Assembly: GCF_000143415.4 (NCBI RefSeq)
Contig: NW_003314285.1
Coordinates: forward strand, 1,871,471 to 1,935,470
Length of the DNA stretch: 64,000 nucleotides
DNA from: Selaginella moellendorffii
Taxonomy: Eukaryota > Plantae > Lycopodiophyta
Direction: 5' to 3'
Below, in pieces: positions 1 through 64,000 of the stretch. The position numbers were made by a program, and so were the translations under genes. The stretch's first letter is position 1; the number at the start of each line of letters is the position of its first letter. The notes under the pieces were generated by a model that worked only from the letters and a program-made list of their open reading frames with translations, was not told the DNA's origin and did not search any database.

Positions 1-1639
1 GTGACAAATGTTACCGATTTTGTGGAGGCCCGTAAGCAGCAGCAGCAGGAGGAGTTTTACTTCTTCGTGGATGGCGGCGAGAAGCTGGACCCTTTGGACT
101 TCTTTCAGGGACCGGCTTACGATTCCGGGCGGAAGAGTAGCGTTTCTGAGAATTTGGACCGGCTGTTGCGAACTGGGGAGAGGGTATGGTGGTGTACCGG
201 CCCGAAATCCCGCATTGTGCATGATTATCCGTACTCTATTACTCTACGTCTTGAGCTGTTTGCGTATGTAGACAGGGGCTTCAGCTTGGTAAGCTTTGGT
301 ACTAATACTATTGTCCATCTAACTGATAACGTCCTATGACCAGCCTGAGTTCAACACGTACGCATCCAGGTGTGTGCTTGGAAAGCTTGAGAGTCGATTG
401 CAAAGCATCGAATACCACACCGGGCTCGTGCCCCTTTTTCTGGAGGCACTATGCGAGTGCTGTGGCCAAGTCACGCGGGATTGGCTGGACTCGGAGACCA
501 CAAGTTGTGCCAGCCTCCGGCAAAGTGTCGGCTTATCAGCACTCTTGGAACCAAGTGAAGAACAGATGGTGGAGCTGCTTAGCGAGGATGACTACTGGGA
601 CAAAGTTCTCCTGAGGTTTGCCCAGCACCGTGAGATTTCAAGAGTTCGCAAGAAGGCGGAAGCTATTCGGCTTGAAGGCGAATGCCCTGATGCCGCTGCC
701 ATGGCATGTCTCGACGCAACTTACGTGCTGGATCCTGTTAGGGGAGTCTACTGCTCCAGCTTTATCGAGAGAATTTACACGAGGGTGGTGCGTGCCAAGG
801 AAGAGAAAATCAAGCCTTATCAGGATGGAGCTTGGATGGAGTATGCTAGACGGCTCTCGGATCGTGAAGACGTGGAGGTGAATTGGTCATTTCTTGGCTG
901 GTTGTGCGAGGACGTTCTGGCAAATGTAATTCAAAAGAAGGGGCTCGTGCTCGGTGAGCTGAAGATCTCGGGCCACATCACTGTGGTGGACTTCAACATT
1001 ATTCCTTCCTGCAGTATCGAGACCATGTTGAAGATCAGCCCCAACAATGGTTATTTCTACAAGCCATTGGACGTGCGTTTTCCTTTCGTTGATGCGGTGC
1101 TGGCCTGGGTGGACGAGAACTCCCGTCTCCACATTGTGGCTCTCCAGTACACTGTCAATATCGACGAACACATCAAGTCATGTTGGCAGTTTATGAGCTT
1201 GGATTATCTGCGAACCTGGTTTCCGGACATTGACAAGTTTATGACCGCGGACAACGTTAAGCTCCACTATGTGTTCGTGGGATGTTCCTCCAAGCCCGAG
1301 TACAGTGGAGGGATGCAGGAGCCGTGGTCGAGGAGCACGTACGAAACACCTGCATTCCAGCTGCACATTCAGCCGTTTGATGATAGATCTTTGCCAGGCT
1401 TGAACGCCAAAGACTACAAGCTACTTCATGAGATTGCGAGTAACCGGGTCTGGAAAACTAGTTATGTGGATGCCTGTGACGACGGGTTTGGACTTCTGGC
1501 GTTTGAGAGAGTTGAGCTAGAGAAAATGGCCAAGGAGAAGTTTGGAATGAGAGAGACGGGGAGAAAAGCATTCAGGAACAAGGCGCTTTTGATAAATAAG
1601 ATTGTGGAAATGGCTAAAGGTAAGGAAACGAAGCACTGA
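1..1639 (+). CDS. Crinkler/RHS (CR)-like protein, 5'-truncated by the window: C-terminal part of a P-loop NTPase, PD-(D/E)XK-like nuclease domain, short helical tail
   Basis: A GT-AG intron at 289..343 joins ORF 1..339 in frame to ORF 374..1639 (RGFSL|PEFNTYASRC). Motifs: Walker-B-like FYFFVDG, GxP-like YHTGLVPLFL, REase-like YKPLDVRFPFVDAV...ALQYTVNIDEH. Confidence 0.6.
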
Positions 1640-2039
1640 GCGTTTGTTCATGAATCAAGAGTAATAAAACATACTAATGATTGTCCACGATCACCCTCCG
1701 ATCATGCTCAGGACACTTGATCCAGCAAAATATTCTTTGAGAATAATTTCCATGAGCTTTTTATTTATGTCCCGTCATCACAATCCCACATCACATGGTA
1801 GTCTGAGCGGTGAGCGTGCATGCAAGCGGCATGGGCAGTCGCAGGCTGCAAGCACCGGTGGTGGTGAGCGGCAAGCTACAAGCAGCTGCGAACGACAAGT
1901 GGCAACGAGCTGCGAGCTGCAAGGGTTTAGAAGGAGCTCGAACATGGGAGGATTGACCTTTGTGCACTGCTGTCTGTGTATGTGTGGGGGGAGGAGTTTA
2001 TTCCTGGCAGAAACAACCACATGCCTCCATCAATCATTT

Positions 2040-2183
2040 GCTGCCTTCAGTTTTCCCGGGCAACTCACTTCCACTTCTCTCATGCCACTCACCTCTAGAG
2101 GCTTGCAGCAGTACTGCTTGCTCACGGTCCCAGAGCTAACGCAGCAGATGTGGGACGCCAAGAATATGATGTGCACTGCGGAC
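2040..2183 (+). pseudogene. beta-tubulin gene fragment with internal deletion
   Basis: Translates FPGQLT...[33 protein letters not shown], matching beta-tubulin FPGQLN...[33 protein letters not shown]. No start codon and no flanking tubulin sequence. Confidence 0.88.
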
Positions 2184-2189
2184 CTATAT

Positions 2190-3250
2190 GTATCTATCAT
2201 AGGCAATCCGAACTTGGTGTATTTATATGTTCAAAATTATAATGCACACAATCAAGTTTCAATTGCTATTATAGCAATCAAAATATAATGCAGTTGAAAA
2301 CAATTTTCTTTTTTTGCAAATGTGTAAATAAATGTGTAATCACATATTTGTTGCCACAATTTAGAGTAATGTAAATTGTAATATACAAAATGTTTTAAAC
2401 CTGAAAAAAGCTCATTTAACATTTGCATAATTCATACATTTCCTTAGTCGGGCACGTAAGTAATTTAATATGGCAAGTAGCACCTACTATAAATACTTCT
2501 TCAACTTTCAGATAACTTATTAAGTGGTTTACTTCCAATGTGCTCCCATCTTTGCCACTGGCATATTTGCTCAAGCTGTAGTCCAAGCTCTCTTTATGGT
2601 AAACCCTATAGGAACCACTACCACCTTTGGAATTCTGATCACTTGAACTATAGTCCAAGCTCTCTGATTATAGTGGTGATGGTGATCATGCTGGCAACTG
2701 TCATGCTTTCAGTGGTGTCTCGCTGACAAAAATCTTACTCAGTTGCCGAGGAAAAATCTTCCAATGGTCACAATACATGCCTTCAGTGCTCCTTGAGCTG
2801 TACTAAAATCTCCCTAGGATACAAGTACTTGTTCAAGTGACTGTGGTTAACCACCTAGAGCTTGCTGTGCTCCTGGCCACCATCAAGCTCCTCTTCAACC
2901 CCTCCTAGTACAATGCCACTGCACTAGTGCCCAATCGTGTGCTCAAAATCCACACTCAATGTATACTTGGTGACATCACTTTGTCTAGGATGACATGCAT
3001 TCTTGCGTGTCATGCCCCAGTCCCATGCAAAAAAATATTATGCACACAATCATGTATAGATTATTATTATAGCAATAGAAATGTGATTGCTTGCATAATA
3101 TTTTTGTATACAATTAAAAACAAAAAAGTATATCTGCACATGCTTAAATAGAAAACTACTTTGAGATACAAAAGATAAGCAGTTTATGAATATGTGATTG
3201 TGCATCGACTGTCTATATAAGAAAAATTAAAGAAACTAAGCTTCATATAA
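2190..3250. mobile_element. degenerate AT-rich non-autonomous DNA-transposon-like segment
   Basis: AT-rich ends share the motif atgcacacaatca...tatagcaat (about 2240 and 3040). Imperfect hairpin at 3030-3105. A related inverted copy lies near 57090-57250. Confidence 0.4.
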
Positions 3251-3961
3251 GACAAACTAAAGAGTATTCCAGCTTTTAGATTTTTGTAAATTTTTGTAAC
3301 GTGATCTGGAGCTTTTCATTTGCGTGGAGGATTGCCTTGCTTGTGCTGGGCATAAAGTTTCTCTTTGAGCCACTTGCAGCAACATCGCTCTTGTTGGTTC
3401 AAATCTGGAGGTTACCTGTGCCATTGTTGCTACCTTCAAGAGCAAGGCATAATACATTTGTGTTGCATGGTCATTACCATGCCGCAACAGATAACAATTA
3501 ACAAAAATACATCCTCTTACACCTTTGAAGAAATGCAACTCCTTGACCCTATCACCATACATCCTGTGTGCGGAAGGATTGTTCTTGTACATGGAAGTAA
3601 GTTGCATCCTTCTTTCCCATCTCCTCAATGCTGTGGCAACTTGTGCTGAGCTTGATCTTCCTAATATTATCTTCCACGCTCTTGATCATAAGTTAAGGTT
3701 CCTCCGGCTCCTCAAGTAGACCTGGTCACCATTGCCAGTTTTCTTCCTCTTGATATCATTTGTTGCACCAAATTCTCCAGGTTGCTGACAGCTGCTACGA
3801 AGAGCTCTAAATTGTGGGAGGATTCTACTTTGAAACCGGAGAGACAAAAGTATGAGTCCTCTAGAATCACAGTCACAAGTGATGAAGAGCTTTTCACAAA
3901 CACCACGGTTCCATCTACAAACTATATGTCTTCCCCGCGCTTTCAAGATTTAAATTGTTCT

Positions 3962-6760
3962 CTACAGTGTGTTGCCCATGAGCACGTATGCGGCGGATTC
4001 TTTGCAATCCAGCCGCTGGAGCGCTTCGAAAGCGATCCTTCCCACTCGCGAGTTCTTCCACTTGTGGCAAGCGCTCAAGATCATCGTCCAGGTGACGCAG
4101 TTCGCAGCGTGAGGCATCCTGTCTGCCATAGCCAGTGCTTCCTCGATCCTGTTCGCTCGCCCCAGAGCATCGATCAAGCAGTGGTAGTGCTCCAGCCCCG
4201 GTTTGATCCCGTTCTTGCTCCACATCTCGTCGAAGAGCCGCTGTGCCTCGTTGATCAAACCGGCGTGGCTGCAAGCCGTGAGAAGGCAGAGGTAAGTGAT
4301 CCCGACTGGCTTCACTCCTCGCTCTCGCATTTGCGAGAACACGTCCAGCATCGTGCCTGTTGCATTGTCTCCGCCACCTTGCCTGCCATAGCCGGCGAGC
4401 AGCGAGTTCCAAGCCACCACGTCTTTGGGAGCTTTGATGGAGTCGAAAACCTCGCGAGCTTCACTCATGCTCCCGCATCGGCTGTAGAAATCCACCAGGC
4501 TGGTTGCGAGGATCCCATCGCTCTCGTCCAGGCCGAGCTCGCGGATGACTTCGTGGAGAGCTCGTCCCGTTTCTAAGGCCCCGACGCTTGCGCAGGCCTT
4601 GAGAGCTGCGACGTAAGTCCTGGAGTCGGGATTACACTGAGCCTGTGACTTCATCTCCTCGAAGAGCTCGAGAGCTAGCTTGCCTTGGTCTCTCTCGGCC
4701 AGGCCGAGCATCAAGACGTTCCACGATACCACGTCTCGCTGCTTCATCGAGTAGAAGATCCTGCGAGCCTCTTCCAAGTCGCCGCACTTTGCGAAGACGT
4801 CGATCAGAGTGTTGGCCACGAACAAGTCCGGAAAGAATCCACCTTTCACAGCCCGATCGAAAAGACCTCTGGCCTTTCCAAGTGACTCCGCCTTGACAAG
4901 CTTGCCACTGATTTCTTTGCCCTGTTCCCTGGATGCGAGGATGGTGCACGCCTTGAGAGCAGCCACATAAGTTCGCCCATCTGGTTCGCAGCTCATTCTT
5001 TCGAACAGCGCCAGAGCTTCTTCGGCCTCACCACTGTCGACGTATCCCAGCATCAGTGCGTTGTAAGATGCCGGAGCTCGGATTTTCATGCGCTTGAAAA
5101 CACTGCGGCCAGCTTCAAGAGCACCACACTTCGCGTACATGTCGATCAGAGTGTTGCTCACGAAAAGGTCCGAGGCAAAGCCGGACTTTGCTGCTTCGAC
5201 GTGAAGAGCCGTCCCTCTTTCCAGTGAAACAATCTTCACCAGCTTTCCTGCGACTACCTGCGCATCTTCTTTTGCTGCCAAGTTCGCACAGGCCTTAAAT
5301 GCTGCCACAAACGTTCGAGCATTCGGAGAACACCTTCCAGGATCTTGCAGCATTCTTGAGATCAGCTCCAGTGCCTCCTCCTCTTCACCATTGTCACAGT
5401 AGCCTGAGAGCAGTGCGGTCCACGAAATCACGTCGTGAGTCCGCATCCTGTCAAAAACTCCACGCGAAAGTGCCATGCTCCCGCACTTCGCGTACACATC
5501 GACCAGCATGTTGCTCACGAAGATGTCCGCTTCGAGCTGTTTCTCCACTGCCCGAGAATGTAAGGCCAATCCTTCTTCCAGAGCTTTAGATTTCACAAGC
5601 TTCCCATCAAACTTTCTAGATTGTTCTGTCGCTGCAAGATCAGTGCAGGCCTTGAGAGCTGCTACGAAAGTCCGAGCGTTCGGCTCGACATCTGATTCTA
5701 TCAGCTCCACGAACAGCTTCAACCCGAGCTCACCACTTCCATTTTCTGCGTATCCAAGAATCATTGCGTTCCACAGAGCAACGTCCTTGTCGGAGAAACC
5801 GTCGAAGACTGCCCGAGCAGATGATAGACTTCCGCACTTCGAATACATGTCCACTAAGCCACTGGCCACAAATCTGTCCGAGTCACACCTGTTCTTCAAA
5901 GCCAAGCTGTGAACAGCCATTCCTTTCTCCAGAGTCTGAATCTTCACAAGCTCTCGAAAAACTTCCCTTGATCTTTCTGCCGCAGCCAGGCTGGAGCAAG
6001 CTTTCAGTGCAGAAACAATCGTCCAGGAGTCCGGTGACAAATGGTCTTCTGCTTGCATTTTCTCAAAGAGTTCCAGTGCTGTTTCTCCGTCACCATTTTC
6101 AGCATAGCCAAGTATCACAGTGTTCCAGGACACTGCATCCCGCTTCTGCATACCGTCAAACACCTTCCGGGCATCCTCCATGCGTCCACACTTCGAGTAC
6201 ATGCCGACCAACGAGCTTGCCACGAAGATGTTGGAGTCCTTCCCATTTTCCACAGCAACCGCATGAAGTTTCATGCCCCGAGCCCAGTTTCTCGAGCCAG
6301 TGCAGGCTTTCAATGCGGCTACTAGGCTGGAGACGCTCTCGCGATGTTGATTTGAGCGACTTTTACTCTGCCTGGTACCGTCACTGTCAGTGCTCTGAGT
6401 TTTCTTCTCAAAGATAGGCTCCTCACCATCTCTGTACTGTGCTCGGGCTTTGAAATTTGAAACCTTCAAGCACTTGAGGCCGAGCTTTGCCCATTTTGGA
6501 CAAAACGAGGAAGCAATCCTGAGCGTGGCACCTGATTGTGCGTGCTTGAAATCGTGCTGCGAACCATGTAGCTGCAGTAAAGACCCATCCCATGAAAACT
6601 AAGAAAACAATACAGAAGCACTTACGTTGTGGTTCCTGTTGTCCCACCATTGAGATGGGTCTTCAAACAATTGACGCCATTGAAGCTCTTCTTGAGCCTT
6701 GCTCACTTGAGAGTCCTGGATTGTGGCAGATAGGAACGTTGTCGCAGCCATGACATCCAT
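3962..6760 (-). CDS. PLS-class PPR protein (partial E, no DYW) with N-terminal OSB-type PDF motif
   Basis: ORF 3962..6469 has P-L-S repeats (MYSKCG, VSWN, TFVAALKAC) and ends AAYVLMGNTL. Intron 6572..6625 joins an upstream exon in frame: WRQLFEDPSQWWDNRNHN|LHGSQHDFKHAQSG. Nearest ATG at 6760. Confidence 0.85.
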
Positions 6761-6856
6761 CCCCACTGAAATGAAAGCAGGAGTTGGAAAACAAAGAAAA
6801 CTCACAATGTTACAAAAATCAAACTCACCAGTTTTGGATTCGAGAGCTCCTGTTCG

Positions 6857-8962
6857 TCAAGTGGTCAAGTACAAGTCCACCACCTCCGCCTTCCTTGGCT
6901 TGTTCAACAGCTTCAGCTTCCTGTGAAGAAGGCCGAGCGTTTTGTCATCCGGCACCCAGCGTCGCTCGACAAGTTTCGTGAAGAGCAGATATGCTTCTTC
7001 GGCCATGTTCTCGTGGACAAGCCCCGTGATCAAAGCACTGTAGGTGACAACATCCGGCACACATCCACCTTTCACTGCCTCCTCAAACAGTTCTAGAGCG
7101 GCCGCAGATTTTCCGCATTTGCACATAGCATCGACTAGTGTCCCATACGTGACGAAGTCCGGAATAAATCCCTCGTCCACCATCGTCAGAAGCATCGTCT
7201 CCGCATCTGAGAGCCTGTCGTCCACACACAGTCCATGAACCAAAATATTCCAGGTGACGACGTTGCAGCAGTTCTTCTCTAGCATCTGCTTGTGAATCTG
7301 GAGAGCTTTATCAATCTGCCTGCGCTTGCAGTGACTGTCGAGCATAACGTTGTAGAAGAACACGTCCGGCTCGCAGATCTTCTCGTCCAAAACTTTGCTA
7401 AACAGCGCACAAGCTTCGTCGAATCGACCACCTTTGCAAAGCCCGTCCAGCAGCACCGTGTAAAGAAGAATGTCCACAATCTGATATTTCTCGCGAGCTT
7501 GTTCCACCAGAGTTATAGCCTCGTCAAGCTCCTTTTTCTTGCAAAGCTCCTCCACCAACATGCTGTAGCTCGAGGCGTTAGGCGTACAGCCCCTCTCCAC
7601 CATCCTGTCAAACACGGCCTTGGCCTTCTTCACTCGCTCCGCCTTGCAAAGCCCGTCAATGCAAGCGTTGTAGGAAACCACGTCTGGAGTAAATCCCCGC
7701 CTCTCCATCTCGACTAGCATGTCCTCAGCCTTGCCAATATGTCCCAGCCTGTGGAGAGCCCCGAGCAGCGAGTTGTAAGCTACCATGTTTGGCCGGCACC
7801 CGAGCTTCAGCATCGAGTCTAGAAGACCCATGGCTCGTTCCACCTCGCCACCTTTGCAAAACCCGTCTATCAACGAGGAGTACGTGACAACGTCGGGAGT
7901 GCAGCCACGGTTGCTCATGTGATCCAGCATCCTGCTCGCTGAATCCAAATCCCCGGACTTGCAAAGCCCGTTAATCACCGTGGTGTAGCTCACGACGTCG
8001 GGAGTCACAGGCATCCTCGCCAGAAACTTTCGTGCTTCGTCCACTCGGTCGCACTTGCAAAGTCCCTTGATGAACGAGTTGTAAGTCACAACGTCTGGAA
8101 AGTATCCTCGCACAGCCATTTCCTCGAGCATCTTCTTGGCCTCGTCCAGCTTCCTCTCCTCGCAAAGCCCCTCCACGATCACGTTGTAAGTATAGATGTT
8201 TGGAGAGCATCCCTTGTCACGCATCTCATCCAGTAACTTCACCGCGTCCCTGGTCCGCTCGGCCTTGCAAAGCCCATCCACGATGTTCGTGTACGTGACC
8301 ACCGTTGGAAGGCAATGGTTCTTCACCATCTCGGCCAGGAACTTGAATGCTTGGCCGAAATCCTTGGCCTTGGAGTAGCCGGAGATGAGAGCATTGTAGA
8401 TGGCATCGTCTGGAACGCACCCCATCTCCTTCATTCTTCCCAGGAGCTTGCGAGCTTTCTCGAGCTGGTTGGATCGGCAAAGTCCCCGCAAGAGAATCGC
8501 AAAGGTGAAGGCATCGGGCTGGCAGGACTTGTCGATCATCTCCTGGAACACGGCGCTGGCTTTGTCGTGGCGATGCTCTCTCGTCAGCTGGAGGAGGAGC
8601 TTGTTGTACGTGAAGACGTTGTGCTCGTAGCCCATTCGCTTGGGCGCCCACTCGAAGAACCGGAGAGCCGCCTCGGAGCTCGGGAGATGCTTGAGAACAT
8701 CCGCCACGACGTAGGTCGTGAGCAAGCCACTCCACTGCCTCATGATCTCGTCCATGCTCTCGCCGCGCTTGGCATTCTTGAGGAGATCGAGGATGATCCT
8801 GGAATTGATGGAATACCTGGCCATTTTCTCGTCCTGATGCTGCTGCTGCTGCTGTTGGAGCGATGGCGCTGGCGCTGGTAATGGCGCAAGATCCATCGCG
8901 GGGGAAGAAGAATACGCTCGCGATCGAAGGACATTGGAGAGGCGCGTGTGGAGCCGCCTCAT
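6857..8962 (-). CDS. P-class PPR protein, probably mitochondrion-targeted
   Basis: Intronless 701 aa with tandem 35-aa repeats (PDVVTYxxLIxGLCK). Arg/Ser-rich N-terminus MRRLHTRLSNVLRSRAYSSS. Confidence 0.93.
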   Translation of the reverse strand: MRRLHTRLSNVLRSRAYSSSPAMDLAPLPAPAPSLQQQQQQHQDEKMARYSINSRIILDLLKNAKRGESMDEIMRQWSGLLTTYVVADVLKHLPSSEAALRFFEWAPKRMGYEHNVFTYNKLLLQLTREHRHDKASAVFQEMIDKSCQPDAFTFAILLRGLCRSNQLEKARKLLGRMKEMGCVPDDAIYNALISGYSKAKDFGQAFKFLAEMVKNHCLPTVVTYTNIVDGLCKAERTRDAVKLLDEMRDKGCSPNIYTYNVIVEGLCEERKLDEAKKMLEEMAVRGYFPDVVTYNSFIKGLCKCDRVDEARKFLARMPVTPDVVSYTTVINGLCKSGDLDSASRMLDHMSNRGCTPDVVTYSSLIDGFCKGGEVERAMGLLDSMLKLGCRPNMVAYNSLLGALHRLGHIGKAEDMLVEMERRGFTPDVVSYNACIDGLCKAERVKKAKAVFDRMVERGCTPNASSYSMLVEELCKKKELDEAITLVEQAREKYQIVDILLYTVLLDGLCKGGRFDEACALFSKVLDEKICEPDVFFYNVMLDSHCKRRQIDKALQIHKQMLEKNCCNVVTWNILVHGLCVDDRLSDAETMLLTMVDEGFIPDFVTYGTLVDAMCKCGKSAAALELFEEAVKGGCVPDVVTYSALITGLVHENMAEEAYLLFTKLVERRWVPDDKTLGLLHRKLKLLNKPRKAEVVDLYLTT

Positions 8963-9014
8963 CCCTCAAGAACCCTAGAAATTTTTCGAGGGAAATGCCG
9001 GCGAGAGGTAGGCT
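8963..9014. promoter_or_regulatory. 52-nt divergent intergenic region between two PPR genes with telo-box-like AACCCTAG
   Basis: Start codons at 8962(-) and 9015(+). aaccctagaaa at about 8971. Confidence 0.5.
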
Positions 9015-10979
9015 ATGGCGGATTCTTGTTCTAGCACTCCAGCAATCCCATCGCTAGATCTTTCCCCATCCGAGCAAGAAACCGCGGCCATCGTCGCGGC
9101 ACTGAAATCCTGCGGCCGCTCTAGGGATCTCCATCGCGGCAGGGCAATCCACGCTCGCTTGCTGCAGCAGCGCGATCGTCAGAGCTCCAAGGCAGCGCTC
9201 ATCCTCGCGAACAGCCTCATCGACATGTACGCCAGGAGTGGAAGCATGGCCGACGCTCGCGACGTGTTTGAAGCGATCAAGATCCACAGCATCGTTTCTT
9301 GGAACACCATCATCGGCGGCTACGCGAGCAATGGCCAGGGCGAGATCGCTCTGGAGATGTTCTCAGCGATGCCGTCGATGAATGCCAGGAGCTGCGTCGC
9401 CGTGCTGGAAGCGATCAAAGATCTCACCGCGAGGGAAGCTGGGATGAAAATCGAGATCCAAGGCTTTGCACTAGTCATCAAGATCGTTTCCCTTGAGAGA
9501 ACCATGGCTCTCCACTCCAGGATCGTGGATGCGGGGCTTGAATCCAACGTCTTCATCGCCAACAGCCTGATAGATTGCTACTCGAGATGTGGAAGCATGC
9601 CCGATTCCCAGCGCCTGTTTCATCGGCTCCTCCTCCACAATCTAGCTGACTTGGTGTCGTGGAATTCGATCATCCTCGGCTACGTCCACAACGACCAGCC
9701 CAGATTTGCCCTCGAGCTCTTCGATCGAATGATCAAACGAGAGAGCTCCATCTCTCCAAGCGCACGGACCTTCGTCGCGGTTATCAATGCGTGCTCCAGC
9801 CTTGTGACGAAGAACAGCGCCGATCGAGAGCTTAGATGCTGGTGTCTAGCGAGAGCAGTGCGAATCACCACCACTCCAGAAGTTGACAACGACGAATTCC
9901 TCCAGAACAGCCTGCTCGATCTCTACGTGAAATCTGGGGAGCTGGAGAGAGCCCGGGCGATCTTCCAGAGGATGAAGCGCCACACTCTCGTCTCCTGGAA
10001 CGTGATGATCTTGGGCGTCGCGGAAGCTGGAGCATCTCCCAAGCTTGCGATCGAGCTCTTGGATCAAATGAGAGCTCGAGGATTCACTCCAGACGCTGGA
10101 ACTTTCATTGCTGCGATCAAGGCTTGTAGTAACAATGGATTCCTCGAGCCAGGAAAGAGCGTCGTCCATTCTCTGGTATGCCGCGCTGGCGTGGAGGCTG
10201 AGTCAGCAGTGGCCTGCTCTCTGATTGGCCACTACGGCCGATGTGGCAGCCCGCTGGCAGCTGAGCTGGCGTTTCACGCTTTCTCCAGCCCAGACATGGC
10301 CGCCTGGAGTGCTCTCATCGCCGCGCACAGCCATTGCGTCGACAGCGAAGAACACGCCTTTCGATTCTTCCGCCAGATGCTCCAGGAATCGATCCGCCCC
10401 GACGAGATCACGCTGCTATCGCTCCTCTCGGCGTGTAGTCGATTGGGGCTCGTCGATCGAGCCAAGAATCTCTTCCGGGAGATGAGCGTCAAGCACGGGA
10501 TCGCGCCGAGGATAGAGCACTACACTTGCCTGGTCGATCTCCTCAGCCGTGCCAATCAGATTGAGGAAGCCATAGCTGTGATCGAAAGAATGCCTGGAAA
10601 TCTCACGCCGAGCCTCGCGATCTGGATGGCGGTGCTCAGCGCCTGTCACAACAGGAAGAATGTAGCGATCGGGAGGCGCGCGTTTGATGCGATCCGGGAG
10701 CTGAGCCTTGGGAGCGAGGAGGATGGAACCCTTGCTGCCGCCTACACGCTAATGGCCAGCATCCATTCAAATCGCGGCATTCCCCCCACTGAAATTAGGG
10801 TTCTTCCTCGTAGACGTGCGATAGCAGCGCGTAATTCGCAGGATGTCTGGCTTGCGCCTCGAATTTCCAGACGCTCCGTGCGGATTCACTGGCTCTGGAG
10901 CGGTCGCCGTGGATCCGGCTTCCTCCCAGTAGCGTCGTCCAAGCCACGGGATCCGGTTCGTAAGGCATTTCATCGATGA
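9015..10979 (+). CDS. PLS-class PPR protein (partial E, no DYW)
   Basis: P-L-S repeats, HYTCLVDLLSRA and AAYTLMASIH. The C-terminal tail overlaps the antisense PPR. Confidence 0.88.
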   Translation: MADSCSSTPAIPSLDLSPSEQETAAIVAALKSCGRSRDLHRGRAIHARLLQQRDRQSSKAALILANSLIDMYARSGSMADARDVFEAIKIHSIVSWNTIIGGYASNGQGEIALEMFSAMPSMNARSCVAVLEAIKDLTAREAGMKIEIQGFALVIKIVSLERTMALHSRIVDAGLESNVFIANSLIDCYSRCGSMPDSQRLFHRLLLHNLADLVSWNSIILGYVHNDQPRFALELFDRMIKRESSISPSARTFVAVINACSSLVTKNSADRELRCWCLARAVRITTTPEVDNDEFLQNSLLDLYVKSGELERARAIFQRMKRHTLVSWNVMILGVAEAGASPKLAIELLDQMRARGFTPDAGTFIAAIKACSNNGFLEPGKSVVHSLVCRAGVEAESAVACSLIGHYGRCGSPLAAELAFHAFSSPDMAAWSALIAAHSHCVDSEEHAFRFFRQMLQESIRPDEITLLSLLSACSRLGLVDRAKNLFREMSVKHGIAPRIEHYTCLVDLLSRANQIEEAIAVIERMPGNLTPSLAIWMAVLSACHNRKNVAIGRRAFDAIRELSLGSEEDGTLAAAYTLMASIHSNRGIPPTEIRVLPRRRAIAARNSQDVWLAPRISRRSVRIHWLWSGRRGSGFLPVASSKPRDPVRKAFHR

Positions 10980-26704: not shown

Positions 26705-28711
26705 TCATAGATGGCGGGAATGATCCACAACAGCGTTTGACAAGAGCACGTACGAAGCGCCCTTTGATGGATCCACATTCATCATCGTATCTGCGATCTC
26801 TTTGGCTCGCTTGGAATCGCGGTGGACTCGACAAGCTCCCAGCAAGATCGTCCACGAGACCTCGTCCGGGAGAAATGGCATGGAGTAGATCAAGTTCTCG
26901 GCTTCCACAATCTCTCCCGCGCGGCCCAGGAGATCAAGTATGGAGTGGTAGTGTTGGAGAACTGGGGAGACTTTCCTGTCCGCGATCATCGACTTGAAAC
27001 ACTCGAGACCCTCTTTGAGGAGTCCGACATGGCTGTGTGCCGTGAGAACCGCGATGAATGCGAGCTCGTCGGGCTCGATCCCTTCCAGTCCCATGAGATG
27101 GAAGAGCTCAAAGGCTTCGCTGCTATGCCCCCTTTGGGCATATCCCGTGAGCATGGTGGTCCATGCAAGGAGGTTGCGCTGCTTCATACTATCAAACAGC
27201 TCTCTGGCCTTTGTGAGATGTCCGTTGTGGGCATACCCCGAAACCATGTTTGTTTGCGCGACTAAGTTGGCCTCGGGCATTTCCATGAAATATCTGGTCG
27301 CTTGATCGAGTTTCTTCACCATGTTGTAAGTGGCGACGATCAGATTCCACGAGTAGACGTCTCTACACGACATGAGATCAAAAGTTTGCTGGGCTTGTTC
27401 GATGTGCCCGTTTTGAGCATACGCCTGGACCATCGCATTCCACGACACAAGGCTCCGCTGTGGGATGCCCGCAAAGATCTCCAGAGTGACCTCCAAGTGT
27501 CCACTGCTCGCGACCGCCGTCATGATCGTGTTCCAGGAGATCACATTCGTTTGCGGCATACGATCAAAGAAACTCCTCGCGATTTGGAGCTGCTGCTCAT
27601 TCTGAGCAAAGACCGCAACCATTGCATTCCACGACACGACATCCCTCTGTGGCATCTCATCAAAACTCGATTTTGCGGCCTCCAAATCGCCGATATGGAT
27701 GTAAGCCTGGATCATTGCGTTCCAAGACACAACGTTGGTTTTCTTCATGGATCGAAACACCTTTTGAGCCTCTATGGCGTCTCCGTACTGCGCATATGCC
27801 GAGACCATGAGCGTCGCCGAGACAACGTCGTGCTTGGGCGTACGGTCGTACATGAGCCGTGCCTCCTCTATTTGCCCTCGAAGGGCATATGCTTGGACCA
27901 TCGCGTTCCACGCAACGTTGTCACGCTGGGGCATCTTTTCGTGCACTGCCCTAGCATATTCCAAATTACCGTTTTCCGCAAAACCCACTAGCACGGCGGT
28001 CCACGCAACGACGTCGCATTGTGGCATCTTTCTAAGTATATGCCACACATCTTCAAGATACCCGCATGCGGCATTTGCCGATACTAACTCTGTCCACGAA
28101 ACGATGTCTCGGTTTTCCATTTTCTCAAAAACCGTCATCACCCAATCGCAAAAACCAAGCTGGTTCATGCTTCTCAAAAGAGTATTGATGGAAACGTTGT
28201 TTTTCTCCGGCATCTCTTCGAAGATTTCCATTGCACTGGCAAAATCCCCACTCGTGGCAAAAGCCTGGAGTAGCGCGTTCCACGACACGATGTTCCATTG
28301 TGGCATTCGATCAAAGAAGTGCTTGGCCTGCTTAAGATCCCCCGCCATCGCGCACCCACCAATCATGGCCGTCCAGGGTATGACATCCCGGCCGTCCATC
28401 CTCAAGAACAGCGCCATCGCCTCTTCCAGTCGCGCGTTGTGCGCGAGCGCCGAGACCATGAGCGTGTGGGAGAAGCTATTGGGCTCATGGATTCCATCGA
28501 AAACAGCGCGCGCGTTGTCAATGCTGCCACACTTTCCATACATCTCGACGAGGAGATTGGAGAGAAATCTGTTCTTGCTGAGATGGGGCGAGCCAAGGAG
28601 TTGCGAGTGGACGCGCAGCGCCTCGGATAGATCCCTGCCCACGCCTCGCGATCGGATGAGCTGAGCGAAGAAGGCGATCTCATCCTGGCTTTGCTTTCTA
28701 AGAACATTCAT
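26705..28711 (-). CDS. PLS-class PPR protein rich in 31-aa S repeats (partial E, no DYW)
   Basis: Repeated MPQRDVVSWNAMV..YAQ.G units, HYHSILDLLGRAG, ending ASYVLLSNAV. Confidence 0.93.
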   Translation of the reverse strand: MNVLRKQSQDEIAFFAQLIRSRGVGRDLSEALRVHSQLLGSPHLSKNRFLSNLLVEMYGKCGSIDNARAVFDGIHEPNSFSHTLMVSALAHNARLEEAMALFLRMDGRDVIPWTAMIGGCAMAGDLKQAKHFFDRMPQWNIVSWNALLQAFATSGDFASAMEIFEEMPEKNNVSINTLLRSMNQLGFCDWVMTVFEKMENRDIVSWTELVSANAACGYLEDVWHILRKMPQCDVVAWTAVLVGFAENGNLEYARAVHEKMPQRDNVAWNAMVQAYALRGQIEEARLMYDRTPKHDVVSATLMVSAYAQYGDAIEAQKVFRSMKKTNVVSWNAMIQAYIHIGDLEAAKSSFDEMPQRDVVSWNAMVAVFAQNEQQLQIARSFFDRMPQTNVISWNTIMTAVASSGHLEVTLEIFAGIPQRSLVSWNAMVQAYAQNGHIEQAQQTFDLMSCRDVYSWNLIVATYNMVKKLDQATRYFMEMPEANLVAQTNMVSGYAHNGHLTKARELFDSMKQRNLLAWTTMLTGYAQRGHSSEAFELFHLMGLEGIEPDELAFIAVLTAHSHVGLLKEGLECFKSMIADRKVSPVLQHYHSILDLLGRAGEIVEAENLIYSMPFLPDEVSWTILLGACRVHRDSKRAKEIADTMMNVDPSKGASYVLLSNAVVDHSRHL

Positions 28712-28785
28712 ACAAATCTAAATGCCCATAGCAACAAGAAATGGCGCCTAACTTTAAGAACCCTAAGTTTGAATTTGGACGCCAT

Positions 28786-29855
28786 TCAAGTGGATTTTTC
28801 CAAATGCTCCTTTGGATCTTCGTCTTCGTCTCGCAAAGCCAGCATCTTTAGAAGGAAGGATCGAAATTCGGCGATGGAGTCGTTGTCTAGAGAGCACAGG
28901 AACGAAGATTTGTCTAGCAAAGAAAATTTTGATCTTACCAAGCTCTGGAACACGATGACCATGAGGATGCCTCAAGATCACTGGGTTCTCGAATTTTGTC
29001 ACGAGTGTCTCCCCGGCCGGGCGATTAAAGTCCTTCCTTCCTGTGTGGATTCAAAACGTTTCACTCGATCGGTGAGCTTTTGCCATGAATCATCCATCGT
29101 TTACCGATTGTGTGGAGCGAAGGACACTTGATTGGAGTGTCGTAAGCCGCCGACATGGGCTTGTATCCAGACATACCTCCGCCGATCAAGATCACAAACT
29201 TGATCGGCGTAGGAAGAAGATCTTCCTGCAAAGAAAGAGGTTTTTGGCGAAACAATCTTAGAACTTTTACGATGATTCACCTTCAAACGCTGATATCCAG
29301 CTAGTTGTCCTGCGAGAAATGCCCCCTGAAAGAAGCAAAACGCTACGTGAAAATCCCACTTTGAGCTCCTCCAAACCTGTGAAAATCCCATCAAACCATC
29401 GAATGGACCGTGCGACTTCATGTAATCGGAGATGTAAGAGATACACTCCTCGACTTGATAGAACTCGGTAAAATCCTAGAAAAGAGAAGCCAAGAGGAAG
29501 AAGAAGATCCAGCTATGGTTTGAATGAGCTTAGAAAAAATCTCACATTGTTTGTACGATACCATTCGTAGAAGGGCGGCTCGAAAAATCCCTGGACAGTG
29601 GACGGGCCCTCGGCTGGAAATGGGGCATCCAAGTAGCTCTCCGGATCAAACAGCACAAAAGCCCCGGATCAGTTGAAACGAATCGACGCTCTCTTTCGAG
29701 ATCGCCCAAACAAACAAAGAGCTTACCAGCTTCAAGAGATCCATCACGGGCGCTCCCCACCGCGCCAGCCCGACTTGCCTCTCCATGATCCGAGCGCTCG
29801 TCCGGAAGCCGTGGAGGCAAAGGACGTGCAGCGGCCGATCGCTTGCTCCCGCCAT
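28786..29855 (-). CDS. serine hydrolase/esterase, FSH1 (OVCA2-like) family
   Basis: LCLHGFRTS, GPFDGLMGFSQG nucleophile elbow, PSLHTIGRKD (Asp) and HPHGHRVP (His). Spliced stop at 28786-28788. Confidence 0.88.
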
Positions 29856-29955
29856 AGCCACGGAATATACTAAGATATCTATTTGCTCAAGAGCCCTAAG
29901 ACGTAAAGCTTGGTCAAATCTATCTTGGCCTGTGATTTTCTTTTTCCTGCTTTCC

Positions 29956-30546
29956 ATGGATCAAGTGGCAATTGATGGCGGCCTTTTCCAAGCTTTGTCT
30001 CCAGCAAAAATCAGCGTCCTGGAAGAAGGTAGTACTGCTTTCATCCACTGAGAAGCTCTAGCATTTCTTGGAATTCCAGGTGGAGGCTTGAGCCTTTGGG
30101 TTTTTGGTGTTCTTGTCACTCTCAAAGTTCTAGCGAACGAGACCACCGCAAGCTCCTATGCCTTGTTCGAGGATTTGGTTCCCCCGGGAGCTGGGCCTCC
30201 CCTCCACATCCACACCCGGGAGGACGAGAGCTGGTATGTTCTTGATGGAGAGCTAACTTGGACAATTGGGGTGGAGCGTTTCCACGCCAAGCGCGGCTCC
30301 TTTGCTCATCTCCCCCGCCTTGTACCTCATACTTTTGCCAACGAGCTTGACAAGCCTGCCCGGATGCTTGTGACTTACGCCCCTGGCGGATTTGAGCAGT
30401 GGTTTCTCGACGTTGGCACAGCTGCTAGCTCCGGCGGTGGACTCGAGATGTCGCCACCACTCGAGACGATTGAAGAGAGGAAGAGAGGCGTGGAGCTGAT
30501 GAAAGCCTATGGGATCCTTTTTCCAAACGTTCCAAGTCAATCTTGA
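29956..30546 (+). CDS. monocupin protein resembling bacterial quercetin 2,3-dioxygenase-like cupins
   Basis: Intron 30029..30079 joins MDQVAIDGG...LEE|G to ORF 30088. Metal motifs GPPLHIHTREDESWYVLDG and GSFAHLPRLVPHTFAN. No signal peptide. Confidence 0.8.
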
Positions 30547-30758
30547 TTCTAAATTGTGCACCATAGAACAAAAAACCATTCCCCATAAGTTCCATGTTTG
30601 AGAATCCTGCTTCCAACAAAGAAATTTCCATACCACCTTGAAAATGCCTTGTAGAGGAGGATTGTAACCACACTCCCACACTCCATAGTCAACATGGCTA
30701 AGGAAATATGCAAGAAATTAATATGCACAAAAAACCAAAGATAAGAATTTGTGATATC

Positions 30759-32870
<2,112 letters not shown>

Positions 32871-33379
32871 CTCGTCTTGTCTCACTATAAGGTCTAAAAC
32901 CTTATCTGTGTGTTCAAGCTTGAAGCAGTCGAATAAAGAGTCAGAGAAAAAAATTGAAGACTTGGCACTAAGGTACCTTTCGGCTGTCACCAATTTTTTG
33001 TCACTTTGCAAAGACTGCAAAGCTGTTCGCCAAACAATTATTCATCCACCAGTCCGCAAGGAAAATGATCTTTCAGAAAGAAAGTCAGTCAAAGAGAACC
33101 TCTAGGCTCCGACTCTAGACTCTCAGAGATGAAAATACCCTGAAAACGAACACGAAACATGTCTCAGGAGATTCAAACTTGAGAGCACTTACACAAGTTC
33201 AGATAATTTGAGAGCACTTACAAGTCGTTCAAGCGTCGTTTCCTAAAACTTTTCAATCAACGAGTTAGAGACGAATCAAGAAACAAACAACTTAAATGGC
33301 ATCAGCTCGCAGCAGGCTTATTTATGGGCTCGAATAAGCTAGAAGAAAATCGTCCTCACGGTAAGTTCTGTGGCGCAAA

Positions 33380-34653
33380 TCACTGAAAAGAGTTGAAGAA
33401 AAGGATTGCAACCACAGCGACACCTATGAGTATCGGCAACAAGCTCACTAAGTAAAGCAGGCTGTATCCCTGGAAACGTTTAGTAGAGATCAGAAAAAAA
33501 AACCAAAAAAACTTGAGAGAGCTAACTTACAAATGCTGGAGGCAACTTCTCAGACATGTCTTTCTCCTTGCCGGGTATAATCTCCGCCGCCTCGTCCCAG
33601 CCCCCACCCGGTGTCGACTTGAGCGGATCGGCGTCCACCTTGGCGTCCACCTTGGCGTCCACCTTGGCGTCAACCTTGGCACGCTTGCCGGCGAAAACTG
33701 GATCAACTCCGGTATCCGTGATTTGAGCGTAAGATGATTGACGAGGATCTCTTTTGTCAGCCATTTCCTTCGAGAGTTTTCACGAGAAACTGAGCACTGG
33801 AAACAACAAAAGGAAAGAGTAATGCTTACTTCAAGGTTGGGCCAGCTGAGTAGCTCGTTCCTTAGCGCTCGCAGGAGTTCTCGATCGTCTGGAATTCTAC
33901 CTTCGCTGATCTATAGAGAAAACCAGAGGCACAAGCTATGATTCCGTAAAACGAGAAAGGTGGAGTGAGCTCACGTCTGTCAAAGCGTTTCCCATTTCAT
34001 CTCGGTAGCTCGTCCATTCACCATCCTCGGTGAGCACTCCAGCAGTTTCCGCCTCACGAGGATCTTCTATCATAACAATGAGCCTGACCTGGGATGAAAA
34101 AAGGAGCACGAGAAGAAACAAAAAAATGTAAGACGATGGCAGCGAGGTCATGGAAAGAAAGGTCGCACCTCGTTGGGAGTCATGTCTCTGTTGATCCTTA
34201 GAAGCTCCAGTATCTACAACAAAGAAAACGAATGAAAACTGGAAGAAGGAAAAGTTTTCTACGTACTCTGAGGATCTGATCGAGGCACTCTTGATCCTCC
34301 TCTTCTTCTGGAGTAAGATCTCTCGCCACAGTCTCTCCAGCCGATTCTTCTATTCCATCTGATTCATTCCCCTCAATCTCTACTACACTGGAAGGGGAGG
34401 ATCCTTCCTCTTTGTCCAATGCGGCGAGCCCTCGCATTGTCCTTCTCCTCCTTCCATAGCCAGTCGAATCGCGACGAGTGGAGAAGAAACTAGAGGATAC
34501 CTGGAGCCCGAGGGCCCTGGATTTGCATCGCTCACATCTCAGCACGGCACGGCTCCTGGCGATGGCGATCCTGGACACGATCCTCGCCCTGACGATGGCG
34601 CAGCTGGCGACGCTGGAGGAAGTGCTGGCCATATCCATAGGGCTTTGCTCCAA
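33380..34653 (-). CDS. Y3IP1: Ycf3-interacting protein 1 (PSI assembly factor, CEST)
   Basis: Transit peptide, VLELLRINRDM, MIEDPRE, WPNLE, YAQITDTGVDP and C-terminal TM GYSLLYLVSLLPILIGVAVVAILFFNSFQ. Confidence 0.88.
33629..33680. repeat. 12-bp tandem repeat (ggcgtccacctt) x about 4, encoding (AKVD)n
   Basis: Directly visible in the Y3IP1 exon. Confidence 0.9.
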
Positions 34654-35008
34654 AATATTTGGCGGGCTATCCCACTGGATAAGACGGTCCCAGCCGTCGA
34701 TTTGGATTTAGGGTTCTTCCCAGCTATGGTTGCTGCTATCGTTGCGATGGCGGAGAATGCGCGCTCCCGGTAAGGAATATTTGGATCCTATTCTCTTGCC
34801 CCTGTCGATTGGATGCTCCATGTTGATCGAATCCATGCGATCTTTCAGGAATGCCGGGTGATTTCAATAGGAGCTCTGTCTGTAGTGAATAGGAGATTCT
34901 TTGTCTTTCCTAGCGGACATTCCTGGAGACATTTGTTAAAATACATTTGCCGTGACACGCGTAGAGAGGAAATTTGTGGTTGATGCAAGTTGAGCTACTT
35001 TTCTTGAA

Positions 35009-37171
35009 ATGGCGTCCTTGATCAAACCATCCACCGCCTTCTCGACTGGTTTTCTCGCCAAAGAATTACAAAGGGGCTGTGGAATTGCCAGGATTTCTTA
35101 TTGTAGGAGCTCAAGAAAGCAGCAAAGCTATGCCAAAGCGGCAGTGGCTCCTCTCCAGAAGAACTATGTCGACGAGGGAGACTATGTCAAGGCTGGGGGC
35201 CAAGAGCTTAGCTTCGTCCAGATGCAAGCTTTGAAGCCCATGGATCAACCAAAGATCGCTGACAAGGTTCGATGGTGTTCTTCATTTCCTTTTTCCTTGT
35301 TTTTCTCACTTTGGTTTTTTGATCCAGTTGACGGCATTCACTGACGATAAGGTGCTTGATCTGGCCGTGATAGGCTGTGGACCAGCAGGCCTCGCGCTAG
35401 CTTCCGAGGCAGCCAGGCGAGGATTGAGTGTGGTGCTCGTGGGTCCGGACATGCCATTCACGAACAACTATGGAGTTTGGCAGGACGAGTTTGATGGTAC
35501 GCAAAAAAAACCCTCTCAGGTTTTTGTCAAAGGCAGCTGAGCTTTACGGTTTGCGTCTTTTGTTTTCCTGGCAGCTCTTGGGCTGGAAAGTTGCATCGAG
35601 CATACTTGGAAAGACACGGCTATGTACTTCACGGATAACGATTGTTTGCTGCTGGGGCGTGCTTATGGTCGCGTGGGACGTGACCAACTTCGGGAAGAAC
35701 TGCTGAGGAGGTGTGTGACAGTTTTTCATTCTTTAGTTCTGTCTGGTTGGTCGAGAGCATAACTAGTTTTTTATGACAGGTGCCAAGAAGCGAACGTTTT
35801 GTATCACTGCTCGGAAGTTGAAGATATTTCCCGGGTTGACAAGAACAGTGGGAGTACACTTGCGTGCGCAAGTGGGAAATCCATCAAGTGCAGGTTCTCT
35901 GTTCGTTGCGGCGGCATGTTCTCCTGATTCACATTAGTTTACAGGTTGGCTACATTTGCTTCAGGTGCGGCATCTGGTAAGTTTTTGAAGTACGAGGCGC
36001 TTGAAGAGCGAGGAATGAGCGTCCAGACGGCATACGGCATTGAAGTTGAGGTTCGAGGATCGTGCATTTTGATTGTTTAAGGATTGAGTTTTTTTCTATT
36101 GCAGGTCGAGAAACATCCGTACGATCCGAATGTGATGGTGTTTATGGACTATCGAGATTACAAAGCTGAATCAGGAGACGGCGAAGTTCCGTCGTTTCTG
36201 TATGTCATGCCTTTCTCAGAAACCAGAGTCTTTTTTGAGGTTAATAATTCTTCCTTTGTTTCTCTATGCGAGCTTGACCTGATCATTTTGCAGGAAACCT
36301 GTCTAGCTGCAAGACCTGTTATGTCATTCAATACTCTGAAGGATCGGCTTTATACGCGGTTAAACAAGCTGGGAGTGAAAGTTGTTCACATGTACGAAGA
36401 AGTAAGCTCCCGCATCTTGGATTCAGGCGACTTACCTGGTTGGTTTATTGCAAGGAATGGTCTTATATACCTGTTGGTGCCACCCTTCCAGACACAAATC
36501 AGCAGCACTTGGCATTTGGTGCAGCTGCAAGCATGGTTCATCCTGCAACAGGTTTAGCGTTTTTTTTTTCCTTTTCCTTTGCTTTCGTTCATTGCATATG
36601 GTCTGAGACGTGGATATTGATGCAGGCTATTCAGTTGTTCGTTCATTGTCCGAAGCCCCTACCTATGCAGCTGCTATTGCGGCAGCACTACAGCCTCGAA
36701 AAGCCAGTCCTGGTTATCTTCGACTTCAAAGGGATTCCATATCCGCAGCCCTCGAGGGTAAGAAAGACTTGCATATTATATTGCTTCTTTGTTGAGCTTT
36801 TTCATGTGTAGCATGGAACGTGCTTTGGCCTAACGAAAGGAAACGACAGCGAGCATTTTTTTTCTTTGGCCTCGAGCTACTGCTGCAGCTTGACGTGCAA
36901 AGCATGCGGACATTCTTCCAGACGTTCTTCAAACTTCCTGAAAGGTACCGACTGAAACGTCAACCAATACACTGGAAAAGCTGACTCTTTTCTTGCTAGG
37001 ATGTGGAAAGGCTTCCTTGCAGCTGATCTCTCCTCTGCTGAGCTGATATGGTTTGCACTGCTCACGTTTCTAGTTGCTCCAAACACGCTCCGCATGCAAC
37101 TGGTCAAGCACTTGATCAAGGATCCAAGTGGCGCCAATTTGATCAAGTTTTACACACAGTTGTGGCCGTAA
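35009..37171 (+). CDS. LCYE: lycopene epsilon-cyclase
   Basis: DEGDYVKAGGQELSFVQMQ (epsilon-type N-region), DLAVIGCGPAGLALA, FTNNYGVW, FFEETCL, MVHPATGYSV. Confidence 0.93.
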
Positions 37172-37178
37172 TAGAATC

Positions 37179-38035
37179 GCTACGATATAGACAGTTTTGT
37201 CTCCCGACAGTAAGTTCGCGAGAAAGCCATCTTTCATTGTCTTATACCATTGTTTTTTGCAAGAAGCAAGTAGCTCTCGCTGGCTCCAACAGCGTGTCGG
37301 ACGAAACCAGGGGTCTCCATCAAAGATTTGATTCAGCAAAATCTTCCAGGGAATTTGCTGAGCGCTGAGTGAAATTGGAGGCATTGAGGAGTTTTATTTA
37401 TTCCTGCCGATCGAGCATGAAACCGACTCTCGAGCCTGGAGCCTTGATCACAAACTTGCAACGCTGGATCAAGTCTACAAAGTAACAAGTTTTCGTGCAA
37501 GAGACTACCTATAAAGTCAAGGAAACATTGTAAACTACTTGCCCCTCAGAGAGGCTAGACAGAAATGAAAATAACTCGAAGAACGATCCTGCGCTTCCAA
37601 ATGAACGAGCGATCATAGATGGAAGTAAAGCGCAATCACAGATGAGAAAAATCTTGGCGAAGTTCTTGTCTCAATGATCCGGAAGCTTTGTCTTTGTTTG
37701 TAAGTGATTGCGCTGGCTAGGATTCATGGCGGTCTGTTTCATGGTTGCCGTTGTGATCCCAAACATCATTGATGTCATGCAAGGAGGAGTAAGAAATTTC
37801 CATACCAATTCTGTAGAGTAAATTTTTTCTAGTTTCGTAGTTTCAGCTTAAACATCCAAGTGTCTTAATTCTATAACACAGAAAGGTTAACACACAGTGT
37901 GATCTTGAATCAAACAAGGCTACGTTACAATAGAAAAATTACTCTAAGTTCGTTGTAAAGGCATCTCTCATCGTCTTATACCATTGTTTTTTGCAAGGGA
38001 CAGGCATCTTTGGCTGGCATCAACAGTGGTGTCAC
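37179..38035 (+). repeat. degenerate direct duplication of about 120 nt (37179-37300 and 37919-38035)
   Basis: Both copies read taagttcg...cat-ct-tcat-gtcttataccattgttttttgcaag...gctggc..caacag. Confidence 0.75.
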
Positions 38036-38162
38036 TAAACTCCAAGCAACGAGGCTCCATGCTATTCATAATTGCTGGACGACGAGTAACTTCGTGTCCA
38101 TCGAAGATCGGCAAGGAGTCCCCAGGGATGCTTTCGTTCCCAAGTTTTCATACTCGATCAGC

Positions 38163-40631
38163 ATGGATGAAGCTCCTTCATGGCTCCAGGTGATACTCGT
38201 CACGCAGCTGGTTCTTCTCACGTTGTTCGCAGGAGAATCCACAGCTCAATTGATCAGAAACTTCACAACTTTCAAGATCGAGTCCTCGAAACAAGTAGCC
38301 GAAGGTATGGTTCTTCTCGTCAACAACGCTACCAAGAACATAGGCTGTGGCTTCTCTTCGGTACAGTGTCCAAACAGATCGCAAAAGTGCCTGGTTTTCG
38401 GCGTCTCCTTCCTCGGTAAAGATGGTGGCTTCCTCCCAGATCATCTCGTGTGGACGGCGAACGGGAACGATCCAGTTTCTCCGCAATCCACAATCGTGCT
38501 TACTGCTCAAGGGAACTTAGAGCTCAGGGATGCAAGGAGAGGACTCGTCTGGTCGACCAACACCTCCAACTTGGGAGTCCGCATGCTAAAGCTCAAGATG
38601 TCTGGAAATCTGGTGCTTGTCACGGCCAACGGGACAGAAGTCTGGAGAAGTTTCGATCATCCAACGGATACTCTCATGCCCGAGCAGATGCTCCATATCG
38701 GGAAGAAGCTCGAGGCTTACAAATCTTCGTCGGGGCTGGACTTGAGGACTGGAGACTACTCGCTGGTCGTGGAGGAGCGAAAGGTGGTGATGTACGTGAA
38801 CAACACGATGGAGCAGACGCTGTCGAGCTACGCAGCCTGGTCTTTGAAGAGCGATGTCAATGCCACCATCGGCTGGCTCAAGTTTTCCAAGACGAGAGAT
38901 CTCCTCGCAGTGTACTCCGCCAACTTCACCATGCTCGACCGGACCAAAGTGAGGACGAAAAACAGGACTTTGCGTTTCATGCGTCTGGAACGCGATGGAA
39001 GCTTGAATCTCCACTTCGAGACCGGCAAGCCATTGCCTCTCAACAAGAAGCTCCAGGGGAGTAAGTTCCAGGTTCCTCTCGCGGGAGAGTGTAGCCTTCC
39101 ATTCAAGTGTAGGAGATACGGGATTTGCTCGGGGAATGGAAATTGTAGCTGTCCCTCGGAGGAATTTCGTGGATCGAAGAGAACTTGCGAGCTTCTCCGG
39201 CCGCTAGTTTGCAAAAAAAATGCAAGCTCGCAGCGTTTGATCCAGCTGGAGAACACGGACTACTTCTCGACGCAGTTTGACGCAGGAATTCCAGTGAGCT
39301 CCGTGGACGAGTGCATGAAGCTGATCATGGAGAACTGTTCCTGGGACGTTGCCATCTTCAAAGACGTCCGGAACAGGAGCCTGTGCTATGGCTTCCGCAA
39401 CGTTCTCTCGCTCATCAACGTCACCGGCAGCAGCAGCGCTACCTCGCTAGCCTTCATCAAAGTCGAGAATCCTCCGCAGTCGAGCAGCAGTAGCGGACGA
39501 CAAAGACGACGAAGAACAGCAATGTGGCTGGCGGTATCTCTCGCCATCGCCACGCTTGTGCTCGTTCCACTCGCGCTGCTCTACTTGCGGAGCCTGTCCA
39601 GGCAAAAGAACGTGAGTGACGAGCTCCTCGAGTCCATCCCGGGAGTTCCACGGCGGTTCACGTTCCTGGAGCTCAAGAACGCCAGCGCCAACTTTAGCCG
39701 GAAATTGGGACGGGGGGGCTTCGGCACGGTCTACCATGGAATGCTGGAAGACGGCACCAAAGTTGCAATCAAGCGGCTCGAGAGCTCCCGAGGTGGCGGA
39801 GACGACCAGTTTCGAGCCGAGGTGATCGCCATCGGCAGCGTCCACCACTCCAACTTGGTGAAGCTCATCGGTTTTTGCTGCGACGAGCACAAGCACACGC
39901 TCCTGGTCTACGAGTACATGCCAAACGGATCGCTGGATATGTGGATCTTCGCTCGAGACGATAACAACTTCCTCGACTGGAGAACTCGGTCCAAGATCGC
40001 GCTTGACATCGCAAAGGGTCTCTCCTATCTCCACGAAGGCTGCGATCAATCCATCCTCCACCTGGATATCAAGCCGCAGAACATCCTTCTCGACGTGGAG
40101 TTCAAGGCCAAGATCTCCGACTTTGGCCTCGCCATCTTCGCTGCCAAGGGATCCAACAATCTCCGCGACACGGCGCTGCGAGGAACTCCCGGATACATGG
40201 CTCCCGAGTGGCTGCGCTACGAGGTCTCGCGCAAGATCGACGTCTACAGCTTCGGCATCGTGCTACTCGAGATCGTGAGCGGCAAGCAAGCGCTCGAGTT
40301 CCTAGACGCGATCGACCACCACAGCGATAGCGACGACCATCATCACCCTTTCCACGCCGAGCGGAGCGACCTGGTGGAGCTGCTCGATCCCAGGCTCAAG
40401 GGATGGAGCTACTCGAGCAGCGAGGTGGAGAGATTCGTGCTCGTCGCGCTGTGCTGCATCCAGGACGATCCATCCGCCCGGCCGGGCATGGGCAATGTCG
40501 TCAAGATGCTCGAGGGGAATCTCGCGGTTCCCGACCCGCTTATCAGCCAGAGATACCAATCCACGGCAATTCCATTCGGAATCGCGAGCTTCCTCGCCTC
40601 TAGATTGCGATCCAGCAAGAACACTCATTAG
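38163..40631 (+). CDS. G-type (bulb) lectin S-domain receptor-like kinase, SD-2 type, non-RD
   Basis: VWTAN, VWRSFDHPTDTLMP, EGF/PAN cysteines, TM helix, kinase LGRGGFG, HLDIKPQNILLD, GTPGYMAPEW. Intronless. Confidence 0.94.
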   Translation: MDEAPSWLQVILVTQLVLLTLFAGESTAQLIRNFTTFKIESSKQVAEGMVLLVNNATKNIGCGFSSVQCPNRSQKCLVFGVSFLGKDGGFLPDHLVWTANGNDPVSPQSTIVLTAQGNLELRDARRGLVWSTNTSNLGVRMLKLKMSGNLVLVTANGTEVWRSFDHPTDTLMPEQMLHIGKKLEAYKSSSGLDLRTGDYSLVVEERKVVMYVNNTMEQTLSSYAAWSLKSDVNATIGWLKFSKTRDLLAVYSANFTMLDRTKVRTKNRTLRFMRLERDGSLNLHFETGKPLPLNKKLQGSKFQVPLAGECSLPFKCRRYGICSGNGNCSCPSEEFRGSKRTCELLRPLVCKKNASSQRLIQLENTDYFSTQFDAGIPVSSVDECMKLIMENCSWDVAIFKDVRNRSLCYGFRNVLSLINVTGSSSATSLAFIKVENPPQSSSSSGRQRRRRTAMWLAVSLAIATLVLVPLALLYLRSLSRQKNVSDELLESIPGVPRRFTFLELKNASANFSRKLGRGGFGTVYHGMLEDGTKVAIKRLESSRGGGDDQFRAEVIAIGSVHHSNLVKLIGFCCDEHKHTLLVYEYMPNGSLDMWIFARDDNNFLDWRTRSKIALDIAKGLSYLHEGCDQSILHLDIKPQNILLDVEFKAKISDFGLAIFAAKGSNNLRDTALRGTPGYMAPEWLRYEVSRKIDVYSFGIVLLEIVSGKQALEFLDAIDHHSDSDDHHHPFHAERSDLVELLDPRLKGWSYSSSEVERFVLVALCCIQDDPSARPGMGNVVKMLEGNLAVPDPLISQRYQSTAIPFGIASFLASRLRSSKNTH

Positions 40632-41148
40632 AGTGGACTCTTTGACTATCGTGGACTGATCGAACATTTTGACTGACTTTGGACTGGCAACTGTGATTGC
40701 GTGGGCGTTGCGTACAGTGGGCGGGGCATACGTATTTATGGACATTGGTACTACAGTCCTTTCGCCGATCAAACTGGTCCTACCAGAACAAACGATGTAG
40801 AAATCTTCGTTCTCTGTGTTTTCTTGCGAGCGAGCATCTTTGCTGTGCTCAGCAAAGGGAATCAAAGCGCCCTCCCTTCTTTCCTTTCTCCTTTCCAATC
40901 CGGAAGACTTCTTTTGCAATGCAATGTAGCTCGCTGCTGTTCCAGATTTTGTCTCCTTCGCGGTCTTTGCTCAATCCCTCTGTTCTTCCTCGTCTCAATG
41001 GCTCACACCAAACGAGCTATCTAGCAAACAGTCACTAGATTTGCTCTCCCTCCACATCAATTCGATGAAATCTAGGCGAGGAAACCTCGGCGCCAGGGGC
41101 GGGCGCCAGCAAATCCTCCAAATCCACCACCAGATCTCTCAATTCCCC

Positions 41149-43586
41149 ATGATTTCTTGCAGATTTGGCGCACGGATCCATCTGGGTCTCCTACTCCTCG
41201 CGTCCTCCATCGCAATTGGCACCGCCCAGCTCGCCAATCCGCTCAATTGCTCCGACCCAGCAAGGACATGCTCTGCGTTCCTCCATTACATGCTCCCTGT
41301 GGATCAATCGCTCCAGGATGTGGAATCTATGTTTGATGTGTGGCCTCCAGCTATCGCGATCGATAACAACACCATGTTTGCTCCCAGCTCCTCCAATCAA
41401 ACCTCCATCTTCGTGAAGATCACTTGCGGGTGCTCGTCTTCCTCGCGCCTCTACGGCTATACGGTTCGAATCCCATCCCCTCCTCGCGACTTCCAAGGCT
41501 TGGAATGGAAGGAAGCGCAGAATAACACCGCTCCTGGATACAGCTGGCTTCTATGTGGCTGCTCCAGTAACACCTATCCGTACCTGGTGAGCCACGTGGT
41601 CCAGAACAAGGACACGCTGGCGCTCCTTGCCCTCCGGTACGGCACCAATGGGAGCGATATCAGCCAGCTCAACCACATCGACGGCAATGGCGCGTTCTTG
41701 GCCAGCGGGGTGGTTTACTACATTCCAGTGACAACACGTACGTAGAGAAGTTTTCTAGGGTTCTTGGATTTCTTCTTCGCTGATTCTAAATTTCTATGTC
41801 GCCCCGCCAATGCAGCTCCCGGGAGCACCGAGGCGATCGCGCCAGGCTTGGATGGCGGCGCGCAGGAGCAGCGTAAGCTTTTGTAGAGATTTCTTGAGAG
41901 GTTTTTCACGGGTTTTAGGGAATCCAGCGGTTTTTGGCGGAAAGAGAAGGAAATCTCGATTGCCACTGGGTGCTGTTGTCGGGATCGCAGGTTCTGGGGC
42001 GCTCGTGATTGCATTGGCGCTGGGGTGTGCGATTTATTCCGCAAGACGATGTTTCTTGCGAGAGCCAAAGGAGTTTCCAGTCGCCAAAACACCCGCATTT
42101 TCCAAAGGTATCTGTTCTTCAAAGGAAACGAGCAAAAACATTCCTTTATATCATTTTTTTCTTCTCAGAGCTCATGAGCAAAGTGACGAATGTTGAGAAG
42201 CCTTTGGTATTTTCCTACGAGGAAATCGAAGCAGCCACAGACTGCTTCAAGGAGAGCAAAAAGCTCGGGCAGGGAGCTTACGGCTCGGTGTTTCATGGGA
42301 ATCTTCGTAATCAGGTATATGAGAAATAGTTGTGGAAAACGTTGAACTGATGAGAGTTTTCAGGAAGTGGCAGTAAAGAGAATGAAAGCTACCAAAGCGA
42401 AGGAGTTTATGGTCGAAATTCAAGTCCTCTGCAAGGCTCACCACTTCAACTTGGTAAAGGTTGCTGCAAATTCTACCAAGTCTAACGATTATTTTATTAG
42501 GTGGAGCTTATTGGATATGCTTCCTGTGACGAGGAGCTCTTTCTTGTGTATGAGTTTGCGGAAAACAGGTCGCTCAGTGATAGGCTTCATGAGCCGCTTT
42601 CTAAAGGTATGCATGACGACATGAAATCTCTTCTTAAGTTTCAATGCGTCTCTACACAGGATACACGCCGCTATCATGGGTAACAAGAGTACAAATTGCT
42701 CTGGACGCCGCTAGAGGACTAGAATACATTCATGATCATACAAAGCAGCATTATCTTCACCGAGATATTAAATCAAGCAATATCTTGTTGGATGGTAGCT
42801 TTAGAGCAAAGGTACGTTCTATGATGCGTGAAATCGATTTGTTTTTCTCATTTTTTTCTTGGTGTCCAAAGATCGCAGATTTTGGTTTGGCAAAACTAAT
42901 TGAACAAGGTGAAGAGAATGGGATTCTCACCCGCATCGTAGGAACCTTTGGATATCTTGCTCCGGAGTAAGTACGAGTTTTATAGTTTCAAATTCGATGA
43001 TCTGAGTCATTCTCTATTAAACCAGGTACATGCGTAATGGACATGCCACTACAAAGTCCGATGTGTATTCGTTCGGCGTAGTCCTTTTCGAGCTCATCAC
43101 AGGCCAGGAAGCGATTTCAAAAAGCAGACTCCACATCCCAAGCACCCCGGAAAGACGATCGTTGATCTCCGTTGTAAGCATCGCGTATATGTAGATAGCA
43201 TTTCTCTCTTTCTCTCTTCTGATGCATTCTCTTAGCGCTGCAGATGCTATCAGCGTTGAAAGACGCAACCCCCGTAAGCATTGGAAGGCTAAGGGACGTA
43301 GCGGATCCAACACTGGACAACACATACCCGAGCGAGTGCTTGCACAAAGTAAGTCGCATTCGATTTTTCGATCAAAGAGTACCTTGTGAGATCTAACTGG
43401 CTTTGTTTCGACCGGCTGAAGGTGTCAGTTCTTGGCAAGCAGTGCGTGGAGGAAGACCCTCTGCTGAGGCCTGACATGAAGCAGGTCGTGTTCACGCTCT
43501 CTCACGTTTTGTTTAACTCCATTGAGTGGGAAGCTACACTGGCAGGCAACAGCCAAGTTTTTAGCGGAATAATGCAGGGAAGATAG
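41149..43586 (+). CDS. LYK3: LysM receptor-like kinase, LYK3-type
   Basis: Signal peptide, CxC linkers, LysM ([19 protein letters not shown]), TM, RD kinase, C-terminus [22 protein letters not shown] typical of the LYK3 clade. Confidence 0.88.
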
Positions 43587-43900
43587 TTTGTGAGAAGATC
43601 GTCGTACTATAGCCTACTGGCTGGCTACATACGACATTGTATTCTAGATCCATGGTACGTTTTTTCAATGAAGGCTGAGACGCTCTCGATCTTCTTTCTC
43701 TCTCGCTTTATTATTGATAATGTTAGTGAAGGATCAACAATTTCACAGGGTTGACGGACGATGTCAAAGGTTAGCTATTCACATCGAGCAAGACTTATCA
43801 ATGTTGTCTTTTTGCGCTTGTGTTGGTGGCCGTCCTTATGCTTTTGGAATGTCACAGTGTAGGGGTAAAGAAGAAAATGGCGCGCCTTGCAAGCTACTAC

Positions 43901-44847
43901 TTACTGCAGGTGAAAAATGTAAATCATAGTACTCGTGTTACTGACACTTGAAAGGCGATGTTTTTGCAGGACGTACCTCGTAGCTTTCCAGCTGCGGGAG
44001 ATGAGAAAAGGGATCCTGGTACGTGTTTCTACTGCTCTCGATGCTGGGATTCAAAGTTTCGTGCTTGTACGAGAAGAGATCCACAGGCTGCTGTTGCATT
44101 TGCATGCAGCTGCTGCTGGACGCCGCCATGTTTTGCTGCTGCTGCTGGTGTTGCTGCAGCTGCTGCTGCTGCTGGTGCTCGTCGTAGAGATATGAACAAG
44201 AGCCCGTGCTCTGGCATCGCTGCGGCGGCCTCTTCTTGAACATCCGGCACACCACCCATCCTTCCTCCTGCGAAAAATTGGGGTACTTTTAAGATGAGAA
44301 AGATAGATTCCAAGTTTCTAGCTTACGCTGCCGCTTTGCTCGTCCTCCAGCCGGTACTCGTGCATTATCCAGTCGGTCTTCTGCCCGTTTGGCGCCCGTC
44401 CCTTGTAGAACACCAGCGTCTTCCTCATCCCAATCAGCTTGAACTTGGTGTGGATGGCTTTGTCCCTCCCTGTTGCCTTCCAGAACCCCGCTGTTGTGGC
44501 CCTGTTGGTTCGGCTCCCGGTCGGATACTTCTTGTCTTTGTGGCTGAAGAAGTACCACTCGCTCTGATCTGCCGAGCTCGCGCAATCCTCTGTGATCCCA
44601 ACCTTTGTCAAAGATTTACCATTCTTGCAGAAGTTGGAATGCTCTAGAGTCTAGAGGCTACAAATTCTTCCATACCTTGCAGGTCCCATGGCTCCATCTT
44701 GTAGAGATCAATGTCCCGGATTATGTCGAGATCGATGGCCTCCGAGGACACCTTCTTGTACAGGTAGTAGCCAACGAGCTCCTCGTCCGTGGGGTGGAAC
44801 CGAAAACCCGGAGGGACGTGCGAGTGGCCGTGCATAAACGGAGACAT
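43901..44847 (-). CDS. NAC transcription factor, VNS (VND/NST/SMB) class
   Basis: [51 protein letters not shown], poly-Q, LPQLES box. 3' end is either a spliced TAA at 43901 or an unspliced stop at 43938. Confidence 0.9.
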
Positions 44848-45166
44848 TCCTGTCCTGCAACAAAACTAAACCCGTAAGTACAAATCTAAGCGCGAAGTTA
44901 TTGGATCGTGAATTCTCGGGTGATTGCATTACTCGCTGCTGCTTCGATGGAGCTCGGCTATGTCAGTTCATCCAGCTCTTGGGACAAAGCTCAGATCCCG
45001 AAAGAAAGAAGCTCAAATGATGGAAGCTGGAGCTCTTTTGGATGGAATTCGAGAGGTGCCAGCACTGTGCAAATGCCACCAAAAGGGTAAGAGGAGAGAG
45101 CGAAAGAAAGACTATGGAAGAGATTCGAAGTGGTGTGCATGGGAAGGAAGGGAAAACCAAACCTTG

Positions 45167-45200
45167 GAAGAAGAAGAAGAAGAAGAAGAAGAAGAAGAAG
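45167..45200 (+). repeat. (GAA)11 microsatellite upstream of the NAC gene
   Basis: Directly visible. Confidence 0.95.
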
Positions 45201-45548
45201 CCTTGCACAAGTCAGTGAGTGAATAAAATACTGATTTCCAACCAACTTATGAGTGCCAGGCAAGTCACCTTTGGGTATTCATTTCCGAGATGAATCAAGG
45301 TTGGCTTGCTGTGCAAGAAAATGGCGGTGCGGGTCATTTTACTTGCCTTAATCTGCTCACTGCAGCATCTTCCGATTACTTGTTTTGCATTCCCGGTGTT
45401 TACACTCGCTTAATTTCAGTTAATTTGTGTGCTACAAATGTTAGATATTTTCTTGTGTCTGTAATGTTATAGATCTTTCTGTTCCCAGTTGTTAAACTTT
45501 TACTATTCAAAACAAAAATGAATATTCTAAGAGCATATTATATCATTA

Positions 45549-45587
45549 TGGTGTGAGAGGTCCCGAGTTCAATTCTCGGTATGCCGG
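45549..45587 (+). pseudogene. 3' half of a tRNA-Pro-like sequence (truncated tRNA/SINE remnant)
   Basis: ggtgtgagaggtcccgagttcaattctcggtatgcc matches the plant tRNA-Pro 3' half including the B box, followed by TTTT. No D-arm or A box. Confidence 0.65.
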
Positions 45588-46576
45588 TCACTTTTGCACT
45601 CTTACCTTACCCGACCCGACCTTAATGGTGTAGGTTTATCCTAAGTTAAGCACTGTGTAAAAGTGCGGGAACCCTAACCTAACGAATGTAAAATTTAACC
45701 CCTTTGTTAAACTCAGTTACTATTGCTTCTAAAAGTCTCAGGAAAAGGACTGCTTTGTCAAGAGGTAAATCTCTTAACCAAGCTAAGTGAGAAATGCTCA
45801 AAGGAGATAATCATATTGTTATGATTTATATTCCATGGATGATACGAATATCCACCAGCCTATTCCCCGTGCGGGAGACAATGGCTTCAGGTTGTTGAGC
45901 TCTTCCTTCTCCAGCGGGTAAGAGCCACTGGAATCGACGCAAAGGTTTTGGGATCCACAGGATTTGGATCGCGAGAGAACAAGTCTCTTCCTTTTTAAGG
46001 GCTGTGTTTGATGGAATTCTCCACCGCGATATAATTCTGTTGGGCTGCCAGTGGCTCATTATTTGATCGCCAAAATGTGGGCGAGCCTTCTAAAGAACAA
46101 GCTCTCACATCCTTTTTGCTAAACTTTGGGAGAAAAATAGATGCAGAGACATGGAGCTCTCAAGTTTTAAGGTCTAGGTTGTGGCAACACAGGCATGGCG
46201 ATGGGAGTGAGACGTGATCCTCTCCTCTCCCTGGGCATCGAGCTTTTCTTTTCTTTGGATTGCCGAGATAATTTGCTTGGAAAGGCTTGGCCAAGGTCCG
46301 TCCTCTGCTATTATATTCGTATAACATTAACATTAATGTAATGCACTGATATGTGATTTAGGCGTGGCGGTAGGAATTGGTATGCTACGTGTGATGGAGC
46401 AGTGGAGCTTGGGCATGGCAATGCACTAGGCAAATTGGTGAGGCATTTAAAATCTTGAGCATTTGGGTCTTGTAAATTACTTCAAAATACATGAATATTC
46501 TAAGAGGATATTTATAGTTCCAATCCAAAACATTCACTCATGAAGTTAGTATAACTCGTTTTTTTACAGAGCCTTT

Positions 46577-48830
46577 TTAAACTGGGAGTGGAGCATCCTC
46601 TGGAGCTGTAGGCACCTTGTTGAGCGCAGGGATGTCTGTGAACTCCGACAGCAGCGCTCTAAACTCGTCACCCGCCATCGTCTCCTTCTCCAGCAAAACT
46701 TCGACGATCTTGTCGATGGCGGCTCTGTTCTTCCGAATGTGACCCAGCGCGATCTCGTACGCCTTGTCCGCGATGGATTTCACAGACCTGTCGATGTCCT
46801 CGGCGAGCTTCTCCGACATGCTGTTGCGCGCCATCATCCGCATGATCACGTCGCCACCTTGTGCCGAGGGATCGACGAGCGACCAAGGACCGATCTCCGA
46901 CATTCCAAACACCGTCACCATCTGCAAAAAATCATCGTCGTGACCTCAGCCTCTCCCAGTGGATTCATGGAATGGAGCACGCAAAGTACCTGGCGAGCCA
47001 TCTGTGTGACTTGCTGCAGATCGCCCGCAGCACCGGTTGTCATCTCTGGCTCTCCAAAGATAACCTCTTCCGCAGCTCGGCCACCCAGGGCTCCCACGAC
47101 TCTGGCGAAGATTTGCTGCTTGGAGATAAGAGTTGGATCTTCACCTGGTATGAACCATGTCAATCCGCGAGCTTGTCCTCGTGGAACCAGGCTCAGTTTC
47201 TGGACGGGATCGTGTCCCGGTGTCAGTGTTCTGCAAAACACATTGTAAGTCATGGAAGACTGAAAACGTAGCCGGATACTTACGCACAAACAGCGTGACC
47301 GACTTCGTGATAAGCAACCAGGCTTTTCACTTTCCCATCGGTCATGACGGTTCCTTCCATTCCAGCTACAATCCTGTCGATGGAGTCATCCACCTCTTTT
47401 GCGGATATCGCAGTTCTTCCTCTTCTCCCAGCCAGGATTGCTGCCTCGTTCAGAAGGTTCGCAAGGTCCGCTCCACTGAAGCCAGGAGTTCTCATTGCAA
47501 CAATGTCCAGCTTGACGTCCTCTTCAAACTTTTTGTTTGCTCCGTGAACTTTCAGAATCTCAGTTCTGCCTCTCACGTCTGGCACATCTACAGTCACCTA
47601 TCGAAGGAAAGAAAAATCATTTAGGATGAACGAGCATTGCATCTTCAGACTTACCTGTCTGTCAAATCTTCCTGGCCTCAGCAGTGCAGCGTCGAGAATA
47701 TCTGACCTGTTGGTGGCGGCGATCACTATAACACCCGTGTTGCCTTCAAAGCCATCCATCTCCGTTAACAGCTGGTTCAAAGTTTGCTCTCGTTCATCGT
47801 TTCCTCCTCCGATTCCTGTGCCTCTCTGCCTTCCCACCGCATCAATCTCGTCGACGAAAACAATGCATGGAGCATTCTCCTTGGCCTTCTTGAACAGGTC
47901 CCGCACTCTCGAAGCTCCAACCCCGACAAACATCTCCACAAACTCTGACCCCGAGATTGAGAAAAACGGCACGCCAGCTTCTCCTGCAATGGCCTTGGCC
48001 AGCAAAGTTTTCCCCGTCCCTGGAGGCCCAACCAGCAGCACACCTTTCGGTATCTTTGCACCCACAGCAGTAAACCTCTCGGGCTTCTTTAGAAACTCTA
48101 CCACCTCCATGAAATCCTGCTTTGCCTCGTCAACTCCAGCAACATCCGCAAACGTCACCCCAGTGTTTGGTTCCATCTGGAACTTGGCCTTGGACTTTCC
48201 AAAAGCCAGAGGATTCCCTGGACCGCCCGGCATTCCTCCACCTCCTCTTCGTGACAAAAGAAAGAGCCCACCCACGAGCAAAAGAGGAAACGCTAAGTTT
48301 CCAAGCAAGTTGACGACGGTGGAACCCAGATCCTCCTGTGGTATATGAGCAGCAAAGTCGATGTTCTTCTCCCGGAATTTTTGTAGCAGCTCTTGGTTTA
48401 ATCCTGGAAGCTGGACTCTCACTCTCTGGATCCTGTTTCCAAGCTCGGGTGACACAGCTTCCACGATTGCCACTGTTCCATTCTCAAAAAGATCCACCTT
48501 TTTAACTCGATCCATGTCCAAGTATTCCAGAAATCTCGAGTAGGACATCCTTGACGAGGCCACCCCTTGCTGTTCTTCCGCTGCTCTAGCCTTTTGAGCC
48601 ACCAAGGACGAGATTCCAGCCACGCCTAGACCGATCTTTCTCAGCAATCCTCTCCTACCGGTGCTACTGGCACTAGAATCTTGCTGCTGGGATGCGGCAA
48701 CATGGATTCTCGAGCTCTGCACTGCCAGAGGCTGGATGCTTACCGCGAGCTTGTGGCCGAGGTAATCCTTGCCCAGCGCGCTGGAGCTAGGGCTTCGAAT
48801 CGCCACAACGCTGGCTGTGGCCGACGCCAT
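46577..48830 (-). CDS. FTSH2: thylakoid ATP-dependent zinc metalloprotease FtsH2/8 (type B)
   Basis: Transit peptide with [23 protein letters not shown] Walker A, VFVDEID, HEVGH zinc motif, [18 protein letters not shown]. Confidence 0.96.
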
Positions 48831-49079
48831 TGCTAGACGATCGTGGATTCCAATGCGAGCTACACTGCTAATGCGAGGATTTGGAGTTCTAGAGTCCCTA
48901 AAATACCTTGGTGGATCGCGCAATGCGATGTGTGGAGCGCTTGGCTCCTGGCTTGGCGCCTTGACACAACGATACGTGCTTCTAGACTGGAGGATACGTG
49001 GCACAAAGAAAACTAGTGGCCATTACTGTCCGACGTGGCGCAAGCATACGTGGCGGACATTAGACAAAGGAGTAACTTA

Positions 49080-50750
49080 ATGCTTTATAAAGTGTATGTA
49101 AGTATTCTCTTATTAAACATGTTCTTTGACTTTCTCTCCACTTATATGGCATGTTTTTTCCACAAATACATACATTATTTGCCTTCCTTAGTGTGTTTGC
49201 CTTTATTTTTTTTCAAATTTCCATAAAAATTTGACCAAATTTAAATAAAATATTTTAAATTTCAAACAATGCACATTCTAAATTTATTCTATGTTCCTTT
49301 AGCTAAAATTTATTATTTTAATGCATTTTAATATAACATATGGATAAAATGAGTTTTGCCAACTTTTTCATTTATTCTTTGTTAATATTAAAGTTTTTAA
49401 AGCATTTATTTTTTATGTTTTTCTACCTAATAAATTTTTTTTTTCTATACTATTAAATTTTTTTTATATTATCTAAGTTTTATTTCTTTTAAAGATGTAC
49501 CATAATTATAGATGTGTTGTTGAAATTTTACTATAATATAAATAAAATCATTTGGTCTAAGTTTAAAATATAAAACTTTCTATTGTATCATTTCTAAGTT
49601 ATTATCAATTATTGATAAAAAAGCTTTTTCATTAGGAAAATCTTGTAATATATTTATTATCTTTTGTTGTACAGTAACTTTTATAACTTTTGATAGAGGA
49701 ATGACTTGTCTAATAAAAAATAATGGTATTTATCAAATTAACAATGATAATACTAGATTATTAGAGAAATCTTTTGTTGAGGAAGTAACTTTTATAATTT
49801 TTAATATAAAATCTCATTAAATTATATAAATCATTCATTATCATTCATTTTCATGTATGAAAAAGTTAGTAATAATATTTTATTATCAAATTAAATACAT
49901 TATTGATGATAAAATTTTATATTTTTTGGTTGTTTCAAATCTTTATGATCATGATTTTTATTATAAAATTGGTAAAAATCCACTTTACCACTTTGTCTCC
50001 TCTCATCATCTAGGAACTTATTAACATCTTTATGTAATATATACATAATAAGACTTAAGTTTTATTTGATTTAGATAAATTTTAATCTAAAATATTTTTT
50101 AAAATAAAACTTCATAGATTAATGCATCTTATTAAGCCATGATGGATTTTGAATGATTTTCTTGAATAAATATGAATTTAAATTTATTATTCACCTTTGG
50201 AAATTGATACCATAGAAAAAATGTAAATTTTTTAGTATGATGAAATTAATAGGGAAAAAAAATCAAGGCATGTGCTGAGAGTGGGCAAACATGGGTAAAA
50301 AAAATTGCAAGTGGGAATTACAAGCAAAAGGCATGAGTAAGCAAGTAAAAGGCATGGGCAAAAAGGTGCATCAACAATAGATAGCAACATATGAATGTAT
50401 TATATTATATTTATTTCCTCTTAAACCAATTAAAAATAATAATTACTTAATAAAGAGCCTTTAATGGATATTTCATCTTTATTTATCCCCCAAGATTTTA
50501 AAGATCCACAATAATAGTATATCCATATTTTATCCCATAATCATATGCTTTAGAACAGAAAAAGGTATGCACTAACAGAAAAACAAAATGCCCATATAAA
50601 TGAAATAGTGTATTGTTTAACATAAGGCATAAAAAATAAAAGAGCTGCTATAAAAATTTATGACACTGGAGTAAAGAGCTTATCATTAGCATAAGCATAT
50701 TGTGTGGAAAGCACAATAAAGCATTATACTAGAGTTAAGGGTGTGCTAAA
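49080..50750. mobile_element. very AT-rich degenerate DNA-transposon (MULE/MITE-like) remnants
   Basis: No ORFs. Weak inverted similarity between about 49180-49230 and 50250-50290. Segment 50390-50545 recurs inverted at 57866-58030. Confidence 0.45.
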
Positions 50751-51029
50751 GGATCTTTGGATTGGGAGTGTCTTCATGCTTTAAAACATCTGGGAATTGC
50801 AAGAAGAGTAGAAAAAAGAAACCTGATAAGTCCAAATAATTATAGTGGAGAATCCCAAAAATATTATATCTCTTTGGAAGCCAAACCTAGTGGTAAGTTA
50901 AACCACACAAGTCCACCTTTTTCTAAGACACAAGGCCTACCTTTTTTAAGACATGATTGCTGGCATTGTTTCGTTTGGAAAGGGGTACATTAAGGACAAG
51001 CTTGCTTATTCAGAAAGGAAAACAATTTA

Positions 51030-51300
51030 AGAGCCAACCAAGGAAAGATGGAATGATACAAGGATGTTAATGATGTTTGAGGAAGGATGCAACAAATAGG
51101 CATTTCTAGTGTCCCCACCAATGGCTATTATTTATCTCGAAATTCAATTTTGAATTTTGGATCCTTGATGTTCAACCTACTAGTATTTTAATTTTAAACT
51201 CATCAAAATAAATTTTATGGCAAAGCTAGCATTTGAAAGGATGCCAATGAGGAGTGGCTTCCATGGTTGTAGCATATGCTCAAAATGGGAAGTTTAGAAG
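51030..51300 (+). pseudogene. PLS-PPR gene remnant
   Basis: Frameshifted AFERMP.RS...SMVVAYAQNG motif. Confidence 0.55.
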
Positions 51301-52315
51301 GCCGAGTGTCATGGATAGCTTTGATCTTGGCTTACTTTCTCTTGATTATCCATCAAGAGAGATCTCTTTCATGGTCAGCTTGAAAGCTTTAGAAAGACCT
51401 CTGATTCCTTCTACTTCTGTCCTATCTCCATTCTGGAAAGTCATTTACTCTAGACTGGACAATCGGCTGTAGAATTGGGTGGCGACAAGTGCTAATGACA
51501 ATGACAGGATTGGAGGAACTTTTGGAAGTTCCTCTCAATAAGTTCTCAATACTTGGTCAAGAATGGAAGTCGAACCTTGGAACAATGTCCTTGCAGTAGA
51601 AGGAATTGAAGGTGCTAGAGAAACATGAGAGCTCTGCCTGGTGGCCTGTCAAGCTGGTTTGTCCTATCCCAATTGTTTCATTTTGAACACAAGGCCTGTT
51701 TGTAAGAGGTCAATGGAGCTGGCGTTGCATTCTACATTCTACAGGATGGAGAACTCCTGTAGATGCATTAACGACAAGACTTCTGGATCCAATATCCAGG
51801 AGGCTTTGAAACCAACCATCAGATTGTCGTGGGGTCTATATCCACCTTGGCTCAATTTTGGCAAACTATTCCATGGATAGAGTATAACATTCTAGTGTCA
51901 TTTCGTAATGAATAGTATTCTTTTGTGTTTGGGAAAACTGCAACAAGACAATTACAGTGACTTTTCCACTCACTTTACAGTCAATTAATTAGTATTCAAG
52001 ATCCCAATGCCCAGACCTGCTTAATGACCTGGTGCCTCCTGAAGCAATCTTTTGGCGTCATCTTAACAATCTCCCATCGTAGCACCTGTATATTGTCTAA
52101 AATCTTCAGCAAGTCAGCAATCAATGACAAGCAGTCCATGATTTTAGTTTTGACTTATGTCCTACACCTATTATATATTATTCACCTATTCATATAGGTC
52201 ACAATAGGTCAGCCATTATTCACTTATAAACTTATGTTTGTCATGTACAATGCAATTAACATTAAATCCTCCATAAATTTGGACAAAGGATCTATAAAAA
52301 TCCTATATCTGATTC

Positions 52316-53590
52316 CTAATATGGCAATGCACACATGGTCGTTGTACCGAGTGATATCTCGCTGTACCAGGTGATATCTTTAGTTGTAACCAAAGTAAGA
52401 TTATACTGCACAAGCCCAAATACCTCTCTTAACAACTCTGCTTTAACTGCATCTGTAGCTCCTAAGCAGGATTCAGAGGTAGGATTCTTGGCAAGGTTGC
52501 TCAGGTAGAGAGACCCAGCCATACTTGATCATCCACTTGTTACTAACCACCTCCTCAAAACAATCCCGCTGTTTTCCCAGATATCTCCCTTAAAGAAGGC
52601 AATTAAAGGAGACAGAAGATAAAACCCAGGGACCGGATTCCGACTCCGCGCAGAAGGATTGCACCACTCGGGTCCTAAGAAACTGGCGACCCTGGATGTA
52701 GTGTGAGTTAAACTGTTCCTGTAGATCTTCGAAGTGGGATGCACACATTTTCTTTCCTGGAAGGTAACAGCGATCGGGCTTCATCGAAGACGAGCAACAG
52801 CTTCAAATGTTGGTCTGTCATCTCCCCAACAATTCCCAAAGCAGGGACCTCACGAATATGCCTGTTGAAGACTTCAGTGGCTGAACTGAGTAGTAGCCTC
52901 TATCTTCCCGAGTAGAAGTCCTTGTTCAAGTTCTTTTATCGGCTTCTCCACTCCCGGCCAAAAGCCCTTCCCACTAGATATCGTCATCATGTCTGAAAAC
53001 ACCTGTGGTGTCCAGGGCTCCTCTTTCCTTAGTCCTCCACCCAGCTCCTCAATACATGCAATCCAATAGTCCAGACAGTAGCTCATGCATTTGAGATGGC
53101 CTACGTGATCTCCATTTCCCAGTGCCTTGCACGGTAGCGGAAAGTGCTACTAAATGTTGAAAGCTGAGGATAACAGGTGCCAGAACCCAGCGACAAGTAA
53201 ATGACCCAAACCTGTTTCCTATGTAACCCTCGAACCACCCTTGACTTACCCCAGCCGCTGGACTGGAAGAGACCAACGACACGTGAAAAATCAGTCTCCC
53301 GCTTGATCTTGTTCAGGGCGTCGTAAAGCGAGTCTCAAATGCTTGACCTGTAGCAGCAGCAAACATAAACATTCATGCAAACTGACGCACTTACTCGCCG
53401 TCGTTAGCAGTATGGCATGTAGTGGACGGAAGTCCTTGTACTGCTCCTCCTCCTCCGGTGTTAGCTTGTACCAGCAAGCTCCATGGATATTATCAAACCA
53501 TTCCTTGCCGTTTAGCTTCTCGTGGATGGACTTCCAAGATTCGAAAAGAAGCGTTGGGTACTTCTCCAACACCATTCCCACTTTTAATTC
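52316..53590 (-). pseudogene. disrupted coding-like sequence of unknown family
   Basis: Chain of 65-96 aa ORFs on one strand with protein-like composition and higher GC than the flanks, broken by stops and frameshifts. No recognised motif. Confidence 0.3.
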
Positions 53591-54842
53591 CCTATGTGAA
53601 ATTATTTGTTTACCTTTGAATCAATGGACATTTCAAATATATGTTTACGACTGTGAGAACGATCAGTACAAAAGAACTTGGCTGAGATTGGCATGGCATC
53701 CATAGCCCGTGCAAAACTTCTTGCCAATCAATTGCTAGCATCTGGTGATCGCCAGCCATGGCAAGTTCCAGCGCGTCTAGAAACCACTGCCTGGAGCTGC
53801 TCCACAATCTTGTGCATCCTGGACGCAGGGAATAGAATGGTTGAAGACATCAGGCATGCCCGTTGCCAAGATAGAGGAGTTCTTCACTCTCCTTCTGACA
53901 ATGGCGATGCACTGTGAATTGCTTCCCTACGAAATACCTTTACTCACCCTTCAACTAAATCTAGAATATTCTATTTGTGGATGTGAGAAATGTTCCAAGG
54001 GATCTGCAGTGAATTTTCAAGCAGCAAATCTTCATGTTAGAAATTTTGATGATCTACAGGTTTATTTATTTTCTGAAAAAGTAGAATAAAAATAATGACA
54101 CCATGTGTAACTTTTATTCCTGCGATGCTTACTGGGATTTATCCCACTCAGAGTTAGTAATAATGCAAGAGTTGGGGAATCTGGCAATTTTATTATGTTT
54201 TTATCGCCTTTTCAAAAAAGGCCCACAACCCTAAACACGACTCTATTATTCAATTGCTTTTAGTTATGTAAATCCCAGAATGTTCTCCATTAGATTCATG
54301 ATCATGTGGGAAATAAAAAGATCTTTTTTCCTAAACAAAGTTCTAGACTGAATGATTAACTCCATAAACCTTAGGTATTTTCAGTTTTCATTCATGCCTT
54401 ATGAAATGATTGTAGTTTTATATTCATTGATTCATGTGGGATATTGAATCCACCAATTAAAATAGACTTGTTTACAAACTTTTCACAATCTGGTCAATAG
54501 AAACACCCGTCTTCTTTCCAGCAATGCACTTGTGTCTAGATTTGATTCCTTTCACGTGAAGAAACCTTGAATATTTCTTGCCGTGATCATCAATACCTCC
54601 ACTTTAAACGGACAAGATCAATCGATTTAAAGGCCTTCTCTCATCTCTGGTACACATAAGCAGGAGCTACAGAGCCAAGGATACTTTTCCTTTTGTAATA
54701 TTCTTAGCTCTTTCAAGTGTTGCAATGTGGTTGGTCATGAAAAAATCTCTCTTCTTACAACTTTGGACTTGCAGCATTTATAAGGATTGCAAGCAAGCAT
54801 AGAAGTTCAGAGTTGGAAAAAGAAGTTTATAGAGGAGAGAGA

Positions 54843-56531
54843 ATGAAGAGTCTCGTCGCGTTTTTTCTTGTTCTTGCTGTGATCTCCCACTTTTGCAATG
54901 CGCAAGATTTGAGTTTCACAGCCACGACTCCCAGCCTCACCAAAGGCAAGCCAAACACCTTCATTGGAACCACTGGCGATCAGATCGCGTCGTCTCTTCT
55001 CGCATCAAAGACTCCCGCAATGCTTTGGGGCTCGGTTCCCGCGAGTGCAATCACCAACATCTGCCAGAAGATTGTCCAGACTGGAAGACAGGAGTACACT
55101 GCAAAGATAGATGGCGACTGGGGAGGATCCGAGACCCTCACGTTAAAGGTAGAGTCTAGATAAGTACCTTTGTTACGTTAATCTTTCTCTTGCTGACGAC
55201 TGGAAGCTATCTCTAGGTGGTCGCAACCGGTGGCTGTGGTGCCGCTCCAGATTCATCCGGAACGCAGTTCGTGTTCACAGACAACTATGGCCGCAAGAGT
55301 GCTGTAAGTTGAGTGATCATTTTGCAGCAACATAAATCACTGGATGCTTACCAGATTGTTTGCCCAAGCAACGCTGGAAGAACTGGCTGTGGTGTGTACA
55401 TGACCGGCAGTGACGTGGAAAGCCTCTACAAGAAGCGCTTGGAACTCGAGCAGCAACTACTGCTCACAAACTCTTCTGGCGATCACCAGGCAGCTCGAAG
55501 ATTCTTGCTTGGTGGCTGCAAAGAAGAAGCAGGGAAAGGTACCTCGGGGTGATCCATATGTTAGCTCGTTCCTTCCTTTTTGCAGGAGCAATCGGAGGTG
55601 CAATCACGGGAGTGTTGGGAACTGGAGGTTGCTTGGGACTGGGACCATTGGCACCTTTCTGCATCGCTGGCGTTTTGGGAGTGAGTGCTGAGCTTGGCGC
55701 GGCTGCTGGCTGCGTGAGTGCGTGCTTCCCTGGGGATGCAACGGTGCAAACTTCCACGGGCGAGACAAAGACGATGAGCCAGCTCCAAATCGGTGACAAG
55801 GTATCTATCCTGATCATCCATCGCTTCCACTAAACCGTTTTCCTCTGCTCGCGTCGTGAAGGTTGGGACGCTCAAGAACGGGAGGCTCGAGTTCGGTGAA
55901 ATCTATGCTTTCGGCCACCGAGACTTGGAGCAGAAGAGTGACTTCGTCAACCTGGAACTATCCCACTCAAAGACCCTTGAGCTCTCGCGCCTGCATTTCG
56001 TGCCAACGCTGCTCAAAGCTGGTGTGTGTCATCTCTTCCTTCCACCACTTTTTTTTCCACCAAGCTCACGAACCATTTCTAGGTGGAGTCGAATTCAAGC
56101 GTGCGCAAGACGTTCTTGTCGGAGATGTGTTGACCGCTTCATCGCCCACCAACAATTCGATCATGACTCCATTCCCAGTCACACGAATCTCGATCGTTAC
56201 AAAGCCCGGCCTCTATAATCCATTGACTCTCCAAGGAACTATCGTCGTCAACGGAGTCGCCGCCTCGGTCCACAGCGACTGGTTCCTGGATGCCCTGTTT
56301 GACGCGCTCGGCCTCACTGCTTACCTCCCAGCGGCATACCAGGCTATCCTCTTCCCGGCGCGATTGCTCTACACACTCCTCGGCCATGATTCATACCTCG
56401 CGCTCTACAAATGGATCGACGCCAGGATCAATGTCGCCGAGTTCGGCACTGAAAATGGCGGCAAGATTGCAGCGGCGGCGCTGCTCGCCAGTGGAATCGC
56501 GTCCCTGCGATTGCTCAAGAACCCTATGTGA
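54843..56531 (+). CDS. secreted Hedgehog-type Hint (Hog) domain autoprocessing precursor, 466 aa, 6 exons
   Basis: Exons 54843-55148, 55217-55303, 55355-55538, 55586-55800, 55862-56021 and 56083-56531 (all GT-AG, 1401 nt, open). Signal peptide, CFPGDATV...LQIGDKV, FGHRD, LELSRLH, VGDVL, GLYNPLTLQGTIVVNGVAAS, SRR-like ILFPARLLY. Confidence 0.9.
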
Positions 56532-58039
56532 AAGAGTACTGGTATTTGCTGCAACCTCATAGAATGGCTTGGAAACTGGATCTTAGCTTAAACGGAGAAT
56601 AAGAAATCATGTTAAAGCTTTCTTCTGACAGAATGATATAAATAAAATCTCAAAACAAGAAATAAGATCTATCTTGCAAATTAACAAGAGAAATAGTGCT
56701 TTAGAACGTGAGAAATCAGGTGCCAAAGTCTTAAACTTCAAACCACTAAGAAAGTACACAATTTGGACAAGGCTCTTGGTGCAAGGAAATATTTTTGGAT
56801 TAGATTACTCCCTCTAATCCGCCCTTTTGAGTAGTAGATCAAAGCATTTAACAATGGTGCTGGCCAACATTGGATATTATTGCTAAACAAACATCTTGGA
56901 ACTCAAAGTGAGTTATAAGTGGGTTTCAATTCCTATTTTAATATACACTATTATATTTTTATTTTGCAACTTAATAAAAAAATATAGATTTATAGGACTA
57001 CAAATTCTATTTTTATAATGAAAATGTTATTTATCAAAATTGTCATGAAAATACAAAATTTGTAATTCATGATGACTATTGCAAGCATTTTATGCACTCA
57101 ATATTGCAACAAATATATAATTGTATATGGGAGTATTATATATTTACACATATTTAGATATACTTTTTTTTTGAGTTTTATGCAAAAATATTATGCATAC
57201 AATTCCTTGTCAATTGTTATAAAAACAATTGAAACTTGACTAATAAAATATATTATATATACATGGAGTACAACACTTCAGAACATAAGACTAATACCAC
57301 ATCATCTAAAATAATATGATGTTATTATAAATTTAGTGAGAGTTTTTTTTCCTATTCTTATATCATTGTATGTAGATTTGTGATCTTGAGATTATTACCA
57401 TTTCTTTTGTATTCTATTTACCTCTCATTTCACATTGCTGTGTTTCATTTTCAATTATAACGCACTCTAATGTAAATATAGTATTTTGATTACTTTAGCA
57501 AGTACTTTTAATTACTTGCAGCTTGTTTATGGTGTGGTACTCTAATCTAAGTAGCAATTAATTGGAGTAGCAGCAAATACAGTCAATTGGAGCACATATG
57601 CAAGTGCAATGCTTTTTTTGGTGTTTGGGGCATTGAGTAAATAATTTGTATTATAGCCATGATAAGGTGTTAGTTTTATTGATTCTTTGTGTTCTTAATC
57701 ACACATATAAGTTTTTAATATTGCAGTGGTTTATTGAGTTTATATATATTGCAAAGTGCAATATAGAATTTTCTTTCTTAGGTTTTTACTTCTTAGTTTT
57801 AGCTATGTAATTATTACAATGATTGTGTCATGAAGAGCAAAGAGCATCATAACATACTTATAACACATGTAATGATAGGATAAGATTTAGATATGCTATC
57901 ACTATGAATTCTTAGAACTTTAGGGGATAAATGGGGATAAAATAGCTATTAAGGGCTATCTCATTAAACAATTACCCCTTTTTCAATTTAGTTAAAAGGA
58001 AGAGAAATAAAATGCATTATATATCTCATGGGAAATTAC

Positions 58040-59182
58040 TGTCGCGAATGTGACTTCGGGTATCGAAAGTTACCTGTCGGCCAATCCTTACGGACACTCT
58101 TACCTTACTGCCACGACGGCAGGAGGTCGGTATTGCTAGACCCGTTATTAGTCTCCGCCTAAGCTAGTTGAGAAACTGGTCCTCGCGTGTGCACTTGACT
58201 AGATGGGCATAAGGATGGAATTCCTAAGTGCTATTAGTCAAGCATACTTGACCTGGTTAGAGAAACTCATTCGTTGACTTGCACTTGCTAGTGTTGGGAA
58301 CCCCCGCGATATTAAGCTTGGTCCCTCAACATCGCTAGATGATAGCTTACCGTGTCTGCCAAACACCCTCGCTATCATGCCCTTTGTGTTAGTCTCAATT
58401 TGTCCCAGATGCTATTTATGGAAAGTGTCCAGATTTGCTCATTTGGCATATCTACGGAATGTAGAGATCGGCCTGACCACAATGGTGTTCGTCCCGTGTC
58501 CAAATTCGCAATCTAAGGACATTCCATATTTAGTAAGTTTCGAGCTTGTCCCAGAGACTAACTCCTAATACTAAGGGAGGCTTGGGGTGAAAGCCCAAAG
58601 CGTGTGTTCCTCAACGGGGGGGGGGCTATGGGGGGTTCCAAATGTATAGTAGGGATAGTGGGTAGGTCGGGCATGGCCGACCAACCTAAGGCATAGTCTA
58701 GCTCCCGCTTGCGTGCCTGTCCTTGTTCTGCGTCCGGCTTGGGTCTAAGCCCAAGTTCCATTCCATGCTAGCTGGTGGAGTACCCATATCCTCACATTAG
58801 GCCACCGGTATGCTGAAATAGCGCCAGACTCCGTTTGGCTCCGTTTTGCGTGCTGGTCCTGGCATTGGTATGCTGGTTGCTCCAGGACTGTTCCAAGTCG
58901 CTCCGGGCTCCTGTCCCTTCGCTCCTTGGGCTATATGCTCGGGAGTTGCTCCGTGGTCCGGTTCCATCACTCTTTGGCGTCACGCTTGGGAGTTTGGCAC
59001 CGTTCCTTCGTTCAATGGCCCAAGGCCCTGAACCTCGGGTTCCTATGGACACGTGGCACGGACACGTGGTATATGACACGTGGCATCTGTCACGTGGCAC
59101 AAAGAGGGTTTAGGTTCCGCTTCGTGGTGTTATCCTATGGTAAATCACCATAGGATAAAGGGTCAAAACCACGTGCGCTACA
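58040..59182 (+). mobile_element. 5' LTR (about 1.14 kb) of an LTR retrotransposon
   Basis: Begins tgtcgcg and ends gcgctaca (TG...CA, imperfect terminal inverted repeat). Abrupt AT-to-GC transition. Followed by a PBS. Confidence 0.75.
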
Positions 59183-59184
59183 TT

Positions 59185-59195
59185 TGGTATCAGAG
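59185..59195 (+). promoter_or_regulatory. primer binding site complementary to initiator tRNA-Met
   Basis: TGGTATCAGAG, 2 nt after the LTR-terminal CA. Confidence 0.85.
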
Positions 59196-62100
59196 GATGA
59201 GTCTCAGCGAGTACTATTCAATGAGATTGGGCAACTAGTCTCGTTGCATACGCAGAGATGAAAACGGTGATCCGAGTGCGTACACGTTTTGGTGCAAAGA
59301 CTTCGCAATTGTTCCTTGAGTATGGATTTGGTTACCGTTTTGTACCGTATTATATAAGCTTGCTCTTGGGCTCATAAGAAGGCTTGAGTTGTTTCAGTAG
59401 CACGAGTTTGCGCTTGGGCTCGTGAGTGAGGCACATTAGCAACTCAAGGTTACACTTAGAGTTGGCAGGATTAATGTTAGCCTATCGGTGGTTCCATGAG
59501 TTGTTCCATGTACCGTGGGTGAAAGTAAACTTTCCCTGAGTTTGCTATGAGTGGCAAATAGGCTGGTCCGTAGCTGTTTAGCACGGCACTAGTGGATCCT
59601 TCCTAGGCATGATTATAAGTGGATCAATCAAGACTATAGGGATTAATCTATTGGTTCAAGTAATCATGGCCGTGCTCTCTCATAAACTTTTCTTCGATTG
59701 AACTGAAGGCAGTGTGAAAGCAAGCTTGAGGTTTGGTCAAAGTTGAGACCGAAAAGAGAGTCATCAGGGATGGAGGATCAAATACGTAAATCATCTTCTC
59801 TTTTGGAGAAATGATTCGTAACGAGGTGTTAACTCATTGCTTATGTTCATATTATGCAATCAAGAGTCCCTATCTTGATGCGTGTTGGAAATGATAGTCT
59901 TACAAATAGTGAGTTGTGGGATGGATAGCGGTGAAGCGCTAAACCATTTTGTCTAAGCTTGCTATTGGAAGACTTGGGTTGCAATGCTCAATTCTTTTTC
60001 GAGGAACCTTGCTATTGCTCCTTGAGTAGCTTGGTGTTGGATTAGTGTTGAGTTTGGTCGGAAAGAGAGTGGCATGAGCTTGTCCTTGTTGTGAACAAAA
60101 GTTAGTGATATTGGGTGTTGTAAGTCTCTATCAGTGGAGTGTGGCATTTATGTTGCATTTTGTCGAATTGAGTTAGCACTTGATACTCATATAAACCTTT
60201 GAAGTAATAACATTGGCATTGCTCGTGGTATTGCTCAATTGATGATCAAATCATTGTGATTTCTATACCATATCCATGTGATAATGAGCAATGTGTTTAC
60301 GAAGTTGCTTGGGTAAATGATGATCAACCCCAAAGTGGTTGATGGTGAAGCTAGTCTACCTGCACGTAGTAGCATTGTAGTAGCTTTAACTGGATTCTCG
60401 GAGGTGATCCATTGTGCTAAGCTTAAGTTGGTACCTTGTTTTCTTGAGTTTGCCCATAAGGTGTTGGAAAAGGGTTATAGCATTTACTTGCTATGGCTTG
60501 TCGGTTGATCCGTTAGCATTTGGAGTAGATTGTTGGATGGAGAAGGTGTGTAGTTGGGGCGTTGNNNNNNNNNNNNNNNNNNNNNNNNNNNNNNNNNNNN
60601 NNNNNNNNNNNNNNNNNNNNNNNNNNNNNNNNNNNNNNNNNNNNNNNNNNNNNNNNNNNNNNNNNNNNNNNNNNNNNNNNNNNNNNNNNNNNNNNNNNNN
60701 NNNNNNNNNNNNNNNNNNNNNNNNNNNNNNNNNNNNNNNNNNNNNNNNNNNNNNNNNNNNNNNNNNNNNNNNNNNNNNNNNNNNNNNNNNNNNNNNNNNN
60801 NNNNNNNNNNNNNNNNNNNNNNNNNNNNNNNNNNNNNNNNNNNNNNNNNNNNNNNNNNNNNNNNNNNNNNNNNNNNNNNNNNNNNNNNNNNNNNNNNNNN
60901 NNNNNNNNNNNNNNNNNNNNNNNNNNNNNNNNNNNNNNNNNNNNNNNNNNNNNNNNNNNNNNNNNNNNNNNNNNNNNNNNNNNNNNNNNNNNNNNNNNNN
61001 NNNNNNNNNNNNNNNNNNNNNNNNNNNNNNNNNNNNNNNNNNNNNNNNNNNNNNNNNNNNNNNNNNNNNNNNNNNNNNNNNNNNACCTTAGTATGTAGTT
61101 TGTATGATGCAACCCGAAAGGGATACTGACTTTTGGGGCTAAGGCAATTGAGTTGGATAGAGTCTGGAGTTAGTGTAGAAAAGTGGCCGTTGCACTTTTC
61201 TAGGAAGGGTGACTCTTGTGCCTTTCTTTTGTAGCATTATGCTTGGTGGCAGGTTGCACCTTGCATTTTGTTAAGACTCTATGAGAGTAGTGAGCTCTCA
61301 CTGATCTTGACTTGGTCTTGGTGGCCTTACACCTTGGCTAAGGATGGTGATGTCCAACTTAGTTGTTTGAGGTTGAGATGTTAGTACCCGTACTATAGCT
61401 TTGTCTATGAGGAGGTTGTGTACCAATATAAATCCATCTCATGGTCTTCACTTTAGTTTTAGCTGAGTGTTGATCATGCATAGCTAGCCTCTTCAAAGCA
61501 TGCTCAGAGCTATTGGCTAAATGCATTGGTGAGCTTATTGCAGTTGAGTTGGATTCGAGTGGTCATTTAGTTTGTGCTTGTCAATGAACTTTTATCTCAT
61601 ACCGAAGGTATCACGTTCATGTTGGACAAGTGTATGACTCGATGATGTGAGTTTAGTGTTTGGGTCTTGTAAAGACAAGTTGAAAGAGTGATTGTTAGTT
61701 GCTTTGCGACTAATGATTGCTTGTAGACTTTGTCAAAAGACTATTGACACTTGCTTCACTCGATGATGATTTAGCAATGATAGGTTTGCTTTACCGGATG
61801 GTGTTGCGGAGGATCGTGTCGTTAGACTTACATGGTTTTTCCATGTTGACATGTCGACTCTATCTCTGTCGATATCATTTGGTTGCATTTAGTTCGTGGT
61901 GTTGGATTTCATTGAGTCTTGGATGTGGTGACTCACTCCTTGAGGAAGTGTTATCTGTAACTGAGTTTTGCTAAAGGATTGGTCTCGGTTACTAATTAAA
62001 GTATCTTCGACCTTGGTTAGCTTGGTTGCTGGAAAGCTCCGAGTAGTGATTCACTCATGCTTTCTTCTAGCTTTGTTTTGGTGTTGATGGCATTGAAGTG

Positions 62101-64000
62101 ATGCTTTGTCATTGACATTGTTGATATTGAGATCTGAGTGAAATGAGATATCCTTCCAAGGATTGATATTGAGTTTCATTAGTCTTGATGAATATAGTGT
62201 TGATGATTTGGCTATAGCTTTGTGTTGTTGGCATTCGTGCATTTGCTAGTTAGCAACTGTGTTGACGTTCAAACGAACTGAGTGGCAAGTTGAGTTAGTT
62301 GTGTTCTAGACGAGATTATTTAGTAGAGGGTTGAGCTTTAGCTTTTCCTTGAAAAGTGATTTAGTCGTGGACTATGCTAACTCTACGAGAAGAAGAGTTA
62401 GTGATCAATATTAGAATGTTGAGTCCTTGCTAGATTTGAGTTCGGAATATAGCAATCATTAATGATTCTTTTTGAGCTTGTTATGAAGTGAGTTACGTCT
62501 TGCTATAGATGGATTCATGGAGGATCGTTTGATGATCACTTGTTAAGCATAGCTTCGTTATGCTTAGCTTTTGGATTGATGTAGAAATGCTCTTCATTAG
62601 CTTTGGCATTATGAAGTTTGGCTTATGGATGTGTTGAGGAAGATATTGTGGGTTGCACCATGATTTCTTCTTTAGCATTGAAGTTAGCTTCTATGAGACT
62701 CGTGATCATTATTAGGCAAGACTTAGTTATAGGCTTCTTCGAGCTTTTGGTTCTTGAGTTTTGTGCTCATTGTTCCATTTGTTAGAAGTTGTTGGGGAAG
62801 GCATTTTGGCTCATTAGCTTCGATGTTGAAGTTGGTTTTTGCATCTGGCAATCATTGGTGATGATTGACTATCATCTAGGGTAGTTGATTGTCCTTATCA
62901 CAAGTTTTGCTTGATTATTGTTGGTTTGGAATTATTTGCTATTCTTCAGGATGGTAGATTCTTTCTTCAACGATGATTATACATCACTACATTGATGGGC
63001 TAATTGACGATCTTTCATGATAGTTGGTTGTTCTCTTTGATGGCTTTTGGCTTTTCGCAATACCACATGTTCTTTGTGGTTTGCTCTGGATTGGTCTCTT
63101 GGGTTTGAGACAGTAGGATGTTGTTGACACTTGCTTAGGCAACTTGAGTTCCTTGGTGTTATTGGCTGGGATTTATCTGGATTGGCTAGTGCGATGATTG
63201 GCATGAACACTATATTTGTTTGCTTTGCAACATTCATTTTGTTCTGTTGATTATTGCTTGAGTTAGTTTTGATAGATTTGGATGTTATTTCCTTTGGGTG
63301 ATACATTCGCGAGCATTTTGCTTGTCAATCAATGATACTTTGTGTTCTTTGAGTTATCTTTCGTAAGTTGTTTAGCATTCTGTCTGCAATCTTTAATAGT
63401 TAAACTTTATCATTGAGTTTCCTTGATGATCTACTTGCTATTGAATTTTGTTGGATGGTGATTCCTATGTTTACCAATTATGCTGATCTTGGTGGTTCTT
63501 GCACTATAATACTAGTTTATCGGATGATAACTTACTTGGAATACTTTTGTGTTCTAATTTAAAGCTTTATTCACTGATAATTCCATCTCTAAGATATCAT
63601 TGTTTATGACTTTGATATAGTCCATATATATTGATCTTTGAGTTTGGGCCAGTATAGGCAGACTGGCTTCGGCACTTCGTGTGCATGGTGAAATCTCTAG
63701 TCATGGGGTAGCTACTGTCGACTGGTCACATAACCCGCCTCTCTGTCGATGTTCCTTATTCCGTGAAAGGGCGTGACCGTGTAAACAACTCTAAACTGCC
63801 TGTTGACAGTAGTCTATCTAAACCTTACCGACGGGTTTGGTTTCTTTGCTTAGGAGGGTTGGGGCCTCTGGCTTCTCTCTCTATGTTCCTGCGGGCAGGG
63901 GCATATCACACTTTTGTAAGCTGGGTGACTCCCAGAGCAGCAAGGGTGGCTGATTCCGTTGGTCATTTCCTTGTCGGCGACGGCTGGAAGGTGTCTGAGC
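59196..64000 (+). mobile_element. retroelement internal region without recognisable gag/pol ORFs, possible new LTR from 63716
   Basis: G/T-skewed sequence with frequent stops downstream of the PBS. At 63705-63720, ggggtagctac|tgtcg followed by a GC rise. Confidence 0.5.
60565..61084. other. assembly gap (520 N)
   Basis: Run of N. Confidence 1.

What the first reader, a model, noticed from the sequence alone, without database searches (positions are those of the whole stretch)
54843..56531. Intact secreted Hedgehog-type Hint autoprocessing precursor in a land plant
Seen: a clean 6-exon ORF with signal peptide, about 165 aa of unknown domain (4 Cys), a Gly-rich segment, then a Hint domain beginning A|CFPG (Cys239, codon at 55723). 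The Hint domain has block-B SxxH, the terminal PLT.GTIVVNGV.AS, an SRR-like amphipathic helix and a hydrophobic C-tail. Known: Hedgehog Hint domains perform an N-S acyl shift at Cys1 and transfer the N-terminal domain to cholesterol. Hog-type proteins have been noted in scattered non-animal eukaryotes, I recall including Selaginella, but I know of no function there and no counterpart in model angiosperms. Inference: a self-cleaving, possibly sterol/lipid-tagging secreted system with a non-Hedge cargo.
Basis: partly seen in the sequence, partly recalled or inferred. Interest (0 to 1): 0.9.

Follow-up and report, generated by a model that had tools for sequence, protein, structure and literature searches.

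The report
Spikemoss Hedgehog-like self-cleaving precursor gene
This is a real, expressed and already annotated Selaginella gene of a family published in 2008. It joins a secreted green-lineage domain of unknown fold to a Hedgehog-type self-cleaving domain, and what it does in plants has never been tested.

Summary
Window 54843-56531 (+) carries a six-exon, 466-aa gene with five short GT..AG introns. All five appear as exact joints in contigs of runs from four studies. The product is identical to GenBank EFJ24570.1 / RefSeq XP_002974348.1 / UniProt D8RTU0 of Selaginella moellendorffii ("Hint domain-containing protein").

Residues 233-382 match Pfam Hint (104 bits). The modelled domain superposes on Drosophila Hedgehog-C at TM 0.95 and rmsd 1.2 Å. 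The catalytic Cys239, Ser306-x-x-His309 and a helical C-terminal extension with a hydrophobic tail are present. Two positions differ from animal Hedgehog: the general base Asp46 is His283, and Cys143 is Val380.

The same architecture occurs in mosses, a liverwort, ferns, lycophytes and green algae. It consists of a signal peptide, a 4-Cys domain, a Gly-rich 4-Cys hairpin and the Hog domain. Bürglin (2008) already described it for Physcomitrella and Selaginella.

The N-terminal domain matches no Pfam family or solved structure.

Self-cleavage is likely. Sterol tagging is plausible and untested.

This scan had already found, and in two cases followed up, other Hog genes of this genome.

The parts
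54759..54842 (+). 5' untranslated part of the transcript (approximate start)
   Evidence: Contigs of runs X5 and X7 begin at 54759, and one of X8 at 54779. Contigs cannot fix a true start.
54843..54902 (+). Signal peptide, aa 1-20 (likely cleavage after C-N-A, before Q21)
   Evidence: Hydrophobic N-terminus with Kyte-Doolittle 1.7. Nearly every full-length homologue in the alignment has such a segment. Judged by eye, not by a predictor.
54903..55516 (+). N-terminal cargo domain, aa 21-185, across exons 1-3. It is an alpha+beta domain with Cys74, 109, 134 and 143, and ends in the conserved basic motif R179-R-F-L-L.
   Evidence: It is 35-64% identical in ferns, mosses, a liverwort and green algae. 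The AF2 model has pLDDT 78.7 and pTM 0.72. No Pfam, PDB-sequence or fold match was found.
55517..55722 (+). Gly/Ala-rich 4-Cys segment, aa 186-238 (contains intron 3). It is modelled as two hydrophobic helices and ends at Ala238, the residue whose carbonyl would be attacked.
   Evidence: Of its 53 residues, 14 are Gly and 10 are Ala. Hydropathy is 1.4-1.8. Helices 190-209 and 212-231 are modelled at low confidence. Cys218 and Cys235 are nearly invariant in the family.
55723..55725 (+). Codon of Cys239, which is Cys1 of the Hint domain (A|CFPG)
   Evidence: C239 and F240 are invariant in 25 family members. They align to Cys1-Phe2 of Drosophila Hh-C.
55723..56276 (+). Hint domain, aa 239-382, across exons 4-6
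   Evidence: Pfam PF01079 at 104 bits. phmmer to 6tyy/1at0 gives E 3e-13. Foldseek gives TM 0.95 by target and rmsd 1.2 Å. pLDDT is about 90.
55916..55918 (+). Codon of His283, at the position of the Hedgehog general base Asp46 (Asp303)
   Evidence: Alignment. His in all 24 aligned family members. His in 83 of 87 aligned representatives, none with Asp.
55985..55996 (+). Block B, Ser306-Arg-Leu-His309 (the T69-x-x-H72 motif of Hedgehog)
   Evidence: Alignment. The family has T or S, then H.
56268..56273 (+). Codons of Val380 and His381, at the positions of Hedgehog Cys143 and Tyr144
   Evidence: Alignment. Position 143 varies in the clade (V 42, A 42, S 37, C 16, T 12). His follows in 141 of 150 and Ser in 149 of 150.
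56277..56459 (+). Conserved helical extension after the Hint domain, aa 383-443 (SRR/ARR-like), with D387, P400, Y403, P409 and R411
   Evidence: Several invariant or nearly invariant columns. Helices 387-433 in the model. P409-A-R-L-L-Y-T-L resembles Drosophila P-M-R-L-L-S-T-L read from the construct printed. The SRR part of the Pfam profile (positions 162-213) does not align.
56460..56531 (+). Hydrophobic C-terminal tail, aa 444-466, and stop codon
   Evidence: Hydropathy is 1.47 over 444-462. Homologues have hydrophobic tails followed by polar ends of varied length.
56532..56655 (+). 3' untranslated part (approximate end)
   Evidence: A contig of run X1 reaches 56655.

Best explanation
This is one of a pair of expressed Selaginella moellendorffii genes for a Hog-type autoprocessing precursor.

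Shown: the gene structure, its splicing and expression, the Hint fold, and conservation of the first-step catalytic residues.

Inferred: the signal peptide takes the protein into the ER. Cys239, helped by Ser306 and His309, attacks the Ala238 carbonyl in an N-to-S acyl shift and makes a thioester. A nucleophile held by the conserved helical extension and activated by His283 then resolves the thioester. This would free a product of about 218 residues (Gln21-Ala238). The product would consist of the 4-Cys cargo domain plus the glycine-rich hydrophobic hairpin.

The most likely nucleophile is the 3-beta-hydroxyl of a membrane sterol, which would give a sterol-esterified, membrane-held secreted protein. 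Because Cys143 is absent, the thioester would be attacked directly. The branched intermediate reported for animal Hedgehog would not form. The Hog part probably stays in the membrane through its hydrophobic tail.
For: The gene model, splice joints and transcript were confirmed. The protein is identical to annotated D8RTU0. Pfam Hint scores 104 bits. The fold superposes on Hh-C at TM 0.95 and rmsd 1.2 Å, and the best match is the D46H mutant structure. Cys1, His at position 46 and His72 are invariant or nearly so across green-lineage members, position 69 is always Thr or Ser, and the post-Hint extension holds several invariant columns. The comparison with the paralogue shows purifying selection that is strongest on Hint (dN/dS 0.16). 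In Drosophila Hh-C the Asp-to-His swap keeps structure and sterol-transfer activity and widens the accepted sterols (review PMC9163320).
Against: No cleavage or adduct has been shown for any plant or algal Hog. The 2026 literature still calls non-Hh Hog function unknown (PMC13353863). Cys143 is reported as required for Hedgehog autoprocessing, including DTT-driven cleavage (PMC12054796), and it is Val here. The sterol-recognition part of the Pfam profile does not align; only a short P-x-R-L-L motif is shared. Residue -1 is Ala here, not the Gly of Hedgehog. The models of the Gly-rich hairpin and the tail have low confidence.
Confidence: 0.7

Rival explanations
1. The Hint domain cleaves the precursor, but water resolves the thioester. 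The domain would then be only a self-removing pro-domain that releases an unmodified secreted N-product.
For: The adduct is unknown for all non-Hedgehog Hog proteins. For that reason Bürglin uses 'adduct recognition region' for the nematode ones. The Pfam SRR region does not align. Cys143 is absent. Vertebrate Hh-C constructs show spontaneous hydrolytic cleavage in vitro (PMC13738340).
Against: His283 at the general-base position is nearly invariant (83 of 87), and the 60-residue helical extension is among the best conserved parts of the protein. Plain hydrolysis would not need either.
Confidence: 0.2
2. The thioester is passed to another acceptor, such as a non-sterol lipid, a wall glycan or another protein. 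This would anchor the cargo to the membrane or cell wall by a chemistry not yet described.
For: The active site differs from Hedgehog at two positions. The extension differs from the animal SRR. This scan's first readers also noted Hog genes of this genome fused to wall-protein-like cargos (unchecked).
Against: There is no direct evidence. The extension is hydrophobic and helical like a membrane-facing SRR. The Asp-to-His swap is known to work with sterols.
Confidence: 0.07
3. The Hint domain is catalytically dead and the protein works uncleaved as a membrane protein.
For: The loss of Cys143, which blocks autoprocessing when mutated in animal Hedgehog.
Against: Cys1-Phe2, the T/S-x-x-H motif and His283 are invariant or nearly so from green algae to ferns, and Hint has the lowest dN/dS. 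Position 143 is non-Cys in about nine tenths of this large clade, so loss of activity would have to be ancient while the rest of the active site stayed conserved.
Confidence: 0.03

Closest known systems
Plant and green-algal Hog proteins of Bürglin 2008 (pPp Hog of Physcomitrella patens; pSl Hog EST EH093067 of Selaginella lepidophylla)
   Same: They share the architecture: signal peptide, conserved upstream domain (the '...PNTFIG...' region), Gly-rich Cys segment and Hog domain. The motif J cysteine is replaced in them too. Present-day homologues are found in Ceratodon, Physcomitrium, Marchantia paleacea, Adiantum, Diphasiastrum, Coccomyxa and Volvox.
   Different: Nothing essential; this gene is a member. 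It is one of two convergent copies about 11 kb apart that are 91% identical in protein. The second haplotype of the assembly carries an allele of each copy.
Animal Hedgehog C-terminal autoprocessing domain (Drosophila Hh-C, PDB 1AT0 and 6TYY)
   Same: Hint fold (TM 0.95, rmsd 1.2 Å, about 30% identity). Cys1-Phe2 at the junction. T/S-x-x-H block B. The 'TxxGTIVVNxVxAS' motif. A helical extension after Hint with a P-x-R-L-L motif. Secretory precursor.
   Different: There is no Hedge signalling domain. Asp46 is His283 and Cys143 is Val380, followed by an invariant His-Ser. Residue -1 is Ala. The linker before the P-x-R-L-L motif is 13 residues longer. There is an extra hydrophobic C-terminal tail. 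The SRR part of the Pfam profile is not matched.
Nematode Hedgehog-related proteins (warthog, groundhog, quahog)
   Same: Hog domain behind an unrelated, lineage-specific secreted cargo domain. Cargo-only copies exist. The adduct is unknown. RefSeq even auto-names other Selaginella Hog genes 'warthog protein 4' and 'warthog protein 6'.
   Different: The cargo domains are unrelated. The nematode Hog domains have their own pair of conserved cysteines.

Membership tests
Hog (Hint plus SRR/ARR) autoprocessing domain family | Hint fold detectable by sequence and structure | tested here: met
   PF01079 at 104 bits against a cut-off of 29.7. Foldseek to 1AT0/6TYY gives E about 1e-14, TM 0.95 and rmsd 1.2 Å.
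Hog (Hint plus SRR/ARR) autoprocessing domain family | Nucleophilic Cys1 at the cargo/Hint junction after a small residue | tested here: met
   Ala238|Cys239-Phe-Pro-Gly. Cys-Phe is invariant in the family, and residue -1 is mostly G, S or A.
Hog (Hint plus SRR/ARR) autoprocessing domain family | Block B T-x-x-H that promotes the N-S acyl shift | tested here: met
   Ser306-x-x-His309. The family has T or S, then H.
Hog (Hint plus SRR/ARR) autoprocessing domain family | C-terminal extension after Hint (SRR/ARR, motifs K and L) | tested here: inconclusive
   An 84-residue, strongly conserved helical extension with a P-x-R-L-L motif is present. Pfam profile positions 162-213 do not align.
Hog (Hint plus SRR/ARR) autoprocessing domain family | Secretory signal peptide | tested here: met
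   A hydrophobic N-terminus with a C-N-A|Q site. Nearly every full-length homologue has such a segment. Judged without a predictor.
Hog (Hint plus SRR/ARR) autoprocessing domain family | Actual Cys1-dependent self-cleavage | not testable with these tools
   Needs protein expression and a C239A control.
Hedgehog-type cholesterolysis active site (animal Hh-C) | Asp46 general base | tested here: not met
   His283 occupies the position. None of 87 aligned relatives has Asp. The engineered Asp-to-His mutant is active.
Hedgehog-type cholesterolysis active site (animal Hh-C) | Cys143, site of the branched thioester intermediate | tested here: not met
   Val380. The clade has V, A, S or T in 133 of 150 and C in 16 of 150. 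Its requirement in Hedgehog is reported in PMC12054796.
Hedgehog proper (Hedge plus Hog) | N-terminal Hedge signalling domain | tested here: not met
   No Pfam family hits residues 1-232. No PDB sequence or fold match for the N-domain.

The most novel reading that the evidence does not exclude
This green-lineage Hog clade attaches a plant sterol (or another membrane lipid) to a Viridiplantae-specific secreted domain. It would do so through a variant mechanism that uses a natural His general base and needs no Cys143 branched intermediate. These would be the first sterol-modified proteins outside animals, and a natural counter-example to the reported requirement for Cys143.
Probability: 0.35. 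Interest if true: 0.8.

Novelty: already known. Interest (0 to 1): 0.3.

Why it matters
Covalent sterol modification of proteins is so far known only for animal Hedgehog. Hog domains are widespread in protists and early-diverging plants, and none has a demonstrated product.

This gene is a clean, expressed, full-length example in a sequenced land plant. It has orthologues in the transformable models Physcomitrium and Marchantia.

Its active site naturally carries the Asp-to-His 'base swap' that was engineered in Drosophila. It also naturally lacks the cysteine recently reported as required. A simple cleavage and mass-spectrometry experiment would therefore bear on two questions: what plant Hogs do, and how general the new Hedgehog mechanism is.

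As a genome finding it adds no new gene or family.

Tried and rejected
- **Other copies in the window.** tblastn of the protein against the window found none. The paralogue lies beyond the window's end.
- **P0001 (SELMODRAFT_421866) as the annotation of this locus.** Rejected. It is a different, gapped copy that lacks the CFPG junction in its model.
- **Naming the N-domain fold.** Foldseek against the PDB gave E of 0.02 or worse and TM below 0.3. VIA-align over 48,161 chains gave Z of 4.3 or less (profilin, profragilysin pro-domain), below that tool's stated noise level. The ESM-Atlas shape search gave TM of 0.48 or less. A profile search of PDB sequences and the Atlas feature search gave nothing. 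I do not claim a new fold, only that none was recognised.
- **Stand-alone N-domain proteins (91-289 aa), for instance in seed plants.** The search found only Selaginella fragments and two unnamed metagenome clusters. The search is word-limited, so absence is not shown.
- **The two word-indexed family searches.** They were capped at 8000 candidates and returned few rows, so they give no taxonomic census.
- **Bacteriocin-like reading of the Gly-rich segment** (another first-reader note on this window). Not pursued beyond showing that the segment is a conserved part of the precursor family.
- **The Zhao et al. 2019 paper.** It could not be read. Its content is cited through the 2022 review.
- **Contamination.** Rejected. 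The window is identical over the 19,158 overlapping bases to scaffold GL377589.1, a 2-Mb scaffold, and has plant genes (NAC, FtsH) next door.

Full report
**Where the window comes from.** The 19,158 window bases that overlap a fetched stretch of scaffold GL377589.1 of assembly GCA_000143415.2 (Selaginella moellendorffii) are identical to it, base for base. Earlier notes of this scan say the same.

**The gene.**
- The six exons are 54843-55148, 55217-55303, 55355-55538, 55586-55800, 55862-56021 and 56083-56531.
- They join into a 1401-nt frame of 466 codons plus stop.
- The five introns are 68, 51, 47, 61 and 61 nt, all GT..AG.
- Contigs of four public runs from four studies were laid on 54500-56900. 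They skip exactly these introns: intron 1 in three runs, intron 2 in three, and introns 3-5 in all four. They cover about 54759-56655.
- The runs are only guessed to be RNA. Precise removal of GT..AG introns is not expected of DNA, so I take splicing and expression as shown. Expression level and tissue are not shown.
- One contig keeps intron 1. A low-depth joint, 55301 to 55352, also occurs. It may come from the paralogue or be a minor isoform.

**Annotation status.**
- A search of 1.84 billion representatives with exon 6 gave 586 relatives at E up to 0.001.
- Through these I reached the cluster of the Selaginella proteins. One member, P0177, equals the six-exon translation exactly. It is EFJ24570.1 / XP_002974348.1 / UniProt D8RTU0, SELMODRAFT_442486, named 'Hint domain-containing protein'.
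- The second haplotype of the assembly carries an allele with 13 residue differences (P0179).
- A 91%-identical paralogue (P0173/P0181) lies about 11 kb downstream, beyond the window, in convergent orientation.

**The Hint domain.**
- Pfam Hint (PF01079) hits exons 4, 5 and 6 separately and colinearly. It hits the whole protein at 104 bits, residues 233-382, profile positions 7-161 of 213.
- The best solved relatives are Drosophila Hedgehog-C structures, with E 3e-13.
- An AlphaFold2 model built on a 25-sequence family alignment has pLDDT near 90 over the Hint domain.
- Foldseek superposes the model on 6TYY and 1AT0 at TM 0.95 by target and rmsd 1.2 Å. Inteins and BIL domains follow far behind.

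**Active-site mapping.** The HMMER alignment maps the Hedgehog active site as follows:

| Hedgehog position | This protein |
|---|---|
| Cys1 | Cys239 |
| Asp46 | His283 |
| Thr69 | Ser306 |
| His72 | His309 |
| Cys143 | Val380 |
| Tyr144 | His381 |

The first-step residues are therefore present. Two residues tied to the second step in animals are not.

**These substitutions are a feature of the clade.**
- In 25 green-lineage members, His283 and His309 are nearly invariant. Cys-Phe at the junction is invariant. The motif after the last strand is Ser-x-His-Ser with a variable x.
- Among the 150 best representatives, position 46 is His in 83 of 87 aligned sequences and never Asp.
- Position 143 is V 42, A 42, S 37, C 16 and T 12.
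- Bürglin already noted in 2008 that the motif J cysteine is replaced in moss and red-algal Hog domains.

**What the literature says about these positions.**
- The Drosophila Asp303His (D46H) mutant keeps structure and sterol-transfer activity and accepts more sterols (review PMC9163320). It also autoprocesses in cells (PMC12054796). A natural His is therefore compatible with sterol transfer.
- The same 2025 paper reports that Cys143 forms a branched thioester and that C143A or C143D blocks autoprocessing. The plant clade must then either work without that step or not work like Hedgehog.
- I think direct attack on the Cys1 thioester is the simplest reading. This is inference.

**After the Hint domain.**
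- Residues 383-466 are modelled as helices.
- They hold several of the invariant or nearly invariant columns of the family: D387, P400, Y403, P409 and R411.
- P409-A-R-L-L-Y-T-L resembles P-M-R-L-L-S-T-L of the Drosophila sterol-recognition region, as printed in the construct. It sits 29 residues after position 143 here, against 16 in Drosophila.
- The Pfam profile's SRR part does not align. I rate SRR homology as inconclusive.
- Residues 444-462 are hydrophobic. Homologues show hydrophobic tails followed by polar ends of varied length. This suggests a membrane anchor for the Hog fragment.

**The cargo.**
- Residues 21-185 form a domain with four Cys that is 35-64% identical in Adiantum, Ceratodon, Physcomitrium, Marchantia paleacea, Coccomyxa and Volvox africanus proteins of the same architecture.
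- Modelled alone it gives pLDDT 78.7 and pTM 0.72. It has an antiparallel sheet, a packed helix and a long C-terminal helix.
- No Pfam family, PDB sequence profile, Foldseek, VIA-align or Atlas search gave a convincing match.
- It ends in a conserved basic R-R-x-L-L motif. A Gly/Ala-rich, four-Cys stretch (186-238) follows. It is moderately hydrophobic and modelled at low confidence as a helical hairpin.
- After cleavage this hairpin would be the C-terminus of the product, next to any lipid adduct.
- A search for stand-alone copies of the cargo domain found only Selaginella fragments and two unnamed metagenome clusters.

**Selection.**
- The two convergent copies share all intron positions and are 91.7% identical in DNA.
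- Nei-Gojobori dN/dS is 0.43 overall, 0.16 for Hint and 0.40 for the cargo domain. The counts are small.
- Divergence is mosaic. Exon 1 and introns 1-2 differ by 12-19%. Exon 5 and introns 4-5 differ by 0-7%. This hints at gene conversion in the 3' half.

**Prior knowledge.**
- Bürglin (BMC Genomics 2008, PMC2362128) reported Hog genes in Physcomitrella patens, Selaginella moellendorffii and S. lepidophylla. He described a conserved upstream region, a signal peptide, motifs J and K, and none in Arabidopsis or other higher plants.
- His supplementary tables print pPp Hog and the S. lepidophylla EST EH093067. Both carry this same cargo domain and Gly-rich segment.
- RefSeq auto-names other Selaginella Hog genes 'warthog protein 4' and 'indian hedgehog B protein'.
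- A 2026 Plant Cell paper still describes non-Hh Hog proteins as of unknown function.
- This scan has noted about ten further Hog loci in this genome and followed up two, with the same conclusion.

**Verdict.** What remains open is the chemistry and biology. That is worth a bench test, chiefly because of the natural His46 and non-Cys143 active site.

Noticed in passing
beyond the window end; L002:6001-7983 (GL377589.1 about 1938929-1940911, minus strand): A 91%-identical paralogue lies about 11 kb downstream in convergent orientation. Divergence is mosaic: exon 1 and introns 1-2 differ by 12-19%, while exon 5 and introns 4-5 differ by 0-7%. This suggests gene conversion over the Hint-coding half.
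   Followed up: partly
window 55149-55216 and 55301-55352: One contig of run X7 retains intron 1. A low-depth joint that skips 50 nt (55301 to 55352, ends CT..AC) occurs in three runs beside the main 51-nt intron 2. It may be a paralogue contig or a minor isoform.
   Followed up: no
window 55435, 55463, 55486 and 56353-56359: Contigs carry alternative letters at a sizeable share of depth in several runs. This is as expected if the second haplotype's allele (13 residue differences) or the paralogue is co-expressed.
   Followed up: no
window 46577-48830 (-) and the gene ending near 44847 (-): The upstream neighbours are an FtsH-type AAA metalloprotease gene (691 aa) and a NAC (NAM) transcription-factor gene, by precomputed Pfam hits on called genes.
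   Followed up: no
window 60565-61084: An assembly gap of 520 N. The 7.5 kb downstream of the gene is AT-rich (30-47% GC) with no long ORF.
   Followed up: no
other scaffolds of the same genome (P0001, P0192, P0218, P0191): There are truncated or cargo-only relatives. SELMODRAFT_421866 (349 aa) has a model that lacks the CFPG junction. SELMODRAFT_420557 (244 aa) and LOC9657646 (156 aa) hold mainly the cargo domain. These may be pseudogenes, mis-models or cargo-only genes like nematode 'wart-only' genes.
   Followed up: partly
protein clade (150 representatives): The His46 / non-Cys143 / His144-Ser145 signature marks a large Hog clade: 201 representatives at E up to 1e-10. Many are long (800-1450 aa) metagenomic proteins with other cargos.
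   Followed up: partly

What the first reader, a model, noticed from the sequence alone, without database searches (positions are those of the whole stretch)
55496..55725. Bacteriocin-like Gly-rich 4-Cys peptide framed by an RRFL/GG site and the Hint cysteine, possibly lipidated or cyclised
Seen: RRFLLGG-CKEEAGKGAIGGAITGVLGTGGCLGLGPLAPFCIAGVLGVSAELGAAAGCVSA-|CFPG. This is a 53-56 aa hydrophobic segment with GxxxG motifs, a central Pro turn and 4 Cys. Known: RRxL is the plant site-1 protease motif (the RALF in this window has RRLL), and GxxxG helical hairpins after a double-Gly are typical of class II bacteriocins/microcins. Inference: cleavage at both ends releases a membrane-active peptide carrying a Hint-installed C-terminal adduct. 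If trimming exposes the Cys after GG, it could attack the Hint thioester (native-chemical-ligation chemistry) and give a head-to-tail cyclic peptide, which would be a new kind of plant RiPP.
Basis: inference. Interest (0 to 1): 0.85.

Follow-up and report, generated by a model that had tools for sequence, protein, structure and literature searches.

The report
Glycine-zipper tail of spikemoss Hog precursor
The glycine-rich four-cysteine stretch is real and expressed, but it is a conserved tail of an already annotated plant Hedgehog-like self-cleaving protein, preceded by a conserved protease site; it is not a bacteriocin relative and is unlikely to become a cyclic peptide.

Summary
Observation confirmed. 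Window 55496-55725 (+) encodes residues 179-239 of a six-exon, 466-aa secreted protein. It is letter-identical to Selaginella moellendorffii XP_002974348.1 / D8RTU0 ("Hint domain-containing protein"), and contigs from four studies show it spliced and expressed.

The stretch is a conserved module of a green-lineage Hog (Hedgehog-type Hint) family found in ferns, mosses, a liverwort, Coleochaete and chlorophytes. Plant Hogs with a conserved upstream region were reported in 2008.

- **Supported:** [RK]-R-x-[LMV]-L is present in 12/12 core members and fits the plant S1P/SBT6.1 consensus. It sits in a low-confidence linker and is about 150-fold enriched there. The four Cys and a GxxxGxxxG zipper are conserved.
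- **Not supported:**
  - The "GG" before Cys1 is private to this copy (D in most members, GD in the allele and the paralogue).
  - No bacteriocin family matches.
  - The core is as conserved as the rest of the protein, not hypervariable.
  - Cys1 lies 2-13 residues after the site, so cleavage would not expose it, and ER Hint chemistry precedes Golgi S1P cleavage. Cyclisation is therefore unlikely.

Best reading (inferred): a probably disulfide-stapled helical tail receives the Hint-installed adduct, and the N-domain is clipped from it. The scan reported the same module before on the tandem paralogue just beyond this window.

The parts
54843..56531 (+). Whole gene. Six exons: 54843-55148, 55217-55303, 55355-55538, 55586-55800, 55862-56021, 56083-56531 (stop included). 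Product 466 aa = XP_002974348.1 / UniProt D8RTU0.
   Evidence: Model built. Identical to P0188. All introns spliced in contigs of 4 studies.
54843..54902 (+). Signal peptide, residues 1-20 (..HFCNA|QD).
   Evidence: Read from the sequence. Hydrophobic N-terminal helix 2-16 in the AF2 model. The cleavage position is inferred.
54903..55495 (+). N-domain of the cargo, residues 21-178 (includes introns 1 and 2). Alpha+beta fold with conserved Cys, no Pfam family.
   Evidence: Conserved at 0.51 mean identity. AF2 pLDDT about 80-85. No significant fold match; weak SRPBCC/lipocalin-like rows only.
55496..55510 (+). R179-R180-F181-L182-L183: conserved S1P/SBT6.1-type motif R-(R/K)-x-L.
   Evidence: 12/12 core members keep [RK]-R-x-[LMV]-L. 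15/19 members carry the consensus in the 30 aa before Cys1, about 150x denser than elsewhere. pLDDT is under 50. Consensus quoted from PMC7162652.
55517..55722 (+). Four-Cys Gly/Ala-rich helical module, residues 186-238 (C186, C208, C218, C235; zipper G193-G197-G201; turn GPLAPF 212-217). Interrupted by intron 3.
   Evidence: Conservation. Helices predicted at 187-205 and 209-231, or as one long helix 184-237.
55539..55585 (+). Intron 3 (47 nt, GT..AG) inside the Gly-rich segment.
   Evidence: The joint is seen in all four runs.
55723..55725 (+). Codon of catalytic Hint Cys239 (CFPG).
   Evidence: Invariant in 29 aligned sequences. Aligns with Cys1 of Drosophila HhC.
55723..56279 (+). Hint module, residues 239-383 (includes introns 4 and 5). 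His283 (55916-55918) sits at the general-base position D46, Ser306/His309 stand for TXXH, and Val380 sits at the C143 position.
   Evidence: Pfam PF01079. AF2 pLDDT about 90. Alignment to 6TYY and 1AT0.
56280..56450 (+). Conserved helical region after Hint, residues 384-440 (SDWFLD..LPAAYQ..), in the place of the sterol-recognition region.
   Evidence: Mean identity 0.52. Helices 387-432. The function is inferred.
56451..56528 (+). C-terminal hydrophobic helix followed by basic residues, residues 441-466. Possible membrane anchor of the Hog part.
   Evidence: Sequence. Helix 435-463. Low sequence conservation (0.22) but the same hydrophobic-then-basic character in homologues.

Best explanation
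The stretch is the C-terminal module of the cargo (N-product) of a Hedgehog-type Hog precursor of Selaginella moellendorffii.

Shown:
- The gene is expressed and spliced.
- It encodes a signal peptide, a conserved about 160-aa N-domain and a flexible linker with an invariant [RK]-R-x-[LMV]-L motif.
- These are followed by a 53-aa Gly/Ala-rich helical segment with four conserved Cys and a GxxxGxxxG zipper.
- Directly after it come the catalytic Cys of a Hint module, a conserved helical region and a hydrophobic C-terminal tail.

Inferred mechanism:
1. In the ER the Hint Cys239 forms a thioester with Ala238. A hydroxyl nucleophile, probably a membrane sterol or other lipid activated by His283, resolves it. 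The cargo then ends in an esterified Gly-zipper tail.
2. The four Cys form two disulfides (C208-C218 closing the GPLAPF turn, C186-C235 stapling the ends), giving a compact helical hairpin.
3. The adduct plus the small-residue hairpin hold the cargo at the membrane and perhaps drive self-association.
4. In the Golgi an S1P/SBT6.1-like subtilase cuts at RRFL|L. This separates the soluble N-domain (residues 21-182) from a 56-residue adducted tail peptide (183-238).

Which fragment is the active product is open. I favour the tail as an anchor and release device for the conserved N-domain.
For: - Gene model, identity and expression.
- Hint membership and catalytic Cys.
- Family-wide conservation of motif, Cys and Gly in Selaginella, Adiantum, Ceratodon, Physcomitrium, Marchantia, Coleochaete, Coccomyxa and others.
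- The motif matches the AtSBT6.1 preference R-(R/K)-X-L or R-(R/K)-L-X, and tandem sites occur as in CLEL6 (PMC7162652). Most homologues have a second R[RK]xL 6-10 aa later.
- The motif is about 150x enriched in the 30 aa before Cys1 and nearly absent elsewhere.
- The linker has pLDDT under 50 in both models, while the N-domain and Hint are confident.
- A RALF with RRLL in the same window shows this genome uses such sites.
- His at the D46 position resembles the D46H variant. The best PDB hit 6TYY carries His there, and D46H still autoprocesses in cells (PMC12054796).
- The N-domain is as conserved as the Hint, and it was found only together with Hint.
Against: - No biochemical data exist for any plant Hog. 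Cleavage at the Hint junction, the nature of the adduct and cleavage at RRxL are all untested.
- Val replaces C143, which is required for Hedgehog autoprocessing (PMC12054796), so the chemistry may differ or end in plain hydrolysis.
- AF2 gives the Gly-rich segment low confidence in the full-length model (under 50). It gives one long helix rather than a hairpin in the N-product model. Disulfide pairing is inferred only.
- Four of 19 members (Volvox, Myrmecia, two unnamed) lack a strict motif in the scanned window.
- The sequences are related, so the enrichment statistic is not a true probability.
Confidence: 0.5

Rival explanations
1. After both cuts, the 56-residue adducted Gly-zipper peptide is itself the bioactive product: a membrane-active antimicrobial or signalling lipopeptide. 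The N-domain then acts as a pro-domain.
For: The boxing between a conserved S1P-type site and the Hint Cys is real. A glycine zipper is present. Two homologues give weak sub-threshold Gly-zipper_Omp/OmpA matches (E=0.006 and 0.08). Other Hog precursors in the hit list carry very small or Cys-rich cargos, including a hevein-like one, so peptide cargo is a theme.
Against: The N-domain is more conserved than the peptide (0.51 against 0.43), which is unlike a pro-domain. The core is not hypervariable. No bacteriocin or antimicrobial-peptide family matches. Both helices have unfavourable Wimley-White insertion energies and carry charges in several homologues. I found no hairpin-only precursor with a signal peptide; the short ones look like truncated models.
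Confidence: 0.17
2. No cut at RRxLL. The basic-Leu-Leu motif and the four-Cys helices are a structural part of one intact N-product (hinge, oligomerisation stalk or docking element), or they serve the Hint reaction itself by presenting the scissile bond or controlling Cys239 through its redox state via nearby Cys235.
For: The AF2 full-length model puts 176-183 in a short helix. Plant Hogs lack C143, the partner of Cys1 in Hedgehog, so another Cys might take a redox role. The module evolves like a structural element.
Against: The motif matches a well-defined protease consensus, is often duplicated in tandem, lies in a variable-length low-confidence linker, and is otherwise nearly absent from these proteins. 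The distance from Cys235 to Cys239 varies from 2 to 9 residues, which argues against a fixed catalytic role.
Confidence: 0.25
3. The segment is a true two-pass transmembrane hairpin, which would make the precursor a polytopic membrane protein.
For: Kyte-Doolittle 19-residue maxima are 1.5-2.3. The nearest structural rows include Tim17/23-type and SlyB glycine-zipper membrane hairpins at Z about 6-7.
Against: Those Z values are below the tool's stated noise level for helical models. Wimley-White octanol sums are positive, +20 and +6.6 kcal/mol for the window protein. Helix 1 carries up to four charges, and the Cys-bounded helices are only 16-22 residues long. Cys208 and Cys218 would face the reducing cytosol, at odds with their invariance as a likely disulfide pair (inference).
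Confidence: 0.05
4. Head-to-tail cyclisation. An exposed N-terminal Cys186 attacks the Hint thioester and yields a cyclic peptide.
For: Only chemical feasibility: a thioester at Ala238 is expected from Hint chemistry, and a Cys lies near the upstream site in this copy.
Against: Cutting at RRFL|L leaves LGG before Cys186. In homologues 2-13 residues intervene. The GG is not conserved. Cys1 is shifted or absent in Coccomyxa and one Adiantum paralogue. Hedgehog-type autoprocessing takes place in the ER (PMC12054796), while SBT6.1 acts in the early Golgi (PMC7162652), so the thioester should be gone by then. A conserved post-Hint helical region argues for an external lipid nucleophile.
Confidence: 0.02

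Closest known systems
Plant/'moss' Hog proteins of Burglin 2008 (pPp Hog, pSm Hog, pSl Hog; PMC2362128)
   Same: Same family. It is a secreted protein with a Hog domain from S. moellendorffii and Physcomitrella. The paper already notes a conserved upstream region found in no other organism. The window protein is annotated in RefSeq/UniProt as a Hint domain-containing protein.
   Different: As far as the text I read shows, the paper does not describe the RRxLL site, the four-Cys glycine zipper or any processing model. I also find the architecture in ferns, a liverwort, Coleochaete and chlorophyte algae.
Animal Hedgehog and nematode Hog proteins (Hh, warthog, groundhog; HhC structures 1AT0, 6TYY)
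   Same: Signal peptide, then cargo, then Cys-initiated Hint, then a helical region. HMMER E about 1e-13 to Drosophila HhC. Cys1 and the His of TXXH are conserved.
   Different: The cargo is unrelated. His replaces the general base D46, Ser replaces T69 and Val replaces C143. There is an extra hydrophobic C-terminal tail. The residue before Cys1 is Ala/Ser/Gly rather than the fixed Gly.
Substrates of plant site-1 protease SBT6.1 (RALF23, CLEL6/GLV1, pectin methylesterases, bZIP17/28)
   Same: An R-(R/K)-x-L / R-(R/K)-L-x motif, often in tandem, in a variable linker of a secretory-pathway protein (PMC7162652).
   Different: No cleavage data exist for this protein. Here the downstream fragment would be a Cys-stapled hydrophobic tail with a Hint-made C-terminus. 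It would not be a small hormone peptide or an enzyme domain.
Bacterial glycine-zipper lipoproteins (Pfam Gly-zipper_Omp/OmpA, SlyB-type 2-helix hairpins)
   Same: A GxxxGxxxG small-residue helices-plus-lipid idea. There are weak sub-threshold HMM hits in two homologues. SlyB is among the nearest structural rows (Z 6.1, 22% identity).
   Different: Scores are below the family cut-offs, and there are none for the window protein. The lipid would be at the C-terminus and installed by Hint. The four conserved Cys are absent from those families. The resemblance is most likely analogy and composition.
Class II bacteriocins / microcins with double-glycine leaders
   Same: Gly-rich hydrophobic peptides of about 50 aa with GxxxG motifs.
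   Different: No family match (Bacteriocin_IIc 8 bits against a cut-off of 27). The GG is not conserved. This is a eukaryotic secretory precursor with no C39 peptidase logic.

Membership tests
Hedgehog-type Hog/Hint autoprocessing proteins (Pfam PF01079) | Hint module match above the Pfam gathering score | tested here: met
   Exon 6 alone scores 42.6 bits against a cut-off of 29.7. Full-length homologues score 67-92 bits.
Hedgehog-type Hog/Hint autoprocessing proteins (Pfam PF01079) | Catalytic Cys at the first Hint position (C-F motif), directly after the cargo | tested here: met
   Cys239-Phe240 is invariant in 29 sequences and aligns with Cys1 of 1AT0/6TYY.
Hedgehog-type Hog/Hint autoprocessing proteins (Pfam PF01079) | TXXH motif (T69, H72) | tested here: met
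   S306-R-L-H309. The His is nearly invariant, the family consensus is T-x-L-H, and this copy has Ser for Thr.
Hedgehog-type Hog/Hint autoprocessing proteins (Pfam PF01079) | Asp general base (D46) that activates the sterol hydroxyl | tested here: not met
   His283 stands at that position and is nearly invariant in the family. The engineered D46H Hedgehog still autoprocesses (PMC12054796), so activity is not excluded.
Hedgehog-type Hog/Hint autoprocessing proteins (Pfam PF01079) | Cys143 (branched-intermediate thioester) | tested here: not met
   Val380 aligns with C143. Burglin also notes loss of this Cys in moss and red-algal Hogs.
Hedgehog-type Hog/Hint autoprocessing proteins (Pfam PF01079) | Self-cleavage with transfer of the cargo to a sterol | not testable with these tools
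   Needs expression and mass spectrometry.
Substrates of plant S1P/SBT6.1 | R-(R/K)-X-L or R-(R/K)-L-X in an accessible luminal region | tested here: met
   RRFL 179-182. Present in 12/12 core members and 15/19 wider members. pLDDT under 50. Consensus from PMC7162652.
Substrates of plant S1P/SBT6.1 | Demonstrated cleavage dependent on the protease | not testable with these tools
   No proteomic evidence was found. A moss peptidome supplement holds no peptides of the Physcomitrium homologue.
Class II bacteriocins with double-glycine leader | Match to Bacteriocin_IIc or related family models | tested here: not met
   No hit for the window peptide. Two homologues score 8.1-8.7 bits against a cut-off of 27.1. 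NCBIfam gives nothing relevant.
Class II bacteriocins with double-glycine leader | Conserved Gly-Gly at the leader cleavage site | tested here: not met
   Position 185 is Gly in 2/12 and Asp in 6/12. The allelic and tandem copies have GD.
Pfam glycine-zipper families (Gly-zipper_Omp, _OmpA, _YMGG, Rick_17kDa_Anti) | HMM match above the gathering score | tested here: not met
   None for the window peptide. The Marchantia homologue scores 16.9 bits against 25, and the Adiantum homologue 13.2 against 27.
Pfam glycine-zipper families (Gly-zipper_Omp, _OmpA, _YMGG, Rick_17kDa_Anti) | GxxxGxxxG motif in a helix | tested here: met
   G193 and G197 are 12/12 and G201 is 8/12. The segment is predicted helical.
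Head-to-tail cyclic plant RiPPs | Core peptide whose N-terminal residue is exposed by the upstream cut; hypervariable core between conserved sites | tested here: not met
   2-13 residues lie between the motif and Cys1. Core identity is 0.43, similar to the rest of the protein.

The most novel reading that the evidence does not exclude
Green plants outside the seed plants, and some green algae, use a Hedgehog-type Hint domain together with a site-1-type subtilase to make a roughly 55-residue, disulfide-stapled glycine-zipper peptide. This peptide carries a C-terminal steryl (or other lipid) ester. It would be a eukaryotic, ribosomally made lipopeptide that acts in the membrane in its own right, through pore or oligomer formation, defence or signalling. 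That would be the first function assigned to any plant Hog protein.
Probability: 0.15. Interest if true: 0.85.

Novelty: new variant of a known kind. Interest (0 to 1): 0.5.

Why it matters
Hedgehog-type autoprocessing is textbook biology in animals, but no plant Hog protein has a known function or demonstrated chemistry. This work gives a concrete, testable processing model for a family conserved from chlorophyte algae to ferns. The model has a Hint-made C-terminal adduct on a glycine-zipper tail and a conserved site-1-protease-type cut that would separate that tail from a conserved N-domain. The family also carries a natural His at the general-base position, like the engineered D46H Hedgehog, and lacks C143. 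It is therefore a natural experiment on the Hedgehog mechanism. If the adduct is a phytosterol, this would be protein sterylation in plants. Moss and liverwort members make genetics feasible.

Tried and rejected
- **Bacteriocin or microcin kinship:** Pfam and NCBIfam scans of the isolated peptide and five homologous segments found nothing at or near threshold.
- **ESM Atlas feature searches** of residues 179-238 and 21-178 came back blank.
- **PDB sequence search** with the N-product profile gave only a chance-level MS2 coat match.
- **Fold of the N-domain:**
  - Foldseek/PDB had no row at E<=0.001; the best rows were weak SRPBCC/lipocalin matches (TM 0.2-0.28).
  - The Atlas gave TM<=0.37.
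  - VIA-wide gave Z<=6.9, within the stated noise for helical models.
- **Homology with a second pre-Hint module:** I compared the plant hairpin with a second four-Cys hydrophobic pre-Hint module found in other, unnamed Hog proteins. hhalign probability was 0.15%, so no detectable relation.
- **Classical two-pass membrane hairpin:** rejected on Wimley-White energies and charges.
- **Search for N-domain or hairpin relatives without Hint:** only Hint-bearing family members were found, though the search is word-limited.
- **Search for hairpin-only precursors:** the short candidates lack signal peptides and look truncated.
- **Moss peptidome supplements:** searched for peptides of the Physcomitrium homologue, none found.
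The two AF2 runs disagree on hairpin versus long helix.
Full report
**What is there.** Reading 54400-57400 and translating candidate exons gave a six-exon gene on the + strand. The exons are 54843-55148, 55217-55303, 55355-55538, 55586-55800, 55862-56021 and 56083-56531, encoding 466 aa.

The finding's coordinates run exactly from the codon of R179 (55496) to the codon of the Hint cysteine C239 (55723-55725). A 47-nt intron (55539-55585) lies inside the Gly-rich part. The quoted peptide is correct letter for letter.

The product has these parts:
- a signal peptide (1-20);
- an N-domain (21-178);
- RRFLL (179-183), then GG;
- Cys186, Cys208, Cys218 and Cys235 within a segment that is 45% Gly+Ala;
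- CFPG at 239.

Pfam finds the Hedgehog-type Hint module in exons 4-6 and nothing else.

**Identity, annotation, expression.** A HMMER scan of 1.8 billion representatives with exon 6 gave 586 Hog relatives. Cluster look-ups then showed that my model is letter-identical to P0188. This is XP_002974348.1 / EFJ24570.1 / UniProt D8RTU0, a "Hint domain-containing protein" of Selaginella moellendorffii.

A 468-aa tandem paralogue (LOC9658011, about 90% identical) lies on the same scaffold, and allelic copies lie on another scaffold. Contigs of four runs from four studies show all five introns removed with GT..AG ends. They also contain a variant that matches the paralogue, so both copies are transcribed.

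The earlier scan note s1-421927 describes the same module on the tandem paralogue just beyond this window and reached a similar verdict. I re-tested its points here.

- Adiantum (three proteins)
- Ceratodon (two proteins)
- Physcomitrium
- Marchantia paleacea
- Coleochaete scutata
- Coccomyxa
- Volvox africanus
- Myrmecia bisecta
- several unnamed transcriptome or metagenome proteins

Conservation in 12 core members:

| Position | Conservation |
|---|---|
| 179 | R/K, 12/12 |
| 180 | R, 12/12 |
| 182 | L/M/V, 12/12 |
| 183 | L, 12/12 |
| C186 | 11/12 |
| C208 | 12/12 |
| C218 | 12/12 |
| C235 | 11/12 |
| A190, G193, G197 | 12/12 |
| G201 | 8/12 |
| P216, G221, G230 | 11/12 |

The C3-C4 spacing is 16 in 13 of 15 members, while C1-C2 varies from 17 to 23.

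The allelic and tandem copies of this very gene read GD-C.

Mean pairwise identity of the hairpin is 0.43. That is close to the N-domain (0.51) and the Hint (0.49), so the core is not hypervariable.

**The RRxL site.** AtSBT6.1/S1P prefers R-(R/K)-X-L or R-(R/K)-L-X, and CLEL6 carries two such sites in tandem (PMC7162652).
- That consensus occurs in the 30 residues before Cys1 in 15 of 19 family members.
- Most members have a second copy 6-10 residues downstream.
- It occurs only three times in the remaining ~8,800 residues of these proteins, roughly a 150-fold enrichment. The sequences are related, so the binomial figure is not a true probability.
- Both AF2 models give this linker pLDDT under 50, between a confident N-domain and the rest.
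- The window also holds a canonical RALF with RRLL.

The site-1 reading is therefore well supported as a hypothesis, but no cleavage has been observed.

**The Gly-rich segment.**
- AF2 predicts helices in both runs. The full-length model gives 187-205 and 209-231 at low confidence. The N-product model gives one helix 184-237 at pLDDT 60-81. These disagree on whether there is a turn.
- The invariant Cys208/Cys218 flank the conserved G-P-x-A-P-F stretch, and C186/C235 lie at the ends. To me this argues for a hairpin with two disulfides, but that is inference.
- Wimley-White sums are unfavourable for membrane insertion (+20 and +6.6 kcal/mol), and several homologues have acidic residues in helix 1. 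A classical two-pass membrane hairpin is therefore unlikely.
- No bacteriocin, antimicrobial or glycine-zipper family reaches threshold. The window peptide has no hit at all. Two homologues give sub-threshold Gly-zipper hits and 8-bit Bacteriocin_IIc rows.
- Structural neighbours (Tim23/Mgr2-type hairpins, SlyB, long single helices) score Z<=6.9, within the stated noise.

**The Hint chemistry.** The Hint part aligns over 143 residues with Drosophila HhC. The best PDB hit is 6TYY, whose sequence has His where wild-type 1AT0 has Asp46. The window protein compares with Hedgehog as follows:

| Hedgehog residue | Window protein |
|---|---|
| D46 (general base) | His283, nearly invariant in the family |
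| T69 / H72 (TXXH) | Ser306 / His309 |
| C143 | Val380 |

In Hedgehog, D46 activates cholesterol, D46H still autoprocesses, and C143 is required (PMC12054796). A conserved helical region (384-440) follows the Hint, then a hydrophobic, basic-ended tail.

An adduct on Ala238 is thus plausible by homology, but its nature, and even the cleavage itself, is untested. The mechanism must differ in detail from Hedgehog.

**Cyclisation.**
- A cut at RRFL|L leaves LGG before Cys186. In homologues 2-13 residues intervene.
- Cys1 is shifted or missing in two members.
- Hint processing is an ER event, while SBT6.1 acts in the early Golgi.

I rate this reading at about 2%.

**Prior knowledge.** Burglin (2008, PMC2362128) reported Hog proteins in S. 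moellendorffii, S. lepidophylla and Physcomitrella. He noted a conserved upstream region not found elsewhere and the loss of the motif-J cysteine. I found no later functional work on plant Hogs in the library. No peptides of the moss homologue appear in a moss peptidome supplement.

**Verdict.**
- The stretch is a conserved cargo-tail module of a known, annotated Hog family.
- The S1P-type boxing is real and conserved.
- The bacteriocin/double-glycine analogy and the cyclisation idea are not supported.

My preferred mechanism is a Hint-adducted, probably disulfide-stapled glycine-zipper tail that anchors the cargo, from which the N-domain is clipped. I hold it at about 0.5. The free bioactive lipopeptide stands at about 0.15-0.17.

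Noticed in passing
window 25798-26205 (-): A canonical RALF precursor with an RRLL site followed by YISY and four Cys (Pfam RALF E=1.8e-23).
   Followed up: partly
P0043, P0052, P0054, P0062, P0071, P0079, P0098, P0103, P0104, P0116, P0126 (representative hits): A different conserved four-Cys hydrophobic helical module (..LPCLPLALLAWLEGGTSFFxCMxxC....LVKDCLW..) sits directly before the Hint Cys. The host proteins are long Hog proteins from unnamed metagenome or transcriptome sources. hhalign finds no relation to the plant hairpin (probability 0.15%). A Cys-stapled hydrophobic tail before Hint may have arisen more than once.
   Followed up: partly
P0018, P0013, P0015/P0186, P0022: Other Hog precursors carry very different small cargos. 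These are a hevein-like Cys-rich domain, a cargo of only about 5 residues after the signal peptide, a Pro-rich extensin-like stretch (a Selaginella protein), and a small Cys-rich peptide. Hog looks like a general C-terminal processing module for small secreted cargos.
   Followed up: no
window 55916-55918 (His283) and residue 380 (Val): A natural His sits at the Hedgehog general-base position D46, and the best PDB match is the His-46 variant 6TYY. Val sits at the C143 position. Both hold across the family.
   Followed up: partly
window 56451-56528: The precursor ends in a hydrophobic helix followed by basic residues. Its sequence is poorly conserved but its character is kept in homologues. It may be a membrane anchor that holds the Hog part, and the active site, at the membrane. 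Animal Hedgehog has no such tail.
   Followed up: no
window 54903-55495 (N-domain): The conserved N-domain has no Pfam family and no significant fold match. The weak top Foldseek rows are all hydrophobic-ligand folds (SRPBCC/Bet v 1-like, lipocalins) at TM 0.2-0.28.
   Followed up: partly
P0001 = EFJ16220.1 SELMODRAFT_421866: A third Selaginella copy is annotated as a 349-aa protein with several internal gaps relative to this gene and Tyr in place of Cys208. It is either a mis-modelled gene or a decaying copy.
   Followed up: no
window 55149-55216 and 55385-55539: One contig (run X7) runs through intron 1 unspliced. Other contigs carry 4-6 differences, or a 30-letter replacement that encodes IVCPNNAKKS, which is the paralogue's sequence. 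So the tandem paralogue is expressed in the same samples.
   Followed up: partly
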